Source: Pseudomonas sp. (GTDB lineage Bacteria; Pseudomonadota; Gammaproteobacteria; Pseudomonadales; Pseudomonadaceae). Taken from it: a stretch of DNA of 64,000 nt. This document shows, in pieces, positions 1-64,000 of the stretch. The number at the start of each line of letters is the position of its first letter. The stretch's first letter is position 1. The position numbers and the translations under genes were made by a program. The stretch lies in contig JAVXRI010000010.1 of assembly GCA_036643775.1 (NCBI GenBank), positions 4,752 through 68,751 on the forward strand. Reading direction: 5' to 3'. The notes below the pieces were generated by a model that saw nothing but the letters and a program-made list of their open reading frames with translations, did not search any database and was not told the origin of the DNA.

Positions 1-598
1 TCGAGCAACTGCGCAGCCAGGGCGTGCCCAATTACTTTGGTAGCCAGCGCTTCGGTCATCAGGGCGGCAACGTTCACGATGCCCGCGACTGGGCCGCACG
101 CCAGGCCCTGCCGGAGCAGCGCAATGTGCGCTCGCGGCTGCTTTCCAGTGCGCGCAGCTATGTGTTCAACCAGGTGCTGGCGCAGCGTGTAGCTGACGGC
201 AGCTGGCAGCGGGCGCAAGTTGGCGACCTGCTGGCCTTTACCGATAGCCGCAGCTTTTTTCCGGCCAGCGAAACGGAGTGTTCCGATCCACGCCTGGCCA
301 TTCTTGACCTGCATCCCACCGGCCCGCTGTGGGGCGAGGGGCCGTCACCGGCCAGCGGCGCCACTGGCGAGCTTGAACAGGGCATCGGTGAGCAGCACGC
401 GTCGTTGTGCCAGTGGTTGGCGCGCGCGGGCATGAGCCACGAGCGGCGTATCCTGCGACTGCCCATTGGCGGCCTGACGTGGCATTATCCCGAGCCTGAT
501 ATTCTGCAACTGGAATTCGTCCTTCCGGCCGGATGCTTTGCCACCGTTGTGGTGCGCGAGCTTGTTGATCTGGTGTCGGCAGGGCAGACGGACAGCCC

Positions 599-611
<13 letters not shown>
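1..611 (+). CDS. truD: tRNA pseudouridine(13) synthase TruD, 5'-truncated by the window edge
   Basis: Motifs [25 protein letters not shown] and [12 protein letters not shown]; overlaps surE as in the conserved truD-surE-pcm-nlpD-rpoS operon. Confidence 0.95.
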
Positions 612-2025
<1,414 letters not shown>

Positions 2026-2204
2026 TCAGACTTTTTTTCGCCGCGGGCGAATTACTCCGGCATTGCCCTGTCTATCTGCCGGGCTACCCTGATCTCTCAG
2101 GGTTCACATTTTGCCAAAGCCCGGCGTCCGCAAGGCGCATGCGCTCGGTTATAATTGAAACAATATTGCATTTTCACAGCAGTCACCAAGAGAGGGAGCG
2201 GCGG

Positions 2205-3074
2205 GTGGGTCACACAATCATTCAGCAGCGCAGGGGATTTTCGAGCTTCAAGCTTCTGGTGATTGCACTTGCCGTGGGTTCGCTGGTGTCCGGCTGCTCC
2301 AGCACCTCCTCCACCAGTGCCCGTGTGGTCGACCGCAATGCGCCGGTGGCCAAGCGTCCGGTCACCACCAGCGGCCAGTACGTGGTGCGCCCTGGCGACA
2401 CGCTGTTCTCCATCGCCTTTCGTTATGGCTGGGACTACAAGGCCCTGGCTGCCCGCAACGGTATCGTGGCGCCATACACCATCCGTCCAGGCCAGGCGAT
2501 CCGTTTCGATGGCCGCTCCAGCGGCCCCGCCAGTGGTTCCACCACGGTGGTCACCACCTCGTCATCGCCTTCGAGCAAGACCACTGTCACCACGCGTCCG
2601 GCAGGTACGCCTGCGAAGCCTGTGACAACGATTCCAGCCACGCCTGCGCCGGTGGTGAGCACTACCACCGCCCCGGTCCAGGTGCCTGCAACAGAGCGTG
2701 CAGTGGGCGGCTGGGCATGGCCGGCGACGGGTGTGCTGATTGGAAAATTTGCTTCAAACGGTAGTTTGAATAAAGGCATTGATATCGCCGGTGATTTGGG
2801 ACAGCCTGTTTTTGCTGCGTCTGATGGTTCGGTTGTCTACGCCGGGAGTGGCTTGCGGGGCTACGGCGAGTTGGTAATCATCAAGCACAGCGACACCTAC
2901 GTCAGTGCCTACGGCCACAACCGCAGGCTTTTGGTTCGGGAGGGACAGCAGGTCAAAGTTGGGCAGACAATTGCCGAAATGGGTTCCACGGGCACAGACC
3001 GGGTGAAGCTGCATTTTGAGATTCGCCGCCAGGGCAAACCTGTTGATCCGCTGCAATTCCTGCCGCGTCGTTGA
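2205..3074 (+). CDS. nlpD: Lipoprotein NlpD (LysM + M23 peptidase domain)
   Basis: Lipobox LVSGC, LysM (YVVRPGDTLFSIA), M23 domain (GIDI, AYGHN, LHFEIR); GTG at 2205 with AGGGAG RBS preferred over the ORF-track start 2139. Confidence 0.95.
   Translation: MGHTIIQQRRGFSSFKLLVIALAVGSLVSGCSSTSSTSARVVDRNAPVAKRPVTTSGQYVVRPGDTLFSIAFRYGWDYKALAARNGIVAPYTIRPGQAIRFDGRSSGPASGSTTVVTTSSSPSSKTTVTTRPAGTPAKPVTTIPATPAPVVSTTTAPVQVPATERAVGGWAWPATGVLIGKFASNGSLNKGIDIAGDLGQPVFAASDGSVVYAGSGLRGYGELVIIKHSDTYVSAYGHNRRLLVREGQQVKVGQTIAEMGSTGTDRVKLHFEIRRQGKPVDPLQFLPRR
2753..2770 (+). promoter_or_regulatory. PsrA-type operator in the rpoS promoter region inside nlpD
   Basis: Palindrome TTCAAAC-GGTA-GTTTGAA fits the established PsrA consensus (C/G)AAAC-N2-4-GTTT(G/C), ~410 bp upstream of rpoS. 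Confidence 0.8.
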
Positions 3075-3181
3075 TTGCTAGTACCCGGCCTGTTCCTCGC
3101 GTAGAGGGGACAGGCTCCAGCGCTGCCAAGGATATCGGCGTCGCTCGAGTCTGAGTTCGAACTCAGCAAAGGACTATAACA

Positions 3182-4189
3182 ATGGCTCTCAGTAAAGAAG
3201 TGCCGGAGTTTGACATCGACGATGAAGTGCTCCTGATGGAGACGGGCATCGTTTTGGAAACGGATGTGGTGTCAGACGAACCTGCTGTATCTTCGGTTCG
3301 GACCAGGGCTAAACAAGGCTCTACGCTCAAGCAGCACAAGTACATCGATTATACTCGGGCGCTTGATGCAACCCAGTTGTACCTCAATGAAATCGGTTTT
3401 TCGCCTTTGCTCTCGCCAGAGGAAGAGGTTCATTTTGCGCGTCTGTCGCAAAGTGGCGATCCGGCGGGGCGCAAGCGCATGATCGAAAGCAACTTGCGTC
3501 TGGTGGTGAAAATCGCCCGGCGTTATGTCAATCGTGGGCTTTCGCTGCTGGACCTGATCGAAGAGGGCAACCTGGGGTTGATTCGTGCGGTCGAGAAGTT
3601 CGACCCTGAACGTGGTTTCCGTTTCTCTACCTATGCCACCTGGTGGATTCGGCAAACCATCGAACGGGCGATCATGAACCAGACCCGTACCATTCGCTTG
3701 CCCATTCATGTGGTCAAGGAGCTCAACGTTTACCTGCGCGCAGCGCGCGAACTGACCCAGAAGCTCGATCATGAACCGTCGCCGGAAGAGATCGCCAGCC
3801 TCCTGGAGAAACCGGTGGGTGAGGTCAAGCGCATGCTCGGGCTCAACGAGCGTGTATCGTCAGTGGATGTGTCCCTGGGGCCAGACTCTGACAAGACCTT
3901 GCTCGATACCCTGACCGATGACCGTCCCACCGATCCTTGTGAGCTGCTCCAGGATGATGACCTGTCCCAGAGCATCGACCAATGGCTGAGTGAGCTGACT
4001 GACAAGCAACGTGAGGTGGTAATTCGCCGTTTCGGCCTGCGGGGGCATGAAAGCAGTACCCTGGAGGATGTGGGACTGGAGATAGGCCTGACCCGTGAGC
4101 GGGTTCGCCAGATCCAGGTCGAGGGGCTCAAGCGCTTGCGTGAGATCCTCGAGAAGAATGGCCTGTCCAGTGAGTCGCTGTTTCAGTAA
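3182..4189 (+). CDS. rpoS: RNA polymerase sigma factor RpoS
   Basis: [46 protein letters not shown], region 4 HTH; downstream of nlpD. Confidence 0.99.
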
Positions 4190-4207
4190 GCCTGGCTTGC
4201 AGCAAAG

Positions 4208-4240
4208 AACGCCTCGACATTGATCGAGGCGTTTTTGTTT
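4208..4240 (+). terminator. Intrinsic terminator after rpoS
   Basis: AACGCCTCGA-cattga-TCGAGGCGTT followed by TTTGTTT. Confidence 0.85.
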
Positions 4241-4330
4241 GTGTATGAAAAGTGTGTCAGGGCGGGTGTTTCCTGTCATTGCTATGGAAACATCCAGATT
4301 GTCCTTCGCTGTTGGCACAGTTCTTTTCCG

Positions 4331-4348
4331 TGTAAGCCTTCGCTTACT
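4331..4348 (+). promoter_or_regulatory. GacA box (UAS) of rsmZ
   Basis: TGTAAG-ccttcg-CTTACT, 1 mismatch to TGTAAG-N6-CTTACA, ~190 bp upstream of rsmZ. Confidence 0.8.
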
Positions 4349-4412
4349 CGTGCTGTAAGCCATTGTTCTAAGCGTTAGTAAATCGTTGTCGTTTTCACCG
4401 TGCGCTTTTTTA

Positions 4413-4425
4413 TAAACGATTGATA
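4413..4425 (-). promoter_or_regulatory. IHF site in the rsmZ promoter linker
   Basis: Minus strand TATCAA-TCGT-TTA matches WATCAA-N4-TTR, in AT-rich DNA between the GacA box and rsmZ. Confidence 0.65.
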
Positions 4426-4520
4426 AACAACGTTTTTGTTGTTTGTTTCAGTAAGGTTGCTGCAGCTTTTTGAGAGCTTTGACCAGTTGCTGGAAATGCT
4501 GCAGCGGCTAGTATCTCAAC

Positions 4521-4652
4521 TGTGTCTACGGACTGACACAGGCTTTCAAGGATGACGGCCAAGGACATCGCAGGATGCGATTCATCAGGATGATGAAAGG
4601 GAACAAAGGGACTACGGAAAAAATGTGGGCGGGTTAAACCGCCCCTTTTTTT
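4521..4652 (+). ncRNA. rsmZ: RsmZ, RsmA/CsrA-sequestering sRNA
   Basis: Repeated A(N)GGA motifs (ACGGA, AAGGA, CAGGA, AGGGA), 3' hairpin GGGCGG-gttaaa-CCGCCC plus T-run; canonical rpoS-fdxA position. Confidence 0.93.
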
Positions 4653-4668
4653 GCCCGCAATAAACATG

Positions 4669-4695
4669 AAAAAAGGCCCTTGTAGGGCCTTTTTT
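4669..4695. terminator. Bidirectional terminator between rsmZ and fdxA
   Basis: AAAAAAGGCCCT-tgt-AGGGCCTTTTTT. Confidence 0.85.
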
Positions 4696-4710
4696 ATTGA
4701 TCCGGGGCGT

Positions 4711-5034
4711 TTAGCGCTCCAGGTCAGCGATCTTGCCTGGCTTGCCATCCCACTCTTCGGCGTCCGGCAGGGCATCCTTACGCTCGGTGATGTTTGGCCA
4801 GATATCTGCCAGCTCGGCATTGAGCTCGATGAAGTTCTCCATGCCGCTTGGCACTTCGTCTTCCGAGAAAATGGCTTGGGCAGGGCATTCAGGCTCGCAC
4901 AGTGCACAGTCGATGCACTCATCCGGGTGAATGACCAGGAAGTTCGGGCCTTCGTAGAAGCAGTCCACCGGACAGACTTCTACGCAGTCGGTGTACTTGC
5001 ACTTGATGCAGTTGTCGGTGACGACGAAGGTCAT
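4711..5034 (-). CDS. fdxA: Ferredoxin I (7Fe, FdxA)
   Basis: [26 protein letters not shown]...[12 protein letters not shown]; 107 aa. Confidence 0.98.
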
Positions 5035-5174
5035 TTCTAATTCTCTCCTCAGGCGACGGCAGCGATTCCCTTCCAGACAGGGTCGCTCGGTTTGGTCGTT
5101 CGGCTGCAGACCAGGCTAGTAACCTGCAGCACCGCCAAACCGCGCGGGATTCTATCAGCTTGTGCGGGCTCGCG

Positions 5175-7742
5175 TTATAACAGAGTCTTCAGTGTATAGA
5201 GCATTTCGATAGCTTGACGCGGCGTCATGTTGTCCAGGTCGAGCTTCCCGAGCTTCTCGATGGCCGGGTGTGGCAGGCTGGCAAACAGGTCGCTCTGGTG
5301 CGGAACATCGGCTGCACCCTTGGGCACTACAGGCATTTCATGTGGCAGGCTGGCGGTTTCCAGCCGGCCCAGGTGCTCGCGCGCACGCTGGATCACCGGC
5401 GTCGGTACGCCCGCCAGCTGGGCCACGGCCAGGCCATAGCTCTGGCTGGCAGGCCCCGGCAGCACGTGGTGGAGGAAAACGATGCGCTCGTTGTGCTCGG
5501 TGGCGTTCAGGTGCACGTTGGCTACCAATGGCTCGCTTTCCGGCAGCACGGTCAGTTCGAAGTAGTGGGTGGCGAACAGCGTGTAGGCACGCAGTTGCGC
5601 CAGACGCTCCGCTGCGGCCCAGGCCAGCGACAGGCCGTCGAAGGTGCTGGTACCGCGGCCGACTTCGTCCATCAGCACCAGGCTACGGTCGCTGGCGTTG
5701 TGCAGGATGTTGGCGGTTTCGCTCATTTCGACCATGAAGGTCGAGCGCCCACCGGCGAGGTCGTCGCTGGAGCCGATACGGGTGAAGATCCGATCGACCA
5801 GCGACAGCTCGCAACTCGCTGCGGGTACAAAACTGCCGATATGCGCCATCAGCACAATCAGGGCCGTCTGGCGCATGTAGGTGGATTTACCGCCCATGTT
5901 CGGGCCGGTGATCACCAGCATGCGCGTGCTGTCATCCAGCGCCAGGTCGTTGGCCACGAACGGCGTGGTCAGTACCTGTTCGACCACCGGGTGGCGACCC
6001 TGGGTGATACGCATGCACGGCTCGTCGACGAAGGACGGGCAGTTCAGGTCCAGGTTCAGCGCGCGCTCGGCGAGGTTGCTCAACACATCCAGCTCGGCCA
6101 GGGCCGCGGAGGTGTCCTGCAGGGGCGCCAGATGACCGATCAGGGTTTCCAGCAGCGCGTCGTAGAGCATCTTCTCGCGGGCAAGGGCGCGGCTCTTGGC
6201 CGACAGGGCCTTGTCTTCGAAGACTTTCAGTTCCGGGGTGATGAAGCGCTCGGCGCCCTTGAGCGTCTGCCGGCGGATGTAGTCGGCTGGCGCCTGCTCG
6301 GCCTGCTTGCTCGGCAGCTCGATGAAGTAGCCATGCACACGGTTGTAGCCGACCTTGAGGTTGGCCAGGCCGGTGCGGGCTTTTTCCCGGGCTTCGAGGT
6401 CAATAAGGAACTGGCCGGCGTTCTCGCTCATGGACAGCAATTCGTCCAGTTCGCTGTCGTAGCCGGCTTTCAGCACACCGCCGTCACGGATGACCGCGGG
6501 CGGGTTGTCGATGATGGCTTTTTCCAGCAGGTCGGCCAGTTCCGGGTAGGTCCCGGTGATGGCCGCCAGGCGCGCCAGGTGTGGCGCTTCAAGCTCTGCC
6601 ATGGCGTTCTGCAGTTCAGGCAGGGCGCCGAGGGCGTCGCGCAGGCGCGCCAGGTCTCGTGGGCGGGCGTTGCGCAGGCCGATACGGGCGAGAATGCGTT
6701 CGAGGTCGCCGATTTCCTTGAGCTGCGGCTGCAGTTTCTCAAAGCGGTAGCTGTCGAGCAGGCAGCGAATCGAACCCTGACGTGCTTGCAGGACTTTCAG
6801 GTCGCGCAGCGGGCGGTTCAGCCAGCGGGTCAGCAGACGGCTGCCCATGGCGGTCTGGCAACGGTCGATGACCGACTGCAGAGTGTTGTCGCGACCGCCC
6901 GCCAGGTTCACATCCAGCTCGAGGTTGCGGCGGCTTGCGCCATCGAGCACCACGGTGTCGTCCAGGCGTTCATGCTTGAGGCTGCGCAGATGGGGCAGGG
7001 CGGTACGCTGGGTTTCCTTGGCATAGCCCAGCAGGCAGCCGGCGGCGCCGATCGCCAGGGTCAGCTTCTCGCAGCCAAAGCCCTTGAGGTCCTGGGTTGC
7101 GAACTGCTGGCAGAGGCTCTTGCGTGCCGAATCGCGGTCGAAATCCCAGGGTGCACGGCGGCGGGCGCCGCGGCGTTTCTCCGCAGGCAAGCCTTGTGGC
7201 CAGTCATCGGGGATCAACAGCTCGACCGGGTTGATGCGTTCAAGCTCGGCCAGCAGGTTCTCCCAGCCCTTGATCTCGAGCACGGTGAAGTTGCCGCTGG
7301 TGATATCCAGCACGGCCAGGCCGAACAGGCGCTCGTCACCGAGCACGGCGGCGATCAGGTTGTCGCGGCGTTCATCCAGCAACGCCTCGTCACTGACTGT
7401 GCCGGGGGTAATGATGCGCACCACCTGGCGTTCTACCGGGCCCTTGCTGGTGGCCGGGTCGCCGATCTGCTCGCAGATCACCACCGACTCGCCGAGCTTC
7501 ACCAGCTTGGCCAGGTAGCCCTCGGCCGCGTGGAAAGGGATACCACACATGGGAATTGACTGGCCCGCCGATTGCCCGCGGGCAGTCAGGGTGATATCCA
7601 GGAGTTTTGCGGCCTTCTTCGCGTCTTCATAGAAGATTTCGTAGAAGTCGCCCATGCGGTAGAACATCAGTTGATCTGGGTGCTGGTTTTTCAGCTTCCA
7701 GTACTGTTGCATCATCGGGGTGTGTGCGGAGAGATCGCTCAT
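5175..7742 (-). CDS. mutS: DNA mismatch repair protein MutS
   Basis: [19 protein letters not shown], Walker [25 protein letters not shown]; start [11 protein letters not shown] at 7742 (the ORF-track extension to 8159 overlaps the next gene). Confidence 0.98.
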
Positions 7743-7910
7743 TACAGAAACTTGGCTCGCAGTGTCGTTTAGACCAAAGGCAAGCGGGCAATGGTACAGG
7801 GATTTTGCGCGCGATGCCGAGGCCAACAGCCACGGCGCGACCATTTGTCCATGCATTTGCGTGCATATCGGCAATTGCTTTTTGCATAAGCAGGTTGCAT
7901 TATGCGGATT

Positions 7911-8645
7911 ATGCAAAAACGCAACGTAGCATCCGTCTTGAGAGCACTGCTCGACCGTCACGGTATCTCCCCCACGGAGTTGCACCGGCGTACCGGCGTG
8001 CCGCAATCCACCCTGTCGCGCATTCTCAGCGAGAAGATCGTCGATCCTTCTGACAAACATGTGTCGAAGATCGCCGAGTATTTCGGCGTGAGCACCGATC
8101 AATTGCGTGGCCGCGTCGAACTCGGTGAAAGCCGCGAAGCCGCGCCCGGGCGCAGTCACGCCGAGTTGCGCGATATCAGCCTGTGGGATGACGACACCCC
8201 TGTCGAGGATGACGAGGTATCCATTCCGTTTCTTCGTGAGGTCGAGTTGGCAGCAGGATCAGGACGATTCGTCATCGAGGAAAGCGAGAAGGCCAGCCTG
8301 CGCTTCGGCAAGCGCAGCCTGCGCCACAACGGCGTGCAGTTCGACCAGGCCAAGTGCGTCACGGTGCGCGGCAACAGTATGTTGCCGGTGTTGCGCGATG
8401 GCGCCACGGTAGGGGTCAACGCTGGCAAGAGTGGCATCGGCGATATCGTCGACGGTGACCTGTACGCCATCAACCATAACGGCCAGCTGCGGGTGAAGCA
8501 GCTCTATCGTCTGCCTACCGGTATTCGTCTGCGCAGTTTCAACCGTGATGAGCATCCGGATGAAGACTACAGCTTCCAGCAGATGCAGGAGGAGCAGATC
8601 AGCATCCTCGGCCACGTCTTCTGGTGGGGCATGTACGCCCGCTGA
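7911..8645 (+). CDS. prtR: PrtR-like repressor (Cro/CI HTH + S24 autopeptidase)
   Basis: HTH ([18 protein letters not shown]), Ala-Gly cleavage region (ELAAGSG), catalytic Ser (VRGNSM) and Lys (RVKQL); start MQKRNV at 7911. Confidence 0.9.
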
Positions 8646-8663
8646 TCCACACTCAGTCATCAG

Positions 8664-8689
8664 AAAACCCGCTTCGGCGGGTTTTTTTT
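8664..8689 (+). terminator. Intrinsic terminator after the repressor
   Basis: AAAACCCGC-ttcg-GCGGGTTTT plus T-run. Confidence 0.9.
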
Positions 8690-8777
8690 CGCCTCCAGGA
8701 AATTGTTGCAGGCCGCATAGGATAAGGACTACATGCATATGCGCATTTTCTCGTGCATAAATATTTCCACAAATGCA

Positions 8778-8806
8778 TTGACTGCATATGCATCAATGCA
8801 TAATCT
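8778..8806 (+). promoter_or_regulatory. Candidate sigma70 promoter of the tailocin structural/lysis operon
   Basis: TTGACT-17 bp-TAATCT (alternative CATAAT at 15 bp spacing), embedded in a long palindrome. Confidence 0.65.
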
Positions 8807-9013
8807 TTGTCTCAAGCCGGTCATCACCGGTAGCGACAAAGGCAGCGATGAACAGGCCTGAACTGTTCAGAGGGTTGGCAACTGGCCCGGGTGTGCAGCG
8901 TAAAGCACCACAAGCAGTTATCCGGCGGGCAGGTGGCCGCGGTCGGAGGAACAATTTGAAGCGGAGTCGTCCAGCGCACCAGTCGTGGCAGGCGATTCGA
9001 CAACGCATTACTG

Positions 9014-9040
9014 AAAAGCCTGGAAACGCCGGGCTTTTTG
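9014..9040 (+). terminator. Intrinsic terminator in the tailocin leader, upstream of the holin
   Basis: AAAAGCCTGG-aaacg-CCGGGCTTTTT; flanks GCATT/AATGC can extend the stem. Confidence 0.75.
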
Positions 9041-9114
9041 GAATGCCGAGTGGTCGGTTTTAAACACATGCCGCAGGCAAGGTGCCGTGCGGAACAATAA
9101 AAGGAGACAGGACA

Positions 9115-9468
9115 GTGACAAGCGAGCAACAGACGTTACTGGAAATGCCGATCTGGCTGGTGATCGTCCTGGCCTTGCTGGGCGGTCTCTCTGGCGAGAT
9201 GTGGCGTGCGGACAAGGCCGGTGCCCGAGGCTGGGCGCTGTTTCGGCGCCTGCTTTTGCGTTCGGGAGCCTGCATGGTCTGCGGCGTATCCACGGTGATG
9301 CTGCTGTATGCCAGCGGCATGTCGATCTGGACCGCCAGTGCCTTTGGCTGCCTGACGGCGATGGCCGGTGCCGATGTGGCTATCGGGCTTTATGAGCGGT
9401 GGGCCGCACGGCGCTTGGGGGTCGAAACACAGGTCTCGGAGTTTCAACGCCAGGACAACAAGGAGTGA
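9115..9468 (+). CDS. Phage/pyocin-type holin
   Basis: 117 aa with hydrophobic helices (PIWLVIVLALLGGLSGE...AMAGADVAIGLY) and charged C-terminus; AAGGAG RBS, GTG start; first gene of the operon as in R-pyocin clusters. Confidence 0.85.
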   Translation: MTSEQQTLLEMPIWLVIVLALLGGLSGEMWRADKAGARGWALFRRLLLRSGACMVCGVSTVMLLYASGMSIWTASAFGCLTAMAGADVAIGLYERWAARRLGVETQVSEFQRQDNKE

Positions 9469-9522
9469 GCAGATGAAGTGTTAGGATGCTGGATGTCAAA
9501 CACTCTCAGCCAAAGGAATGGC

Positions 9523-10068
9523 ATGTCGTCCGTAATCACTCAAATCAAAGCCCTGCCACCAAAGTCCCAAGTCAAACTCTGTTTGATCCTAGCGGTTTTC
9601 TCCTTGTTGATTGGCGCTTTGTTCCTGCTTGAATGGAGGGATTATCAAGAGCCGAACCCTGAGCGAATCGTGCAGCTTGAAGGCAGGCTGACCAGCGATG
9701 CCCAGGTGTGGAAGCAAGACCGCAGGATTGTCGACTTCGGTGTGGCGCCGCACGGCATGTATGAAGACCGGCAGCCAGTGTATGCCTACAAGGATGTTTA
9801 CCAGAGCACAGGATTGCGCAGGGGGGCAACGGTTGCACTCGAGGTCGAGCACACGGCAGAGGGCGCTCTGGTGCGTAAGCTGAGCACACATGAAGGTCGC
9901 GTGTTGTTCGATGCCAACATGGAGCGCTACATCGCGTCCACCGGCAACGATTCAATAGTGCGCACGTCAGTCCTCACTGTGTTTCTGGTCACGCTGTGCC
10001 TGGGACATGCCTTTTTGACCTGGAGGCGCTACCTCAAAGCACCGGCAGACGTTAATTCAGCGACGTAG
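9523..10068 (+). CDS. Hypothetical 2-TM inner-membrane protein (tailocin cargo)
   Basis: 181 aa, AAGGAA RBS; hydrophobic segments near both termini flanking a ~120-aa hydrophilic domain; not part of the standard R-tail gene set. Confidence 0.7.
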   Translation: MSSVITQIKALPPKSQVKLCLILAVFSLLIGALFLLEWRDYQEPNPERIVQLEGRLTSDAQVWKQDRRIVDFGVAPHGMYEDRQPVYAYKDVYQSTGLRRGATVALEVEHTAEGALVRKLSTHEGRVLFDANMERYIASTGNDSIVRTSVLTVFLVTLCLGHAFLTWRRYLKAPADVNSAT

Positions 10069-10215
10069 TTAACGCCTTCGCTCCGCCTGCAAGGATGCAC
10101 TTCGTTGTGTCCTGCACGCCCCTATCAAAACTTCCCCCTCCATGAGGTCGAGCGCCTGCCCGGCCGGCTGGCGCGTGCCTCCAGCCAGGCCGTCACGACT
10201 CGCCTAGGAGTGAAC

Positions 10216-10722
10216 ATGAACGAACTAACGACCTTGCATGAGGCCATCACCGCGTCCATCAAGGCCGCGATTCCTCAGTTTGAAACTGTAGGCGCTTATG
10301 CGACAGCGGACGAGTCCACAGTTCTCCCAGCGTTGCTCTACGCCATCACCAGCCTTGTGCCCGGAGTTGATCCAGGCGATGGTCGTGCGGGCATCATCGC
10401 AGGCTTTGAGGCCCGCATCCTGGTCGACCCGGCTCGCCCGCAAGCGCCTTTGTTGTCTGTCTCACTGGCGGCCCAACTGACGATACTGCTACGCAAACAG
10501 TTCTGGGCACTGGACTTTGTCGAGGGGGCCTCGGTTGTTCGCGCAATGCCCGCCACAACAGCGTCGACAACGATCTGGTTGGTGCAATGGCAGCAGATGC
10601 TGCGCTTGGGCGCTGCACAATGGCCGTGGCCCGATGAGCCGGGGCCGTTGGCCTTTGCCTTCAGTCCCGACACTGGCCGCGGCAACGAAGATAGTTATCA
10701 GTCTGCGGAGGGCATGACATGA
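10216..10722 (+). CDS. Tail terminator/collar protein (PA0615-like)
   Basis: DPGDGRAG..FEARILV, W.Q.LRLGAAQWPWPDEP, FSPDTGRGNEDSY resemble the R-pyocin collar; AGGAG RBS before ATG 10216. Confidence 0.8.
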   Translation: MNELTTLHEAITASIKAAIPQFETVGAYATADESTVLPALLYAITSLVPGVDPGDGRAGIIAGFEARILVDPARPQAPLLSVSLAAQLTILLRKQFWALDFVEGASVVRAMPATTASTTIWLVQWQQMLRLGAAQWPWPDEPGPLAFAFSPDTGRGNEDSYQSAEGMT

Positions 10723-17474: not shown

Positions 17475-19718
17475 ATGGCGAGCAATCTGGCAGCGAACCT
17501 GCAGCTCGGTGCCTCCGTTACGTTCATGGTGGGCATCGCGTTCAAGGCGGTCGAAGACCGTATCAAGAAAAACACCCAAGTACTGGAGACTATTTTCGCC
17601 GAAGTCTTTCGCCTGCGAAGCCAGGCGAGGCCCACAGCGGACGGAAGCTATACAGGGTTGGCCGAGCTGCGGCCTTACCTGGCAACAACGCTCAATCTGC
17701 TTCAGCAGCAGCTTGATGTGTTGCGTCAGCCGCACCCGGTGCGAGTGTCGATGGGGCAGGCTGGCGCACCGGAAAAAGTTGCGGCATCTGAGCGGGACAA
17801 CCTGAAGGTCTTCGAGGACCTTCCGGTGTTCGGCCAGGCGGTAAAGGTTGGCAAAGCATTGGTGCTGCCGACCCAGATCAGCGCGCAGTTCCAGAAAATC
17901 ACCCGAGACATCGCGATCAGCGCGGGCGTGGCCAATGGCGATAAAACTTCGGAGAAGGAGAAGGAAGTAATCGCCACAGTGAGCAAGATCACTGAGGATA
18001 CCGGGCTGGAACGTAACCAGTCGGCTACGTTGATCAAGCAGCTGTACGACACGGGCATGGGGCTCAACAAGGCCTTGGCGTACGCGCCGGTGGCGGCCAA
18101 ATTTTCGGTTGGCCAGGATGTTACGACCGATGACACCGCACGCTTGATCGGCGAGTTGCAAACCAACCCGAAGATCGAAGGGGCGGCTGAGTTGGAAAAG
18201 GCCCTGGCGCACATCGTGTTCCAGCGCAAGGGTACGGGGGAGGGCGCTGCTGACAGCCTTTCCTTTACGCAGAATCAGGATCTGGACAAAGCACTCGACA
18301 GCGCTCAGCCCGAAAATGTCAAAGTTGTGCTCAACAGCGACCTGCAGTCGCGCCGTGCGACTTCTGATCGACTTTTGAGTGAAGCGTCCGATGCCGTCGA
18401 CAACTCGCTACGCAGCCTTGGTGATGCCATGCAGCCGCTGTCGGACGGGCTGGCTGTGGGTATCACCGGCACGGCAAAAGCATTTACCGATCTCCCGAAC
18501 GCAATCAAGTTGCTGATCGCGGGTGCTGCAGTACTAGGCGCGACATTTCTGGCGCACAAAGGGGGGGCAGTCGCCAAGGGCATTTTCGACAAAGGAAGCG
18601 CAGTCGCCAAGGGCATTTTCAACAAAGGGCGTGAACGGCTCATAGGCGCGCCGACACCAGAAGTTGAGGGGGGCGACTCAGGGCAGAGGATCGACCCGTC
18701 GAAAATGTTCGTGCTTAATGATCCGCTCAAGGTGTTCGTCGTCAATGCGAGTGACATTGGTTGCTGCCTGGGACAGCAAGGTCGAAAGCGAAGGTCTTCG
18801 TCCCGGGGCAGGCGAAAGACTCCGCAGCCCAGGAGTTCACAGAACAGTAAGTCGCAACGTAAGGTACCACCGGACAAGAAATCACAAAGTAAGGCATCTC
18901 CGGGCAAGGAGCCGAAATACAAGGCACCAGAGGACAAGAAGCCGAAAAATCAGGCACCAAAGGACAAGGAACTGCAAAGTAAGACCTCAAAGGGCACCCC
19001 ACCACAACGTCCACCTTCTTCATCGGAGCACCAGGAGCGTTCGCGGCCGGTATCTGCTCCTACTCCAACGGATCCGCTGAGCAAACCGCCTGCACCCACC
19101 GGTCTTGCGACTATTGCCGGCAAACTCGGCGCCGCGTTCAAGGAGGTTCGTGGCCCAGCCGTGTTGGAGGCAGGCATCAAAACAGTTGTCACGGCCGTGA
19201 CTGCCGACACCCCTGAGGAAAAAGCCGAGGGTTATGGCGCTGCCGCTGGCGGTCTGGTGGGGTCGGTCATTGGCGGCATGGTGGGTTCGGTCGTCCCGGT
19301 GATCGGAACGTCCATTGGCGTCTTGGTCGGTGGCATGGCGGGCGATGCAATTGGCGGCTGGATAGGTAAGCGCATGGTGGCTTCCCGCGATAAGACCGTG
19401 CCTGCGCCTTTACAGGCTGGCCCGGGGCAACTTATCGCTGCACAACTGGGCGACGTACCGCGCTCGCTGGCGAGCGCCGTGCCTACGAGCGAGACTCCGC
19501 CAGCATTGGCCAACGCGCGCCCAGAACGTGCCCAACCGCAACAGATCAGCCAGCAATTCACCTTCACCCCCAACATGCCTATTACGGTTCAGGGCAGCGT
19601 CACCGACCCCATGCTGCTTGCCCAGAATCTGCAAGCCATGGTCCGTCGAGAACTTGAGGAGCTGATGCGCATGGCGACATCCCGTCAGCTCTCCGACGTG
19701 CCCCATGTCTACGTTTAA
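17475..19718 (+). CDS. Tail tape measure protein
   Basis: 747 aa, helical, G/A-rich hydrophobic segments (AAGGLVGSVIGGMVGSVVPVIGT); follows the chaperone. Confidence 0.9.
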   Translation: MASNLAANLQLGASVTFMVGIAFKAVEDRIKKNTQVLETIFAEVFRLRSQARPTADGSYTGLAELRPYLATTLNLLQQQLDVLRQPHPVRVSMGQAGAPEKVAASERDNLKVFEDLPVFGQAVKVGKALVLPTQISAQFQKITRDIAISAGVANGDKTSEKEKEVIATVSKITEDTGLERNQSATLIKQLYDTGMGLNKALAYAPVAAKFSVGQDVTTDDTARLIGELQTNPKIEGAAELEKALAHIVFQRKGTGEGAADSLSFTQNQDLDKALDSAQPENVKVVLNSDLQSRRATSDRLLSEASDAVDNSLRSLGDAMQPLSDGLAVGITGTAKAFTDLPNAIKLLIAGAAVLGATFLAHKGGAVAKGIFDKGSAVAKGIFNKGRERLIGAPTPEVEGGDSGQRIDPSKMFVLNDPLKVFVVNASDIGCCLGQQGRKRRSSSRGRRKTPQPRSSQNSKSQRKVPPDKKSQSKASPGKEPKYKAPEDKKPKNQAPKDKELQSKTSKGTPPQRPPSSSEHQERSRPVSAPTPTDPLSKPPAPTGLATIAGKLGAAFKEVRGPAVLEAGIKTVVTAVTADTPEEKAEGYGAAAGGLVGSVIGGMVGSVVPVIGTSIGVLVGGMAGDAIGGWIGKRMVASRDKTVPAPLQAGPGQLIAAQLGDVPRSLASAVPTSETPPALANARPERAQPQQISQQFTFTPNMPITVQGSVTDPMLLAQNLQAMVRRELEELMRMATSRQLSDVPHVYV
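18567..18632 (+). repeat. 33-bp tandem duplication in the tape measure gene
   Basis: gcagtcgccaagggcattttcgacaaaggaagc / gcagtcgccaagggcattttcaacaaagggcgt (AVAKGIFDKGS/AVAKGIFNKGR). Confidence 0.9.
18851..19000 (+). repeat. Five degenerate 30-bp tandem repeats in the tape measure gene
   Basis: SQRKVPPDKK/SQSKASPGKE/PKYKAPEDKK/PKNQAPKDKE/LQSKTSKGTP. Confidence 0.85.
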
Positions 19719-19727
19719 GGAGAGCCC

Positions 19728-20573
19728 ATGGCTTACCTGCAACAGCTACAGTCAGCCCTAAGCTCCGTGGTGAAGGCCGGACAGGACGGGCGCCAGAGCG
19801 TCAACCAGATGCTGGAACCCATGAACAGCGCGGTCACCGACATCACCGGAGTGGTTGCCGAGCTTGAAGCCATTCCCTTTGTCGGGCCGGTCATCGGGGC
19901 AAAGCTGCAACGCACGATGCGCGCCATCGATACCGCACAAGAGAGCGTCAAAAAGGTCCTGGCCAAGTACGACCAGGGCGTTGCGGCGGTGATACGGGTT
20001 CAGGGACAGGTCAAGGCGTTCGACGATCAGGTGGCCAAGGCTGCGGCGAAGATCAACCAGGTCGCCGGAAAAATCAGTCCGTCGCTGGCCAACATCCTGC
20101 CCACCGGCAGTTTCGCACCCGACCTCACCCCGGCTGCGGAAGCGGTAAAACCTTTTCCTCATTTACTGATCCTGCAACCGCTGGACGGCGTGTCACCGGG
20201 TTACTACTTCAACCTTGATACCGCGGCCTTCGAAGAGTTACGCCGTCAGACCAGCTTTCGCTGGGTCGGCCAGGAGCGCCTGACGCGCAGTGCTGCCCAG
20301 CAGGCGGTAAGTCTGGGAGAGGAGAAAATCAACATCCGGGGCGCGGTGTTCCCGGCGCTTAAAAGCGGTCTTGGCCAGTTGCAGACACTGCGCAGTTTCG
20401 GACGCTTGTTACGGCCAATGAGCCTGGTCACCGGTTACGGTCAGGTGCTGGGCAACTGGTGCCTGACTGCTATCGACGAAGAGCAGAGCTACCTTCTGGC
20501 TGGCGGCATCCCCCGTAAACAGGCATTTACCCTGGAGTTTGTGAGCTATGGCGACGACCTGCAGAACCTCTGA
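19728..20573 (+). CDS. Tail tube initiator (gpU family) with helical N-terminal region
   Basis: FNLDTAAFEELRRQ..FRW, LVTGYGQVLGNWCL, FTLEFVSYG. Confidence 0.9.
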   Translation: MAYLQQLQSALSSVVKAGQDGRQSVNQMLEPMNSAVTDITGVVAELEAIPFVGPVIGAKLQRTMRAIDTAQESVKKVLAKYDQGVAAVIRVQGQVKAFDDQVAKAAAKINQVAGKISPSLANILPTGSFAPDLTPAAEAVKPFPHLLILQPLDGVSPGYYFNLDTAAFEELRRQTSFRWVGQERLTRSAAQQAVSLGEEKINIRGAVFPALKSGLGQLQTLRSFGRLLRPMSLVTGYGQVLGNWCLTAIDEEQSYLLAGGIPRKQAFTLEFVSYGDDLQNL

Positions 20574-20754
20574 AGGGGACGTGCTCGACACCCTGTGCCA
20601 GCACTACTACGGGCACCTGAACGGCAGCGTCGAGGCCGTGCTCAATGCCAATCAGGGCCTGGCCGACGAACCCCAGCCGTTTCGCGCCGGGGTCCTGATC
20701 CAGCTACCGCAGCTGGTTGCAGCCAGCGACGCCACGGTCCAGCTATGGGATTGA
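20548..20754 (+). CDS. Tail protein X (LysM-like)
   Basis: RTSEGDVLDTLC..YYG...EAVLNANQGLA; 68 aa. Confidence 0.92.
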   Translation: MATTCRTSEGDVLDTLCQHYYGHLNGSVEAVLNANQGLADEPQPFRAGVLIQLPQLVAASDATVQLWD

Positions 20755-20822
20755 CGCCGCGGTCATACGTGCAGCCATCGGACCCCGCCTCGTGCGGGGT
20801 CTGCTTTTCTGGAGCATGAGCC

Positions 20823-21854
20823 ATGCAACCTGAGTTTCGCATCGTTGCCGACGGCAGCGACATCACCGCCGTGATCAACGACCGCTTGTTGTTGCTGCGC
20901 ACATCCGATAAGCCAGGTATGGAGTCAGACGATTTCGAGCTGCGCATCGATGACCGTGACGGTGCCGTGACCCTTCCTGCGCGGGGAGCACTCATCGAGA
21001 TTCATCTGGGCTACGCCGGCCGGACGCTGACCCGTCTGGGGCGCTACACCGTGGATGAAGTCGAACTGTCCGGGCCCCCCGACAGTGTGATCATTCGTGG
21101 CAAGGCCAGCGACATGCGTGGTACGGGTAAGACCACACGTAGTGGCAGTTGGGAGAATGTCCCGTTACAACAGATCGTGCGTGACATTGCCGCGCGCAAT
21201 GGTTGGCAGCCGGCGTGTCCGGTGCTGACCAAGGTGCTGCGGGTCGATCAGTTCAACGAATCCGATTTCAATTTCATCACCCGCCTGGCCAAGCAGTATG
21301 ACTGCACTGCCAAGGTCGGCGACGGCACGTTGCTGGTGTTGCCGCGTCAGGGTGGGCAGAGCGCTGGCGGCACAGCCCTGGGCGTTGTTCGCCTACGGCG
21401 CGCCGATGTCACGCGCTGGCAGTTTGGTCTGGCCGACAAGGGCACGTACAAGGCCGTGCAAGCCCGCTATCAGGACCCGCGCAGCGGTCAGCTCAAGGTG
21501 GTCGAGCTGGCCAACAGCGATGCACCGCAGGGGCTGGCGCCGGTGCACCGGGACCGTCATCTCTATCCGGACCAGGCCTCGGCGCAGCAGGTGGCCAGGG
21601 CCAGGCTGGCGGCGCTCAATCGCAGCACGGCCAATGTTCAACTGGACATGCCGGGACGCACTGATCTGTTTACCGAGCGCACGGTCGACCTGCAGGGCTT
21701 CAAGAGCGGACTTGATGGCGAGTACCTGGTGGAGTCAGTGGCGCAGCTGTTCACCACTTCCGGCTGGACGACTACGGTCGTGTGCAATGGCGGTAAACAG
21801 GGCAAGGCCAGGGCCAAGGGCAGCAGGCCGCGCAAGGCCGAGGTCTCCCGATGA
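20823..21854 (+). CDS. Baseplate hub / late control protein D
   Basis: DITAVINDRLL, LGRYTVDEVELSGPPD, QFNESDFNFITRLA. Confidence 0.93.
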   Translation: MQPEFRIVADGSDITAVINDRLLLLRTSDKPGMESDDFELRIDDRDGAVTLPARGALIEIHLGYAGRTLTRLGRYTVDEVELSGPPDSVIIRGKASDMRGTGKTTRSGSWENVPLQQIVRDIAARNGWQPACPVLTKVLRVDQFNESDFNFITRLAKQYDCTAKVGDGTLLVLPRQGGQSAGGTALGVVRLRRADVTRWQFGLADKGTYKAVQARYQDPRSGQLKVVELANSDAPQGLAPVHRDRHLYPDQASAQQVARARLAALNRSTANVQLDMPGRTDLFTERTVDLQGFKSGLDGEYLVESVAQLFTTSGWTTTVVCNGGKQGKARAKGSRPRKAEVSR

Positions 21855-21873
21855 AGAAAGTTGCGAGGTCTAT

Positions 21874-22425
21874 ATGGAAGTAACCGAAAAGACGCTGTTA
21901 TTGATTTTCCCCAACGCCCGCCAGCAAGCGGGCGTTTTTGTTCCAGCCTTGAACACTGCCATGCGGCGCTGGGAGATCGACTCTGCGCGGCGCACAACGG
22001 CGTTCCTGGCGCAGATCGGTCATGAGTCCGGTCAACTGCGCTACGTCAAGGAGTTGGGCAATGATCGCTACCTGTCGCGTTATGACACCGGCAGTCTCGC
22101 CCTGCGCCTGGGCAACAGCCCCGAGGCCGATGGCGATGGTCAGCGGTATTGCGGTCGGGGACTGATCCAGATCACCGGGCGTAACAATTACCACGCCTGC
22201 AGCATGGCGCTGTTCGGTGACGAACGTTTGCTGGACCTGCCACAACTGCTGGAACAGCCGCGATGGGCGTGTGAGTCGGCGGCCTGGTTCTGGCATTCGC
22301 GCGGGCTCAATCAACTCGCCGACCGGGGTGAGTTCAACCGCATCACCCGCCATATCAATGGTGGGCTCAATGGTCTGGAGGATCGCTTGAAGCTCTGGGC
22401 GCGGGCCCGTGAGGTGCTGTGTTGA
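21874..22425 (+). CDS. Endolysin, glycoside hydrolase family 19
   Basis: AFLAQIGHESGQL, YCGRGLIQITGRNNY, INGGLNGLEDR; GAGG RBS before ATG 21874. Confidence 0.95.
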   Translation: MEVTEKTLLLIFPNARQQAGVFVPALNTAMRRWEIDSARRTTAFLAQIGHESGQLRYVKELGNDRYLSRYDTGSLALRLGNSPEADGDGQRYCGRGLIQITGRNNYHACSMALFGDERLLDLPQLLEQPRWACESAAWFWHSRGLNQLADRGEFNRITRHINGGLNGLEDRLKLWARAREVLC

Positions 22426-22922
22426 GGCGCCTGCAGGCCGGCTTGCTGATAACGCTGTTGCTGCTGGTAGCCGGGCTGACCTGGCAGGTTCAGGCATGGC
22501 GCTACGGTACAACGCTGGCGCAACAGGCGCAGGCGCATGCCCAGGAGCGCCAGCAACAGGCTCAAGCCTTGGCTCGTCAGCAGCGTGACGAACGCCAGCA
22601 ACGCCAGGTGCTGGAGCAGCAGATAGAGGCCAATGACCAATCCCATTACCAGGAGCTGCTCGATGCTCAACAGGTTCAAGCTCGTTTGCGTGATCGCCTG
22701 GCTACTGCTGATCTGCGGCTGTCAGTCCTCCTTGACACCGACGCCGGCACCGCGCCCGGTCTGCCTGCCACCACCGGCGCCGGCAGCCTGGATCATGGTG
22801 CCCTACGCGCCCGACTTGACCCGGCGCATGCTCGACGAATTGTCGCCATCACCGATCGGGGCGACCAGGGACTGATCGCTCTGCGCGCTTGCCAGGCTTA
22901 TGTGCGGACGCTACAGCGTTGA
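22419..22922 (+). CDS. Inner-membrane spanin (Rz-like)
   Basis: N-terminal TM, Q-rich coiled coil, LRDRLATADLRLSV, DRGDQGLIALRACQAY. Confidence 0.9.
   Translation: MLRRLQAGLLITLLLLVAGLTWQVQAWRYGTTLAQQAQAHAQERQQQAQALARQQRDERQQRQVLEQQIEANDQSHYQELLDAQQVQARLRDRLATADLRLSVLLDTDAGTAPGLPATTGAGSLDHGALRARLDPAHARRIVAITDRGDQGLIALRACQAYVRTLQR
22663..22875 (+). CDS. Outer-membrane lipoprotein spanin (Rz1-like), embedded in Rz
   Basis: AGGAG RBS 7 nt upstream; signal MLNRFKLVCVIAWLLLICG-C; Pro-rich mature part; +1 frame entirely within Rz. Confidence 0.85.
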   Translation: MLNRFKLVCVIAWLLLICGCQSSLTPTPAPRPVCLPPPAPAAWIMVPYAPDLTRRMLDELSPSPIGATRD

Positions 22923-22981
22923 GGATGTGTGCCAGGCGGTAGCTGGTGTAGGGTAGGCGACAGTCTTTCAAGGAGCTTGCC

Positions 22982-23464
22982 ATGGACCCGATCACTGCGC
23001 TTTCCGCCCGGCTGGGTGAACACCTGCGTCGCTTCAAGGCTCAGGTGACTACCGCCGAGTCCTGCACCGGCGGTGGCATTGCCGAGGCCATCACGCGGAT
23101 TCCGGGCAGTTCGGCCTGGTTCGAGGCCGGCTATGTCACCTATTCCAATACGCAGAAGACCCGCCAGCTGGGCGTCCCCGAAACCTTGTTCGCCCAGGTC
23201 GGAGCGGTCAGCCAGGACGTGGTCGAGGCCATGGTCCGCGGCGCCCAGGCTACCAGTGGTGCGCGGTTCGCCGTAGCGGTCAGTGGCGTGGCCGGGCCGG
23301 ACGGTGGATCACCGGCAAAACCGGTGGGCACCGTGTGGCTGGCCTGGGCCGATGGCAGCCATGTCAGCAGCGAGCGCCGGCACTTCGACGGCGACCGCGA
23401 CGAGGTACGCCGACAAACGGTAATCGCCGCGCTAGAGGGCTTGTTACAGCTTGGTGCAGAGTAA
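22982..23464 (+). CDS. cinA: CinA-family protein (NMN amidohydrolase PncC domain)
   Basis: TAESCTGG, GSSAWF, SGVAGPDGG, KPVGTV; upstream of recA. Confidence 0.95.
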   Translation: MDPITALSARLGEHLRRFKAQVTTAESCTGGGIAEAITRIPGSSAWFEAGYVTYSNTQKTRQLGVPETLFAQVGAVSQDVVEAMVRGAQATSGARFAVAVSGVAGPDGGSPAKPVGTVWLAWADGSHVSSERRHFDGDRDEVRRQTVIAALEGLLQLGAE

Positions 23465-23509
23465 ATCGCAAATCGGGGGTAGGCGGGAAGAAAACCCTGT
23501 GGAATAATA

Positions 23510-23525
23510 CTGGCTACTTATACAG
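23510..23525 (+). promoter_or_regulatory. LexA (SOS) box of recA
   Basis: CTG-gctacttata-CAG, 42 bp upstream of the recA ATG. Confidence 0.85.
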
Positions 23526-23567
23526 GTGTTGTGGCCGTCAGGCCCTATCGATTACGTGAGGACTTCA

Positions 23568-24635
23568 ATGGACGACAACAAGAAGCGTGCCTTGGCTGCG
23601 GCCCTGGGGCAAATCGAACGTCAATTCGGTAAAGGCGCGGTCATGCGCATGGGCGACCACGAGCGCCAGGCGATCCCGGCCATTTCCACCGGCTCTCTGG
23701 GCCTGGACATTGCCCTGGGCATTGGCGGTCTGCCAAGAGGTCGTATCGTCGAGATCTACGGTCCTGAGTCGTCCGGTAAAACCACGCTGACCCTGTCGGT
23801 CATCGCCCAGGCCCAGAAAATGGGCGCTACCTGCGCCTTCGTCGACGCCGAGCACGCTCTTGATCCCGAGTACGCCGGCAAGCTGGGTGTCAATGTCGAC
23901 GACCTGCTGGTCTCGCAGCCTGACACTGGCGAACAGGCCCTGGAAATCACCGACATGCTGGTACGCTCCAACGCGGTTGACGTGATCATCGTCGACTCCG
24001 TGGCAGCTCTGGTGCCGAAGGCCGAGATCGAAGGCGAGATGGGCGACATGCACGTGGGCCTGCAAGCCCGCCTGATGTCCCAGGCACTGCGTAAAATCAC
24101 CGGTAACATCAAGAACGCCAACTGCCTGGTGATCTTCATCAACCAGATCCGCATGAAGATCGGTGTGATGTTCGGCAGCCCGGAAACCACCACCGGTGGT
24201 AACGCGCTGAAGTTCTACGCTTCGGTCCGTCTGGACATCCGCCGTACTGGCGCGGTGAAGGAAGGCGACGAGGTGGTCGGCAGCGAAACCCGTGTGAAGA
24301 TCGTCAAGAACAAGGTGGCGCCTCCTTTCCGTCAGGCTGAATTCCAGATCCTTTACGGCAAGGGCATCTACCGCAACGGCGAGATCATCGACCTCGGTGT
24401 GCTGCACGGTTTCCTGGAAAAAGCCGGTGCCTGGTACAGCTACCAGGGCAGCAAGATCGGTCAGGGCAAGGCCAACTCGGCCAAGTTCCTCCAGGAGAAT
24501 CCGGAAATCGCCGCGACCCTCGAGAAGCAGATCCGCGACAAACTGCTCAATGCAGGTGCTGTTGAGGCTGCTGGTCAGGCTGCTGCGGTTAATGCCGAGC
24601 CTGAAGACGAAGCCGAAACTGAAGCCGGCTACTGA
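23568..24635 (+). CDS. recA: Recombinase RecA
   Basis: [30 protein letters not shown]. Confidence 0.99.
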
Positions 24636-24643
24636 TCGTCCCC

Positions 24644-25111
24644 ATGTCCGTCGTACTCGACACCCCCGTCGCCGTAAGGCGGACAGCCATGGACCTGCTC
24701 GCACGCCGCGAGCACGGTCGAGTCGAGCTGACGCGCAAGTTGCGTCAGCGCGGCGCTCCCCCCGAATTGATTGACCAGGAACTCGACCGCTTGACGGAAG
24801 AGGGTCTGCTCAGTGAATCCCGTTACCTGGAAAGCTTCATCAGCTATCGCTCGCGTTCTGGCTACGGCCCTGCACGAATTCGCGAAGAGCTGAGCCAGCG
24901 CGGCCTGCAACGCGGTGACATCGACCAGGCCCTGCGCGAGAGCGGTGTGGATTGGGCGGGGCAGTTGCAGGATGTCTGGCAGCGCAAGTTTTCCGGTCAG
25001 TTACCCATCGATCCGCGCACCCGCGCACAGCAAACCCGTTTTCTGGTCTACCGTGGCTTTTCCATGGAGATGATCGGCCGCCTGTTGAGCGGCCGAGGGC
25101 TGGACGACTAG
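24644..25111 (+). CDS. recX: Regulatory protein RecX
   Basis: LLARREH...[22 protein letters not shown]; downstream of recA. Confidence 0.96.
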
Positions 25112-25115
25112 TCGC

Positions 25116-26234
25116 TTACGTGACCTTGAGTGCTTCACGGGCACGTTGGGTGGTGTGCATCGGCTCGGGTTTGGCCCAGTTTTCCGACAGGTTGATGAAG
25201 TCCACCAGCTCGCGCAGGCGCCCCTGGTCGCGACCATTGAAGGCGAAGGTCAGGCGCGTAAGGTGGCTGAACCTGGCTTCGTCATGGTGTTCTCCAGCAT
25301 AAGCGTGTTGATGGTAGTGGCCGTTCAGGCGCAGATCGGCAAAGCCCTCCTGCAGGTCGAGTAATGCGCCCTCGCTGAGCGGGTGGTGCATACGGATCAC
25401 AAACTGGTTTTTCAACCAGCGGCTGGAATGGTAATTACGGTAAAACTGGTTGATCTCCTCCACGGCTTCCTCGGCACTTTGCACCAGGCGCAGCAGCTTC
25501 AGATCGCTGGGCAGGATGTAGCGGTTTTCTTCCAACTGGCGGGTGATGAAGTTCAGTGCATCCTGCCAGAAGTTACCGCCAGGGGAATCCAGCAGCACCA
25601 CAGGTACCAGTGGGCTCTTGCCGGTCTGAATCAAGGTGAGCACTTCCAGCGCTTCGTCCAGGGTGCCGAATCCACCGGGGCAGAGCACCAGGGCATCGGC
25701 CTCCTTGACGAAGAACAGCTTGCGAATGAAGAAAAAGTGAAACGGCAGCAGCTTGTCGGTGCCGTCTACGGTGGCGTTGGCATGTTGTTCGAACGGCAGG
25801 GTGATGTTGAAGCCCAGGCTGTGGTCGACGCCGGCGCCTTCGTGAGCAGCGGCCATGATCCCGCCACCGGCGCCGGTGATGACCATCAGATTGGAGCGGG
25901 CGAGGGTTGCCCCCAGCTCTCTGGCCAGCGCATACATGGGGTGTTCGATCGGGGTGCGGGCTGAGCCGAAGACCGTGACCTTGCGTCGGCCCTTGTACTG
26001 TTCGAGAGTGCGGAAGGCATTGTCCAGCTCGCGCAGGGCTTGCAGGGTAATCTTGGCGTTCCAGCGGTTGCTGTCGTCGTGGGCCATGCGCAGGACGGTC
26101 AGCATCATGTCGCGGTACAGCGGCAGGTTGGGGCTTTGAGCTGCAACCAGCTTCAGTTGTTCATCCAGGTTGCTCAGGTCGATTCCATTGTTATTGAAAT
26201 GACGCGCCAGCAATTCGTTCGGTTGGTAAGGCAT
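25116..26234 (-). CDS. LOG-family nucleotide monophosphate nucleosidase
   Basis: VTVFGSAR, ITGAGGGIM, RKLFF, PGGFGTLDE. Confidence 0.92.
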   Translation of the reverse strand: MPYQPNELLARHFNNNGIDLSNLDEQLKLVAAQSPNLPLYRDMMLTVLRMAHDDSNRWNAKITLQALRELDNAFRTLEQYKGRRKVTVFGSARTPIEHPMYALARELGATLARSNLMVITGAGGGIMAAAHEGAGVDHSLGFNITLPFEQHANATVDGTDKLLPFHFFFIRKLFFVKEADALVLCPGGFGTLDEALEVLTLIQTGKSPLVPVVLLDSPGGNFWQDALNFITRQLEENRYILPSDLKLLRLVQSAEEAVEEINQFYRNYHSSRWLKNQFVIRMHHPLSEGALLDLQEGFADLRLNGHYHQHAYAGEHHDEARFSHLTRLTFAFNGRDQGRLRELVDFINLSENWAKPEPMHTTQRAREALKVT

Positions 26235-26633
26235 TCAACGTCTCCTTCTGCAGCAAAACCTCTGACCGGACCATTAGCGGTTCCGGCCGCGACACTGCGT
26301 GTGTCGCTGGCTGCCGTGGCTCGAGTGCAGGCCTCGAGCATTGCAGTAGACCTGCAAGGTCTTAGTGCAGTGGTGATGGGCTCTTTGTTGTTTTCGCTCG
26401 GCAATGCTCAGGCACTGCGCCAGCAGGCATCCCCCCTGTGCGAGCCCTGAAAAACGGGCGGGCGCTTGCTATCAATCTAGACCCTGGCGAGTGTTTATGC
26501 CGAACGGATCTTCGTTGTATCAGCGGGGTGGGGCCGGGTGGAAACAGACCGCTCGTCAGCCGGGATCCAATCCTGGCGTGGGTCTGGTTAACTGGAAGTC
26601 TGAGCGACTGTCGCGGTGCAGGGAGGCTGTCAC

Positions 26634-26834
26634 ATGCAACGGCTTAATCTGGAGCTCGATGCACAGCTTTTCGAGCAGCTCGAGCGCTCGGCCCAGGCCA
26701 ATAACCTGAGCCTTGAAGAAGAGTGTCTACGTCGCTTGGGGGGTGGTGTACGGCACTCACGTTACGTCCAGGCCCTGGTGGCTGAACTGCGCGCCGATGA
26801 AAAGCAGCGGCGCGACAGTGAGCAGATGGCGTAG
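26634..26834 (+). CDS. Small hypothetical protein, ribbon-helix-helix/Arc-like pattern
   Basis: GGGAGG RBS; LNLELDAQLFEQLERSAQANNLSLEEEC; 66 aa. Confidence 0.6.
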   Translation: MQRLNLELDAQLFEQLERSAQANNLSLEEECLRRLGGGVRHSRYVQALVAELRADEKQRRDSEQMA

Positions 26835-26836
26835 GT

Positions 26837-27253
26837 TTACTTGCTTGGCTTCACACCACAACTCTTGGCGTCGAATGCCTGCTCACTGACCGGGCGGTTG
26901 GTCTTGTACTCGGTGAAGCGGTAGGTCAGTACCGCGCCTTTTGCCATCAACTGACGGTAACCGGTGTTCTTGCAGACGCTGTCTCCCAATTGGCTGCGCA
27001 CCCGGTTCGGGTCGGCTTTCATTTTTTCAGCGTGGCTGGGAAGCACGCTCAGGTGGTTGATCAGTTGCTTGCCTTCGACGGTGTAACCCTGGTCGAGGAT
27101 GTCTTCGTTGATCGCTCGCGGCGTACCCACGCTGCTTTCTGTGGCAACTTTTTGCAGCATCTTGCTCAGCTCGTATTCCTGCTTGGAGGCAGCATTGGCG
27201 GCCAGGGGCAAGGCGAGCAGCAGGCTCAGGGACGGGGCGATGAAGCGCAACAT
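26837..27253 (-). CDS. PA3611-like exported protein (quorum-sensing-regulated family)
   Basis: Signal peptide (LPLAANAA), SSVGTPRAINEDILDQGY, Cys pair; AGGAG RBS. Confidence 0.8.
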   Translation of the reverse strand: MLRFIAPSLSLLLALPLAANAASKQEYELSKMLQKVATESSVGTPRAINEDILDQGYTVEGKQLINHLSVLPSHAEKMKADPNRVRSQLGDSVCKNTGYRQLMAKGAVLTYRFTEYKTNRPVSEQAFDAKSCGVKPSK

Positions 27254-27491
27254 GAATTTCTCCTGGTTCGGTAACTGGCGATTGGACCGGCAACTGCGCA
27301 CGGCGTTCCCTCACGCGCGTAGTCGTGGTGCCAGCGGGTAGCGACAGAATGATGATTATAGGGGAGTCGGCACGCCGGCTGCACGGCAAATACCGTCTGC
27401 CCACGGGCGGGCTCTGATAAACTGTGGCGGATTTCCTGTCTTGCCGAGTCCGCGCAGTGCCATCCCTTTCCTGCCTATATAGTCTGCTGCC

Positions 27492-28202
27492 ATGAGCCAT
27501 GCCGTATCGCGCCTGCGCGCCGAGCGCCTGGCGCGCAGTGTCAAACCTTTCGTCGCGCGCGGATCACGGGCGCCACGCTGCCCGCAGTGCCGGGTGATTT
27601 TCAGCCATTGCCTGTGTGCCTGGCGTCCGCAGATACCGTCCGATTCGGCAATGTGCCTGTTGATGCACGACACCGAGCCATTGAAGCCGAGCAACACCGG
27701 CTGGCTGATCGCTGACCTGATTGCCGACACCTCGGCGTTCAGCTGGCAGCGTACGTCAGTAGACGAGGCGCTGCTGGCCTTGCTCGATCAACCGCACTGG
27801 CAGCCTTACATCGTGTTTCCCGGTGAGTTCGTTGCGCCGCAACGGGTGGTTAGCGAAGTCGTCCGCGAACCTGGCAAGCGGCCTTTGTTCATCCTCCTGG
27901 ATGCAACCTGGACCGAGGCGCGCAAGATGTTTCGCAAGAGTCCTTACCTGGATCGTTTCCCGGTGCTCAGCCTGCAGCCCGAACAACTGTCGCGCTACCG
28001 TTTGCGCCGCTCCAAACGCGACGATCATTTCTGCACTGCGGAAGTTGCGGCCATGTGTCTGGAGCTGGCGGGCGATCAGCGCGCGGCTGAAGCGCTGGAT
28101 GCTTACCTGGATGTATTCAGTACCCACTACCTGAGTGCCAAGCACCAGTGGCCGTTGGATGAACAGGATGCGGTGCACCAGCGTTTGCATACCTTCCTAT
28201 AG
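27492..28202 (+). CDS. DTW-domain tRNA-uridine aminocarboxypropyltransferase
   Basis: CPQC...C.C zinc motif, KPSNTG, LDATWTEARK, CTAE. Confidence 0.9.
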   Translation: MSHAVSRLRAERLARSVKPFVARGSRAPRCPQCRVIFSHCLCAWRPQIPSDSAMCLLMHDTEPLKPSNTGWLIADLIADTSAFSWQRTSVDEALLALLDQPHWQPYIVFPGEFVAPQRVVSEVVREPGKRPLFILLDATWTEARKMFRKSPYLDRFPVLSLQPEQLSRYRLRRSKRDDHFCTAEVAAMCLELAGDQRAAEALDAYLDVFSTHYLSAKHQWPLDEQDAVHQRLHTFL

Positions 28203-28467
28203 TACAAGGGGCAGGTGTTGCACATTGAGTCATAATGGGCAGGCTGGCGACCATTGCGTGCATGCCGCGACCGGGTAATCAACTTGACCACCCGGTTCTG
28301 GCTCGGCATCCTTGGCGCCGATTCGGGCATATACAAGGCTTGAAGCGCTGTTATTCCTGGCCTTGAAGTGCCTTTTGGGTGTATGGCAGTGCCGTTTACA
28401 CCTTGAGTTGCCCGCCAGGCGCCTATTCTTCCTCCCTGCGCCTGCACAGAACAGGATCATTAGATCG

Positions 28468-29118
28468 ATGGCCACGTACGAAATCCTGATTGCCGATGAC
28501 CACCCGCTGTTTCGCAGTGCCCTGCGTCAGGCTGTCACCCTGGGCCTGGGGCCCGATGTTCGCCTGGTAGAAGTGGCGAGCATTGCCGAACTTGAAACCC
28601 GCCTCGCTGAAAAGTCCGACTGGGACCTGGTGCTGCTGGACCTTAACATGCCTGGGGCTTATGGCTTTTCCGGTCTGGTCCTGTTGCGCGGCCAGTACCC
28701 ACAGATTCCAGTGGTGATGGTGTCGGCTCAGGAAGAAGCCGCCGTTGTGGTGAAGTCACGAGAATTTGGCGCAAGTGGCTTTATTCCCAAGTCCAGCTCA
28801 CTGGAAGTGATTCAGGAGGCGGTGAAAAAGGTGCTCGATGGTGATATCTGGTGGCCGCCACAGGCCTTTGAAAAGGTCGACGTATCACCGGAGGCCAAGG
28901 CTGCCAGTGAGGGCTTGGCCAGTCTCACACCCCAGCAGTTCCGCGTGCTGACCATGGTCTGCGAAGGCTTGCTGAACAAACAGATCGCTTATGAGCTGAA
29001 TGTCTCGGAGGCGACCATCAAAGCCCACGTGACGGCGATTTTCCGCAAGCTCGGCGTGCGCACCCGGACCCAGGCCGCACTGCTGCTGCAACAACTGGAA
29101 TCGGTTTCGCCGAGCTGA
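28468..29118 (+). CDS. erdR: LuxR/NarL-family response regulator ErdR (AgmR/CrbR)
   Basis: ILIADDHPLFR, LLDLNMPG, LTPQQ..VL...GLLNKQIA..L; precedes dgkA. Confidence 0.88.
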   Translation: MATYEILIADDHPLFRSALRQAVTLGLGPDVRLVEVASIAELETRLAEKSDWDLVLLDLNMPGAYGFSGLVLLRGQYPQIPVVMVSAQEEAAVVVKSREFGASGFIPKSSSLEVIQEAVKKVLDGDIWWPPQAFEKVDVSPEAKAASEGLASLTPQQFRVLTMVCEGLLNKQIAYELNVSEATIKAHVTAIFRKLGVRTRTQAALLLQQLESVSPS

Positions 29119-29194
29119 AGCCACGGCATTCACGCTTTTTTGACCCGACCTGCACTAGGCTGCAGCGCATTTTCAGTGGATGAAGTGATCTTCT

Positions 29195-29560
29195 ATGTCA
29201 TCGCCTTTCAAGGGCCAGACCGGCCTTAAACGTATTTTCAACGCTGCCGGCTATTCGTTTGACGGTCTGCGCGCGGCCTTTACCGGTGAAGCGGCTTTCC
29301 GCCAGTTGGTGCTGCTCAACGTAGTGCTGGTGCCGCTGGCGTTCTGGCTGGATGTCAGTCGGGCCGAACGGGCAATCCTGATCGCTGTGTGCCTGCTGGG
29401 CCTGATCGTCGAGTTGCTCAATTCGGCGGTCGAAGCGGCCATCGACCGGATTTCCCTGGATCGTCACCCGCTGTCGAAAAACGCCAAGGACATGGGCAGC
29501 GCCGCCCAGTTCGTCGCCCTGACGATGGTGGCGCTGGTGTGGGCGGTGATCCTTATCTAG
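29195..29560 (+). CDS. dgkA: Diacylglycerol kinase
   Basis: EAAFRQ, ELLNSAVEAAID, AKDMGSAA. Confidence 0.96.
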   Translation: MSSPFKGQTGLKRIFNAAGYSFDGLRAAFTGEAAFRQLVLLNVVLVPLAFWLDVSRAERAILIAVCLLGLIVELLNSAVEAAIDRISLDRHPLSKNAKDMGSAAQFVALTMVALVWAVILI

Positions 29561-30483
29561 GCAATGTTGGGCAGGACGATTTCGTCGCTGCGTTGCACGC
29601 CTGCGGTGAAACTGCGGCACAGCTCGAGAAACTCGCGCAAGGTAGACGTCTGGTACTTCTGTTTGTGCCAGATGAAGTAGAACTGCCGGGCCAGGTCCAG
29701 CTCGGGTGTTTCCACCGCCACCAGGCTGCCGCGACGGAATGCGTCGCGCAATGCCAGGCGTGAGATACAACCAATACCCAAGCCCGATTCCACGGCGCGT
29801 TTGATGGCTTCGGTGTGTTCAAGCTCCAGACGGATGTTCAGATTGGAGCGGTGGTGGCGCATCGCCTGATCGAAGGTCAGGCGGGTGCCGGAACCCTGTT
29901 CGCGCAGAATCCAGGCTTCGTGGGTCAGCTCTTCCAGGCTGGCCTGGCCGCGGCCGGCCAACGGGTGCTGCGGTGCGCAAAACACCACCAGTTCATCCTC
30001 CACCCAGGGTTGAACCTCAAGATCCGGGTGGTTGCAGTCGCCTTCGATTAGACCCAGATCAATTTCATAATGGGCAACCTGGTGCACGATATTGGCAGTG
30101 TTCTGCACATGTAGTTTGACCTGGCTTTCCGGGTGGGCCTGCATGAAGCTGCCGATCAGCAGCGTGGCCAGGTAATTGCCGATGGTCAGGGTGGCGCCGA
30201 CCGCCAGCGAGCCGAAGCCGGATTTGCCGTTGAGCAGGTCCTCGATTTCCTTGGCCTGGTCGAGCAGCGCCACTGCCTGTGGCAGCAGTTGATGACCCAG
30301 GGCATTGAGGCTCAGGCGTTTGCCGGCGCGGTCGAACAGCTGACAGCTGGACTGGCGCTCAAGTTCGGTGATCGAAGTACTGGCGGCCGACTGCGATAAC
30401 GCCAGTATTCCCGCGGCTCGAGAGACGCTTTGATGCTGGGCTACGGCGACGAATACCTGGAGTTGACGAAGGGTAAATCGCAT
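29557..30483 (-). CDS. finR: LysR-family regulator FinR
   Basis: LysR HTH (TLRQLQVF...SQSAAS); divergent from fpr. Confidence 0.9.
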   Translation of the reverse strand: MRFTLRQLQVFVAVAQHQSVSRAAGILALSQSAASTSITELERQSSCQLFDRAGKRLSLNALGHQLLPQAVALLDQAKEIEDLLNGKSGFGSLAVGATLTIGNYLATLLIGSFMQAHPESQVKLHVQNTANIVHQVAHYEIDLGLIEGDCNHPDLEVQPWVEDELVVFCAPQHPLAGRGQASLEELTHEAWILREQGSGTRLTFDQAMRHHRSNLNIRLELEHTEAIKRAVESGLGIGCISRLALRDAFRRGSLVAVETPELDLARQFYFIWHKQKYQTSTLREFLELCRSFTAGVQRSDEIVLPNIA

Positions 30484-30602
30484 ATCTATATAACCGATAA
30501 GACATATCTTGATAATTCAGTTAACAGATATTGTCGCTCGCACTAAACTATCGCGCAATCGCGCTCTAGGTTAGCGCTGCGTTTTATTTCAGGAGCCCGT
30601 AC

Positions 30603-31382
30603 ATGAGCAACATGAACCACGAACGTGTCCTCAGTGTTCACCACTGGAATGACACCCTGTTCAGCTTCAAGTGCACCCGCGACCCGGGCCTGCGCTTCGA
30701 GAACGGTCAGTTCGTGATGATCGGCCTGCAACAGCCCAACGGCCGCCCGCTCATGCGCGCCTACTCGATCGCCAGCCCGAACTGGGAAGAGCATCTGGAG
30801 TTCTTCAGCATCAAGGTGCCGGACGGCCCGCTGACCTCGCAGCTGCAGCACCTGAAGGAAGGCGATGAGATCATCATCAGCAAGAAGCCTACCGGCACCC
30901 TGGTACTCGACGACCTGAACCCGGGCAAGCACCTGTACCTGCTGAGCACCGGTACTGGCCTGGCGCCGTTCATGAGCGTCATCCAGGATCCGGAAACCTA
31001 CGAGCGCTTTGAAAAGGTGATCCTGGTTCACGGTGTTCGTTACGTCAACGAAGTCGCCTACCGCGAATTCATCACTGAGCACCTGCCGCAGAACGAGTTC
31101 TTCGGCGACGCGCTGCGTGACAAGTTGATCTACTACCCGACCGTGACCCGTGAACCGTTCGAGAACCAGGGGCGTCTGACCGACCTGATGCGCAGCGGCA
31201 AGCTGTTCGAGGACATCGGTCTGCCACCGATCAATCCGCAGGACGACCGTGCAATGATCTGCGGTAGCCCGAGCATGCTGGATGAAACCAGCGAAGTGCT
31301 CGACAGCTTCGGCCTGAAGATCTCGGCGCGTATGCGTGAGCCGGGCGACTATCTGATCGAGCGTGCATTCGTCGAGAAGTAA
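30603..31382 (+). CDS. fpr: Ferredoxin-NADP+ reductase
   Basis: RAYSIAS, GPLTS.L, LSTGTGLAPF, MICGSPSM. Confidence 0.97.
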   Translation: MSNMNHERVLSVHHWNDTLFSFKCTRDPGLRFENGQFVMIGLQQPNGRPLMRAYSIASPNWEEHLEFFSIKVPDGPLTSQLQHLKEGDEIIISKKPTGTLVLDDLNPGKHLYLLSTGTGLAPFMSVIQDPETYERFEKVILVHGVRYVNEVAYREFITEHLPQNEFFGDALRDKLIYYPTVTREPFENQGRLTDLMRSGKLFEDIGLPPINPQDDRAMICGSPSMLDETSEVLDSFGLKISARMREPGDYLIERAFVEK

Positions 31383-31396
31383 GCGGCACTGAAAAC

Positions 31397-31425
31397 AAAA
31401 AAGCAGGCCTAGGCCTGCTTTTTTT
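31397..31425. terminator. Bidirectional terminator after fpr
   Basis: AAAAAAGCAGGCCT/AGGCCTGCTTTTTT palindrome. Confidence 0.85.
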
Positions 31426-31440
31426 ATGCCTGATGCGAAC

Positions 31441-31535
31441 CCTGTAGGAGCGGATTTATCCGCGAAGGGGCGCGAAGCGGCCCCAATACTCGGGACTGCT
31501 GTGCAGTCCATCGCGGATGAATCCGCTCCTACAGG
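31441..31535. repeat. GTAG-family REP doublet (REPIN)
   Basis: CCTGTAGGAGCGGATTTATCCGCGA ... TCGCGGATGAATCCGCTCCTACAGG inverted pair enclosing two small hairpins. Confidence 0.9.
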
Positions 31536-32230
31536 CAGACGTCTACCACCACTTCCAGCACCCGGATCTGATCCGGCTGCGGATAGTGCCAGCGCACCTG
31601 CACATCCCAGAACTTTACCCCGTAGACACGTTCAGGCGGCGGGATCTGGTAAGCCGGGCGCGGGTCCTGGGCCAGGCACTGTTCGATCAGCTCGACCAGT
31701 GGCTCGCCAAGGCGCAGGGCATGGTCGTGGGCTTGGGGCAGGGCACTGTCACTCCAGACGACCGCAATCGGCGCTGGCGGCGCGCTGGCCATCTGGTTGG
31801 TCGCGCAACTGACCGCGTCGGCATAAGGTACATAGGGCTTGATGTCGAGCACCGGAGTGCCGTCGAGCAGGTCGATACCCGACAGCAGCAGGCGCCCGGC
31901 CTCAACCTTCTCCAACCGTACGACCGATTGGCCGATGCCGTTGGGCCGGTGCGTGGCGCGGGTGGCAAACACACCCATCGAGGTGTTACCGCCCAGACGC
32001 GGCGGGCGTACCTTGAGCCGTGGCTTGTCTTCCAGGGCCTGGTGGAACAGGAACAGTAGCCAGACATGGCTGACCTGTTCGAGCCCGGCCACCGCGTCAC
32101 CGTTGTCAAAGGGCGGCAGCAGCTCCAGCACGCCACGCGCAGCGGGCGCCAGCTGGGGCTGGCGCGGGATGGCGAATTTTTCCTTGAAGCAGGAACGGAC
32201 GAAGCCGATCGGTGCAACGCTGTAGTTCAT
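31529..32230 (-). CDS. tsaA: tRNA (t6A37) methyltransferase TrmO/TsaA
   Basis: PIGFVRSCFKEKFAIPRQP, GVFATRATHRPN, IDLLDGTPVLDIKPY. Confidence 0.95.
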   Translation of the reverse strand: MNYSVAPIGFVRSCFKEKFAIPRQPQLAPAARGVLELLPPFDNGDAVAGLEQVSHVWLLFLFHQALEDKPRLKVRPPRLGGNTSMGVFATRATHRPNGIGQSVVRLEKVEAGRLLLSGIDLLDGTPVLDIKPYVPYADAVSCATNQMASAPPAPIAVVWSDSALPQAHDHALRLGEPLVELIEQCLAQDPRPAYQIPPPERVYGVKFWDVQVRWHYPQPDQIRVLEVVVDVCL

Positions 32231-32237
32231 CGACGGC

Positions 32238-32699
32238 TCAGCCACGGACCCGCAGGGTCAGGCCCTTGAGGAAGTTGCGCAGCAACTGGTCGCCACACGG
32301 GCGATAGTTGTTGTGCCCGACCTTGCGGAACAGGGCGCTGAGCTCCGGTTTGGATACCGGGAAATCGGCGGCCTTGAGAATCGCGTGCAGGTCGTCTTCC
32401 TTCAGTTCGAAGGCCACCCGCAGTTTCTTCATGATGATGTTGTTGGTCACAGGCAGTTCGACCGGCTGCGCCGGGCGGCTTTCATCCTTGCCACGCTTGA
32501 AGATCACCAGGCCATCGAGAAAGTGCGCGATGACTTCGTCGGGGCAGCGCACGAAGCCTTCTTCTTCGTCTTTCTTGAGGTAGGAGACGATATCGTCGGT
32601 GGCGACCTCGAAGCCGCTCAGTTTGATGATATCGGTCAGTTTGGCGTCATTGACGTCCAGCAGGTAGCGCAGACTGCGCAGTACATCGTTGTGAATCAT
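32238..32699 (-). CDS. DUF1456 (YehS) family protein
   Basis: NDVLRSLRY, FLDGLVI.KRG, NNII.KKLR.AF.LK, CGDQLLRNFL.GL. Confidence 0.88.
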   Translation of the reverse strand: MIHNDVLRSLRYLLDVNDAKLTDIIKLSGFEVATDDIVSYLKKDEEEGFVRCPDEVIAHFLDGLVIFKRGKDESRPAQPVELPVTNNIIMKKLRVAFELKEDDLHAILKAADFPVSKPELSALFRKVGHNNYRPCGDQLLRNFLKGLTLRVRG

Positions 32700-32746
32700 G
32701 GTGACAATCCTGTTCGGGGCGCAACCCGAGTGGCTGCGCCTTGTTG

Positions 32747-33457
32747 CTAGAATTTTTCGCTGGTCGACAGATAGCGCCACTGGCCCAAAGGCAATTTGCT
32801 CATGGACACGCCGCCGAGGCGAATCCGCCGCATGCTCAGTGGGGTGACGCCAACACTGCTGCACAGCAAGGCGATCAGGCCGGGCTGCGGGTTTTTCAGA
32901 ACCATGCGCAGGCGCGTTTCGTTCTGCCAGCTGGCCTTGATCTTCGGCAGCTCCTTGCCCTTCCAGGTGAACCCGCGGTTCAGCCGCTCCAGGCCGTGGG
33001 CGATCATGTCGCCACTGACTTCAACCACATATTCCTGTTCGAGCTTGCCCAGGTCCGATTCGAGCTTGCGGGTGACCCGCCAGTCCTGGGTGAACACCTG
33101 CAGGCCACTGGCGCCTTGTTGCAACGGTGCCACGTTGTTGAGGCGGGCGAAGTGGCCTTTGAGCGGGCGACGGCCCTGGCTGTGATCTGCAGACAGGCTG
33201 TCTGCAGTGATGCTGTTGCAGGCACTGTCGAGGTCCAGGCCGGCCGCCTGGTGCAGGAGCAGGGTGACCGGTTCCAGGGCTTCGGCGCGGGCACCGGCCT
33301 GCAATTCGACCTTCTGCTCGGTCACCTTGAATTGCGGCTCGTCGACGACCGCACCATCGACGGTGACCCAGCCGCCTTCGATGTACAGCTCGGCCTCCCG
33401 TCGGGAGCAACCGACCAGTTCGATAAGGCGTTTGGAAAGGCGAATGGGTTCAGACAT
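32747..33457 (-). CDS. S4-domain RsuA/RluF-family pseudouridine synthase homolog lacking the catalytic Asp
   Basis: RLSKRL...CSRREAE..I..G.V.VDG S4 domain, EQEYVV, RRIRLG, LPLGQWRYL; GRLD motif replaced by APLQ. Confidence 0.8.
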   Translation of the reverse strand: MSEPIRLSKRLIELVGCSRREAELYIEGGWVTVDGAVVDEPQFKVTEQKVELQAGARAEALEPVTLLLHQAAGLDLDSACNSITADSLSADHSQGRRPLKGHFARLNNVAPLQQGASGLQVFTQDWRVTRKLESDLGKLEQEYVVEVSGDMIAHGLERLNRGFTWKGKELPKIKASWQNETRLRMVLKNPQPGLIALLCSSVGVTPLSMRRIRLGGVSMSKLPLGQWRYLSTSEKF

Positions 33458-33587
33458 GACGACAGCCGTAGGCACAGGGAAAGGCATCTATTGTAACCGT
33501 CCGGACGCGCCCAGGTCCGGCAACATTCGCCCATCGGTTCATTAATCTGCGATTTCGCTGCATTTCGGAAAGGGATGACGCGTTCTG

Positions 33588-34058
33588 TCAGCCGGTTTGA
33601 GCAGTTTTTGTCTGAATCAGCTGTAAATGCAGTAAGGGGTAGGGTTGACCCATGCCATCCGTTTCCGAGCGTGCGACGACTTCGAAGCCCTGGTGCAGAT
33701 AGAAGCCCAGTGCCTGTGGGTTCTGTTCGTTGACATCGAGCTGAACGGCGTTGAGTTCGTCGATGGCATAGCGCAACAGACGTTTGCCCACGCCTTGGCC
33801 GCGCATTGCCGGATCAATGAAGAGCATTTCCACCCGCCCGGCAGCTACGCCGGCAAAACCGGTGATGCGGTGCTTGGCATCCCTGCAGCAGATCAGCATG
33901 ACCGCGTCCAGGTATTGGCTGAGCAGTAGTTCGCGCAACAGGCAGATATAACTGTCGGGCAGAAAGTCATGGGTCGCACGCACAGATGCTTCCCAGACCC
34001 GCGCCAGCTCCGGGTAATCGCTGAACCTGGGGGTTTGCACGCTGTTCGGCCTGTACAT
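33588..34058 (-). CDS. GNAT acetyltransferase (YjaB-like)
   Basis: WEASVRATHDFL, MLFIDP..RGQGVG, VNEQNPQALGFY. Confidence 0.9.
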   Translation of the reverse strand: MYRPNSVQTPRFSDYPELARVWEASVRATHDFLPDSYICLLRELLLSQYLDAVMLICCRDAKHRITGFAGVAAGRVEMLFIDPAMRGQGVGKRLLRYAIDELNAVQLDVNEQNPQALGFYLHQGFEVVARSETDGMGQPYPLLHLQLIQTKTAQTG

Positions 34059-34143
34059 CGCTTCGCTCTCCTGGGGCAACAGAGACAAAGATAGTTGCAA
34101 AAAAAAGCCCCGCCAGGGTCGGCAGGGCTGTTTTTTCAGCAGG

Positions 34144-35487
34144 TTACGCCTGGATAGGCTCAGCCCACATGTCGTACTCGTCGGCGTCGGTGACCCGGCA
34201 GCGCACGGTGTCGCCCGGCTTGAAGCCGTGGTTGCCATCGATAAACACGTTGCCGTCGATTTCCGGTGCATCGAAGTAGCTGCGGCCTACCGAGCCCTCT
34301 TCTTCGACTTCATCGATCAGGACGTCGATTTCGCGGCCGATGCGCAGTTGCAGGCGGGCACTGCTGATCGCCTGCTGGTGGGCCATGAAACGATCCCAGC
34401 GCTCCTGCTTGATGTCATCAGGGACGATATCCAGCCCCAGATCGTTGGCTGGAGCGCCTTCGACTGGCGAGTACTGGAAGCAGCCGACGCGGTCGAGCTG
34501 GGCTTCGGTCAACCAGTCGAGCAGGTACTGGAAGTCTTCTTCGGTTTCACCCGGGAAGCCGACGATGAAGGTCGAGCGGATGATCAGCTGCGGGCACTGC
34601 TCGCGCCACTTCTTGATGCGCGCCAGGGTCCGGTCTTCAAAGGCCGGACGCTTCATCGACTTGAGCACTTTCGGGCTGGCGTGCTGGAACGGGATGTCCA
34701 GGTACGGCAGGATCTTGCCGGCCGCCATCAGCGGGATGATGTCGTCGACGTTCGGGTACGGGTAAACGTAGTGCAAGCGCACCCAGGCGCCCAGACTGCT
34801 CAGTGCTTCGCACAGTTCGAGCATGCGGGTCTTGACCGGGCGGCCGTTCCAGAAGTCGGTCTTGTACTTGACGTCGACGCCATAGGCGCTGGTGTCCTGG
34901 GAGATGACCAGGATCTCCTTGACCCCGGCCTTGACCAGACGCTCGGCCTCGCTCAGCACTTCTCCGACCGGGCGGCTGACCAGCTTGCCGCGCATCGACG
35001 GGATGATGCAGAAACTGCAGCTGTGGTTGCAGCCTTCGGAAATCTTCAGGTAGGCGTAGTGGCGCGGGGTCAGCTTGACGCCCTGTGGCGGCACCAGGTC
35101 GATCAACGGGTTGTGATCCTGGCGCGGCGGTACCACTTCGTGGACGGCGTTGACCACTTGTTCGTACTGCTGCGGGCCGGTCACGGCCAGCACGCTTGGG
35201 TGCACATCGCGAATGCTGCCTTCTTCGACACCCATGCAGCCGGTGACGATGACCTTGCCGTTTTCCTTGATGGCTTCGCCGATGACTTCCAGGGACTCGG
35301 CCTTGGCGCTGTCGATGAAGCCACAGGTGTTGACCACCACTACATCGGCGTCCTGATAGGTGGGCACGACTTCATAGCCTTCCATGCGCAGCTGGGTCAG
35401 GATGCGCTCGGAATCGACCAGGGCCTTGGGGCAACCCAGAGATACGAAGCCGACCTTGGGCGTGGTGGGCGTAGGCGTGGTGGACAT
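34144..35487 (-). CDS. rimO: Ribosomal protein S12 methylthiotransferase RimO
   Basis: [20 protein letters not shown], radical [17 protein letters not shown] domain. Confidence 0.97.
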
Positions 35488-35753
35488 GACTAACCTCGGT
35501 GTAATGGGGACAGTCGTGCGACAAGCGCCGCTGTCCTGTTGGGCGCTAGCAGCGCCTCTGATCAAAAAGTGCGCAATTCTAGCGGGCGCAAAGTCACTTG
35601 ACCAGCAGAAAAGCGACGAACGCTAAGCTATGCTTCGCGACGATATGCCTGCGTTTGTATCGGGCTCTGGCAGTACGCGTGGCGCGGTAGCAAACATTTT
35701 AGCGTCTGGCGTGATTTTTACCGGCCCAAGGGTCCTGGTTGCGGGAGTGGCGG

Positions 35754-37652
35754 ATGGTTCAGGCAAGCGATCAGGCTGATTCCGGGCATTCGGCGGCAAA
35801 GCCGTTGAGCTTGCTGGTGGCGGCGGTAGGGGTGGTTTACGGGGATATCGGCACCAGTCCTTTATATACCCTCAAAGAAGTGTTCTCCGGTGACTACGGG
35901 GTGCCAGTCAACCATGACGGGGTGCTGGGCATCCTGGCGCTGATCCTCTGGTCGCTGATCTGGGTGGTTTCGATCAAGTACGTGGTGTTCATCCTGCGTG
36001 CCGACAATCAGGGCGAGGGCGGCATCATGGCCCTTACCGCGCTGGCCCGCCGGGCCTCGGCGCCGTTTCCCAAGCTGCGTGCGCTGATGGTGGGGTGCGG
36101 CCTGATCGGCGCTGCGCTGTTTTATGGCGACAGCATGATCACCCCGGCTATTTCCGTGCTGTCGGCAGTGGAGGGCATGGAACTGGCCTTCGACGGTATC
36201 GATCACTGGGTGGTGCCTATAGCCCTGGTGGTACTGGTGGCGCTGTTTCTGATCCAGAAGCATGGCACCGCACGTATCGGCATTCTGTTCGGGCCGGTGA
36301 TGGTCGCCTGGTTTCTGGTTCTGGCGGCGTTGGGCGTGCACGGTATTGCCCAGAGCCCTGAAGTACTCAAGGCAATCAACCCGGTCTGGGCGGTGCGCTT
36401 CTTCATTGTTCATCCGGGGATGGGCGTGGCAATCCTCGGCGCTGTAGTCCTGGCCCTGACCGGCGCCGAGGCGTTGTATGCCGACATGGGCCACTTCGGC
36501 CGCAAGCCGATTGCCCGGGCCTGGTTCGCGTTGGTGCTGCCGGCCCTGGTGCTGAACTACTTCGGCCAGGGGGCAATGCTATTGCAGAACCCCGAGGCGG
36601 CGCGTAACCCCTTCTATCTATTGGCACCGGGCTGGGCGTTGATTCCGTTGGTCGGTCTGGCCACCCTGGCAACGGTGATCGCTTCCCAGGCGGTGATTTC
36701 CGGGGCGTTCTCCCTGACTCGCCAGGCTATCCAGCTGGGCTATGTACCGCGCATGCAAATCCAGCACACCTCGAGCGCTGAGCAGGGGCAGATCTACATC
36801 GGTGCGGTGAACTGGGCACTGATGGTCGGGGTGATTCTCCTGGTGCTTGGCTTCGAGTCGTCTGGCGCGCTGGCTTCGGCCTATGGCGTGGCAGTGACCG
36901 GAACCATGCTGATGACCACGCTGTTGGTGTCTACCGTCATGCTCTTGCTGTGGAAGTGGCCACCAGTGCTGGCTGTGCCGGTGCTGCTTGGATTTTTGCT
37001 GGTCGACGGCCTGTTCTTTGCCGCTAACGTGCCCAAAGTGGTACAGGGTGGGGCCTTTCCGGTGTTGGCGGGGATTGCCTTGTTCGTGCTGATGACGACG
37101 TGGAAACGCGGCAAGCAGATCCTCGTCGAGCGTCTGGATGAAGGCAGCCTGCCACTGCCGCTGTTCATCAGCAGCATTCGCGTACAGCCACCGCACCGGG
37201 TTGAAGGCACCGCCGTGTTCCTGACCGCGCGTGCGGATGCGGTACCGCACGCCTTGTTGCACAACTTGCTGCATAACCAGGTGCTGCACAATCAGGTGGT
37301 GTTGTTGACGGTGGTCAGTGAGGACACGCCCAGAGTGCCGGCACAGCAGCAATTCGAGGTCGAAGCTTACGGTGAGGGCTTCTATCGGGTGCTGCTGCAC
37401 TTCGGCTTCATGGACGAGCCCGACGTGCCTGCAGCGCTGAAACTGTGCCATCTGGAGGGACTGGACTTCAGTCCGATGCGCACTACCTACTTCCTCAGCC
37501 GGGAAACGGTGATTCCTTCGCGTCTGGTGGGCATGGCGCGTTGGCGGGCACTGCTGTTTGCCTTCCTTTTGAAGAATGCCAACGGCACCCTGCGCTTCTT
37601 CAACTTGCCATTGAACCGGGTGATCGAACTGGGTACGCAAGTCGAGATCTGA
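35754..37652 (+). CDS. kup: KUP/HAK/KT potassium transporter
   Basis: [36 protein letters not shown]. Confidence 0.97.
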
Positions 37653-37690
37653 TTTGCCGGATGCTGGCCTTATCGGCCAGCGCCCATAAG

Positions 37691-38986
37691 TCAGTTCTGT
37701 TCGGCGACGCTGGTTTTGCCCTGGCGACTTTCGATATCACCGATCAAGCGCTTGGCCAGCGCCGGGTAGTTTTCGTCAAAATGATGCCCGCCCGGCAGCT
37801 TCTGGCGTTCGCCAACAGCCGTGTGGTCGGTGCAGCCGCTTTCATCGGCTTCTTCTGCGCCATAGATGCACACCACCTTCGCGGCCGGCAACCTGGCCAT
37901 TTCCGGTCCGGTAGGCGCTTCCTTACCCGCGTTGCCTAGCCAGCCTTCGACTTCAATTTCGAAGCTGCCACTGCGGGCGAAAGCCAGCAGGATGACTGCG
38001 TCGATACGTTGCTGGTCTTCAACCGGAAGGCGGTTGTAGATGGCGGGCAAAACGTCGGCACCGAAGGAGTAACCAGTCAGGACAAAACGCTTGGTGCCCC
38101 ATTTCTGCCGGTAGTGCTGCATCAGCTCCGACAGGTCGATGGCGCTTTGTTCAGGGGTTTTGTGCTGCCAGTAGTAACGCAGGGTGTCGATGCCGACCAC
38201 CGGATAGCCGAGTTTGGCCATCTCGCCCGCCACGTCGCGGTCAAGATCACGCCAGCCACCGTCGCCGGACAGGAACAGGGTCACGGTGTCGGTCGTCTGG
38301 CCTGCTGGGACCTCCACCACCGGGATGCTCATGGCGTTGCCTTCTTCACCCACCAACGCCTGGGTCAGTTGTGCCTTGAGCACTTGCGGCAGGTGGATGT
38401 CGTAATCACTGATGCTGGTTTCGGCGTTGGGCTGATCCCGCACGAAGGCAGCGCTGGCGTCATCCGGGTTGTCATTCCAGGCCACGCTCCAGTGGCCGTG
38501 GGCTGCCGATTTGGGCAGCGGTGTGGCGCAACCTGGGCGCTCGATGCTGAAATCTACCGAGATGGCCTGAGCCTTGTCATCGGTCTGGGTGGTCAGCCAG
38601 TCCCAGGCTTGAGCGGCGCCCGGGCCGATGCCGGCAACCAGTGTCGCAGGGCCTTGCAGTTGTTGCAGGGCTTGTTTCAACGCGGTTTGTTGCAAGGTGC
38701 AGTCGGCGGGCGGCAGGATCACCTGGACCAGTTGCGCCTCACCACTCTGGCTCAGGTTCAGCAGTTGCTTGTCGGTCAGGGCCTGGTCCTGGGGGACGGC
38801 GATGGCCACCCGGGCCTTGGCGTGAGTGCCAGGGGTGGCCCGGGTCAGGCTGCTGCCATCGCCCAGGGTCAGGTGCTCCAGGCGTGGTTCAGGCGCAGGG
38901 CGGGTCCACAGCCAGAAGCCCAGCGAGACAGCCAGCAAACCCAGGATCAGGGTTGCAAACAGGTGCAGCCAGTAGCGTCGAATCAT
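37691..38986 (-). CDS. AcvB/VirJ-family aminoacyl-phosphatidylglycerol hydrolase
   Basis: LSGDGGWRDLD, GIDTLRYYW, GYSFGAD, GGHHFD; coupled to mprF. Confidence 0.92.
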   Translation of the reverse strand: MIRRYWLHLFATLILGLLAVSLGFWLWTRPAPEPRLEHLTLGDGSSLTRATPGTHAKARVAIAVPQDQALTDKQLLNLSQSGEAQLVQVILPPADCTLQQTALKQALQQLQGPATLVAGIGPGAAQAWDWLTTQTDDKAQAISVDFSIERPGCATPLPKSAAHGHWSVAWNDNPDDASAAFVRDQPNAETSISDYDIHLPQVLKAQLTQALVGEEGNAMSIPVVEVPAGQTTDTVTLFLSGDGGWRDLDRDVAGEMAKLGYPVVGIDTLRYYWQHKTPEQSAIDLSELMQHYRQKWGTKRFVLTGYSFGADVLPAIYNRLPVEDQQRIDAVILLAFARSGSFEIEVEGWLGNAGKEAPTGPEMARLPAAKVVCIYGAEEADESGCTDHTAVGERQKLPGGHHFDENYPALAKRLIGDIESRQGKTSVAEQN

Positions 38987-41628
38987 CAGCGTTTCACCAA
39001 TCCGGTCAGGCCGCCTGCGATCAGGGCGGCGGTGTCAGCCAGTGCTACCAGCGGATCGAGTCCGGCAGGCACGGCCATATAGCGGGGCTCCCAGTCCGGC
39101 TGGAACTTGTCCTTGAAGCGCCGCAGACCCTGGAAGTTATAGAGCTGCTCGCCACGCTGGAACACCATCGAGCCCAGGCGTTGGGTCAAGGGAGCGCCGC
39201 GGCGCGGTTGCAGACCTGAGAGCGGCACCATGCCCAGGCTGAAGCGGGTGTAGGCCTGCTGCTTATAGTGTTGGATCAGGCCGATCATCATGAATTCCAT
39301 GGTCAGCTTCGGTGCTTGCGGGTGGGCGCGCATCAGGTCGAGGCTGGCAAGTTCCCGGCTGTGGGTTTCCAGCAAGTTGGCAAAGGCGACCGGGCGCCCC
39401 TCGAAGCGAATGATGGCAATACGAAAATGCTGCAGGTACTCGGGGCTGAAGCGGCCAAGGGAGAAGCCTTTCTCGCGTACGTTCTTGCCGCCAAGCCAGG
39501 CGTCGGAGATCACCTTGAGTTCCTCGAGGGGGGCTTGCCCCGGTTCATGCACTTCCAGGCTCAAGCCATCGCGGCCGCCCCGGTTCCAGGTGTAGCGCAG
39601 GTCTTTCATCTCCTTGCCCTTGGCCTCCAGGTCAAAGCGCTTGAGATCGACCCGCGCCTCTTCACCCAGTTTGATCGCGGTCAGGCCGATGTCCATATAG
39701 AAAGGCAGGTTCTCGGCGCGTACCTGGTAGAAAACCGGGCGGGCGTGGTGGACATCGCACAGGTCGCGGAACTGCCAGATCATCTCGGCGCGTTTGAGGG
39801 GCGGACCGATAGGGTCGTACAGCGCGACCAGGCTGCGACCACGGTGAGCATACATAAGGAAGGCGTCGTCATCGGGATGGAACAGCAATGCCTTGTCGCC
39901 GGTGAGTGCGAGGCCGCCATCAGGTTGCTCCGAAGATTGCAGAATACGCTTGGCACGTTGCAGCTCTTCGCTGTTGGGCAGGTGAATTACCGGGCGCGCG
40001 GTGCGCAGCAACCAGGTCAGGGCGACCGCCACCAGCAGTACCGCGCTGCCCAGCGCCGAGCGCAGGCCACGAGGGGCGTCGGCGTCGAGGGTGAATTGCC
40101 ACCACAGTTGATGGTCGTACGGCACATCTTGATAGGCGAACAACAGCAACCAGATCGATGCGCCGAGCACGCAGGTGCTGGCTGCCAGGTAGACCGGCGA
40201 AAAGGGCAGTTCCAGCAAGCGGCTGGGGCGGTAGAAAGCGCGGCGGAACAGCGCCAGCAGGCAGGCGGTGAAGGTCAGGATACTGGCCTCTTCCCAGTCG
40301 AAACCCTTGAGCAAGGAGAGCAGGGCGCCGACCAGCAGCAGGATGGTAGTCAGCATCCAGGCGGCGGACAGGCGTCGACGCAGGCCCTGAGCCAGCAGCA
40401 GGCACAGTACGCCGATCAGACTGGCGCCGAAATGCGACGCGTCGATCAGCCGGTGGGGGATGAGAAAGCCCAGGTGTTCGAGGCGTTCGTCGATCTCTGG
40501 GGTGGCACCGGAAAACAGCAGGACCACACCGGAGAGGAATACCAGTACCGCCAGCACCGGGGCTGCCAGTCCCGATGCTGCCTTGATTGCCTGGCGGGCG
40601 ACGAGAAAGCGTCGCGCCTCGCTGGCCAGCAAGAGGACGCAGGCCAGCAGCAGCGGCAGTACCACATAGATCAGGCGATAGAGCAGCAGAGCGGCGGCCA
40701 GAGGCGCGGCGCCAAGCTGATCGGCGAAAGCGGCCAGGAGGATGGCCTCGAATACCCCGACGCCGCCTGGGACATGACTCAGCACGCCCGCAGCCAGCGC
40801 CAGCAGATACACCAGCAGGAATGCACCGAAAGGTGGTGCTTCAGGCAACAACAGGTACAGCACGGTCGCCGCAGCGGCAACATCGAGGGCGGTGATCAGC
40901 AGTTGCAGAAGGGTCAGGCGCGCGCCTGGCAGGCGCAAGGTGCGACGTCCGACGCGGACCAGCAGGTTATCTGCCTGCGGTTGTTCTGGCAGACGTCGAC
41001 GGTACAGGCCGTAGCCTAACAACATAGTCAGACCCAGGACAGCCAGGGCAATGCCGGCCAGCAGTGCCTGGGGAAGATGCAGTGCGGTTGCTGCCGCGGG
41101 CAGGTCACTCAGGGTTGCCAGGGCGGCCAGCGGCGGCAGCGCACAGCCCAGCGATAGACTGGCGAACAGGGTCATGCGGGCGACTTCAGCGGCGCCGATA
41201 CCCTGGCGGGCATACAAGCGGTAGCGAACCGATCCGCCGGAGAGCAGCGACAGGCCAATGGCATTGCCAATGGCGAAAGCACTGAATCCGCCCATGACCA
41301 ACGCCTGCGGTGGCAACTTGACCCCGGCATAACGACTGGCTGACCACTCGTAACCCAGCAGGATAATGAAGCCGACAACGGTGGCCAGCAGGGCACCCGT
41401 CAGGGCGGTGGGGGGCACGCTGAGCAGCGAATCATGCAGGGCATAGATGTCCAGTTCGCTGAGCAGATGGCGACAGGCAATCAGGGCAATGCTGAACAAC
41501 AGCAGGGTCACGGCCAGGCCGATGGGCTGTCGATAGCGGCTCAAGCGGTCGAGCCAGCGTAAATGCTGGGCGGCATTGGGCAGGGCGGAGGTGACGGGTG
41601 CTTCTGTTTCGGATGTCTGGCTGCGCAT
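38986..41628 (-). CDS. mprF: Aminoacyl-phosphatidylglycerol synthase/flippase MprF
   Basis: Multi-TM domain (GGSVRYRLY, HVPGGVGVFE) plus DUF2156 synthase (DLMR, LYNFQGLRRFKDKF.P.WEPRY). Confidence 0.95.
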   Translation of the reverse strand: MRSQTSETEAPVTSALPNAAQHLRWLDRLSRYRQPIGLAVTLLLFSIALIACRHLLSELDIYALHDSLLSVPPTALTGALLATVVGFIILLGYEWSASRYAGVKLPPQALVMGGFSAFAIGNAIGLSLLSGGSVRYRLYARQGIGAAEVARMTLFASLSLGCALPPLAALATLSDLPAAATALHLPQALLAGIALAVLGLTMLLGYGLYRRRLPEQPQADNLLVRVGRRTLRLPGARLTLLQLLITALDVAAAATVLYLLLPEAPPFGAFLLVYLLALAAGVLSHVPGGVGVFEAILLAAFADQLGAAPLAAALLLYRLIYVVLPLLLACVLLLASEARRFLVARQAIKAASGLAAPVLAVLVFLSGVVLLFSGATPEIDERLEHLGFLIPHRLIDASHFGASLIGVLCLLLAQGLRRRLSAAWMLTTILLLVGALLSLLKGFDWEEASILTFTACLLALFRRAFYRPSRLLELPFSPVYLAASTCVLGASIWLLLFAYQDVPYDHQLWWQFTLDADAPRGLRSALGSAVLLVAVALTWLLRTARPVIHLPNSEELQRAKRILQSSEQPDGGLALTGDKALLFHPDDDAFLMYAHRGRSLVALYDPIGPPLKRAEMIWQFRDLCDVHHARPVFYQVRAENLPFYMDIGLTAIKLGEEARVDLKRFDLEAKGKEMKDLRYTWNRGGRDGLSLEVHEPGQAPLEELKVISDAWLGGKNVREKGFSLGRFSPEYLQHFRIAIIRFEGRPVAFANLLETHSRELASLDLMRAHPQAPKLTMEFMMIGLIQHYKQQAYTRFSLGMVPLSGLQPRRGAPLTQRLGSMVFQRGEQLYNFQGLRRFKDKFQPDWEPRYMAVPAGLDPLVALADTAALIAGGLTGLVKR

Positions 41629-41797
41629 CAAGCACCTCGTGGATGGTGCACGCCAGGAGGAACGTATCCAGCCAAGGTAGCAATCCCTATGGAAAGTAGT
41701 GGCGACTATGATCGGGCCGCTGCCTGCCTAGAGGATAGTTAAAGATTATTTATACTGCCGTACGGGCTTGAGAGGGGGAGGGGCTGAATCGCAGATG

Positions 41798-41830
41798 CAA
41801 AAAAGGCCACTTTTTTCAAAGTGGCCTTTT
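41798..41830 (-). terminator. Terminator downstream of tRNA-Met
   Basis: AAAAGGCCACTTT-tttc-AAAGTGGCCTTTT. Confidence 0.8.
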
Positions 41831-41838
41831 CTGTTGTT

Positions 41839-41915
<77 letters not shown>

Positions 41916-42136
41916 CCTGTGAGATGAATTCTACAGTTATGCGCTGGAGTGTCAAGCGCTCATTTCAAGAAAACCTTTTTTCTTCAAATGCTTAGCGCTT
42001 GCATTGGCTGCGGCAAGGCAGCTCTGCTGGGGGTTGCAGGTTTTCACTGTGTATATTTATCCAGTGTCTGTGGTGCTTGGGCGTAGGGGAATGAGATACT
42101 GCCTACACCATTATTTACCTATGGCCACGGTTGCTG

Positions 42137-43201
42137 ATGTCCCTGCGCAAGATCATTCACGTCGATTGCGATTGCTTCTACGCCGCTATTGAGATGCGTG
42201 ACGACCCGCGCCTGGCCGGGCGGCCCCTGGCGGTCGGTGGCTCGGCTGAGCGCCGTGGTGTGATCGCTACCTGCAACTATGAGGCACGGGCCTATGGCGT
42301 GCGTTCGGCAATGTCGTCCCGGCACGCCCTCAACCTGTGTCCCGATCTGTTGATCGTAAAGCCGCGCATGGATGCCTATAAAGAAGCATCCAGAGAAATC
42401 CACAGCATCTTTCGCGACTACACCGATCTGATCGAGCCACTTTCCCTGGACGAAGCCTACCTGGATGTCTCCGACAGTTCCTGGTTCGCCGGCAGTGCGA
42501 CGCGGATTGCCGCCGATATTCGCCGCCGGGTTGCCCAGCAGTTGCATATCACCGTGTCGGCCGGTGTGGCGCCGAACAAGTTCCTGGCCAAGATTGCCAG
42601 TGACTGGCGCAAACCCAATGGCTTGTTTGTGATCACTCCCGATGAAGTCGAAGACTTCGTTGCTGTATTGCCGGTCAGTAAATTACACGGCGTGGGAAAG
42701 GTCACTGCGGACAAGCTCGCTCGTCTGGGTATCAGCAACTGTCTGGACCTGCGTGATTGGAGTCGACTGGCGCTGGCTCGCGAGTTTGGCAGTTTTGGCG
42801 AGCGGTTATGGGGGCTGGCCCGAGGTATCGATGACCGGGCGGTGCACAATGACAGTCGCCGTCAATCAGTCAGTGTCGAAAATACCTACGATACGGATCT
42901 ACCTGATCTGGCCAGTTGCCTGGAAAAGCTGCCGGAGCTGATAGAAACCCTGGCCGGGCGCATGGCGCGTATCGATGACAGCTATCGAGCGGGCAAGCCC
43001 TTCGTCAAAGTGAAATTCCACGATTTCACTCAAACGACGCTGGAGCAAGCTGGCGCCGGGCGTGACCTGGCCAGTTATCAGCAGTTGCTCAGTCAGGCGT
43101 TCGCCCGCGGTGACAAGCCAGTGAGGTTGCTGGGTATTGGCGTGCGCTTGCAGGACTTGCGCGCCGGGCATGAGCAACTGGAACTGTTTAGCCGCGACTG
43201 A
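42137..43201 (+). CDS. dinB: DNA polymerase IV
   Basis: KIIHVDCDCFYAAIE, CNYEARAYGVRSAM, SLDEAYLDV, APNKFLAKIASD..KPNG. Confidence 0.97.
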   Translation: MSLRKIIHVDCDCFYAAIEMRDDPRLAGRPLAVGGSAERRGVIATCNYEARAYGVRSAMSSRHALNLCPDLLIVKPRMDAYKEASREIHSIFRDYTDLIEPLSLDEAYLDVSDSSWFAGSATRIAADIRRRVAQQLHITVSAGVAPNKFLAKIASDWRKPNGLFVITPDEVEDFVAVLPVSKLHGVGKVTADKLARLGISNCLDLRDWSRLALAREFGSFGERLWGLARGIDDRAVHNDSRRQSVSVENTYDTDLPDLASCLEKLPELIETLAGRMARIDDSYRAGKPFVKVKFHDFTQTTLEQAGAGRDLASYQQLLSQAFARGDKPVRLLGIGVRLQDLRAGHEQLELFSRD

Positions 43202-43203
43202 AT

Positions 43204-43231
43204 GAAAAAACGCCAGCAAGCTGGCGTTTTT
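43204..43231. terminator. Bidirectional terminator after dinB
   Basis: AAAAAACGCCAGC-aa-GCTGGCGTTTTT. Confidence 0.85.
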
Positions 43232-43250
43232 TCAGAGCAGGGCAGGGGCA

Positions 43251-44204
43251 TTAGTGCACGCCAGGGTCGGCGACCAGGCGGCCGGCATCCTTGGTCAGTG
43301 CCTGCAGAAACTCCTGCTGCAGCTCGGGATCGTTGCGGGTGAGTTCGATCAGGCTCTGTTCCAGCTCGCTGGCTTCTTCTTCCAGGCCCAGTTCGGACAG
43401 GCGCTTGACCCGATGTACCCACTGGCTGACTTCATCGTCTTCAAGATCATCGAAGATCAGGTCATGGGCTTCCACCAGCTTGCTGCGCAAGGTGCTGCTG
43501 ATCAGCAGGCTGGCATCGCCACGCACGTTGTTGTCTTCATCGGCGACCTGCAGGTGCAGGGTGCCAATGTGGGTCAGGTTCTGTTCGGAGAACGGGCTGT
43601 CGAGCAGGTTCAGCAGCAGCACCCCGTTGCGGTCGGTCGTCAGCGTGTGGCTGACCCTGCCGGCCTTGACCTCCACCGGACGATCACTCCACGGCAGGCT
43701 GGTGTACTCCTGGCGCTTGTCCTTCTGTACCTCGGTAATCCCGGCAAGGTTCTGCTGGGCGCGGCCATTGGACTGGGCATTCATCAGCGGGTTGAGGCCG
43801 TCGATACCGTAGCTGAGCCAGTCGCGCGTGACACTGTCGGGCAGGTTGCCCAGCGCGAAGACATTGACCACGTTGGCTCCGACGCCGGCAACCACCGCCA
43901 CCGCGCCCAGGGGAATCTCGTAGACTTCCCGCCAGGGTTGGTAGGGCGTGTAGCGATCATAACGACGGGTGACTTCGAATTCGGTGACTTCGAAGTTCTT
44001 CTGTTCGTGAATGCGCACACGCCGCTGGGGCAGTTCGAGCACCTTGGGGTCCCCGACATCGATCTGCAGGCTGTGTTCGAGCAGCTTGCGCTCGATGCGT
44101 TCCTCATGCTCGCTGCGCTGGGACATCTGGTTGGCGCAACCGCTGAGCAACAGGGCGCCGCTAAGTGCGGCGCCCCCCAGGGTAAAGGTACTTCGCTTGA
44201 ACAT
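43251..44204 (-). CDS. Conserved hypothetical lipoprotein
   Basis: Lipobox LLSGC; 317 aa; downstream of proS. Confidence 0.8.
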   Translation of the reverse strand: MFKRSTFTLGGAALSGALLLSGCANQMSQRSEHEERIERKLLEHSLQIDVGDPKVLELPQRRVRIHEQKNFEVTEFEVTRRYDRYTPYQPWREVYEIPLGAVAVVAGVGANVVNVFALGNLPDSVTRDWLSYGIDGLNPLMNAQSNGRAQQNLAGITEVQKDKRQEYTSLPWSDRPVEVKAGRVSHTLTTDRNGVLLLNLLDSPFSEQNLTHIGTLHLQVADEDNNVRGDASLLISSTLRSKLVEAHDLIFDDLEDDEVSQWVHRVKRLSELGLEEEASELEQSLIELTRNDPELQQEFLQALTKDAGRLVADPGVH

Positions 44205-44222
44205 GATTACTCTTGTGTTGGC

Positions 44223-45938
44223 TTAGCGGCGGATGCGGGCTTGCAGGAACGACAGCACCTCGGCCACTGGCAGTGGTTGCGCGTCACGTTCAGTGCGGTG
44301 TTTGTATTCCAGGTTACCGTCGGCCAGGCCGCGGTCGCTGACCACGATCCGGTGCGGAATCCCGATCAGTTCCATGTCGGCAAACTTGATCCCCGGGCTG
44401 GTTTTCTTGTCGCGGTCGTCCAGCAGTACCTCGAAACCAGCGGCGGTCAGCTCGGCATAGAGCTTGTCGGTGGCTTCGCGAACCTGTTCGGTTTCGTAAC
44501 GCAGCGGTACCAGAGCGATCTGGAACGGGGCCAGAGTGTCGCTCCAGATGATGCCGTTTTCGTCGTAGTTCTGCTCGATGGCTGCAGCCACCACGCGGGA
44601 CACGCCGATGCCATAGCAACCCATGCTCAGGGTCACTGGCTTGCCGTTCTCGCCCAGTACCTGGCACTTGAGTGCCTCACTGTACTTGGTGCCCAGCTGG
44701 AAGATGTGGCCGACTTCGATGCCGCGCTTGATCACCAGAGTGCCCTGGCCATCGGGGCTTGGATCACCTTCGACGACATTACGCAGGTCGGCAACTTGCG
44801 GAACGGGCAGGTCACGTTCCCAGTTGACGCCGAAGTAGTGCTTGTCGTCGATGTTGGCGCCGATACCGAAATCGCTCATCAGCGCGACCGAGCGGTCGAT
44901 GATGCATGGCAGTGGCAGATTCAGTGGGCCGAGGGAGCCTGCGCCAGCGCCGATGGCGTCACGCAGTTCTTCGTCGGTGGCCATGACCAGTGGGCTGGCG
45001 ACTTCTGGCAGGTTGGCTGCCTTGATTTCGTTCAGCTCGTGGTCGCCACGCACGATAAGGGCAATCAGCTTGCCTTCTTCAGCAGCGCGGACGATCAGGG
45101 TCTTGACGGTCTTTTCGATCGCCAGGCCATAGTTTTCCACCAGTTGGGTGATGGTCTTGGCGTCCGGGGTATCGACCAGGCGCAGTTCTTCGGTCGGCGC
45201 CAGGCGCACGGTTTCCCGTGGAATGGCCTCGGCCTTCTCGATGTTGGCGGCGTAGTCGGAGCTGTCGCTGAAGATCACATCGTCTTCACCGGACTCGGCC
45301 AGTACATGGAATTCGTGGGAGTAGCTACCGCCGATCGAGCCGGTATCGGCTTGCACAGGACGGAAGTCCAGGCCCAGGCGGGTAAAGATGTTGCTGTAGG
45401 CCAGGTGCATGCGGTCGTAGGTTTCCTGCAGGGAAGCCTGGTCGGCATGGAAGGAGTAAGCATCCTTCATGATGAATTCGCGGCCACGCATCAGGCCAAA
45501 GCGCGGACGGATCTCGTCACGGAACTTGGTTTGGATCTGGTACATGTTCAATGGCAGCTGTTTATAGCTGTTGAGTTCGTTGCGGGCGAGGTCGGTGATC
45601 ACCTCTTCGTGGGTCGGGCCCACGCAGAAATCACGACCGTGGCGGTCCTTCAGGCGCAGCAGCTCAGGACCGTACTGTTCCCAGCGGCCGGACTCCTGCC
45701 ACAGCTCTGCAGGCTGGATGCTCGGCATCAGCACTTCCAGGGCGCCGGCGGCGTTCATTTCCTCGCGGACCACGGTTTCAACCTTGCGCATTACCCGAAG
45801 GCCCATCGGCAGCCAGGTATAAAGGCCGGATGCGAGCTTGCGGATCATGCCGGCACGCAGCATGAGCTGGTGGCTGATGACGACCGCGTCGGACGGGGTT
45901 TCTTTCTGGGTAGCGAGCAAATATTGACTGGTGCGCAT
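44223..45938 (-). CDS. proS: Proline--tRNA ligase
   Basis: [45 protein letters not shown]. Confidence 0.99.
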
Positions 45939-46053
45939 GGTAGGCCGTTGTCGGTTGCTTAAGACTTAAAATGACCCCGCATTGTACGGGGGCGATTCGG
46001 TGGCGTACAGGATGCCGGAGCACGAAGGCGTTGTCAGCCCGATTCGAGACAAG

Positions 46054-46080
46054 AAAAAGCCCGGCAGTGCCGGGCTTTTT
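46054..46080. terminator. Terminator after the porin gene
   Basis: AAAAAGCCCGGC-agt-GCCGGGCTTTT. Confidence 0.85.
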
Positions 46081-46108
46081 CGTACTGGGAATACTGAAAG
46101 CCCGGGGC

Positions 46109-47413
46109 TTACAGGATGCTCAGCGGGTACTCGACGATCAGACGCAGTTCGTCGATCGATGGCGAACCGTAGTAAACGCCGTCACCGGAACGGTAGGTGG
46201 CTTGACGAACGCGGAAGCTCAGGTCTTTGGCAGGACCTTCCTGCAGGACGTATTTGGCTTCGATGTCGCGTTCCCATTCCTTGCCGTTGTCGGTGCTTGC
46301 GACGTTGGCGTCGGTACCTTTGACATAACGGGTCATGAAGCTCAGGCCTGGCACGCCGTAGCTGGCCATGTTCAGGTCGTAGCGAGCCTGCCAGGACTTC
46401 TCGTCTTCGGCGTTGAAGTCGGAGCGGGCAATGGAGTTGGCCAGGAAGATGGTGCCGCCGCCGTCGATGCCGTAGGCATAGTCGCCGTCACCGGTAACAC
46501 GCTGGTGAGCGAGGGTGAAGGTGTGAGCGCCGATGTTGTAGGCAGCCGACAGGCTGAACGCGCGGTTATCCAGCTTGGTTTCACCGTCAAAGGTGCGAAC
46601 CTTGCCTTCGCCGTCGCTCTTGGTGTCATAAATGTTGAAGTCGAACACCAGGCCTTGTTCGTCATTGATCGGCAGTGCCCAGTTGACGTTGGCGTAGTAC
46701 TTGCGCCAGTAGTCTTCAACCTTGGAGTAGTAGAGGCTGGTGCTCAGGGTATCGGTGAAGGCATAGGTGCCGCCGAACACATCAGCCTGGGTCAGGCCAG
46801 GGTTCTTCTGACGGTTGTCGTCAAGACCACCGATACTGTCGTGGTACGACTGCGATTGGGCATTCAGCGCGGTGAAGTGACCGGCGTTCAGCTCCAGGCC
46901 TTTGATTTCCTTGCTGGTGACCAGGAAGCCTTCAACGGTTTCCGGCAGCAGGCGGCTGTCGTCGGTGGCCAGGACAGGCAGCGCGGTGAACTGGGTGCCG
47001 TATTTCAGTACGGTGTCGGAGATGCGCATTTTGACTGCGCCGCCGCCTTCGGAGAACGAGTCTTCGGAGCGTCCGTCGGAGCCGGTAGGGAACTGACCGG
47101 TGCCGGCGCGACCCTTGCCGCTGTCCAGTTTCAGGCCGAGCATGCCGATAGCGTCAACACCAAAGCCTACGGTGCCTTGGGTAAAGCCCGATTCGTAAGT
47201 GCCAAGGAAGCCCAGACCGGTTTCTTCAACACGGCTTTGGCTGTCATTTGGAACGTTACGGAAGTCACGGCTGAAATACAGCATGCGGGTTTTGACATTG
47301 AGCTGGCTGTCTTCGAGAAACCCTTTGGACTCACTTTGAGAGGAGGCCACTGCCATCTGCGAGGTGCCCGCTGCAACAGCCAGGGCGATAATGCTCCACT
47401 TCATCACGCGCAT
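46109..47413 (-). CDS. oprD: OprD-family outer membrane porin
   Basis: MRVMKWS signal peptide, KGFLEDS, FTQGTVGFG.D, SRLLP, SWQARYD, ELRLIVEYPL; next to proS (symbol from synteny). Confidence 0.85.
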   Translation of the reverse strand: MRVMKWSIIALAVAAGTSQMAVASSQSESKGFLEDSQLNVKTRMLYFSRDFRNVPNDSQSRVEETGLGFLGTYESGFTQGTVGFGVDAIGMLGLKLDSGKGRAGTGQFPTGSDGRSEDSFSEGGGAVKMRISDTVLKYGTQFTALPVLATDDSRLLPETVEGFLVTSKEIKGLELNAGHFTALNAQSQSYHDSIGGLDDNRQKNPGLTQADVFGGTYAFTDTLSTSLYYSKVEDYWRKYYANVNWALPINDEQGLVFDFNIYDTKSDGEGKVRTFDGETKLDNRAFSLSAAYNIGAHTFTLAHQRVTGDGDYAYGIDGGGTIFLANSIARSDFNAEDEKSWQARYDLNMASYGVPGLSFMTRYVKGTDANVASTDNGKEWERDIEAKYVLQEGPAKDLSFRVRQATYRSGDGVYYGSPSIDELRLIVEYPLSIL

Positions 47414-48227
47414 CGTGATTTGCTCCTTTGGTTTTTAGGAAGAGTACTGCCGTCGCCGATTGGTTTTTTTATACGGCGCGGCTCTTTCTTTTTGTGTCGG
47501 CGGAAATGTATATCACGCAGACTGTAGTTGGCGATATGGGGGAAAAGATCCTTTCGGTAACTTTACGGTCATGTCGCTAACGGTTAGGTCCCTGTCGCAA
47601 ATCACGCCCCGATTTTGCGGGCCGTACAACTCCAGCGCTGTTCCGGGTGGCGTAAGGATAGGTAAAAATAATCTAGCCCCCACTCCCCGAACTCCCTGGT
47701 TTACCCATGCAACTGTTGTTATTTGTCGCACTCCATCGCATCACTGCAGGTGTCGTGCCGACTGTGGCGGTTGTGAATGCAACAAGCGTGCTCAAAATCG
47801 GGGTCAGTTCACAAAATTTTCACGAATGCCCTCAAGAAAGGCGCAAAGTGCCGTAAAACCGGGGGCTAAGATCCATTGGTTCGCTTCGCTGGGTTGTTCC
47901 GGAATAAGAGGAAAAGTTGTCCGTTAAGTCAAAGCGTTACCGTCAACTCCTGATGCTGAGTAGTTTGCGGATACTTTGAGGGCCGGAGGTGCCGGTCAAG
48001 CCTCATTTTGGTGCGAAAAGTAGCGTTTCGCTGCTCCGCAGGCTGTTACCCGTTCATTTGCCGGGACCTGAGCGCAGAAAAAATGGCCAAAGCAGTGCGT
48101 TTCCTCTTTTAGATGGCTGCCTGGCAATGCTCCGGTGCGCGATCAGGGGTATCCTTCAGTATTCGGTCTGTGGCGCGGGGTTGGCTGTGCGCGGCCAAGG
48201 TATTAAATAGTTGTAGGAGATTGCCCT

Positions 48228-48653
48228 GTGTTTGATCTGGATCCACGTCTGCAAGAAGACACCTATGTGCTCGGAGACTTTCCTCTTTGTCGGCTGTTGC
48301 TGAGCAAGGATGCCAACTATCCGTGGTTTATTCTGGTGCCGCGCCGCGCCGATATCAGTGAATTGTTTCAACTCAATGACAGCGATCAGCAGCAACTCTG
48401 GAAAGAAACCACAGCGCTGGCCGAAACCCTCAAGGACAGTTTTGCTGCCGATAAAATGAATGTCGCGACCCTTGGTAATGTCGTTGCTCAACTTCATATG
48501 CACGTCATAGTACGTCGGCGCAACGATCCGGCCTGGCCTGCTCCGGTGTGGGGAAACAAACCAGCCACTGCCTACACCGCTGAGCAGGTTGCGGATGTTC
48601 GCCAGCGTTTGCTGACTGTTCTCGATGACAATTTCACATTCGCGGAGGTGTGA
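48228..48653 (+). CDS. HIT-family protein
   Basis: ATLGNVVAQLHMHVIVR, DPAWPAPVW. Confidence 0.9.
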   Translation: MFDLDPRLQEDTYVLGDFPLCRLLLSKDANYPWFILVPRRADISELFQLNDSDQQQLWKETTALAETLKDSFAADKMNVATLGNVVAQLHMHVIVRRRNDPAWPAPVWGNKPATAYTAEQVADVRQRLLTVLDDNFTFAEV

Positions 48654-48863
48654 GTGATGACACTTGAAGCGCGGGTAACCGAGCTGGAAAGCCGCCAGGC
48701 CTTCCAGGACGATACTATTCAGGCCCTTAACGATGTGCTGGTCGAGCAGCAGCGGGTGGTCGAGCGTCTGCAGTTGCAGATGGCGGCATTGCTCAAGCGT
48801 TACGATGAAATGGTGGGTCAATTCGAGAGCAGTGAGGAAGAGGCGCCACCGCCTCATTATTGA
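48654..48863 (+). CDS. slyX: SlyX-family protein
   Basis: [22 protein letters not shown]-terminus. Confidence 0.92.
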
Positions 48864-48881
48864 TCACTGAGGTTCAGGCAT

Positions 48882-48917
48882 AAAAAAACCGCGGTCGCCC
48901 AGGCGCCGCGGTTTTTT
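48882..48917. terminator. Bidirectional terminator between slyX and the cold-shock gene
   Basis: AAAAAAACCGCGG...CCGCGGTTTTTT. Confidence 0.8.
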
Positions 48918-48929
48918 GTTGTCGCAGGA

Positions 48930-49517
48930 TCAGCGCCGCGGGGCGGCGATCACGTCTTCGGCTTGCAGGCCTTTGTCACGGTTCATTACCGAGAATTCCA
49001 CGCGCTGGCCTTCGACCAGAACGCGATGGCCTTCGCCGCGAATCGCGCGAAAGTGGACGAAGATGTCATCACCCGAATCACGCGAGATGAAGCCGAAGCC
49101 CTTGGAGGTATTGAACCACTTCACCGTGCCGGTATCGCGGTTGCTCATGTCGTACTGGGGTTGCTGGCTGCGGGCACCGCCGGATTTGAGGAAGGCGGCA
49201 GCCAGGTGCAGGGCGACGGCCAGCAAGGTGCAGCCCAGTGCTGGCAGGTTGCCCAGCTCCGGGCGGGCCAGCAGGGTCAGGGTCTGCAGCACCACGGCCA
49301 GCACCAGTAGTGCGCTGGTCAGGCGCTGCAAATGCAGGCGTGCGCCTTGGTAGTGCTGGGGTACCACGGGAGCGAGGAGCAGGTTGAGCAGGCCGAAGAG
49401 CGCCAGGTAAACGGCTTCCGGCTGTTGCAGCAGCGGTTCTGCATCAGTTCTCAGGCTGGGTATGAAGGACAGCAGCAAAGCTGCAGCGCCCGTCAACAGG
49501 TGGACGATCTTGAACAT
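48930..49517 (-). CDS. Membrane-anchored cold-shock domain protein
   Basis: Hydrophobic N-terminal ~120 aa plus CSD ([21 protein letters not shown]). Confidence 0.9.
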
Positions 49518-49838
49518 ATTGGTTGGCTCACATTAATAAGGCATATCACAGGAAGAGCTGGCATCACGGCGCGCAATGGGTTGAGAAGCGCAAAAACGTG
49601 AGAAAAGGCCAGCCTATGCGCCCCTGCACTGACAATCGTCAGGGGCGGCACGCCGCCTATTTAACAGCAAAGCCCAGGGCTTCTCAAATCATCGGCCAGC
49701 CGTGTGTCGCTTGCTCCGGGCCAGAGCCGTTGGCGCCTGCAGCGCCATGTCGCAAGCGCGAGGCTGCAGGCAGTGGCAAGTCTTGATAGAGTGGGGTGTA
49801 CCCGTTTGATCATCAAACATCATGGAAAGGGGAATCGC

Positions 49839-50312
49839 ATGGCTATTGATATCGGTATCAGTGAAGAAGATCGCAAGTCCATCGTCGATGGATTGTCGCG
49901 GCTCTTGTCGGATACTTATGTACTTTATCTGAAGACCCATAACTTCCACTGGAACGTGACCGGGCCGGCCTTTCGCACATTGCACTTGATGTTTGAAGAG
50001 CAATATAACGAACTGGCCCTGGCGGTAGACTCCATTGCCGAGCGCATTCGTGCGCTGGGTTTTCCTGCGCCGGGTGCGTATTCGATCTATGCCCGATTGT
50101 CTTCCATCAAGGAAGAAGAGGGCGTGCCACCTGCCGAAGAGATGATCAAGCAGCTGGTGGAAGGGCAGGAAGCCGTGACCCGCACGGCGCGCAGCATCTT
50201 CCCGCTGCTCGATAAGGTCAGTGACGAGCCGACTGCAGACCTGCTCACCCAGCGTATGCAGGTGCATGAAAAAACCGCCTGGATGTTGCGCTCGTTGCTG
50301 GAAGGTAAATAG
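49839..50312 (+). CDS. dps: Dps family DNA-protecting ferritin-like protein
   Basis: [37 protein letters not shown]. Confidence 0.95.
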
Positions 50313-50340
50313 TCCAGTAAGGCAGTAAGCGCTTTGGCAT

Positions 50341-50373
50341 AAATGCCCGGATCCCTCACAGGTCCGGGCATTT
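50341..50373 (+). terminator. Terminator after dps
   Basis: AAATGCCCGGA...TCCGGGCATTT. Confidence 0.75.
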
Positions 50374-50557
50374 ATCGTTAATAGGGAAGGTGTTCTATCG
50401 TGATGCGATCCATTGCTTCTTGCCGAGCAATCCTACAGCGAGAGTAAGCCGGTCTGCTGGAAGCAAACCACACCGCAGCGCTTTATTAGGGCAAGTCTCT
50501 GAGTGCTGACAATTGCTCGGGGGTATTTCCCTGTTAGTCAGATCGCGTGGTGTTTTT

Positions 50558-50887
50558 ATGTCTTCATGGATGAATCGCGGCGGGCGTGCAGCGGGCGGGC
50601 CGGGCAAGGAGGGTGTCGATCCGTTCGAGGCGAATTTCAACATGGGCCTGGCCCGGCCGCTGTCACGCTCGGTACGTTTGAATGGATTTGCCACGTGCCT
50701 GCGACTGGAAGAGGTCTATTGGAGAATTCTTGAGCGGATCGCCGAGGCCAACCAGTGCACCGTCAACGCTGTGCTGTCCTATGTGGACCGCGAGGTGCAC
50801 CTGCGCCATGGCGGGGTGAAAAACTTCAGTGGCCTGATCCGGGTGGTCTGTGTGGTCTATCTGCTCGGCACACAGGTGACACGCTAG
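50558..50887 (+). CDS. Ribbon-helix-helix domain protein (start uncertain)
   Basis: SRSVRLNGFATCLRLEEVYWRILERIA...NFSGLIRV. Confidence 0.8.
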   Translation: MSSWMNRGGRAAGGPGKEGVDPFEANFNMGLARPLSRSVRLNGFATCLRLEEVYWRILERIAEANQCTVNAVLSYVDREVHLRHGGVKNFSGLIRVVCVVYLLGTQVTR

Positions 50888-50980
50888 TCGGTTACCGGGC
50901 TGCACAGCACTCCTTAACCATATATAATCCCGCTCTTTACTGCCTGAACCAGCCCGCGCTGTGGTTAACGAGACACGCCT

Positions 50981-51202
50981 ATGCCCCTGTACGACTATCA
51001 ATGTGCTTCCTGTGATCACCAGATGGAAGTCCTCCAGAAGATCAGCGCTGAGCCGCTGACCGATTGCCCGGCGTGTCAGAAGCCCGAGCTGAAGAAGCTG
51101 ATTTCCGCGCCCGGGTTCCGCCTGGGCGGTACCGGCTGGTACGAAACCGACTTCAAGACCGGTGCAAAAAAGAATCTTGCAGGCGGCGACAAGGCCGACT
51201 GA
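50981..51202 (+). CDS. FmdB-family zinc-ribbon protein
   Basis: MPLYDYQCASC...CPAC, GTGWYETDF. Confidence 0.92.
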   Translation: MPLYDYQCASCDHQMEVLQKISAEPLTDCPACQKPELKKLISAPGFRLGGTGWYETDFKTGAKKNLAGGDKAD

Positions 51203-51296
51203 GTTGAATTGCACCGGCAGGGTCTTGCACTATTAGCCCTTTGTGGCGCCAAGGCCTCCACTGAACATACGAATGACGAGAAGCGAAACCACCATC

Positions 51297-53072
51297 ATGA
51301 TGCGCAGCCATTATTGCGGCCAACTGAACGAGAGCCTGGAAGGTCAGGAAATTACCCTTTGCGGATGGGTCCATCGTCGCCGCGACCACGGCGGGGTGAT
51401 TTTCCTCGATATCCGTGACCGCGAAGGCATGGCTCAGGTTGTTTTCGACCCGGATCGCGCTGACAGCTTCGCCGCCGCCGATCGCGTGCGTAGCGAATAC
51501 GTGGTGCAGATCACCGGTAAGGTGCGTCCGCGTCCAGCCGGTGCGGTGAACGCCAACATGGCCTCCGGCGCCATCGAAGTACTGGGTTACGAGCTGACCG
51601 TGCTCAACGAAGCCGAAACCCCGCCGTTCCCGCTCAACGAATACTCCGACGTCGGCGAAGAAACCCGCCTGCGCTATCGCTTCATCGACCTGCGTCGTCC
51701 GGAAATGGCCGAGAAGCTGCGCCTGCGTTCGCGCATCACCACCAGCATCCGTCGATTCCTCGATGAAAACGGCTTCCTCGACGTTGAGACGCCGATTCTC
51801 ACCCGTGCCACCCCTGAGGGCGCGCGTGACTACCTGGTGCCGAGCCGTACCCACGCTGGCAGCTTCTTCGCCTTGCCACAGTCGCCACAGCTGTTCAAGC
51901 AGCTGCTGATGGTTGCCGGTTTCGACCGCTACTACCAGATTGCCAAGTGCTTCCGCGACGAAGACCTGCGTGCCGACCGTCAGCCGGAATTCACCCAGAT
52001 CGACATTGAGACCAGCTTCCTCAATGAATCCGAGATCATGGGCCTGACCGAAAGCATGATCCGCAAGCTGTTCAAGGAAGTCCTGGACCTGGAGTTCGGT
52101 GAATTCCCGCACATGACCTTCGAAGAAGCCATGCGCCGCTACGGTTCCGACAAACCGGACCTGCGTAACCCGCTGGAACTGGTCGACGTCGCCGATCAGC
52201 TCAAAGACGTCGATTTCAAAGTCTTCAGTGGTCCGGCCAACGATCCGAAGTGCCGTGTTGCCGCCTTGCGTGTGCCAGGCGCTGGCAGCATGCCGCGCAG
52301 CCGCATTGACGAGTACACCAAGTTCGTCGGCATCTATGGTGCCAAGGGCCTGGCGTACATCAAGGTCAACGAACGCGCCAAAGGCGTCGAGGGCCTGCAG
52401 TCGCCAATCGTCAAGAACATCCCTGAGGCCAACCTCAATGTGATCCTCGATCGCGTGGGTGCGGTCGATGGCGACATCGTGTTCTTCGGCGCCGACAAGG
52501 CCAAGATCGTCAGCGAGGCGCTGGGCGCCCTGCGGATCAAGGTCGGCAACGACTTCAACCTGCACACCTGTGAGTGGGCACCGATGTGGGTTGTCGACTT
52601 CCCGATGTTCGAAGAGAACGACGACGGCAGCTTCACCGCGCTGCACCACCCGTTCACCGCGCCGAAGTGCTCGCCTGAAGAGCTGGAGGCCAACCCGGCC
52701 ACCGCGCTCTCGCGTGCCTACGACATGGTCCTCAACGGTACCGAGCTGGGCGGCGGTTCGATCCGTATCCACCGCAAGGAAATGCAACAGGCGGTGTTCC
52801 GTCTGCTGGGTATCGAAGCGGCTGAACAGGAAGAGAAGTTCGGCTTCCTGCTCGACGCCCTGAAGTTCGGTGCACCGCCACACGGTGGCCTGGCCTTCGG
52901 TCTGGACCGTCTGGTCATGCTGATGACCGGCGCCCAGTCGATTCGAGAAGTCATCGCCTTCCCGAAAACCCAGAGCGCCGCTTGCGTCATGACTCAGGCC
53001 CCTGGCCTGGTCGATGCCAAGGCCCTGCGTGAGTTGCATATCCGTCTGCGCGAACAGCCCAAGGCTGAGTAA
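51297..53072 (+). CDS. aspS: Aspartate--tRNA ligase
   Basis: [47 protein letters not shown]. Confidence 0.99.
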
Positions 53073-53192
53073 GCAGACCCCGGGCGCATCCAAATGGATG
53101 CGCCTTTGCGTTGAGCAGTACGAAATTTATGGTTCCTGCGCGGTATGTGCCGGGCAGGGACGTGACATTGTTTCAAAGGATTCGGAGTCGTT

Positions 53193-53939
53193 ATGGCTGG
53201 TCATTCCAAATGGGCAAACATCAAGCACCGCAAAGAGCGTCAGGATGCCAAGCGGGGCAAGATCTTCACCAAGTGGATTCGTGAACTGACCGTCGCAGCC
53301 AAACAAGGCGGCGGCGATCCGACCTCCAACCCGCGTCTGCGCCTGGCCCTGGACAAGGCCCTGGGTGCCAACATGAGTCGCGACATCATCGATCGGGCAG
53401 TTGCTCGTGGTGCTGGCGCGACCGAAGCCGATAACGTCGAAGAGCTCAGCTACGAAGGCTACGGCCCGGGCGGCGTGGCGATCATGGTTGAGGCCATGAC
53501 CGACAACCGCAACCGTACCGCTGCTGCCGTTCGCCATGCCTTCAGCAAATGCGGCGGCAACCTCGGTACCGATGGTTCCGTGGCTTATCTGTTCGAGCGC
53601 AAGGGGCAGATCAGCTTTGCCGCAGGTGTCGATGAAGATGCGCTGATGGAAGCGGCGATGGAGGCCGATGCTGACGATGTGGTCAGCAATGAGGATGGCT
53701 CCTTCGATGTGTTCACCTCGTTTGCCAGCTTCTATGCCGTGCGTAATGCGCTGGAAGAAGCGGGCTTCAAGGCGGCGGACGCGGAAATCGTCATGCAGCC
53801 GACCACCAGTGCCGAACTGGATCTGGAGGGCGCGCAGAAGGTCCTCAAGCTGATCGACATGCTTGAGGACCTGGACGACGTGCAGAACGTCTACTCCAAT
53901 GCCGAGATTCCCGACGACGTCATGGAGCAGCTCGGCTAG
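53193..53939 (+). CDS. yebC: YebC/PmpR-family protein
   Basis: [29 protein letters not shown]. Confidence 0.96.
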
Positions 53940-54068
53940 GCTTCAATGGCTGCTCCCGCCGGGTTTTGTTCAAGGCCGGATCTGCCTGCAGTTGCATAGC
54001 ATCTGCAGGCCGGTCCGGTTTCTGTTTTTAGTACGGCGCAATCGTGCGTCATTGAGTATGTAGGCGTT

Positions 54069-54593
54069 ATGACTCTGATTCTTGGCATCGACCCCGGATC
54101 GCGCATCACTGGATACGGTGTGGTGCGTCAGGGCGCGCGGGGTTGTGAGTATGTGGCTTCAGGGTGCATTCGAACCGGCAGTGGCGAGTTGCCCGAACGC
54201 TTGCAGATCGTGTTTCGCGGTGTGCGCGAAATCATCAGCCAGTACGGCCCGGTGACGATGGGTATCGAGCGCGTGTTCATGGCCCGCAACGCCGACTCGG
54301 CACTGAAGTTGGGCCAGGCCCGCGGTGCGGCCATCGTCGCCGCTATCGAAGCAGGCCTGGAGATTGCCGAATACAGCGCAACCCAGGTCAAGCAAGCGGT
54401 TGCCGGTACTGGCGGGGCCAACAAGGAGCAAGTGCAGATGATGGTCATGCACCTGCTCAAGTTGACCCAGAAGCCGCAGATCGATGCCTCCGACGCCTTG
54501 GCCATCGCCTTGTGCCATGCCCATACCCGTTCCAGCCTGCTGCCTCACGGCCTGGGAACGGCTCGCAGTCGTAGTGGACGCTTGCGGCTCTGA
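54069..54593 (+). CDS. ruvC: Holliday junction resolvase RuvC
   Basis: [31 protein letters not shown]. Confidence 0.98.
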
Positions 54594-54701
54594 TAGCATC
54601 ATGCGTTGAAACAAAATTTGACCGGGCAATGCCATCGGCCATTGCATTTGCTGTTAGGGTTGACCGGTTGTTTGCCGGCGCCCATGAGGAAGGATTGCAA
54701 C

Positions 54702-55310
54702 GTGATTGGACGTTTGCGCGGCACCCTGGCTGAAAAGCAGCCGCCGCACCTGATTGTTGATGTCAATGGCCTGGGCTATGAGCTGGAAGTGCCGATGACC
54801 ACCCTGTACCGCCTGCCCAAGATCGGTGAGGCGGTGACCCTGCATACTCACCTGGTGGTCCGTGAGGACGCTCATCTGCTCTATGGCTTTCATGAGAAGC
54901 GCGAGCGAGAGCTGTTCCGTGAGCTGATCCGGCTCAACGGCGTCGGTCCCAAGCTGGCCCTGGCCTTGATGTCGGGCCTGGAGGTCGACGAACTGGTACG
55001 CTGTGTCCAGGCCCAGGACACCTCGGCACTGGTCAAGGTGCCGGGTGTCGGCAAAAAGACCGCCGAGCGCCTGCTGGTCGAACTCAAGGATCGTTTCAAG
55101 GCCTGGGAAACCTCGCCGGCGATGTTCGCCCTGGTGCCCAATGGCCCGTTGCCGATTGCCACAGTCTCCAGTGCCGAAGCCGATGCTGTCAGCGCCCTGA
55201 TTTCCCTGGGTTACAAGCCCCAGGAAGCCAGCAAGGCGGTGGCTGCCGTCGATGCCAAGGGCTTGAGCAGTGAAGAGCTGATCCGCCGCAGCCTGAAGGG
55301 AATGATCTAA
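54702..55310 (+). CDS. ruvA: Holliday junction branch migration protein RuvA
   Basis: GTG start [36 protein letters not shown]. Confidence 0.97.
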
Positions 55311-56366
55311 GTGATTGAAGCCGACCGATTGATAGCCGCCACCGGGCGTGACCGCGAAGAGGTCCAGGATCGGGCAATCCGTCCCCTGCGTCTGGCCGAG
55401 TATATCGGTCAGCCGGTGGTGCGCGAGCAGATGGCCCTGTTCATCGAGGCCGCTCGTGGGCGCAGCGAATCCCTGGATCACACCTTGATCTTCGGCCCGC
55501 CCGGGCTGGGCAAGACCACCCTGGCGAATATCATTGCCCAGGAAATGGGCGTGTCGATCAAAAGTACCTCGGGGCCCATTCTTGAGCGTCCGGGCGATCT
55601 GGCGGCGTTGTTGACCAACCTCGAACCTCACGATGTATTGTTCATCGACGAAATCCATCGCCTGTCACCGATCGTCGAAGAAGTGCTGTACCCGGCCATG
55701 GAAGACTTCCAGCTCGACATCATGATCGGTGAAGGGCCGGCGGCGCGCTCGATCAAGCTCGACCTGCCGCCCTTTACCCTGGTCGGTGCGACCACCCGGG
55801 CCGGTATGCTGACCAACCCGTTGCGTGATCGCTTCGGCATTGTCCAGCGCCTGGAGTTCTACAACACCGACGACCTGGCGACCATTGTCAGCCGTTCCGG
55901 TGGCATTCTGGGCTTGCCGATCGAAGACGAAGGCGCCTTCGAGATCGCTCGTCGTGCCCGTGGCACGCCACGGATCGCCAACCGCCTGTTGCGTCGGGTG
56001 CGCGACTATGCCGAAGTGCGTGGCAAGGGCCACATCACCAAGCCGATTGCCGACATGGCGCTGAACCTGCTGGATGTCGACGAGCGTGGCTTCGATCACC
56101 AGGACCGTCGTCTGCTGCTGACCATGATCGAGAAGTTCGACGGCGGCCCGGTCGGTGTCGACAGCCTCGCGGCGGCGATCAGTGAGGAGCGCCACACCAT
56201 CGAGGACGTGCTCGAGCCCTATCTGATCCAGCAGGGCTACATCATGCGCACCCCGCGGGGCAGGGTGGTGACCCGGCACGCCTATCTGCATTTCGGTTTG
56301 AACATCCCCAATCGCCTTGGCGAGTCGGTCAATGGCGAAGGTTTTTCTGCCCGGACCGATGAATGA
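55311..56366 (+). CDS. ruvB: Holliday junction helicase RuvB
   Basis: [34 protein letters not shown]. Confidence 0.98.
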
Positions 56367-56492
56367 CAGATTTATCTGCAGTTTTCGTGGTCCTATCGCC
56401 AGTCATGGAAGGACCACGCTGGCAATACGACATAAATGATGAAAAAACAGTTGCCGGGGCGGATTGGCAAGCTGAGGAGTAAGCACTAGAGT

Positions 56493-56948
56493 ATGCGCGC
56501 GCAAAATGGGCTTGAGTCGTTCGCACACCGTTGTCGGGTCTACTACGAAGACACTGATGCGGGCGGCGTGGTGTATTACGTCAATTACCTGAAATTCATG
56601 GAGCGTGCCCGCACCGAGCGGTTACGCGCACTGGGCTTTGCCCAGTCGGCAATGGCGCAGGACAACCTGTTGTTCGTGGTCCATTCCAGCGAGGCGCGCT
56701 ACCACGCGCCGGCACGGTTGGACGATGAGTTGCGGGTTACCGCGCAAGTGCTTGAATTGAACCGCGCCAGCCTGCGTTTCGTACAGCAGGTCTGGCGTGA
56801 AAAAGATGCAACGCTGCTCTGCGAGGGGCAGTTCCTGGTGGCCTGTGTGCGCGCCGACACTTTCAAACCCCGGGCCATCCCCCCAGCGCTGCGAGCGGCC
56901 TTTGCCGCGGCTGGCGATCCGGGTATTCATTCAAATGCAGGAGATTAA
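56493..56948 (+). CDS. ybgC: Tol-Pal-associated acyl-CoA thioesterase
   Basis: [28 protein letters not shown]. Confidence 0.95.
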
Positions 56949-56950
56949 GC

Positions 56951-57646
56951 GTGGAAGCTAACGTCGTCGACCATACCTCCATGTGGAGCCTGGTCAGCAA
57001 TGCCAGCATCGTGGTACAGCTGGTCATGCTGATTCTGGTTGCCGCATCGGTAACGTCATGGATCATGATTTTCCAGCGCAGCACCATGCTGCGCGCCGGT
57101 CGTCGAGCCCTGGAAAGCTTCGAAGAGCGCTTCTGGTCGGGGATCGACCTGTCCAAACTGTACCGTCAAGCGGGCAGCAACCCGGACCCGGACTCGGGTG
57201 TCGAGCAGGTCTTCCGTGCCGGCTTCAAGGAGTTCTCCCGTCTGCGTCAGCAGCCAGGTGTCGATCCTGATGCAGTCATGGAAGGCGTTGGCCGGGCCAT
57301 GCGCGTGGCCATCTCGCGTGAAGAAGAAAAACTCGAGCAGAGCCTGCCGTTCCTGGCCACCGTTGGTTCCACCAGCCCGTACATCGGTCTGTTCGGTACC
57401 GTGTGGGGCATCATGAACTCCTTCCGCGGCCTGGCCTCGGCGCAGCAAGCGACCCTGGCTACCGTGGCCCCGGGTATTGCCGAAGCGCTGATCGCTACCG
57501 CAATCGGCCTGTTCGCCGCGATTCCAGCGGTTATTGCCTACAACCGTTTCGCTGCCCGCAGTGAAGTCTTGATCGGCCGTTACTACACGTTCGCCGACGA
57601 GTTCCAGGCCATCCTGCACCGTAAAGTGCACACCAGCGAAGAGTGA
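56951..57646 (+). CDS. tolQ: TolQ
   Basis: SPYIGLFGTVWGIM, PGIAEALIATAIGL. Confidence 0.97.
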   Translation: MEANVVDHTSMWSLVSNASIVVQLVMLILVAASVTSWIMIFQRSTMLRAGRRALESFEERFWSGIDLSKLYRQAGSNPDPDSGVEQVFRAGFKEFSRLRQQPGVDPDAVMEGVGRAMRVAISREEEKLEQSLPFLATVGSTSPYIGLFGTVWGIMNSFRGLASAQQATLATVAPGIAEALIATAIGLFAAIPAVIAYNRFAARSEVLIGRYYTFADEFQAILHRKVHTSEE

Positions 57647-57660
57647 TCAGGTAAAAGCCC

Positions 57661-58113
57661 ATGGCCCGAGTTCGCCACAAACGCAAGCCGGTCGCCGAGA
57701 TGAACGTGGTGCCCTACATCGACGTGATGTTGGTACTGCTGGTCATTTTCATGGTGACCGCACCGATGCTCAACCAGGGCGTGAAAGTCGACCTGCCCAA
57801 GGTTTCCAGCGAAGCCTTGCCGCAGGACAACAACGTCCAGGTCCTGACCATTTCGATCAAGGCTGACAAGACCTATTTCTGGAACCTTGGCAGTGAAGTC
57901 GACACCGAAAAGCAGATGGACAAGGCTATGACCTTGCCGCAAATGACCGACGCCGTGACCAAGATCATCGCCGCCGGACGTGACCAGGGCAAACAGACCC
58001 AGGTCTTCATCCGTGGCGACAAATCTGTCGACTACGGCGCGGTCATGGGTGCCATGGGCGGGTTGCAGAAGGCAGGTGTCGGTAACGTTGGCCTGATTAC
58101 CGAGGCGCCCTGA
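57661..58113 (+). CDS. tolR: TolR
   Basis: EMNVVPYIDVMLVLLVIFMVTAP, RGDK...YG.VM. Confidence 0.97.
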   Translation: MARVRHKRKPVAEMNVVPYIDVMLVLLVIFMVTAPMLNQGVKVDLPKVSSEALPQDNNVQVLTISIKADKTYFWNLGSEVDTEKQMDKAMTLPQMTDAVTKIIAAGRDQGKQTQVFIRGDKSVDYGAVMGAMGGLQKAGVGNVGLITEAP

Positions 58114-59189
58114 TGCAACAGCGAGAGCCATCCGCCTCGGAAAGCTATTTCTGGCCCAGCGTCTGGGCCATTGCGCTGCACGTTCTGGTGTTCGGCATGC
58201 TGTTCGTCAGTTTTGCCATGACCCCGGAGCTGCCGCCGGCCAAGCCTATTGTCCAGGCAACCCTGTACCAGCTGAAATCGAAAAGTCAGGCGACCACCCA
58301 GACCAATCAGAAGATTGCGGGTGAAGCGAAGAAAACCGCTTCGCGCCAGACCGAAGAAGAACAGATGGAACAGAAGAAGGTCGAGCAGCAAGCAGTAAAA
58401 GCTGCGGAACAAAAGAAAGAAGAAGCTGCTCAAAAGGCGGAAGAAGCACGCGCCGAAGCCGAGGCGAAGAAGTCCGAAGAAGCCAAGAAGGCTGACGAGG
58501 CAAAGAAAACCGCCGAAGCCAAGAAAGCCGAAGAGGCTAAAAAGGCTGCCGAGAAGCAACAGGCTGATATCGCCAAGAAGAAGGCCGAAGAGGAAGCCAA
58601 GAAAAAGGCTGACGAAGAGGCCAAGAAGCAGGCGGCTGAAGAAGCCAAGAAAAAAGCAGCCGAGGACGCCAAGAGGAAGGCGGCCGAGGATGCCAAGAAG
58701 AAAGCAGTGGCCGAAGAAGCGAAGAAAAAGGCCGCTGAAGACGCGAAGAAGAAAGCCGCAGCTGATGCGGCCAAGAAGAAGGCACAGGATGCAGCCCGCA
58801 AGGCGGCGGAAGACAAGAAAGCCCAGGCCCTGGCCGAGCTTCTGTCCGATACCACCGAGCGGCAACAGGCATTGGCTGACGAGCAGGGTGACCAGGTAGC
58901 CGGCGATTTCGACGACCTGATCCGTGCACGTGCGGCCGAGGGCTGGGCGCGTCCACCTTCTGCGCGCAAGAACATGACGGTGGTTCTGCAGATCGGCATG
59001 TTGCCGGATGGCACCATTACCTCGGTGAGCGTAGCGCGCTCCAGTGGCGATGGTCCGTTTGACAGTTCGGCAGTTGCCGCGGTCAAGAACATTGGTCGTT
59101 TAACCGAGATGCAGGGCTTGAAACCGAGCGAATTCAATCCCTATCGTTCATTCAAGATGACATTCACACCTGAGGATCTAGCCTTGTGA
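58113..59189 (+). CDS. tolA: TolA
   Basis: TM with SxxxH-like motif, long K/A/E helical repeat, TonB-like C-terminal domain. Confidence 0.96.

Positions 59190-64000: not shown

What the first reader, a model, noticed from the sequence alone, without database searches (positions are those of the whole stretch)
8734..8806. 29-bp nested palindrome over the tail-operon promoter defines a candidate PrtR operator (TGCATWWGCA)
Seen: ATGCATTGA (8773-8781)-C-TGCATATGCA (8783-8792)-TCAATGCAT (8793-8801) is a near-perfect inverted repeat covering TTGACT-17-TAATCT. A second TGCATATGCG is at 8734. The same motif occurs upstream of the repressor, and TGCAT clusters of this density were not noticed elsewhere in the window. 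Inference: the repressor directly silences the structural operon, unlike P. aeruginosa, where PrtR represses the activator gene prtN.
Basis: partly seen in the sequence, partly recalled or inferred. Interest (0 to 1): 0.65.

Follow-up and report, generated by a model that had tools for sequence, protein, structure and literature searches.

The report
Tailocin promoter with PrtR repressor operator
The palindrome is real and marks the repressor-binding site on the promoter of a Pseudomonas phage-tail weapon (tailocin), but direct repression by PrtR at this promoter was published in 2025, and the conserved binding unit is a 16-base dyad, not the 10-base motif proposed.

Summary
The sequence is as described. 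ATGCATTGA-C-TGCATATGCA-TCAATGCAT (8773-8801) covers TTGACT-17-TAATCT, between the repressor gene prtR/ptbA (7911-8645) and the holin gene, in a 15-kb tailocin cluster flanked by mutS and cinA.

It is not chance. This is the only place in the 6.05-Mb genome with three or more ATGCAT within 60 bp.

About 80 orthologous loci show what is under selection: the -35 TTGACT, a -10 of form TAnnnT, and a 16-bp dyad, TATGCAT-NN-ATGCATA (8787-8802), with a free 2-bp centre. A relaxed form of this dyad is in 72 of 77 loci.

The dyad is unique in this genome. It occurs about once per genome in 149 of 251 genomes of the genus.

Other elements share the same downstream leader RNA but have different repressors, and they carry different dyads. 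The dyad therefore follows the repressor.

The 10-mer upstream of prtR lies in a non-conserved spacer.

Direct PrtR1 binding to this promoter, without PrtN, was shown by ChIP-seq in P. protegens CHA0 (PMC12066065). This is a known kind of element with a refined operator definition. Modest interest.

The parts
5175..7751 (-). mutS, left flank of the tailocin island
   Evidence: Pfam MutS domains I-V, E as low as 1e-84
7875..7903 (+). Inferred prtR promoter: -35 TTGCTT (7875-7880), 17-nt spacer, -10 CATTAT (7898-7903). It would place +1 at or near the A of ATG 7911, giving a leaderless mRNA.
   Evidence: Only these hexamers and the first codons are conserved across 80 loci. The spacer that holds TGCATAAGCA (7883-7892) is not conserved.
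7911..8645 (+). prtR/ptbA-type repressor with an N-terminal Cro/C1 HTH and a C-terminal S24 autopeptidase (the ORF may start at 7902). It has an Ala-Gly (LAAGSG) motif, a Ser in GNSM and a Lys in RVKQ.
   Evidence: Pfam HTH_3 1e-10 and Peptidase_S24 1e-18. Orthologues are 87-100% identical in 80 Pseudomonas loci. Identity to the P. aeruginosa-type PrtR is about 42%.
8664..8690 (+). Intrinsic terminator of prtR (AAAACCCGC-TTCG-GCGGGTTTTTTTT)
   Evidence: Perfect 9-bp inverted repeat I15 followed by a T-run. Conserved in the orthologous loci.
8732..8747 (.). Weak auxiliary dyad O3, CATGCAT-AT-GCGCATT.
   Evidence: 5.2 bits with the O1 matrix. A site of at least 5 bits sits at the same offset (-46/-45) in 33/77 loci, against a background of 5e-5 per position.
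8755..8764 (.). Conserved solitary half-site, TGCATAAATA
   Evidence: Information content about 1.0-1.7 bits per position across the loci
8764..8779 (.). Position of O2. Only its right half (AATGCATT) survives in this window. In the fluorescens, corrugata and gingeri groups it is a full dyad, AATGCAT-TT-GTGCATT, which includes the published 'operator-like' ATAAATGCATTTAC.
   Evidence: 4.1 bits here; at least 5 bits at offset -14 in 26/77 loci. The published 14-mer abuts the -35 in L065, L069 and L080.
8778..8783 (+). -35 hexamer TTGACT of the tail/lysis operon promoter
   Evidence: Invariant in 60 representatives below 90% identity. A TTGAC -35 is also kept in six of the seven elements with other operators (L084 has TTGCAA).
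8787..8802 (.). O1, the main operator: the 16-bp dyad TATGCAT-CA-ATGCATA. It covers the promoter spacer and the first two bases of the -10 (about -27 to -12).
   Evidence: Both 7-bp arms are invariant or nearly so, and the centre 8794/8795 is free at 0.08 and 0.44 bits. Found in 72/77 loci as TATGCRT-NN-RTGCATA. It scores 30.4 bits against a next-best 13.3 bits in the genome. Present in 149/251 genomes of the genus, against 2 hits for the reversed control.
8801..8806 (+). -10 hexamer TAATCT (conserved as TAnnnT)
   Evidence: T8801, A8802 and T8806 are invariant and the middle three bases are free
8812..9046 (+). Conserved structured leader RNA of about 235 nt: a 5' hairpin (8817-8832), a core (8838-8965), and a hairpin plus U-run at 9014-9043 just before the holin gene
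   Evidence: Conserved across Pseudomonas groups and across elements with different repressors. Three helices show compensatory changes. No Rfam family matches. An RNA contig starts at 8817, and none of four RNA runs has anything at 8600-8816.
9115..9468 (+). Holin gene, first gene of the operon (GTG 9115 behind AGGAG 9102-9106; the ORF is open from 9082)
   Evidence: Pfam Phage_holin_3_5, 2e-54
22982..23464 (+). cinA, right flank of the island
   Evidence: PF02464 match at G000:C10:27748-28200, which is window 22997-23449

Best explanation
Positions 8732-8806 form the control region of the tailocin lysis/structural operon. It is a sigma-70 promoter (TTGACT, 17 nt, TAATCT; +1 near 8814) overlaid with binding sites for the adjacent LexA/CI-like repressor PrtR (PtbA subfamily).

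The main operator, O1, is the 16-bp dyad TATGCAT-NN-ATGCATA at 8787-8802. A repressor dimer bound there covers the spacer and the start of the -10 and keeps RNA polymerase off the promoter. Three further elements probably add weak, lineage-variable cooperative binding: an invariant ATGCA half-site against the -35 (the remnant of a second dyad, O2, centred 23 bp upstream of O1), a weak dyad O3 at 8732-8747, and a solitary half-site at 8755-8764.

DNA damage activates RecA, PrtR cleaves itself at its Ala-Gly site, the operator empties, and the operon is transcribed directly without a PrtN-type activator. Transcription then has to pass a conserved structured leader that ends in a terminator, so loss of PrtR is probably necessary but not sufficient for full expression.

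Shown here: the sequence, its conservation pattern, its uniqueness, and its co-variation with the repressor type. Shown by others in an orthologue: PrtR1 binding and repression. Inferred: which bases contact the protein, the number of dimers, cooperativity, the transcription start, and the role of the leader.
For: - Anatomy is exact.
- Context is mutS | prtR (HTH + S24) | terminator | promoter | leader | holin, baseplate genes ... | cinA.
- Conservation footprint in 60 representatives below 90% identity: GCATTGA 8775-8781, TATGC 8787-8791, GCATA 8798-8802 and T8806 are invariant, and the dyad centre is free. This is the signature of a dimeric HTH operator, not of promoter needs alone.
- O1 is present in 72/77 anchored loci and also in L013, L044 and L052.
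- In this genome O1 scores 30.4 bits and the next-best site 13.3 bits. The promoter is the only ATGCAT cluster in 6.05 Mb.
- Across the genus the dyad is in 149/251 genomes, about once per genome, against 2 hits for the reversed control. It lies 37-200 nt from the leader-RNA match in all ten cases I cross-checked.
- Co-variation: the same leader RNA follows other S24/HTH repressors with different recognition helices, behind promoters that in six of seven cases keep a TTGAC -35 but carry different repeats. Examples are TTACAAC/GTTGTAA, TTCAG/CTGAA (also in this genome, contig C59), ATAAGC-NN-GCTTAT x2 and TTAACCGCCGGT/ACCGGCGGTTAA.
- An orphan copy of the ATGCAT-type promoter plus leader, with no repressor gene beside it, heads a second contractile-tail cluster next to ychF in genomes that also have prtR at mutS. 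This fits a trans-acting repressor.
- The P. aeruginosa-type locus has a different shared 19-mer before prtR and prtN.
- The only PrtN-family gene in this genome is on a 1.7-kb contig beside an integrase gene.
- No LexA box lies near the promoter.
- An RNA contig begins at 8817 and nothing lies upstream of it in four RNA runs.
- Literature: ChIP-seq places PrtR1 on the tailocin promoter of CHA0, deleting it raises basal expression, and prtN is absent (PMC12066065; PMC4684702).
Against: - No binding or mutational data exist for this strain or for the bases I propose. ChIP-seq resolution in CHA0 cannot separate O1, O2 and O3.
- In CHA0 the promoter reporter is still induced about 1000-fold by mitomycin C without PrtR1, so PrtR is not the only switch.
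- In P. fluorescens SF4c the orthologue was reported as a positive regulator (cited in PMC12066065).
- The auxiliary sites are weak, and 27/77 loci have neither O2 nor O3 at 5 bits or more.
- Near-invariant T8783, G8784 and A8786 and the ATGCA at 8773-8777 are not explained by O1 plus the hexamers alone.
- The promoter scanner did not call this promoter, because the -10 matches only 3 of 6 consensus positions.
- The transcription start rests on one low-depth contig end.
Confidence: 0.82

Rival explanations
1. The recognition unit is the 10-bp palindrome TGCATWWGCA inside a 29-bp nested palindrome, and a copy upstream of prtR gives autoregulation.
For: The strings exist in this window. TGCAT-rich sequence also lies upstream of prtR, at 7851-7900.
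Against: - The 10-mer is in only 43/77 loci and both outer arms in 17/77, against 72/77 for the 16-bp dyad.
- Base 8785 inside the 10-mer is the least conserved core position (C 37, T 17, G 6).
- Loci L032, L052 and L070 lack the 10-mer but keep the dyad.
- Half-sites 5 bp apart are too close for a dimer of HTH domains (general knowledge of CI, 434 and LexA operators).
- The 7883-7892 copy lies in a non-conserved spacer, and no O1-like site is conserved at the prtR promoter.
- prtR1 expression in uninduced CHA0 is the same with and without PrtR1.
Confidence: 0.08
2. The conserved palindromes bind a different factor. One candidate is a Q- or AlpA-like antiterminator that loads onto RNA polymerase at the promoter to read through the leader terminator. 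Another is the H-NS-like proteins MvaT/MvaV nucleating on AT-rich DNA.
For: - A terminator stands between the promoter and the holin gene.
- Induction survives loss of PrtR1 in CHA0.
- The region is AT-rich in a genome of about 61% G+C.
- Lambda's Q-binding element also lies between the -35 and -10 (general knowledge).
Against: - No Q-, N-, AlpA- or PrtN-like gene lies between the promoter and the terminator or elsewhere in the cluster.
- The palindromes change with the neighbouring repressor while the leader and terminator stay the same.
- ChIP-seq puts PrtR1 on this promoter, and the authors find MvaT/MvaV act indirectly.
- A precise dyad with a free centre is not what H-NS-type binding conserves.
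Confidence: 0.07
3. The conservation reflects promoter function only (-35, spacer, -10, UP-like AT tract), and the palindromic look is an accident of ATGCAT being its own complement.
For: The -35 and -10 sit inside the palindrome. The outer arms of the 29-mer are indeed partly an accident: the left arm includes TTGA of the -35 and the right arm uses the free centre.
Against: - Sigma-70 spacers are not normally conserved base for base, yet here 12 spacer positions are invariant or nearly so and are arranged symmetrically.
- Other promoters that drive the same leader mostly keep a TTGAC -35 but have wholly different spacers.
- The dyad is essentially unique per genome.
Confidence: 0.03

Closest known systems
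PrtR1-controlled R-tailocin promoter of Pseudomonas protegens CHA0 (Heiman et al. 2025, PMC12066065)
   Same: Same gene order (mutS, prtR, long leader, hol ... cinA-side), a repressor of the same subfamily, no prtN, and direct binding of the repressor to the cluster promoter. The operator region lies about 300-400 bp upstream of hol.
   Different: That work gives a ChIP-seq peak and points to the 14-mer ATAAATGCATTTAC. Here the conserved core is a different, adjacent 16-bp dyad over the -10. The 14-mer position (O2) is degenerate in this window, and the exact 14-mer is present in only 3 of 77 loci.
Operator-like sequence ATAAATGCATTTAC of P. fluorescens SF4c (Fernandez et al. 2020, known to me only as cited in PMC12066065)
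   Same: It contains the same ATGCAT half-site and lies directly against the -35 in fluorescens-group loci (L065, L069, L080). It corresponds to the left 14 nt of my O2.
   Different: It is not conserved in the putida and donghuensis-type loci, including this window. In SF4c PrtR was interpreted as an activator.
P. aeruginosa PrtR-PrtN-P box pyocin circuit (Matsui 1993; summarised in PMC4684702 and PMC12066065)
   Same: An S24/HTH repressor that is RecA-cleavable, SOS-type induction of a phage-tail bacteriocin, and a holin-first lysis/tail operon.
   Different: The repressors are about 42% identical. In P. aeruginosa the repressor acts on prtN and PrtN activates at P boxes. Its promoters share ACAACCwTwGCTATATTTA and carry no ATGCAT dyads. 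The chromosomal site also differs (trpE-trpG against mutS-cinA).
Lambda CI with OR1-OR2-OR3, and the tandem overlapping LexA boxes of colicin promoters (textbook knowledge)
   Same: A dimeric HTH repressor with an S24 autocleavage domain, dyad operators of 14-18 bp overlapping the -35 and -10, neighbouring sites about 23 bp apart, and immunity-type specificity that differs between related elements.
   Different: No divergent cro-type partner promoter is present here. The auxiliary sites are weak and variable, and cooperativity is untested.

Membership tests
LexA/CI-type (S24 + HTH) repressor-operator switch | Repressor with an N-terminal HTH and a C-terminal S24 autopeptidase (Ala-Gly site, Ser-Lys dyad) | tested here: met
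   Pfam HTH_3 at residues 13-68 and Peptidase_S24 at 115-239 of the 247-aa ORF. LAAGSG, GNSM and RVKQ are readable in the translation.
LexA/CI-type (S24 + HTH) repressor-operator switch | Dyad-symmetric operator of about 14-18 bp overlapping the core promoter | tested here: met
   The 16-bp dyad at 8787-8802 has 7-bp conserved arms and a free centre, and overlaps the -10.
LexA/CI-type (S24 + HTH) repressor-operator switch | Operator sequence is specific to the repressor (immunity specificity) | tested here: met
   Different repressor HTHs are paired with different promoter repeats in front of the same leader RNA. The P. aeruginosa type has another motif.
LexA/CI-type (S24 + HTH) repressor-operator switch | Physical binding of the repressor to the operator, and RecA-stimulated cleavage | not testable with these tools
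   Only indirect support: ChIP-seq of the orthologue PrtR1 in CHA0.
PtbA/PrtR1-type direct control of mutS-cinA tailocins (environmental Pseudomonas) | Cluster lies between mutS and cinA, with prtR on the same strand as the tail genes | tested here: met
   mutS 5175-7751 (-), prtR 7911-8645 (+), cinA 22982-23464 (+)
PtbA/PrtR1-type direct control of mutS-cinA tailocins (environmental Pseudomonas) | Repressor belongs to the PtbA subfamily (over 80% identity within it, under 40-45% to P. aeruginosa PrtR) | tested here: met
   87-100% identity to 80 Pseudomonas loci. The distribution is bimodal, at least 87% or at most 59%, with about 42% to the aeruginosa-type genus.
PtbA/PrtR1-type direct control of mutS-cinA tailocins (environmental Pseudomonas) | No prtN in the cluster | tested here: met
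   The single PF11112 match in the genome is on the 1.7-kb contig C222 beside an integrase gene, not in the window.
P. aeruginosa PrtR-PrtN-P box circuit | prtN adjacent to prtR and repressed by it | tested here: not met
   No PrtN-family ORF lies next to prtR. Compare the aeruginosa-type locus L082, where prtN follows prtR.
P. aeruginosa PrtR-PrtN-P box circuit | Shared PrtR operator type at the prtR and prtN promoters (ACAACC..GCTATATTTA by my reading of L082) | tested here: not met
   Nothing like it appears at 7800-8810, which carries ATGCAT-type sites.
P. aeruginosa PrtR-PrtN-P box circuit | P boxes upstream of the structural genes | not tested
   I had no P box consensus in the held papers to scan with. 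No direct-repeat array other than the ATGCAT sites was seen.

The most novel reading that the evidence does not exclude
The promoter may be a two-stage gate. PrtR at O1 (with lineage-specific helper sites spaced as in lambda's OR) controls initiation. The conserved structured leader RNA with its terminator would form a second, PrtR-independent checkpoint, an RNA-based put-like or factor-dependent antitermination step. Repressor-operator cassettes of different immunity types have been swapped in front of this leader in both tailocins and prophages. This would explain the roughly 1000-fold mitomycin induction that survives deletion of prtR1 in CHA0.
Probability: 0.3. Interest if true: 0.65.

Novelty: new member of a known kind. 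Interest (0 to 1): 0.3.

Why it matters
It gives a base-level, testable definition of the PrtR/PtbA operator for the large group of plant- and soil-associated Pseudomonas that make tailocins. Published work so far offers only a ChIP-seq peak and a 14-mer that is not conserved outside one subgroup.

It predicts a very small regulon. This genome has one site. Some relatives have a second tailocin cluster next to ychF. This explains why locus-specific repressors do not cross-talk.

It gives a compact damage-inducible promoter/operator cassette for engineering tailocin production.

It also shows where PrtR control stops and the separate question of the leader RNA begins.

Tried and rejected
- Rfam scan of 7600-9600 at E <= 1: nothing for the promoter or leader.
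- The consensus promoter scanner did not call the promoter, because the -10 matches 3 of 6 positions. The promoter assignment therefore rests on conservation and on one RNA contig end.
- PDB sequence search with PrtR: no hit at E <= 0.001, so no structural template for half-site spacing.
- NCBIfam: only sub-threshold hits.
- O1 matrix scanned over the prtR promoter of all loci: no consistent site, so I dropped an autoregulatory operator of this type.
- I considered a second dyad, ATGCA-N5-TGCAT (8773-8787). I rejected it as canonical because the C of its right core is variable, whereas the core G and C of O1 are invariant.
- I tested whether O2 and O3 compensate for each other across loci: no clear pattern.
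- LexA box search near the promoter: none.
- The papers on P. aeruginosa PrtR binding (PMC3993409, PMC193209) are not held. I read the aeruginosa-type motif from a genome locus instead.
- Extra dyad copies in other genomes (L102-L105) are heterogeneous and were not pursued further.

Full report
**Observation.** Every string and coordinate in the finding is correct. ATGCATTGA is at 8773-8781, C at 8782, TGCATATGCA at 8783-8792 and TCAATGCAT at 8793-8801. TTGACT is at 8778-8783, followed by a 17-nt spacer and TAATCT at 8801-8806. A second TGCATATGCG is at 8734-8743. The repeat finder reports the same arms.

The degenerate 10-mer is not remarkable by itself: with one mismatch it gives 23 hits against 14.5 +/- 4.6 expected. 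The clustering is remarkable. Five of the six ATGCAT hexamers in the window flank prtR. The whole 6.05-Mb genome holds 526 ATGCAT, and this promoter is the only place with three or more within 60 bp.

**Context.** The order of features is as follows:
- mutS (5175-7751, minus strand).
- A repressor with a Cro/C1 HTH and an S24 autopeptidase domain (7902/7911-8645).
- Its terminator (8664-8690).
- The palindrome region.
- About 300 nt without a gene.
- A holin gene (GTG 9115), then baseplate genes.
- cinA at 22982-23464.

This is the roughly 15-kb mutS-cinA R-tailocin island of non-aeruginosa pseudomonads. Its repressor has been called PtbA or PrtR1 (PMC4684702; PMC12066065).

**What is conserved.** I fetched 80 loci encoding the repressor at 87-100% identity, from the putida, fluorescens, corrugata, gingeri and other groups. 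Seventy-six of these, together with the window's own copy (77 sequences in all, here called 77 loci), could be anchored on GCATTGAC. After reduction to 60 representatives below 90% identity, the pattern is sharp:
- GCATTGA (8775-8781), TATGC (8787-8791), GCATA (8798-8802) and T8806 are invariant.
- Positions 8794/8795 are free (0.08 and 0.44 bits).
- The middle of the -10 is free.

This reads as a -35 TTGACT, a -10 of form TAnnnT, and between them a 16-bp dyad, TATGCAT-NN-ATGCATA (8787-8802, here called O1). A promoter spacer has no reason to be conserved this way, but the operator of a dimeric HTH protein does.

Counting motifs in the 77 loci:

| Motif | Loci |
|---|---|
| Both outer 9-bp arms | 17 |
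| TATGCRT-NN-RTGCATA | 72 |
| Looser form of the dyad | 75 |
| Published ATAAATGCATTTAC | 3 |

Three of the four loci that could not be anchored also carry the dyad, further downstream or behind a diverged -35. The 29-bp nested palindrome is therefore partly an accident of this window. Its right arm borrows the free centre of O1, and its left arm is largely the -35.

**Auxiliary sites.** I scanned the region with a matrix built from O1. The background rate is 5e-5 per position.
- A site of at least 5 bits sits at offset -46/-45 in 33/77 loci.
- A site sits at offset -14 in 26/77 loci. It is a full dyad in the fluorescens, corrugata and gingeri groups and contains the published 14-mer. In this window only its right half, AATGCATT, remains.
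- 27/77 loci have neither site, so these are lineage-variable helpers.

O2 and O1 are centred 23 bp apart, the spacing of neighbouring lambda operators (my knowledge). The invariant ATGCA at 8773-8777, and near-invariant T8783, G8784 and A8786, are not fully explained.

**Specificity.** In this genome O1 scores 30.4 bits and the next-best site 13.3 bits. In 251 genomes of the genus the dyad occurs in 149, almost always once, while the reversed control pattern hits twice in all. In the ten cases I cross-checked it lies 37-200 nt from the leader-RNA match. This matches the CHA0 ChIP-seq result that PrtR1 binds only the tailocin promoter.

**Whose site is it.** The decisive comparison came from the sequence downstream. 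The leader that follows the promoter is a conserved, structured RNA, described below. The same RNA occurs in 141/251 genomes, often in two or three copies, including a second copy in this genome on contig C59. In those other copies it sits behind other S24/HTH repressors with different recognition helices. Their promoters, in six of seven cases, keep a TTGAC -35 but carry quite different repeats over the -35 and -10:
- TTACAAC/GTTGTAA.
- TTCAG/CTGAA (this genome's second copy).
- Two copies of ATAAGC-NN-GCTTAT.
- TTAACCGCCGGT/ACCGGCGGTTAA.

PtbA-type repressors always go with ATGCAT-type sites (the 77 loci plus L099 and L100). So the repeats follow the repressor and not the leader. This argues against a leader-linked factor such as a Q-like antiterminator.

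In some genomes that also have prtR at mutS, an ATGCAT-type promoter plus leader with no repressor gene beside it stands next to ychF. It heads a second contractile-tail cluster with sheath-like DUF2586, tube, tape measure and baseplate J genes. That is what a trans-acting repressor predicts.

**Comparison with P. aeruginosa.** An aeruginosa-type locus (repressor about 42% identical) has prtN after prtR. It shares a 19-mer, ACAACCwTwGCTATATTTA, in front of both genes and has no ATGCAT motif. This genome has one PrtN-family ORF, but it lies on a 1.7-kb contig beside an integrase gene and not in the cluster. No LexA box lies near the promoter.

**The repressor's own promoter.** Across 80 loci only a -35 (TTGCAT; TTGCTT here, 7875-7880), a -10 (CAyTAT, 7898-7903) and the first codons are conserved. 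The spacer that holds TGCATAAGCA (7883-7892) is not conserved, and the O1 matrix finds no consistent site there. The published reporter data show no PrtR1 effect on prtR1 expression in uninduced cells. I therefore do not support an autoregulatory copy of the motif.

**Mechanism.** The most likely mechanism is that a PrtR dimer on O1 (about -27 to -12) blocks RNA polymerase. Weak neighbouring sites may add cooperativity. RecA-stimulated self-cleavage (Ala-Gly in LAAGSG, Ser in GNSM, Lys in RVKQ; read from the translation) frees the promoter, and the operon is transcribed directly.

The transcription start is inferred near 8814. One RNA contig begins at 8817, and none of four RNA runs covers 8600-8816.

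Two published results limit the claim. About 1000-fold mitomycin induction remains in CHA0 without PrtR1. A positive role for PrtR has been reported in SF4c.

**Seen in passing: the leader.** Positions 8812-9046 are far better conserved than a spacer should be. They contain a 5' hairpin, a core with compensatory changes in three helices, and a hairpin plus U-run at 9014-9043 just before the holin gene. No Rfam family matches. Seven loci lack the leader, and there the promoter sits directly before hol. In one transcriptome of a relative, a 58-nt piece of the core has a contig depth of about 2900 against about 320 for the holin region. This hints that the leader accumulates. It is the subject of a separate first-stage note, and I did not work out what it does.

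**Novelty.** Direct repression of the tail operon by PrtR without PrtN is already published for CHA0, and an operator-like 14-mer had been noted. It also adds evidence that the operator is swapped together with the repressor in front of a shared leader, and an estimate of regulon size. This is a new member of a known kind of element, of modest interest.

Noticed in passing
window 8812-9046: A conserved structured leader RNA of about 235 nt (5' hairpin, core with compensatory changes in three helices, terminator-like hairpin plus U-run at 9014-9043) lies between the tail promoter and the holin gene. No Rfam family matches. It is found in 141/251 genomes of the genus, often in several copies, behind repressor-operator modules of different specificity. 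Seven orthologous loci lack it.
   Followed up: partly
own genome contig C59:7765-7880 (locus L085): A second copy of the leader-RNA core (86% identical) lies in the same genome, downstream of a different 223-aa HTH/S24-like repressor. Its promoter is TTGACT-17-TTAAAT and carries TTCAG/CTGAA repeats in place of ATGCAT.
   Followed up: partly
L096-L098 and L101 (G361:C55, G276:C2, G390:C1 around 939,900): An orphan ATGCAT-type promoter plus leader sits directly after ychF with no repressor gene beside it. It heads a second contractile-tail cluster (DUF2586 sheath-like, HP1 Orf24 tube, tape measure, baseplate J). It is probably controlled in trans by the PrtR encoded at mutS.
   Followed up: partly
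window 7875-7925: The conserved -35 (TTGCAT-type), 17-nt spacer and -10 (CAyTAT) put the likely start of the prtR transcript at the A of ATG 7911, which has no Shine-Dalgarno. This suggests a leaderless mRNA, as for lambda cI. The upstream ATG 7902 lies inside the -10.
   Followed up: partly
L087, L091, L093 (other leader-bearing elements): LexA-box-like CTG-N10-CAG sequences (for example CTGTATATCCGTACAG) stand before a small divergent gene just upstream of the leader promoter. Some sister elements may therefore be wired to LexA through a small regulator and not through a cleavable repressor.
   Followed up: no
L102 and L103 (G095:C1:235900, G113:C1:356129; also G297:C9 and G309:C161): A recurrent extra copy of the dyad (TATGCATTTGTGCATA) lies about 110-130 nt upstream of a Dam-like DNA methylase gene (N-terminus ...PWMGGKRRL...). 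In L102 it lies beside a LexA-box-like sequence and a divergent large gene. It is a possible additional PrtR target in those genomes.
   Followed up: partly
RNA run X7 laid on window 8835-8892: In a small transcriptome of a relative, a 58-nt piece of the leader core has a contig depth of about 2900, against about 320 for the holin region. This hints that the leader accumulates as a stable or terminated RNA.
   Followed up: no
own genome contig C222 (L081:365-589, minus strand): The only PrtN-family (PF11112) ORF in the genome lies on a 1.7-kb contig next to the 3' end of a tyrosine-recombinase gene, that is, in a mobile element and not with the tailocin.
   Followed up: partly

What the first reader, a model, noticed from the sequence alone, without database searches (positions are those of the whole stretch)
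8807..9045. Structured ~230-nt leader ending in a terminator, with no antiterminator gene in the cluster: candidate RNA-based antitermination system
Seen: ~310 bp separate the predicted promoter from the holin. Right after +1 are consecutive stems: CCGGT/ACCGG (8817-8830), TGAACAG/CTGTTCA (8849-8869), GGGTTGG/CTGGCCC (8872-8888) and GGTGT/GCACC (8890-8909). An intrinsic terminator follows at 9014-9040. No PrtN-, Q- or N-like ORF was recognised between mutS and cinA, yet a ~14-kb operon must be transcribed past this and four more terminator-like hairpins. Established: lambda pR'-tR' needs Q, whereas HK022 put RNA stem-loops confer protein-independent processive antitermination. Inference: the leader is a put-like cis-acting antiterminator, a loading site for an unlinked factor, or a discrete sRNA released at 9040. 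I know of no description of this element.
Basis: partly seen in the sequence, partly recalled or inferred. Interest (0 to 1): 0.82.

Follow-up and report, generated by a model that had tools for sequence, protein, structure and literature searches.

The report
New structured leader RNA before tailocin genes
The untranslated stretch between the tailocin repressor gene and the holin is one copy of a large, previously undescribed, strongly conserved folded RNA that heads the damage-inducible killing and lysis operons of Pseudomonas tailocins and prophages, and it most likely lets RNA polymerase read through terminators, although that function has not been tested.

Summary
Window 8814-9046 is a seven-helix non-coding leader (P1-P7).

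- Structure: on 68 distinct copies, 97.8% of pair cells form pairs, against 24-48% for slid controls. Fifteen pairs change on both sides. P6 and P7 covary too.
- Distribution: DNA similarity finds the leader in 120 of 201 genomes of the genus, often in 2-4 copies. A second copy lies in this genome. The covariance model finds it in 4 of 21 genera of the family, in three phage or tailocin records, and nowhere credible outside the family.
- Known families: no Rfam family matches, no paper found describes it, and it is not a homologue of HK022 put.
- Position: it follows S24 repressor genes, in the place of lambda nutL or HK022 putL. 56 of 95 copies carry an rrn-type boxA at fixed spacing. The window's lineage does not.
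- The "terminator": 9014-9040 is the conserved helix P7. Only tailocin-type copies have its U-run.
- Cluster genes: none resembles a known antiterminator or PrtN/Ogr-type activator, and strong terminator-like hairpins lie inside the operon.

Best reading (about 0.45): a cis-acting leader that helps transcription pass terminators using host factors. Rivals are a stability or translation leader, a factor-gated attenuator, and a small RNA.

The parts
7902..8645 (+). prtR/ptbA-type repressor gene (helix-turn-helix plus S24 peptidase), directly upstream on the same strand
   Evidence: Pfam Peptidase_S24 at E = 1.4e-18 and HTH_3 at E = 1e-10. A homologous S24 repressor lies upstream of the RNA in 28 of 41 further loci.
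8664..8689 (+). prtR terminator: CCCGC-TTCG-GCGGG followed by T8
   Evidence: Read from the sequence. In a related strain, RNA-seq contigs of prtR end at the equivalent site.
8778..8806 (+). Tail-operon promoter TTGACT-17-TAATCT, set in ATGCAT-type operator repeats
   Evidence: Read from the sequence. The -35, the -10 and the start-region TCTCAAGC align across tailocin-type loci and the second copy in this genome. In a related strain, RNA-seq shows no coverage over the equivalent promoter, and contigs begin about 25-30 nt after the predicted +1.
8814..9046 (+). The whole leader RNA, from the inferred +1 (about 8813-8815) to the 3' end of P7
   Evidence: Covariance model R1 scores 159 bits on the core. 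Covariation is shown. It is non-coding.
8816..8831 (+). P1 hairpin (GCCGG / CCGGU)
   Evidence: 98.3% of cells pair and two pairs change on both sides. P1 is absent or replaced in some sublineages.
8839..8848 (+). Nearly invariant single strand AAGGCAGCGA. Its GCAGCG recurs in the P4 loop.
   Evidence: Listed among the invariant and nearly invariant columns. It is retained as GG(U/C)AGCGA in the divergent genera.
8849..8869 (+). P2 hairpin (UGAACAG / CUGUUCA)
   Evidence: Four of seven pairs change on both sides. The stem is fully replaced by CAGGAG/CUCCUG in another genus.
8872..8888 (+). P3 hairpin (GGGUUGG-CAA-CUGGCCC)
   Evidence: 100% of cells pair. One pair varies among U-A, U-G and G-C.
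8890..8909 (+). P4 hairpin (GGUGU / GCACC) with an invariant 10-nt loop GCAGCGUAAA
   Evidence: The middle pair is U-A in 42 sequences and C-G in 24. The loop columns are invariant.
8921..8947 (+). P5: a bulged helix (UCCGGCGGGC ... GCC-G-CG-G-UCGGA) with a tip of variable length
   Evidence: Six of ten pairs change on both sides. Prophage-type copies carry an extra GNRA hairpin at the tip.
8964..8998 (+). P6: a long irregular hairpin with apex CAC-CAGUC-GUG
   Evidence: The middle apex pair is G-C in 31 sequences and A-U in 15. The outer stem varies between lineages while keeping complementarity (read from the alignment).
9005..9046 (+). P7. Outer stem GCAUU/AAUGC, internal loop ACUGA/UUGG, inner GC-rich hairpin 9015-9037.
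   Evidence: -23.9 kcal/mol, z = -6.1. The same architecture is found in 85 of 97 distinct loci, including other genera. The pairs covary. The U-run is 5 in 52 of 85 copies and 2 or fewer in 28.
9115..9468 (+). Holin, the first gene of the operon
   Evidence: Pfam Phage_holin_3_5 at E = 5.7e-55.
11284..11309 (+). Terminator-like hairpin inside the operon, after the gpV-type spike gene
   Evidence: AGCCCGCCGACGCGGGC followed by TTTTTT. An identical hairpin lies at the equivalent place in a related cluster (L110).
15289..15313 (+). Terminator-like hairpin inside the operon, before the sheath gene
   Evidence: Similar hairpins occur at mid-cluster positions in seven other clusters (L110, L113, L116, L117 with the same core stem; L111, L118, L119 with other stems).
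20779..20812 (+). Terminator-like hairpin inside the operon, before the gpD gene
21913..21944 (+). Terminator-like hairpin at the start of the endolysin gene

Best explanation
**What it is.** Window 8814-9046 is one member of a new family of non-coding leader RNAs, about 230-260 nt long, specific to Pseudomonadaceae. The RNA is made as the first part of the transcript from the repressor-controlled promoter. It folds into seven helices. Two invariant GCAGCG-containing single strands are exposed.

**How it most likely works.** It acts in cis on the RNA polymerase that made it. It would do so directly or through host elongation factors. In most family members NusB/NusE are implied by a neighbouring boxA. 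The polymerase would then read through P7, which in tailocin copies resembles a terminator. It would also read through the terminator-like hairpins inside the roughly 13-kb holin-tail-lysis operon, and through Rho sites. This would be the functional counterpart of lambda nut or HK022 put, without a phage-encoded N protein.

**Shown:** the RNA family, its fold, its position, its association with boxA, that it is non-coding, and that transcripts continue past P7.

**Inferred:** the effect on elongation and termination.
For: 1. Structure is conserved by covariation.
2. The element always lies at the 5' end of a repressor-controlled early or lytic operon, just after an S24 repressor gene on the same strand. 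In phages PseuP_224 and Orimi01 it heads the leftward early operon (ERF recombinase, nuclease, methylase). HK022 has the same order around putL: cI, then PL, then putL, then nun and erf.
3. GCTCTTTA/G (GTTCTTTA in a few copies) lies 19-22, 28-31 or 47-55 nt upstream of the core in 56 of 95 distinct loci. The genome-wide frequency of GCTCTTTA is 4e-6 per base. This genome's own rrn boxA is CGCTCTTTAACAA.
4. The genes that follow the RNA differ widely, and no conserved partner gene follows it. This points to an operon-level function that relies on host factors.
5. No ORF of the cluster matches a known antiterminator or PrtN/Ogr-type activator family.
6. Canonical terminator-like hairpins recur on the sense strand inside 11 tailocin clusters.
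7. In P. protegens CHA0, a reporter carrying the whole prtR1-hol intergenic region is induced about 1000-fold by mitomycin C even when the whole tailocin cluster is deleted (PMC12066065). Passage through the leader therefore needs no cluster-encoded protein.
8. RNA-seq contigs of 5-13 kb run from the leader into the tail genes.
Against: - There is no direct measurement of termination or read-through.
- The window's own lineage has no boxA.
- There is only one copy per phage, with no counterpart in the rightward operon. Lambda and HK022 have two sites.
- In phages PseuP_224 and Orimi01, the pattern scan found no clear intrinsic terminator on the operon strand in the 5 kb that follow.
- P7 keeps its architecture whether or not it has a U-run. 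In prophage copies it lies 20-30 nt before the first start codon. That would also fit a role in translation or RNA stability.
- The excess of sense over antisense terminator-like hairpins is modest (45 against 25).
- Internal promoters were not excluded.
Confidence: 0.45

Rival explanations
1. The leader acts after transcription. It would be a structured 5' UTR that protects the long operon mRNA from 5'-end-dependent decay, or that sets translation of the first gene, for example by binding a host protein or positioning the ribosome-binding site. It would have no effect on termination.
For: In prophage-type copies P7 is followed at a nearly fixed distance by CAACC, a Shine-Dalgarno sequence and the start codon. 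The RNA begins essentially at +1 with a stable hairpin, P1. P7 is conserved with or without a U-run.
Against: The first genes are unrelated to one another, and in tailocin copies 50-100 variable nucleotides separate P7 from the holin's ribosome-binding site. The boxA association is a transcription-elongation signal and has no known role in stability. A 5' stabiliser would not need about 230 nt with invariant loops.
Confidence: 0.2
2. The leader is a gated attenuator. In tailocin clusters P7 would be a genuine terminator that stops most transcripts. A trans factor induced by DNA damage would bind the RNA and open the gate locally, not processively. The candidate seen here is the LexA-controlled small DUF1654 protein.
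For: - P7 has a GC-rich stem plus U5 in 52 of 85 copies.
- In CHA0 the reporter that contains the leader is still induced about 1000-fold by mitomycin C without PrtR1.
- No LexA box lies in the promoter or leader.
- DUF1654 genes, most with canonical LexA boxes, lie next to the RNA in about 21 loci, including all four from other genera. A chromosomal copy with a LexA box exists in this genome.
Against: Prophage-type copies have no U-run, so there is no gate to open. In L017 and L018 the U-run erodes through compensated changes. No alternative pairing that competes with P7 is conserved. The link to DUF1654 is adjacency only. Its model has no significant fold match, and the family is also present in genomes without the RNA.
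Confidence: 0.15
3. The leader is a discrete small RNA, released at the P7 U-run or by processing. It would act in trans, as a regulator or as a sponge for a host protein, during the SOS response.
For: It has its own promoter and a terminator-like 3' end in tailocin copies. An RNA-seq contig covers just 8817-8974. One contig starts with adapter sequence at the 5' edge of the core.
Against: Prophage copies lack a terminator and run straight into the first gene. Assembled contigs continue for kilobases. Contig ends near the core can be explained by the repeat breaking the assembly graph.
Confidence: 0.08
4. The leader encodes a small arginine-rich peptide resembling lambda N (ATG 8849, 71 codons).
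For: An open frame with an AAGG upstream exists here. Other first-stage readers noted similar Arg-rich micro-ORFs in leaders of this kind.
Against: The frame stops after 4 codons in 10 of 71 loci. Its length varies from 4 to more than 180 codons. Indels that are not multiples of three occur in P5. The ATG is absent in the divergent genera. Variation is lowest at third codon positions, not highest. There is no PHROGs hit.
Confidence: 0.02

Closest known systems
HK022 putL/putR RNAs (protein-independent processive antitermination)
   Same: Both are cis-acting structured RNAs at the start of a repressor-controlled early operon. The gene order is the same: repressor, promoter, RNA, early-left genes. 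No phage-encoded antiterminator protein is evident.
   Different: put is about 70 nt with two stem-loops and occurs twice per phage (my own knowledge). This RNA is about 230 nt with seven helices and occurs once per element. The covariance model finds nothing in HK022 (best 3.2 bits, E = 1.5). Most members carry a boxA, whereas put works without Nus factors (my own knowledge). The function here is untested.
Lambda-type nut sites (boxA plus boxB with N protein)
   Same: The position matches nutL. A boxA-like GCUCUUUA lies at fixed spacing upstream in 56 of 95 copies.
   Different: There is no 15-nt boxB hairpin, no conserved N-like gene downstream, and the Arg-rich ORF is not conserved. The window's own copy lacks boxA.
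Ribosomal RNA operon antitermination leader (boxB-boxA-boxC with NusA/B/E/G, SuhB and S4)
   Same: Some copies have a small hairpin followed by GCUCUUUA, in the order seen in rrn leaders. This genome's rrn boxA is CGCTCTTTAACAA. The mechanism would rely on host factors only.
   Different: A large extra structured domain is present, there is no rRNA context, and the elements belong to mobile DNA.
EAR RNA of Bacillales exopolysaccharide operons
   Same: It is a structured leader RNA proposed to let polymerase read through terminators inside a long operon (my own knowledge).
   Different: It is an unrelated sequence in a different phylum. EAR is in Rfam, and nothing in Rfam matched here.
P. aeruginosa PrtN activator of pyocin genes and AlpA antiterminator of the alp genes
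   Same: Both give damage-inducible control of pyocin or lysis genes downstream of a PrtR/AlpR-type repressor. AlpA works by bypassing a terminator placed after the promoter (abstract of PMC7969949).
   Different: Those are proteins that bind DNA. This cluster has no homologue.

Membership tests
HK022 put RNA | Sequence and structure homology to putL/putR | tested here: not met
   Model R1, run with filters off on the HK022 immunity region (8 kb holding PL and PR), gave a best score of 3.2 bits at E = 1.5.
HK022 put RNA | Location just downstream of the repressor-controlled early promoter | tested here: met
   plus the window layout.
HK022 put RNA | Acts in cis on RNA polymerase, without protein factors, to suppress terminators | not testable with these tools
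   This needs in vitro transcription or reporter assays.
Lambda-type nut site | boxA (CGCUCUUA-like) upstream of the hairpin element | tested here: inconclusive
   Met in 56 of 95 family members at fixed offsets. Not met in the window's own lineage (L001-L018, L081, L084).
Lambda-type nut site | A boxB hairpin and an N-like arginine-rich protein encoded just downstream | tested here: not met
   The downstream genes are unrelated to one another. The Arg-rich ORF inside the RNA is not conserved.
Intrinsic terminator (for 9014-9040) | GC-rich hairpin followed directly by a U-tract | tested here: met
   The stem GCCUGG/CCGGGC is followed by UUUUU, and the extended helix folds at -23.9 kcal/mol.
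Intrinsic terminator (for 9014-9040) | The U-tract is conserved in homologous copies, as expected if termination were the selected function | tested here: not met
   U5 in 52 of 85 copies, 2 U or fewer in 28. In L017 and L018 U-to-C changes are compensated on the other strand.
Intrinsic terminator (for 9014-9040) | Transcripts end there | tested here: inconclusive
   Assembled RNA-seq contigs run through it. Contigs cannot show partial termination.
Any Rfam 15 family | A match to a curated covariance model | tested here: not met
   No hit on the leader at E of 10 or less in the window, apart from a chance-level one at 8986-9036 (asX2, E = 8). No hit at E of 0.1 or less on any copy of the leader in five other loci; the only match listed there lies elsewhere.
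Riboswitch or attenuator | A conserved aptamer followed by a variable expression platform with mutually exclusive pairings | tested here: not met
   P7 keeps one architecture in all subtypes, and I saw no conserved alternative pairing when reading the alignments (not tested by a formal search). Ligand binding cannot be tested here.

The most novel reading that the evidence does not exclude
The leader is the RNA half of an antitermination or attenuation switch gated by the SOS response. Its protein half would be the LexA-controlled small DUF1654 protein, which lies next to the RNA in prophages and bacteriocin cassettes and is supplied in trans from the chromosome for tailocins. After DNA damage, DUF1654 would bind the two GCAGCG motifs and convert RNA polymerase to a terminator-resistant form. 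That would explain why tailocins of the P. fluorescens group need no PrtN. It would also explain why mitomycin C still induces the CHA0 hol reporter about 1000-fold without PrtR1.
Probability: 0.12. Interest if true: 0.9.

Novelty: new variant of a known kind. Interest (0 to 1): 0.8.

Why it matters
**An open regulatory question.** Tailocins of the P. fluorescens and P. putida groups have the PrtR repressor but not the PrtN activator of P. aeruginosa. How a roughly 13-kb operon studded with terminator-like hairpins is fully expressed is not explained. A 2025 study of P. protegens also reports a regulatory input that responds to DNA damage but does not depend on PrtR1 (PMC12066065).

**What this RNA offers.** It is a large, strongly covarying RNA, present in about 60% of genomes of the genus and heading tailocin, prophage and bacteriocin operons. 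It is an obvious candidate for the missing layer, and it can be tested directly with stem-disrupting and compensatory mutants.

**If it is an antiterminator.** It would be only the third RNA class known to do this, after put and EAR (my own knowledge). It would be the first that combines a boxA with a large folded domain in place of an N protein.

**Practical uses.** It is a marker for the lytic promoters of Pseudomonas prophages and tailocins. It may also serve as a part for engineering tailocin overproduction.

Tried and rejected
- **Single-sequence folding.** The fold is not exceptional (z = -1.7 for the whole leader, -0.2 for the core). Only comparison between copies shows the structure.
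- **The terminator scan tool.** It misses P7 and the prtR terminator, apparently because it extends stems through the flanking A/U pairs. I wrote my own scan instead.
- **Coding reading.** The Arg-rich ORF is rejected.
- **Rfam.** Nothing matches.
- **HK022 put homology.** Rejected.
- **Pseudoknot AGGC with the P2 loop GCCU.** The pairing is compatible, but the columns are nearly invariant, so it is uninformative.
- **Class-wide search.** Only chance-level hits outside the family.
- **RNA-seq.**
  - Only assembled contigs were available, and no raw reads for any close strain.
  - They support a start near the predicted +1 and continuity through P7, but cannot measure termination.
  - Laying the contigs on 16 kb of a related cluster failed because the cargo genes differ.
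- **DUF1654 presence or absence across the genus.** It is found in 174 of 201 genomes, so it does not discriminate. Its AlphaFold2 model (mean pLDDT 73) has no significant PDB neighbour.
- **LexA box in the promoter or leader.** None.
- **Intrinsic terminators downstream in two phages.** None clear on the operon strand.

Full report
**Setting.** The window holds a tailocin cluster of the P. fluorescens/putida type.
- The gene order is mutS (minus strand), then a PrtR/PtbA-type repressor (7902-8645; helix-turn-helix plus S24 peptidase).
- The leader comes next, followed by the holin (GTG 9115-9468) and two ORFs of unknown function.
- Then come P2-type tail genes: V, W, J, I, fibre genes, sheath, tube, chaperone, tape measure, U, X and D.
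- The cluster ends with a GH19 endolysin and Rz, followed by cinA, recA and recX.
- No ORF matches a family that is a known antiterminator or a PrtN/Ogr-type activator.
- The promoter is TTGACT (8778-8783), a 17-nt spacer, then TAATCT (8801-8806), embedded in ATGCAT-type repeats. The transcription start is inferred at about 8813-8815.

**Checking the observation.**
- A fold of this single sequence is not exceptional (z = -1.7), so I turned to comparison with related sequences.
- A DNA search of 201 genomes of the genus found the leader in 120 of them.
- The central part (about 8840-8977) is 75-90% identical even where the flanks differ. It often occurs 2-4 times per genome.
- A second copy lies in this genome on contig C59 (84% identity).

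**Structure of the core.**
- An alignment of 68 distinct copies and its consensus fold show helices P2-P5. P1, seen in the same alignment, was added by hand to the structure tested next.
- For a structure I specified by hand, 97.8% of pair cells form standard pairs. The figure is 24-48% when the 3' partners are slid by 1-3 columns.
- Fifteen pairs have changes on both sides, in 108 cells. None of 500 column shuffles reaches any observed measure.
- These sequences are related, so the shuffle count is not a probability. The slid-partner control and the many independent pair types (for example U-A in 42 sequences against C-G in 24 in P4) make the case.

**Structure of the 3' domain.**
- An alignment of 46 copies gives 14 of 19 predicted pairs with changes on both sides.
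- These pairs define the apex of P6 and all of P7.

**Not protein-coding.**
- The 71-codon Arg-rich frame starting at 8849 stops after 4 codons in 10 of 71 loci.
- Its length varies widely, and it is broken by indels in P5 that are not multiples of three.
- It has no ATG in the divergent genera.
- Variation is lowest, not highest, at third codon positions.

**The "terminator".** The hairpin at 9014-9040 is the inner part of P7 (9005-9046).
- P7 consists of an outer stem GCAUU/AAUGC, an internal loop ACUGA/UUGG, and an inner GC-rich stem.
- The same architecture is present in 85 of 97 distinct loci, including those from other genera.
- In tailocin-type copies the base of the inner stem is AAA/UUU. 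Together with the conserved UUGG this gives UUUUU.
- In prophage-type copies the base is UGC/GCA, GCA/UGC and so on, and there is no U-run.
- The count is U5 in 52 copies, U4 in 1, U3 in 4, and U2 or fewer in 28.
- In tailocin copies L017 and L018 the U-run is reduced by U-to-C changes that are compensated on the other strand.
- Pairing is therefore what is conserved. In this window the hairpin still looks like a competent intrinsic terminator (-23.9 kcal/mol for the extended helix, z = -6.1). Whether it terminates is open.

**Distribution and context.**
- A covariance model of the core (R1, 151 positions) finds two copies in this genome.
- It finds one copy each in P. protegens phage PseuP_224, P. 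syringae phage Orimi01, and the tailocin record of P. fluorescens Q8r1-96.
- It finds copies in 23 of 301 sampled genomes of the family, spread over 4 of 21 genera. These include divergent copies scoring 32-49 bits, in which P2 and P5 are rebuilt with different sequences.
- Nothing credible turns up in 400 genomes of the class outside the family.
- An S24 repressor gene lies just upstream on the same strand in 28 of 41 further loci.
- In the two lambdoid phages the RNA heads the leftward early operon (ERF recombinase, nuclease, methylase). This is the position of nutL in lambda and putL in HK022. HK022 has the same order: cI, PL, putL, nun, erf.
- The genes that follow the RNA are unrelated from locus to locus.

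**boxA.**
- In 56 of 95 distinct loci, GCTCTTTA/G (GTTCTTTA in a few) lies 19-22, 28-31 or 47-55 nt upstream of the core. It is sometimes preceded by a small hairpin.
- GCTCTTTA occurs 50 times in the 12 Mb of both strands of this genome. That gives an expectation of 0.0006 per 150 nt.
- The genome's own rrn boxA is CGCTCTTTAACAA.
- This is a strong, specific link to Nus-factor-dependent elongation control, based on what is established for boxA with NusB/NusE (PMC3177189 and PMC2800207 abstracts).
- The window's own lineage lacks boxA. The link therefore holds for the family, not for this copy.

**Evidence on function.** All of it is indirect.
- *For antitermination:*
  - the nutL/putL-like position;
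  - the boxA association;
  - the absence of a partner gene;
  - recurrent canonical terminator-like hairpins on the sense strand inside 11 tailocin clusters (45 sense against 25 antisense in the first 14 kb).
- *From the P. protegens CHA0 study:* a reporter holding the whole prtR1-hol intergenic region is induced about 1000-fold by mitomycin C in the wild type, in a strain lacking the whole cluster, and in a strain lacking both the cluster and prtR1.
  - Passage through the leader therefore needs no cluster gene.
  - A damage-responsive input independent of PrtR1 exists.
  - No LexA box lies in the promoter or leader here or in other tailocin-type loci.
- *From public RNA-seq contigs:*
  - In four runs of a strain close to locus L030, nothing covers the promoter.
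  - In those runs 5.5-kb contigs begin 25-30 nt after the predicted +1 and run through P7 into the tail genes.
  - Contigs of 6-13 kb do the same in other organisms.
  - Contigs cannot reveal partial termination.
- *Against:*
  - there is one copy per phage, not two;
  - no clear intrinsic terminators follow in the two phages;
  - P7 lies close to the first ribosome-binding site in prophage copies.

**A lead on a partner protein.**
- Small DUF1654 genes lie next to the RNA in about 21 non-tailocin loci. They are upstream on the same strand or divergent.
- These loci include all four from other genera. Most of the genes carry a canonical LexA box (CTGTAT-N4-ATACAG).
- This genome has three copies.
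  - One is beside the second RNA copy on C59.
  - One is chromosomal with a LexA box on C122.
  - One is on C121.
- The family is nearly universal in the genus, so co-occurrence says nothing.
- Its predicted fold (mean pLDDT 73) has no significant neighbour in the PDB.
- It is a candidate for the unlinked factor, and no more than that.

**Comparison with what is known.**
- The RNA is not in Rfam 15.
- It is not a put homologue.
- I found no description of it in five full-text searches or in the tailocin papers I read. Subscription-only literature is not covered.
- In position and likely logic it resembles put, nut and the rrn leader. In size and fold it is unlike any of them.

**Verdict.**
- The RNA family is new, and its mechanism is inferred.
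- My confidence that it is a conserved structured non-coding leader is above 0.95.
- My confidence that its function is to suppress termination is about 0.45.

Noticed in passing
Own genome contig C59:7673-7908 (minus strand; locus L031): A second full copy of the leader RNA in this genome. It follows an S24 repressor gene, then a LexA-box DUF1654 gene, a terminator and a promoter (TTGACT-17-TTAAAT) with different operator repeats. An Alginate_lyase2-family ORF of 237 aa follows it. This is possibly a bacteriocin or prophage-remnant cassette.
   Followed up: partly
Loci L031, L033, L036-L038, L040, L041, L044, L045, L047-L049, L052, L080, L083, L086, L098-L101; own genome C122:2444-2797 (minus strand) and C121:4057-4410: Small DUF1654 genes, most preceded by a canonical LexA box, lie directly beside the RNA. 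They are upstream on the same strand or divergent, and this holds in other genera too. DUF1654 appears to be an uncharacterised member of the SOS regulon linked to prophage lytic control regions.
   Followed up: partly
Own genome contig C121, minus strand, about 3892 down to 3450: A leader with the same 5' hairpin-plus-boxA module (GGCCCTCAACGGGGCC-GCCGCTCTTTAACAC) and a P7-like 3' module before the ribosome-binding site. Its roughly 300-nt middle is different, and model R1 does not detect it. The leaders look modular, and a wider superfamily may exist.
   Followed up: no
Locus L008 (G090:C2), inside the P7 loop: A palindromic insertion of about 120 nt, resembling a REP or MITE element, sits in the apical loop of P7. 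The stem and UUUUUGG are kept on either side. The tip of P7 therefore tolerates large insertions.
   Followed up: no
window 11284-11309, 15289-15313, 20779-20812, 21913-21944: Four strong terminator-like hairpins on the sense strand, with GC-rich stems (three share a CCCGC/GCGGG core). Three lie in gaps between tail genes and one at the start of the endolysin gene. Similar hairpins recur inside most of the ten other tailocin clusters examined.
   Followed up: partly
Locus L020:1627 (RNA-seq run X32): A transcript contig begins with Illumina adapter sequence exactly at the 5' edge of the conserved core, 7 nt after boxA. This is either a preferred RNA 5' end (processing) or an assembly artefact at a repeat boundary.
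   Followed up: no
window 9047-9066: A small second hairpin, CCGA-GTGG-TCGG, followed by TTTT lies just after P7. It is not conserved in other lineages.
   Followed up: no
PMC12066065 (P. protegens CHA0), section 18: The hol reporter is still induced about 1000-fold by mitomycin C in a strain lacking PrtR1 and the whole tailocin cluster. The authors note that other mechanisms must exist. The reporter fragment contains the leader RNA described here.
   Followed up: partly

What the first reader, a model, noticed from the sequence alone, without database searches (positions are those of the whole stretch)
9523..10068. Orphan two-TM membrane protein inserted between holin and collar gene
Seen: a 181-aa ORF with its own RBS. 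A basic N-terminus, TM1 (LCLILAVFSLLIGALFLL), a ~120-aa beta-rich-looking hydrophilic domain, TM2 (SVLTVFLVTLCLGHAFLTW) and basic RRYLK predict an N-in/C-in topology with a periplasmic domain. It is not a standard R-tail gene, and its start looks more AT-rich than the neighbours. Established: tailocin clusters pick up cargo near the lysis cassette. Inference: a self-protection/exclusion factor against tail puncture, a holin-timing modulator, or an orphan immunity gene.
Basis: partly seen in the sequence, partly recalled or inferred. Interest (0 to 1): 0.7.

Follow-up and report, generated by a model that had tools for sequence, protein, structure and literature searches.

The report
Orphan partner gene of membrane cassette
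The small membrane-protein gene between the holin and collar genes of this Pseudomonas tailocin cluster is real, and it is the lone, still-selected survivor of an undescribed three-gene cassette, best read as the protective (immunity-like) partner of a lost membrane protein.

Summary
The ORF at 9523-10068 is a real 181-aa gene. It has its own Shine-Dalgarno sequence. Two transmembrane helices flank a confidently predicted periplasmic OB-type beta-barrel (pLDDT 89). It lies between a Phage_holin_3_5 holin and a homologue of the R2-pyocin collar PA0615.

It has no Pfam, PHROG, NCBIfam or PADLOC family. Sensitive searches find about 24 clusters of same-sized relatives, and all the named ones are Pseudomonas.

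In other genomes the gene ("X") is one of three genes in a low-GC cassette. The other two are a 2OG-Fe(II) oxygenase and a roughly 275-aa glycine-zipper membrane protein ("Y"). The cassette sits beside tailocin holins or in chromosomal hot spots.

The window carries a deletion scar where the oxygenase and Y genes used to be, and its genome has no Y. Up to 11 loci have lost or broken Y while X stays intact. Y was never found without an X-like neighbour (23 of 23 genomes). Orphan X is under purifying selection (dN/dS 0.20).

The best reading is an orphan immunity- or antidote-type partner of Y (confidence about 0.4). Holin timing and protection from tail puncture are poorly supported. Toxicity of Y, its delivery route and expression of X are all untested.

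The parts
9115..9468 (+). Tailocin holin (GTG start). It is the upstream neighbour and the probable operon partner.
   Evidence: PF16085 Phage_holin_3_5, E 5.7e-55; phrog_3897, E 4e-58.
9473..9510 (+). Deletion scar. A relic start codon of the lost 2OG-Fe(II) oxygenase (ATG AAG TGT TAG, 9473-9484) is joined to a remnant of the Y-X intergenic spacer (GTGTTAGG...). These 34 nt (9477-9510) replace 1468 nt holding the oxygenase and Y genes in locus L002.
   Evidence: blastn breakpoints are window 9476|9511 = L002 4520|5989 = L006 139|1622. The sequences were read directly. L003 has the same junction.
9513..9517 (+). Shine-Dalgarno AAGGA, 5 nt before the ATG at 9523.
   Evidence: Sequence. The same CAAAGGA(A/G)TG context stands before X in L002 and L006.
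9523..10068 (+). Gene X: a 181-aa inner-membrane protein with TM - periplasmic OB-like barrel - TM architecture. It is the orphan member of the oxygenase-Y-X cassette.
9559..9627 (+). TM1 (residues 13-35).
   Evidence: AlphaFold2 helix 13-35; hydrophobic stretch LCLILAVFSLLIGALFLL.
9667..9909 (+). Periplasmic OB-type beta-barrel (residues 49-129). It holds the most conserved motifs of the family: W63..D66, VYAYK, VR.L.T..G.VLFD.
   Evidence: Model. Foldseek gives only weak OB-fold matches to SSB, cold-shock and LEF-3 proteins, with E 8e-4 or weaker. Conservation.
9913..10038 (+). Stalk helix plus TM2 (residues 131-172), followed by the basic cytoplasmic tail WRRYLK.
10216..10722 (+). Collar protein (PA0615 homologue), the first tail gene and the downstream neighbour.
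   Evidence: PDB 6u5f 'Collar PA0615', E 3.7e-23; phrog_1072, E 4e-45.
7902..8645 (+). PrtR/PtbA-like HTH-S24 repressor of the cluster. It is context for SOS-type control of the operon that contains X.
   Evidence: PF00717, E 1.4e-18, and PF01381, E 1e-10.

Best explanation
X is an inner-membrane protein. Both termini lie in the cytoplasm and an OB-type beta-barrel lies in the periplasm.

It belongs to a Pseudomonas-restricted three-gene cassette. The other two genes encode a cytoplasmic 2OG-Fe(II) oxygenase ('Oxy') and a roughly 275-aa membrane protein with an invariant glycine-zipper helix ('Y').

I infer that Y is costly or toxic to membranes, and that X is its cognate protective partner of the immunity or antidote type. 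X would act either within the membrane or through its periplasmic barrel. Oxy probably modifies a protein or peptide substrate, possibly Y.

In this window Oxy and Y have been cleanly deleted. X remains as an orphan that selection still maintains. It is probably transcribed with the holin and tail genes from the repressor-controlled tailocin promoter. It would then protect the cell against Y-type proteins made by related strains.

Shown: the anatomy, the cassette, the deletion scar, the asymmetric decay and the purifying selection. Inferred: toxicity of Y, protection by X, the role of Oxy and co-transcription.
For: (1) Cassette. In 401 species of the genus, X-family genes occur in 19 genomes (one hit is only a fragment) and Y-family genes in 23. 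Y always has an Oxy gene and a 160-212 aa protein with N- and C-terminal TM helices beside it. The gene order is Oxy-Y-X or X'-Oxy-Y. X' is a remote homologue of X (hhalign probability 92.7%, E 4e-7).

(2) Asymmetry. Y was never found without an X-like gene (23 of 23 genomes). X is intact while Y is missing or broken in the window/L003, L029, L031, L039, L044, L045, L042 (Oxy1-110::Y145-266 fusion), L043 (Oxy1-23::Y68-267), L035 and L036 (frameshifts) and L047 (truncated). Remnants of the Y C-terminus lie upstream of X in L031 (E 2e-5) and L029 (E 0.002). Nine of the 18 genomes with a full-length type-A X have no intact Y.

(3) Deletion scar in the window, shared with L003. The window's genome has no Y and no X'.

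(4) Selection on the orphan. Window versus L003, which share the deletion, gives dN 0.048, dS 0.235 and dN/dS 0.20, like the neighbouring tail genes at 0.05-0.21. The orphan pair L031-L044 gives 0.25.

(5) Rates. Mean pairwise identity is Oxy 0.61 > Y 0.49 > X 0.35, and the three proteins co-diverge (Spearman 0.80-0.88). Extra X copies in one genome are only 22-28% identical to each other. L046 has a tandem X-X pair and L049 has X on both sides of Y. This resembles immunity-gene repertoires.

(6) Y has an invariant S-L-x-G-N-x-x-G core within a GxxxGxxxG hydrophobic helix.

(7) The edges of tailocin clusters beside the repressor and holin genes are documented cargo sites. Known cargo there includes bacteriocins such as LlpA and colicin M-like proteins (PMC4684702).

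(8) No separate promoter or terminator was found around X.
Against: Y has no recognisable toxin, receptor-binding, translocation or secretion domain, and no signal peptide. It matches nothing in Pfam, NCBIfam, PHROGs, PADLOC or the PDB. Its structure could not be predicted (pLDDT 33).

No T6SS, CDI or lysis genes flank the chromosomal cassettes; the flanks are housekeeping genes. No LexA-type boxes lie upstream of them. A delivery route for an interbacterial toxin is therefore missing except where the cassette sits beside a tailocin lysis cassette.

If Y is a self-acting toxin, the asymmetric loss follows from the order of loss alone. X cannot be lost first, so the asymmetry does not prove immunity against foreign Y.

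The purifying selection on the orphan rests mainly on one closely related pair. Expression of X is untested because no RNA data exist. One fragmentary X-like hit (L048) shows that X can also decay.
Confidence: 0.4

Rival explanations
1. The cassette is an anti-phage defence or abortive-infection system. X would be the envelope-facing sensor or anchor, Y the membrane-disrupting effector and Oxy a modifier. The window's X would then be a leftover part with a reduced or different role.
For: The cassette forms a patchy (about 5% of species), low-GC3, fast-evolving three-gene island in hot spots that include a phage-derived element. It has a membrane effector-like protein. X evolves fastest, as phage-facing sensors do. 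Oxy has full-length phage homologues (phrog_274, E 1e-25).
Against: X and Y match no PADLOC model. Oxy matches only generic '2OG, Cas-associated' models. The islands are not in recognisable defence islands; their flanks are housekeeping genes. A lone sensor should decay, yet orphan X is under purifying selection and is repeatedly the only gene kept. X and Y are absent from 50,697 phage records, and Y is absent from 72,556 plasmid records (X was not searched there).
Confidence: 0.2
2. X acts in tailocin biology. It could be an antiholin or lysis-timing modulator, or a guard of the producer's inner membrane against tail puncture or superinfection.
For: X sits immediately after the holin in the window, L002, L003, L039, L041 and L047, and between holin and endolysin-Rz/Rz1 in L006. 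It is a two-TM membrane protein, probably co-transcribed with the holin. Some phage antiholins and exclusion proteins are small inner-membrane proteins (own knowledge).
Against: Most family members (about 25 of about 33 loci) lie far from any holin, endolysin or tail gene. The partners conserved across the family are Oxy and Y, not the holin. About 95% of species in the genus lack the gene, and the canonical R2 pyocin has the collar gene directly after the holin gene (own knowledge). PHROG lysis families do not match X.
Confidence: 0.1
3. The cassette is a non-conflict accessory envelope module, such as a hydroxylase-dependent membrane complex for stress, metal or surface modification. On this reading X has a useful function of its own, which is why it survives alone.
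For: X keeps purifying selection without its partners. OB folds in the periplasm often bind metals or oligosaccharides (own knowledge). There are weak sub-threshold hits to CusF and to DUF4131 of ComEC. No delivery route for Y was found.
Against: It gives no reason for Y to be repeatedly and specifically inactivated. It does not explain divergent X copies piling up in one genome, or Y never occurring without X. Distribution is very patchy and the sequences evolve fast.
Confidence: 0.2
4. X in this window is a functionless remnant that has not yet decayed.
For: Its two partners are deleted and absent from the genome. No expression data exist.
Against: The ORF, its Shine-Dalgarno sequence and its start codon are intact. 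dN/dS is 0.20 over dS 0.235 since the shared deletion. Under neutrality about three quarters of substitutions would be non-synonymous, whereas the observed share is under half (my estimate). Intact orphans recur in at least seven other loci.
Confidence: 0.07

Closest known systems
Orphan immunity genes of bacteriocin, pyocin, T6SS and CDI toxin-immunity systems
   Same: The gene lies beside a conserved partner gene. It is often retained alone after loss of the partner. Divergent extra copies and tandem arrays occur. It evolves fast, locates to the inner membrane and periplasm, and occurs as cargo in tailocin clusters, where bacteriocin genes are known cargo (PMC4684702).
   Different: The presumed toxin Y has no known toxin, receptor-binding, translocation or secretion-marker domain. 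A 2OG-Fe(II) oxygenase is an obligatory third gene. Toxicity and protection are untested.
DUF3592 (PF12158) membrane proteins
   Same: They share the architecture TM helix - small beta-barrel - TM helix and a size of about 150-240 aa. UniRef labels two family members 'DUF3592 domain-containing'. Foldseek lists a DUF3592 giant-virus protein among its weak matches.
   Different: None of 26 family members reaches E <= 1 against PF12158. DUF3592 itself has no known function; it has only been noted next to LXG toxins (PMC12482557).
ComEC N-terminal DUF4131 (OB fold between TM helices)
   Same: An OB-like barrel lies between membrane helices. There are sub-threshold hits in 5 of 26 members (best E 0.0018).
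   Different: Scores are far below the gathering threshold (12.9 versus 31.6 bits for X). There is no competence context. X is a stand-alone 181-aa protein.
Inner-membrane immunity proteins of colicin M-like bacteriocins (Cmi; Pseudomonas PmiA, PMC5277000)
   Same: They are membrane-anchored immunity proteins that act at the periplasmic face. Colicin M-like genes also ride as tailocin cargo.
   Different: No sequence relationship was found, and the partner Y is not colicin M-like. The folds were not compared directly.
Phage antiholins and lysis regulators, and superinfection-exclusion membrane proteins (P2 LysA, T4 RI/Imm/Sp, HK97 gp15)
   Same: They are small inner-membrane proteins encoded next to lysis genes.
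   Different: The X family is mostly not next to lysis genes. It has no homology to PHROG lysis families and is absent from the phage records searched.

Membership tests
DUF3592 (PF12158) | Match to the Pfam model at or above its threshold | tested here: not met
   hmmscan of all 26 members of A2 at E <= 1 gave no PF12158 hit.
DUF3592 (PF12158) | TM - beta-barrel - TM architecture | tested here: met
   AlphaFold2 model with pLDDT 89; weak Foldseek match to a DUF3592 protein.
DUF4131 (PF13567, ComEC N-terminus) | Match at or above the gathering score (31.6 bits) | tested here: not met
   12.9 bits, E 0.093 for X; best of 26 members E 0.0018.
Immunity protein of a toxin-immunity pair | Conserved adjacency to one partner gene, with co-divergence | tested here: met
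   Y was adjacent to X or X' in 23 of 23 Y-bearing genomes. Spearman correlation of Y and X identities is 0.81 within type A.
Immunity protein of a toxin-immunity pair | The toxin gene never occurs without immunity, while immunity often occurs without the toxin (orphans) | tested here: met
   No Y lacked an X-like gene (0 of 23). Nine of the 18 genomes with a full-length type-A X lack an intact Y. Up to 11 loci have an intact X with Y lost or broken.
Immunity protein of a toxin-immunity pair | Orphan copies are kept by purifying selection | tested here: met
   dN/dS 0.20 for window versus L003 after the shared deletion, and 0.25 for L031 versus L044.
Immunity protein of a toxin-immunity pair | The partner is toxic and is neutralised specifically by the cognate immunity protein | not testable with these tools
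   This needs expression and competition assays. Y matches no known toxin family.
Immunity protein of a toxin-immunity pair | A delivery route for the toxin (secretion system, lysis cassette, or receptor and translocation domains) | tested here: inconclusive
   A holin/endolysin cassette is adjacent in only about 8 loci. The chromosomal islands have housekeeping flanks, no T6SS or CDI genes and no LexA box.
Holin / antiholin / lysis regulator | Conserved linkage to lysis genes across the family, or homology to known lysis families | tested here: not met
   Most loci have no lysis genes. X has no PHROG or Pfam lysis hit.
Core R-type tailocin gene set | Present in orthologous clusters; homologue of a P2 or R2 pyocin structural or lysis protein | tested here: not met
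   Absent from 36 of 36, and then 382 of 401, species of the genus. No PDB or PHROG match.
Known anti-phage defence systems (PADLOC-DB v2) | Match of X or Y to a defence-system model | tested here: not met
   No hit for X or Y. Oxy matches only a generic '2OG' Cas-associated model.

The most novel reading that the evidence does not exclude
Oxy-Y-X is a previously undescribed, Pseudomonas-specific three-component conflict system. A 2OG-Fe(II) oxygenase would post-translationally mature a glycine-zipper membrane toxin (Y). A new TM-OB-TM protein family (X) would provide specific immunity. Strains would collect orphan X genes, here wired into the SOS-controlled tailocin operon, as a defence repertoire against neighbours' Y toxins.
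Probability: 0.3. Interest if true: 0.75.

Novelty: new variant of a known kind. Interest (0 to 1): 0.55.

Why it matters
Tailocin clusters are being developed as precision antibacterials, and their cargo genes are mostly unexplained. This gene turns out to be a handle on an uncharacterised three-gene cassette made of two protein families with no database model and an oxygenase. The cassette's evolutionary behaviour resembles that of toxin-immunity modules: obligatory linkage, one-sided decay, orphan retention and copy accumulation.

If confirmed, it would add a new membrane-toxin/immunity pair that depends on an enzyme, and a first function for a TM-OB-TM architecture shared with the uncharacterised DUF3592 family. 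It would also give an example of immunity genes being placed under tailocin (SOS) control. If instead the cassette is a phage-defence system, it would be a new one. Either way the hypothesis can be tested directly with simple expression and competition assays.

Tried and rejected
- **Family libraries for X.** Pfam, PHROGs, NCBIfam and PADLOC gave nothing significant.
- **PDB sequence search.** A search with the family profile gave nothing.
- **Foldseek on the good X model.** PDB and BFVD gave only generic OB-fold matches (E 8e-4 or weaker, TM-scores 0.2-0.3 on the query), so no specific relative emerged.
- **The search for related loci with the family alignment.** It failed because no stretch was conserved enough. 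Whole-genome HMM searches replaced it.
- **Structure of Y.** pLDDT 33, unusable, so no fold search was run on it.
- **Y against Pfam, NCBIfam, PHROGs, PADLOC and the PDB.** Nothing.
- **Integrase idea.** The 386-448 aa genes next to several islands are Old-Yellow-Enzyme-type flavin oxidoreductases. That means a shared chromosomal hot spot, not a mobile-element integrase.
- **T6SS or secretion neighbours.** None found.
- **LexA boxes upstream of the islands.** None convincing.
- **Phage and plasmid collections.** No X or Y in phages and no Y in plasmids.
- **RNA-seq evidence.** No RNA runs hold the sequence.
- **Two long repeat proteins in the phmmer list (P0012, P0028).** Rejected as spurious low-complexity or repeat matches.
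- **Literature.** No paper describes the cassette. DUF3592 is mentioned only as a protein of unknown function.
- **Earlier notes of this scan.** None on this sequence.

Full report
**1.

The + strand carries an ORF from 9478 (GTG) or 9523 (ATG) to 10068. AAGGA stands 5 nt before the ATG at 9523, and all close homologues begin with the same residues, MSSV/MPSV. The product is therefore 181 aa.

AlphaFold2 with a 26-sequence family alignment gives a confident model, with mean pLDDT 89.2 and pTM 0.74. The model has a short N-terminal helix, TM1 (13-35), a six-stranded barrel with one helix after strand 3 (49-129, OB-like) and a long helix (131-172) whose C-terminal half is TM2.

The gene upstream is a holin (PF16085, E 6e-55). 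The gene downstream is a homologue of the R2-pyocin collar PA0615 (PDB 6u5f, E 4e-23). The locus is the mutS-side end of a Pseudomonas R-type tailocin cluster with an HTH-S24 repressor. The dip in GC at the start of the gene is real (0.50-0.52 against 0.60-0.65; gene GC 0.556 against 0.61-0.63).

**2. There is no database family, but there is a real family.**

X matches nothing in Pfam, PHROGs, NCBIfam or PADLOC. The word-indexed search of 5.8 billion proteins finds only four clusters. None of 36 species of the same genus has it.

An exhaustive phmmer search of 1.84 billion representatives finds about 24 clusters of 168-190 aa proteins at 22-39% identity with the same two-TM layout. Every member that carries a name is a Pseudomonas 'hypothetical protein', mostly from the putida group.

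A family HMM finds X in 19 of 401 species of the genus. Two members are labelled DUF3592 by UniRef, but none of the 26 matches PF12158. Foldseek gives only generic OB-fold matches. The family profile has no PDB sequence relative.

**3. Context is the key result: X belongs to a three-gene cassette.**

Close homologues show two states. In L003 the order is holin-X-collar, as in the window. In L002 (X 96% identical) the order is holin-Oxy-Y-X-collar. Oxy is a 192-aa 2OG-Fe(II) oxygenase (PF13640) and Y is a 275-aa protein with no family. A 61% homologue lies in holin-Oxy-Y-X-GH19 endolysin-Rz/Rz1.

I fetched the neighbourhoods of all genus hits and mapped the genes. Oxy-Y-X forms a low-GC3 unit (0.4-0.6, against 0.8-0.9 in the flanks) in many chromosomal sites. 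These include a hot spot next to an Old-Yellow-Enzyme gene and others next to bipA or pta.

Y-family genes occur in 23 of 401 species. Every one has an Oxy gene and a 160-212 aa protein with N- and C-terminal TM helices beside it. In a second subtype the order is X'-Oxy-Y. X' is a remote homologue of X by profile-profile comparison (probability 92.7%, E 4e-7 over 140 columns).

The three proteins co-diverge (Spearman 0.80-0.88). Oxy is the most conserved and X the least, with mean identities of 0.61, 0.49 and 0.35.

**4. The window's copy is a deletion survivor.**

Homology between the window and L002 breaks at window 9476|9511, which corresponds to L002 4520|5989. The same breakpoints appear against L006. 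Read directly, the window keeps the Oxy start codon a few bases after the holin stop (ATG AAG TGT TAG, 9473-9484). That codon is fused to a piece of the Y-X spacer (GTGTTAGG). L003 has the same junction. So 34 nt replace the 1468 nt that hold Oxy and Y. The window's genome has no Y and no X' elsewhere.

**5. Decay is one-sided.**

X is an intact ORF in all loci with a full-length family hit. Y or Oxy-Y is missing or broken in many of them:
- L031: only the last 27 codons of Y remain (E 2e-5).
- L029: only the last 12 codons of Y remain (E 0.002).
- L042: an Oxy(1-110)::Y(145-266) fusion.
- L043: an Oxy(1-23)::Y(68-267) fusion.
- L035 and L036: frameshifts in Y.
- L047: a truncated Y.
- L039, L044 and L045: no trace of Y.

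Nine of the 18 genomes with a full-length type-A X have no intact Y. No genome has Y without an X-like gene.

If inactivating hits fell at random by target size, X would take about 28% of them. Eleven hits in a row outside X would then have a probability of about 0.03. This is a rough estimate of mine, and the events may not all be independent.

Genomes also hold extra, very divergent X copies (22-28% identity). L046 has a tandem pair and L049 has X on both sides of Y.

**6. The orphan is still selected.**

The window and L003 share the deletion, so their differences arose after it. Those differences give dN 0.048, dS 0.235 and dN/dS 0.20, within the range of the neighbouring holin, collar, spike and baseplate genes (0.05-0.21). 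Other pairs give 0.11-0.31, and one pair of closely related sequences gives 0.47. The orphan pair L031-L044 gives 0.25.

**7. What the partners look like.**

Oxy keeps the HxD...H...R iron and 2-oxoglutarate motif (sequence). It is nearest to P4H-like hydroxylases (PDB 9blq, 9ei6; weak). It also matches NCBIfam models for 'FlmC family' and for the peptide-modifying YhhC oxygenase, both below cut-off. It has full-length phage homologues (phrog_274).

Y has a roughly 50-aa N-terminal region followed by hydrophobic helices. These contain an invariant S-L-x-G-N-x-x-G core within a GxxxGxxxG stretch. The C-terminal part is variable and Pro/Gly-rich, and ends in a conserved QD.Y.CC...D.Y motif. Y has no signal peptide and no family, PDB relative or usable model.

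**8. Interpretation.**

Four features are the usual signature of a costly or toxic protein and its protective partner: obligatory Y-X linkage, repeated loss of Y with retention of X, purifying selection on orphans, and accumulation of divergent X copies. Tailocin cluster edges next to the repressor and holin genes are known cargo sites that carry bacteriocins (PMC4684702).

I therefore read X as an immunity- or antidote-type inner-membrane partner of Y. Here it is orphaned, and it is probably co-transcribed with the tailocin operon, since no promoter or terminator of its own was found. My confidence is about 0.4.

The main weakness is that nothing marks Y as a toxin, and no delivery route is visible outside tailocin clusters. 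A phage-defence reading (0.2) and a non-conflict envelope role (0.2) remain open.

The holin-timing and anti-puncture ideas (0.1) are disfavoured because most family members are nowhere near lysis or tail genes. A dead remnant (0.07) is unlikely given the selection signal.

**9. Limits.**

There are no expression data, no literature on the cassette and no multimer modelling. The counts of events come from one representative genome per species.

Noticed in passing
L047 (G135:C3:272500-286500), about 4769-8659: A mutS-cinA locus with repressor, holin and a decayed cassette (Oxy-X-truncated Y), followed directly by cinA-recA. No tail genes are present. It looks like a tailocin-less relic that kept the holin and the cargo.
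   Followed up: partly
L006 1-3339: The holin 3' end, Oxy, Y, X, a GH19 endolysin and Rz with an embedded Rz1-like ORF (lipobox LLICAC) are contiguous, with no tail genes between holin and endolysin. The cassette here sits inside a complete lysis cassette.
   Followed up: partly
L042 (G163), 6805-9040: Here the cassette remnant (an Oxy::Y fusion plus an intact X) lies at the distal end of a tailocin, right after the gpD-like hub gene (PF05954) and near cinA. Both ends of tailocin clusters therefore receive this cargo.
   Followed up: partly
L050 658-3480, L056 7391-10276, L059 595-3480, L049 1156-3936: A 926-961 aa low-GC3 protein with two TM segments near residues 710-795 and no Pfam domain lies next to several type-B cassettes. 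It may be further island cargo of unknown function.
   Followed up: no
L002 4517-5095 (Oxy): The oxygenase matches phrog_274 over its full length (E 1e-25). That PHROG is annotated 'DNA endonuclease V', which looks like a misleading label for a family of phage 2OG-Fe(II) oxygenases.
   Followed up: no
L040 (G192:C43): The Y protein of this contig (length 80,994) appears in NCBI under 'Pantoea sp. Ap-967' (P0118), although the genome falls in the same GTDB genus as the window. The organism label is probably wrong.
   Followed up: no
window 8848-9063: The 71-aa ORF between the repressor and the holin has no Pfam, PHROG or NCBIfam match. No PrtN-like activator was recognised, in line with the report that ptbA-type clusters lack prtN (PMC4684702).
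   Followed up: no
L002/L003 about 11819 onward: A second Baseplate_J gene (40% identical to the first) follows the first fibre and chaperone set. These relatives therefore carry a tandem second tailocin module that the window lacks at the corresponding place.
   Followed up: no
L048 (G376:C33) 6881-7255: A 37-residue X-like fragment (E 2.6e-7) lies next to a GH19-like lysozyme gene. It is either a decayed X or an unrelated protein that shares the VR.L.T..G.VLFD motif.
   Followed up: no

What the first reader, a model, noticed from the sequence alone, without database searches (positions are those of the whole stretch)
21913..21942. Intrinsic-terminator-like hairpin hidden in codons ~14-23 of the endolysin
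Seen: AACGCCCGC-cagcaa-GCGGGCGTT followed by TTTGTT, a perfect 9-bp stem with the same CCCGC/GCGGG core as the intergenic hairpins, overprinted on NARQQAGVFV. Inference: a safety catch that truncates endolysin/spanin transcripts unless RNAP is antitermination-modified or tightly ribosome-coupled, delaying lysis until tails are built. It would be invisible to gene-level annotation.
Basis: partly seen in the sequence, partly recalled or inferred. Interest (0 to 1): 0.7.

Follow-up and report, generated by a model that had tools for sequence, protein, structure and literature searches.

The report
Conserved terminator hairpin inside endolysin gene
The first 70 bases of this Pseudomonas tailocin's cell-wall-cutting gene also encode an RNA hairpin plus U-run that looks like a transcription stop signal, and evolution has kept it across many Pseudomonas phages and tailocins, so it is probably an undescribed control point for cell lysis.

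Summary
AACGCCCGC-cagcaa-GCGGGCGTT plus TTTGTT lies at 21913-21942 (+), in codons 14-23 of a GH19 endolysin (21874-22425). This gene ends an R-type tailocin operon next to cinA-recA.

It is not chance. Across 118 homologues, 90 keep all nine pairs. These include Pseudomonas tailocins, the P. aeruginosa pyocin endolysin gene (presumably PA0629) and true phages. Synonymous sites in the stem are nearly frozen. The first base of codon 16 (Arg, Gly or Ser) covaries with the silent third base of Ala19, and this switch occurred at least seven times. Silent positions are T-enriched for about 12 nt past the stem and no further.

The same 5' module also precedes three other endolysin folds as a roughly 26-codon mini-ORF.

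So an RNA hairpin with a U-tract is under selection. That it actually terminates transcription is inferred, not shown. Three P. aeruginosa RNA-seq runs show no drop in depth and no pile-up of 3' ends at the site.

My best reading is a conditional or leaky terminator (attenuator or insulator) at the entrance of the lysis cassette. I found no report of it in the literature searched.

The parts
21913..21921 (+). 5' arm of the hairpin (AACGCCCGC; codons N14 A15 R16)
   Evidence: Read and folded. Silent-site entropy is 0.17-0.28 bits, against 1-1.9 in flanking conserved codons.
21922..21927 (+). 6-nt loop (cagcaa; codons Q17 Q18). The sequence and the two residues vary freely among homologues; the length is fixed at two codons.
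   Evidence: 77 distinct hairpin versions are listed.
21928..21936 (+). 3' arm of the hairpin (GCGGGCGTT; codons A19 G20 V21)
   Evidence: The third base of A19 covaries with the first base of codon 16: CG 93, GC 17, AT 4, unpaired 4. V21 is GTT in 63 of 64 sequences, although GTT makes up 9% of Val codons.
21935..21946 (+). U-rich tract after the G+C core (TTTTTGTTCCAG on DNA; codons V21-P24)
   Evidence: Third-position T, observed against expected from codon usage: codon 21, 95 vs 9.4; codon 22, 75 vs 20.8; codon 23, 64 vs 8.8; codon 24, 41 vs 11.5; codon 25, 3 vs 8.8; codon 26, 3 vs 4.3.
21874..21912 (+). First 13 codons of the endolysin. They are A+U-rich with locally rare codons, variable in sequence, and hold the hairpin 33-39 nt from the start codon.
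   Evidence: The distance from start codon to hairpin is constant (+33 to +45) in 60 of 80 loci.
21874..22425 (+). GH19 (class I chitinase-like) endolysin gene, 183 aa
   Evidence: Translation. Pfam PF00182 at 3.2e-6. 318 or more relatives in Pseudomonas genomes.
22419..22922 (+). i-spanin (Rz), overlapping the endolysin stop; embedded o-spanin Rz1 at 22633-22875. These are the genes whose transcription lies behind the hairpin.
   Evidence: Pfam Phage_lysis and Rz1.
20823..21854 (+). gpD-like tail/baseplate hub protein, the last structural gene. Its stop lies 19 nt before the endolysin start, with no terminator in between.
   Evidence: Pfam Phage_GPD; sequence.
22923..22981 (+). Spacer between spanin and cinA without any terminator-like hairpin. 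The intragenic hairpin is therefore the only strong terminator-like site between the tail genes and the recA terminator.
   Evidence: Sequence. In 80 loci, sense-strand hairpin+T sites cluster only at endolysin +33..+45 (60 loci) and about +3200-3400, roughly where recA ends (37 sites).
20779..20813 (+). Intergenic hairpin + U-run + CTGGAG ribosome-binding site before gpD. Similar modules lie at 11284-11301 and 15289-15305. These are the same kind of punctuation as the endolysin element.
   Evidence: In viral contigs, the generic module GCGGGCGTTTTCATTTCTGGAG-N-ATG is common between genes.
8836..9047 (+). Conserved non-coding operon leader ending in a terminator-like hairpin (9014-9040). It lies downstream of the PrtR-type repressor gene (7902-8645) and upstream of the holin gene (9115-9468). 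It is context for any antitermination model.
   Evidence: 79-93% nucleotide identity in 172 of 301 genomes of the genus. The reading frame is not kept. There is a conserved core with a compensatory pair in one stem.

Best explanation
The element is an intrinsic-terminator-type RNA signal written into the first 70 nt of the endolysin mRNA. It has a 7-9-bp G+C-rich stem, a 6-nt loop and a U-tract of about 8-12 nt.

It marks the entrance of the lysis cassette (endolysin, Rz, Rz1) in Pseudomonadaceae tailocins and temperate phages. It is the only conserved terminator-like site between the tail genes and the recA terminator.

Proposed mechanism. RNA polymerase arriving from the structural genes, or from any stray promoter, transcribes the stem and U-run about 65 nt after the endolysin start codon. 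There it either releases the transcript or reads on. Read-through would be favoured in two ways:
- A ribosome translating codons 1-13 follows closely enough to melt the 5' arm.
- The polymerase has been made terminator-resistant at the operon's leader.

The element would thus insulate or throttle endolysin-spanin transcription relative to tail genes.

Shown: the structure, its selection at the RNA level on the sense strand, selection on the U-tract, and its portability to other endolysin genes.

Inferred: that it terminates, and what relieves it.
For: 1. Silent sites. In 81 orthologues, silent-site entropy at codons 14-21 is 0.1-0.45 bits. For the same amino acids elsewhere in the gene it is 1.0-1.9 bits.

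2. Pairing. In 118 homologues, 90 keep 9 of 9 pairs and 14 keep 8 of 9.

3. Covariation.
- The pair in columns 19-30 is C-G in 93, G-C in 17 and A-T in 4. This means Arg/Gly/Ser16 is matched by GCG/GCC/GCT at Ala19.
- L023 (ATGCCCGT/ACGGGCAT) and L071 (AATGCCCGC/GCGGGCATT) carry further double changes.
- In the pair count, 90.7% of cells are paired against 83.6% in shuffles. There are 22 double-change cells against 7.9 +/- 2.3, with 0 of 500 shuffles as high. Versions with the partner slid by 1-3 columns give 34-56%.

4. Independent events. On a tree built from the rest of the protein, the G-C allele needs at least 7 changes.

5. RNA of the sense strand. G-T combinations are frequent departures (12 each at the two outer pairs). 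They pair only as G-U in + strand RNA.

6. U-tract. Silent T is enriched at codons 21-24 and not at codons 25-26. The mean is 6.4 T in the 8-nt tail, against 4.39 +/- 0.06 after codon resampling.

7. Rarity. Only about 2 of 250 comparable sites in this genome lie in sense inside a coding sequence.

8. Breadth.
- It is present in P. aeruginosa's pyocin endolysin gene (L141) and 20 or more other species of that genus.
- It is present in phages Cruim01, phiPSA1, JBD44, KT1 and PG1, whose endolysins are about 50-62% identical to this one.
- It gave at least 120 viral-contig hits for each of two alleles. Of 243 matches, 219 lie in a GH19 N-terminal context.

9. Portability. About 20 viral contigs keep the start codon, 12 codons, hairpin and U-run as a mini-ORF of about 26 codons. 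GGAG-NN-TGA-N1-3-ATG and a different endolysin follow. The other endolysins are PF00959 lysozyme, PF07486 hydrolase and a lambda-R type matching PDB 1AM7 at 3e-55. In L454 the hairpin survives without the mini-ORF start.

10. Replacement. Three tailocin lineages that lost the intragenic stem (L006, L029, L035) carry a strong canonical terminator about 45-65 nt upstream of the endolysin start.

11. Context.
- The operon begins with a conserved leader plus terminator.
- In one organism's RNA contigs, the leader stands at depth about 39 against 6-12 for the operon.
- In another organism, a 172-nt contig holds the leader alone.
Against: There is no direct evidence of termination.

- P. aeruginosa RNA-seq laid on L141 (hairpin 1237-1260, U-run to 1266). 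In run X61, depth is 190-211 just before the hairpin and 235-256 just after. It is about 295 in the upstream gene and 365-387 further downstream. No place near 1265 was flagged where molecules end.
- Runs X60 and X62 show a trough centred upstream of the hairpin, not a step after it. That trough may be strain divergence.
- One metatranscriptome contig runs unbroken from the fibre gene through the endolysin to cinA.
- Published 3'-end mapping in P. aeruginosa had almost no reads in PA0628-PA0632, so it is uninformative.
- A 6-nt loop is on the large side for a terminator.
- The P. aeruginosa U-run is interrupted (UUUUCGUUG).
- Phages often carry a second terminator just upstream of the endolysin ribosome-binding site. 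A single-purpose model does not explain this.
- The sequences are phylogenetically related, so the counts overstate independence.
Confidence: 0.5

Rival explanations
1. The hairpin acts after transcription rather than as a terminator. It could block 3'-to-5' exonucleases, keeping tail-gene mRNA stable while the endolysin part decays. It could serve as a 5' stabiliser after cleavage in the A+U-rich first 39 nt. It could throttle translation, with ribosomes queuing at +40 and occluding the start codon. The hairpin plus U-run could be a landing site for Hfq or ribosomal protein S1.
For: RNA-level selection on the sense strand is shown, but no termination is seen in RNA-seq. The X61 trough lies in the intergenic region and first codons, just upstream of the hairpin, as a processing site might. 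In the mini-ORF variants, the U-run lies about 10 nt upstream of the next gene's GGAG. Generic hairpin/U-run/CUGGAG modules precede many phage genes. This fits a role in translation or stability of the downstream cistron.
Against: A stability barrier also predicts a step in depth at the hairpin, and none is seen. A pure translation throttle needs no U-tract, yet silent T is selected for about 12 nt past the stem. Lineages that lost the element carry canonical terminators upstream of the ribosome-binding site, where no ribosome queuing on the endolysin ORF could occur.
Confidence: 0.25
2. The conserved 30 nt is mainly a DNA-level module joint. It would be a patch of near-identical sequence at which phages and tailocins exchange lysis cassettes by homologous recombination. 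The hairpin shape would be secondary.
For: GH19 stubs end within a few bases of the U-run, and three other endolysin types are attached there. The stretch is near-identical in phages whose endolysins are only about 50% identical. Allele switches on the tree could partly be recombination of 5' ends. An earlier follow-up in this scan read one such stub as a recombination scar.
Against: Homology for recombination needs identity, not pairing. Yet three alleles differ in sequence and each keeps perfect complementarity, and other double changes and G-U pairs keep the stem. The loop between the arms is free to vary. The element is as well kept in chromosomal, vertically inherited tailocin loci of about 70 species. 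The mini-ORFs keep a start codon, an open frame and a fixed stop-to-start spacing.
Confidence: 0.1
3. The inverted repeat is a binding site on double-stranded DNA for a dimeric regulator (an operator inside the gene).
For: It is a perfect 9-bp inverted repeat with a 6-bp spacer, the usual shape of such sites. Changes that keep symmetry also keep pairing.
Against: Conservation is asymmetric: a T-run is selected on the 3' side only. G-T combinations are tolerated, which break DNA symmetry but pair in RNA. Three different half-site sequences occur in phages with unrelated regulators and in tailocins. Pfam and PHROGs find no candidate regulator conserved with it.
Confidence: 0.05
4. The hairpin is a by-product of the conserved peptide PNARxxAGVF in a G+C-rich genome, or pure chance.
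For: Ala, Arg and Gly codons are G+C-rich, and GCC/CGC/GGC are preferred codons. The peptide region is conserved in the protein family.
Against: The probability of the stem given the peptide is 0.003. Rare codons are fixed: GTT in 95 of 96 sequences, TTT in 74 of 96. A silent base covaries with an amino-acid change. GH19 homologues outside Pseudomonadaceae keep the fold but not the hairpin. The element also persists without the GH19 protein.
Confidence: 0.02

Closest known systems
Leaky internal intrinsic terminators of phage late operons, read through by modified polymerase (lambda tR' with Q; HK022 put RNA; P. aeruginosa AlpA acting on the alpBCDE lysis operon)
   Same: It is a G+C hairpin plus U-run on the sense strand, placed in front of lysis genes. 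The operon has further hairpin/U-run sites and a leader that itself ends in a terminator. AlpA is cited as an antiterminator for a Pseudomonas self-lysis operon in PMC12796719.
   Different: Here the terminator lies inside the coding sequence of the endolysin, about 40-70 nt after its start codon, not in a leader. Pfam and PHROGs find no Q-, N- or AlpA-like protein in the cluster. Neither termination nor antitermination has been shown.
Translation-coupled attenuators in which the leader ORF runs through the terminator (E. coli pyrBI type; from my own knowledge)
   Same: In the mini-ORF variants, an ORF of about 26 codons spans the hairpin and U-run. It stops 1-3 nt before the endolysin ATG, with a GGAG in between. 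In the GH19 genes, the gene's own first 24 codons play that part. A closely following ribosome would prevent hairpin formation.
   Different: No sensing step is evident, such as nucleotide-sensitive pausing or rare-codon stalling. No alternative antiterminator pairing was found. Coupling is inferred only.
ORF-internal and 5'-proximal 3' ends found by Term-seq in E. coli (Adams et al. 2021, PMC7815308) and premature 3' ends in P. aeruginosa (PMC8297930)
   Same: These papers establish that premature termination sites within or just inside coding sequences exist and can be regulatory (abstracts; text).
   Different: Those sites were found experimentally and are mostly species-specific. This one is defined by deep sequence conservation and covariation across phages and tailocins, and it has no experimental 3' end yet. 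The P. aeruginosa data set has about 0-2 reads in PA0628-PA0632.
sdi stem-loop at the 5' end of lambda S (holin), which sets the holin/antiholin start choice (from my own knowledge)
   Same: It is an RNA hairpin at the very start of a lysis gene that tunes lysis.
   Different: sdi acts on start-codon choice, has no U-tract and lies at the start codons. This element begins at +40 and carries a selected U-run.
Module joints and gene stubs of mosaic phage genomes
   Same: GH19 stubs in front of other endolysins end at this element.
   Different: Pairing, not identity, is what is conserved.

Membership tests
Intrinsic (Rho-independent) terminator | G+C-rich stem of about 5-14 bp with a short loop | tested here: met
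   The stem is 9 bp with 7 G-C pairs and a 6-nt loop. Free energy is -19.1 kcal/mol for the 61-nt window, z = -3.2.
Intrinsic (Rho-independent) terminator | U-rich tract of about 7-9 nt directly after the stem, on the transcribed (sense) strand | tested here: met
   The tract is UUUUUGUU after the G+C core. Silent-site T is enriched at codons 21-24 only. The reverse strand has no T-run.
Intrinsic (Rho-independent) terminator | Structure kept in relatives by compensatory change | tested here: met
   Three alleles (C-G, G-C, A-T) occur at one pair, with other double changes elsewhere. There are 22 double-change cells against 7.9 in shuffles, and at least 7 switches on the tree.
Intrinsic (Rho-independent) terminator | RNA 3' ends, or a fall in transcript level, at the U-tract in vivo | tested here: inconclusive
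   This was tested on the P. aeruginosa orthologue only. Three raw-read RNA-seq runs show no step and no pile-up of ends. The libraries are not 3'-end libraries and the growth conditions are unknown. Contig-only data are uninformative.
Intrinsic (Rho-independent) terminator | Release of transcript by purified RNA polymerase in vitro | not testable with these tools
   This needs a single-round transcription assay.
Processive-antitermination-dependent operon (Q/N/put/AlpA type) | An antiterminator protein or RNA loaded near the promoter | tested here: inconclusive
   Pfam and PHROGs find no such protein. A highly conserved non-coding leader is present. It matches no Rfam family, and its function is unknown.
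Processive-antitermination-dependent operon (Q/N/put/AlpA type) | Terminators inside the operon that are bypassed only by polymerase started at the cognate promoter | not testable with these tools
   Terminator-like sites exist at 9014-9040, 11284, 15289, 20779 and 21913. Whether they are bypassed was not measurable.
Leader-peptide (translation-coupled) attenuator | A short translated ORF overlapping the terminator | tested here: met
   This is met in the variant form: about 20 viral contigs carry an intact mini-ORF of about 26 codons across the hairpin, with stop and restart 1-3 nt apart. In the window, the endolysin ORF itself overlaps the hairpin.
Leader-peptide (translation-coupled) attenuator | A regulated step (stalling or pausing) that decides between terminator and read-through | not tested
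   No alternative pairing or sensing codons were identified.

The most novel reading that the evidence does not exclude
The hairpin and U-run form a portable 'lysis licence' cassette of Pseudomonas phages and tailocins. It would be a terminator that polymerase passes only under one of two conditions: it was made terminator-resistant by the conserved, non-coding operon leader RNA (a put-like, protein-free antitermination system), or a ribosome is translating the short ORF across it. Endolysin and spanin mRNA would then be made only from the authorised, SOS-controlled promoter. The cassette would stay in place whichever endolysin fold is plugged in behind it.
Probability: 0.2. Interest if true: 0.8.

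Novelty: new variant of a known kind. Interest (0 to 1): 0.62.

Why it matters
The endolysin of the P. aeruginosa R/F-pyocin cluster (PA0629, Lys) is described as essential, together with the holin, for explosive cell lysis. That process releases cell contents including DNA and matters for early biofilm development (PMC13411936). The related endolysins of plant-associated pseudomonads release tailocins used in strain competition.

A cis-acting RNA signal hidden in the first 70 nt of these genes would be a previously unrecognised control point for when, and in how many cells, lysis happens. It also matters practically. Codon-optimising or recoding these endolysin genes would silently remove the element. 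Annotation pipelines cannot see it.

It is also a clean case of overlapping codes, in which the choice of an amino acid (Arg, Gly or Ser) and a silent base three codons later are tied together by RNA pairing.

Tried and rejected
- RNA-seq for the window's own strain. Only metatranscriptome contigs holding 11% or less of the sampled words were found.
- P. chlororaphis locus L031. Only Logan contigs were available. Their depth is flat per contig, so they cannot show a step.
- The last run search, on the conserved leader, returned only contig-level runs. Laying them gave hints on the leader but nothing decisive at the endolysin hairpin.
- Published P. aeruginosa 3'-end mapping (PMC8297930). The supplement lists PA0628-PA0632 with about 0-2 reads, so it is uninformative.
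- Literature searches on tailocin, pyocin or endolysin with terminator or antitermination found no description of this element.
- Rfam has no family at the hairpin or the leader.
- I considered that the conserved leader might encode a small arginine-rich, N-like protein (ATG at 8848, about 71 codons). I rejected this because the frame is broken or the start codon is missing in most of 30 copies.
- I considered Met30 as the true start, with the hairpin in a 5' UTR. I rejected this because no Shine-Dalgarno sequence precedes it and residues 1-29 are part of the family's conserved N-terminus, also outside Pseudomonas.
- I tested whether upstream and intragenic terminators are mutually exclusive. 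They are not. Phage-type loci carry both, and Fisher's test gives p = 0.09.
- A classical frameshift reading of the U-run was rejected. There is no X XXY YYZ heptamer in frame, and the hairpin lies upstream of the run, not downstream.
Full report
**1. What is there**

The window carries an R-type tailocin cluster in the position typical of fluorescens/putida-group pseudomonads. Reading along the + strand:
- a PrtR-like S24 repressor gene (7902-8645);
- a promoter region and a non-coding leader;
- a Hol-type holin gene (9115-9468);
- baseplate, fibre, sheath, tube and tape-measure genes, then gpU, gpX and gpD (20823-21854);
- a GH19 endolysin gene (21874-22425);
- Rz/Rz1 spanins (22419-22922 and 22633-22875);
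- cinA, recA and recX.

These assignments rest.

The reported hairpin is exactly as described. AACGCCCGC (21913-21921), cagcaa, GCGGGCGTT (21928-21936) and TTTGTT occupy codons 14-23 (NARQQAGVFV) of the endolysin. It is the minimum-free-energy fold of its neighbourhood (-19.1 kcal/mol, z = -3.2, 0 of 200 shuffles as stable). It is one of the two strongest terminator-like sites in 20 kb.

**2. It is not chance and not a by-product of the protein**

From this genome's codon usage, the peptide would be encoded with a 9-bp stem with probability 0.003, or 0.0007 with TTT as well.

My scan of the whole 6.05-Mb assembly found 250 hairpin+T-run sites of comparable strength. Only about two lie on the sense strand well inside a coding sequence. 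One is this site. Two further apparent cases lie 6 and 16 nt from a crudely called start and are probably the upstream gene's terminator.

In 80 orthologous loci from named Pseudomonas species plus the window, silent-site entropy at codons 14-21 is 0.1-0.45 bits. For the same amino acids at other conserved positions of the gene it is 1.0-1.9 bits. Val21 is GTT in 63 of 64 sequences, whereas Val58 is GTT in 3 of 79.

**3. Pairing is what is conserved**

I collected 118 homologous 66-nt segments without gaps. They come from tailocin loci, the second genus that contains P. aeruginosa, and five sequenced phages. All nine pairs form in 90 of them, and eight of nine in 14 more.

The most telling pair joins the first base of codon 16 to the third base of codon 19. 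Arg (CGC) goes with Ala GCG, Gly (GGC) with Ala GCC, and Ser (AGC) with Ala GCT. The counts are 93, 17 and 4, with only 4 unpaired. A silent base thus tracks an amino-acid replacement three codons away. No protein constraint explains that.

L023 and L071 carry other double changes.

On 50 distinct sequences the tool's controls agree:
- 90.7% of cells are paired, against 83.6 +/- 0.9% after shuffling partners.
- With the partner slid by 1-3 columns, 34-56% are paired.
- There are 22 double-change cells against 7.9 +/- 2.3, with 0 of 500 shuffles as high.

On a maximum-likelihood tree built from the rest of the protein, the G-C allele requires at least seven changes. The switch, or an exchange of 5' ends that always preserved pairing, therefore happened repeatedly.

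G-T combinations are common departures (12 each at the two outer pairs). They pair as G-U only in RNA of the + strand. This points to the mRNA and away from a DNA cruciform or a protein-binding palindrome.

**4. The U-tract is selected too**

Among 96 distinct sequences with an intact inner stem, T at the silent third position compares with codon-usage expectation as follows:

| Codon | Observed | Expected |
|---|---|---|
| 21 | 95 | 9.4 |
| 22 | 75 | 20.8 |
| 23 | 64 | 8.8 |
| 24 | 41 | 11.5 |
| 25 | 3 | 8.8 |
| 26 | 3 | 4.3 |

Selection for U therefore extends about 12 nt beyond the G+C core and then stops. That is the footprint of a terminator's U-tract, and a mere hairpin would not need it. 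The sequences are related, so these counts are not independent events, but the spatial pattern is sharp.

**5. Distribution**

The element is present in:
- about 70 of 80 tailocin-type loci;
- the genome's own second GH19 endolysin on another contig, which has an extra terminator just upstream;
- P. aeruginosa's pyocin endolysin gene (L141, from a 6,316,979-bp genome; AACGCCCGC-ctcgtc-GCGGGCGTT-TTCGTT) and most of its genus;
- phages Cruim01, phiPSA1, JBD44, KT1 and the Stutzerimonas phage PG1, whose endolysins are about 50-62% identical to this one.

Of 243 matches, 219 lie in a GH19 N-terminal context.

The four GH19 homologues from other families of the order whose N-terminal region I recovered keep the protein motif but not the hairpin.

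One clade (P. mosselii, P. soli and relatives) and a few single lineages have lost it. Three of those lineages (L006, L029, L035) carry a strong canonical terminator about 45-65 nt upstream of the endolysin start instead. Upstream and intragenic terminators are not mutually exclusive, however. Phage-type loci usually have both.

Across the 80 loci of 6.5 kb each, sense-strand terminator-like sites cluster at only two places. One is +33 to +45 of the endolysin (60 loci). The other is about 3.2-3.4 kb downstream, roughly where recA ends by the window's gene spacing (37 sites). The window has no terminator between Rz and cinA.

**6. The module is portable**

About 20 viral contigs carry the same start codon, about 12 codons (MPITxQQLLQILPNAG..AGVF), hairpin and U-run. 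There the frame stops after about 26 codons. GGAG-NN-TGA-N1-3-ATG follows, and then a different endolysin:
- phage lysozyme PF00959 (L338, L377 and others);
- cell-wall hydrolase PF07486 (L295; L424 and L439 by similar context, not scanned);
- a lambda-R-type transglycosylase (L336, matching PDB 1AM7 at 3e-55; L423 and L436 by a near-identical N-terminus).

In L454 the mini-ORF's start is gone but the hairpin and U-run remain.

An earlier follow-up in this scan (e1-1963011) met one such stub. It called the stub a recombination scar that ends at a conserved hairpin. My data agree on the observation. They add that the stubs keep an open frame and a fixed stop-restart spacing, and that they precede three enzyme folds. 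This argues that the 5' module is retained for its own sake.

The same scan shows that hairpin/GUUUUCAUUUCUGGAG/ATG is a generic intercistronic module of these phages. The window has three such modules, at 11284, 15289 and 20779. The endolysin element looks like one of these punctuation marks absorbed into a coding sequence.

**7. Does it terminate?**

This is the weak point. Only P. aeruginosa offered raw reads. In three RNA-seq runs laid on L141 (endolysin start 1198; stem 1237-1260; U-run to 1266) there is no fall in depth after the hairpin.

Run X61 gives these summed depths:

| Position on L141 | Depth |
|---|---|
| 1002-1043 | about 295 |
| 1149-1190 | about 155-160 |
| 1212-1253 | 190-211 |
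| 1275-1316 | 235-256 |
| 1443-1484 | 365-387 |

No position near 1265 was flagged as a place where molecules end. The trough lies in the intergenic region and first codons, upstream of the hairpin.

A strong constitutive terminator is therefore excluded for that species under those unknown conditions. A conditional one is not excluded. Bulk pyocin mRNA comes from the induced subpopulation, in which the endolysin is translated and any antitermination would be active.

Contig-level data are uninformative for the hairpin.

**8. Context bearing on the mechanism**

The operon's leader (about 8836-9047) is conserved at 79-93% nucleotide identity in 172 of 301 genomes of the genus, often in 2-3 copies. 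It is not a gene, because the frame is not kept. It has an almost invariant core of about 125 nt, with a compensatory change in one stem. It ends in a terminator-like hairpin at 9014-9040. It matches no Rfam family.

In one organism's transcriptome contigs, the leader has depth about 39 against 6-12 for the operon body. In another organism, a 172-nt contig contains the leader alone. This is what termination at the leader would give.

Pfam and PHROGs find no Q-, N-, PrtN- or AlpA-like protein in the cluster.

It does not prove it, and the phages that share the endolysin element have other regulators.

**9. Verdict**

Shown: a terminator-shaped RNA element is maintained by selection on the sense-strand mRNA in the first 70 nt of endolysin genes of Pseudomonadaceae phages and tailocins. 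It is also maintained independently of the GH19 protein.

Inferred, at about 50%: it works as a conditional or leaky transcription terminator that insulates or throttles the lysis cassette, relieved by close ribosome coupling and/or terminator-resistant polymerase.

Main rivals:
- a post-transcriptional role (stability, processing, translation, Hfq or S1 binding), about 25%;
- a recombination joint, about 10%;
- a DNA operator, about 5%;
- a coding by-product, about 2%.

I found no published description. I rate it a new variant of a known kind (an intragenic, deeply conserved, portable terminator-like signal), with interest 0.62.

Noticed in passing
window 8836-9047 (+): The non-coding leader between the repressor-controlled promoter and the holin gene is 79-93% identical in 172 of 301 genomes of the genus, often in 2-3 copies. 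It is not an ORF, because the frame is not kept. It has an invariant core of about 125 nt and ends in a terminator (9014-9040). It matches no Rfam family. RNA contigs suggest it accumulates as a short transcript.
   Followed up: partly
own genome, contig C21, about 440-1060 (outside the window): A second GH19 endolysin, of prophage type, carries the same module (AACGCCCGC-ccagtc-GCGGGCATT-TTTGTA, with one mismatch). A canonical terminator and a GGAG lie immediately upstream of its start.
   Followed up: partly
L338 12689-13169; L377 3729-4254; L336 5036-5575; L295 12727-13197 (IMG/VR contigs): Mini-ORFs of about 26 codons (MPxxxQQLLxILPNAGxxAGVF..*) span the hairpin. A stop-restart junction (GGAG-NN-TGA-N1-3-ATG) follows, and then a GH24 lysozyme, a lambda-R-type transglycosylase or a Hydrolase_2 enzyme.
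   Followed up: yes
L006, L029, L035, about 45-65 nt upstream of the endolysin start (locus position about 2935-2955): Tailocin lineages whose intragenic stem has decayed carry a strong canonical terminator just upstream of the endolysin ribosome-binding site. The P. mosselii/P. soli clade has only a weaker hairpin there (GGCGGC..GCCGCC + TTTCGATC).
   Followed up: partly
window 22923-22981: There is no terminator between the spanin stop and cinA. Transcripts that pass the endolysin hairpin should run on into cinA-recA. One metatranscriptome contig indeed spans fibre, endolysin, spanin and cinA in a related strain.
   Followed up: no
L141 (P. aeruginosa) about 2438-2541: Downstream of the endolysin and spanin genes, many read molecules begin at 2541 and depth rises several-fold in runs X60 and X62. 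Reads of all three strains diverge from the reference after 2438. This could be a promoter or processing site before the next pyocin module, plus a strain difference.
   Followed up: no
window 4521-4652 (+): There is a full-length match to the RsmZ/PrrB small RNA (Rfam RF00166, 141.6 bits), in the region upstream of the mutS-side border of the cluster.
   Followed up: no
window 8848-9063 (+): An ORF of about 71 codons for an arginine-rich peptide can be read in the leader of this strain, and it resembles an N-type antiterminator at first sight. It is not conserved as a reading frame in 30 copies, so it is probably spurious.
   Followed up: yes
window 21874-21912 and orthologues: The 12-13 codons before the hairpin use locally rare, A/U-ending codons (ACT and ACA for Thr, CTT/CTA/TTG for Leu, GAA over GAG). 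This leaves an unstructured A+U-rich run between the start codon and the hairpin.
   Followed up: no
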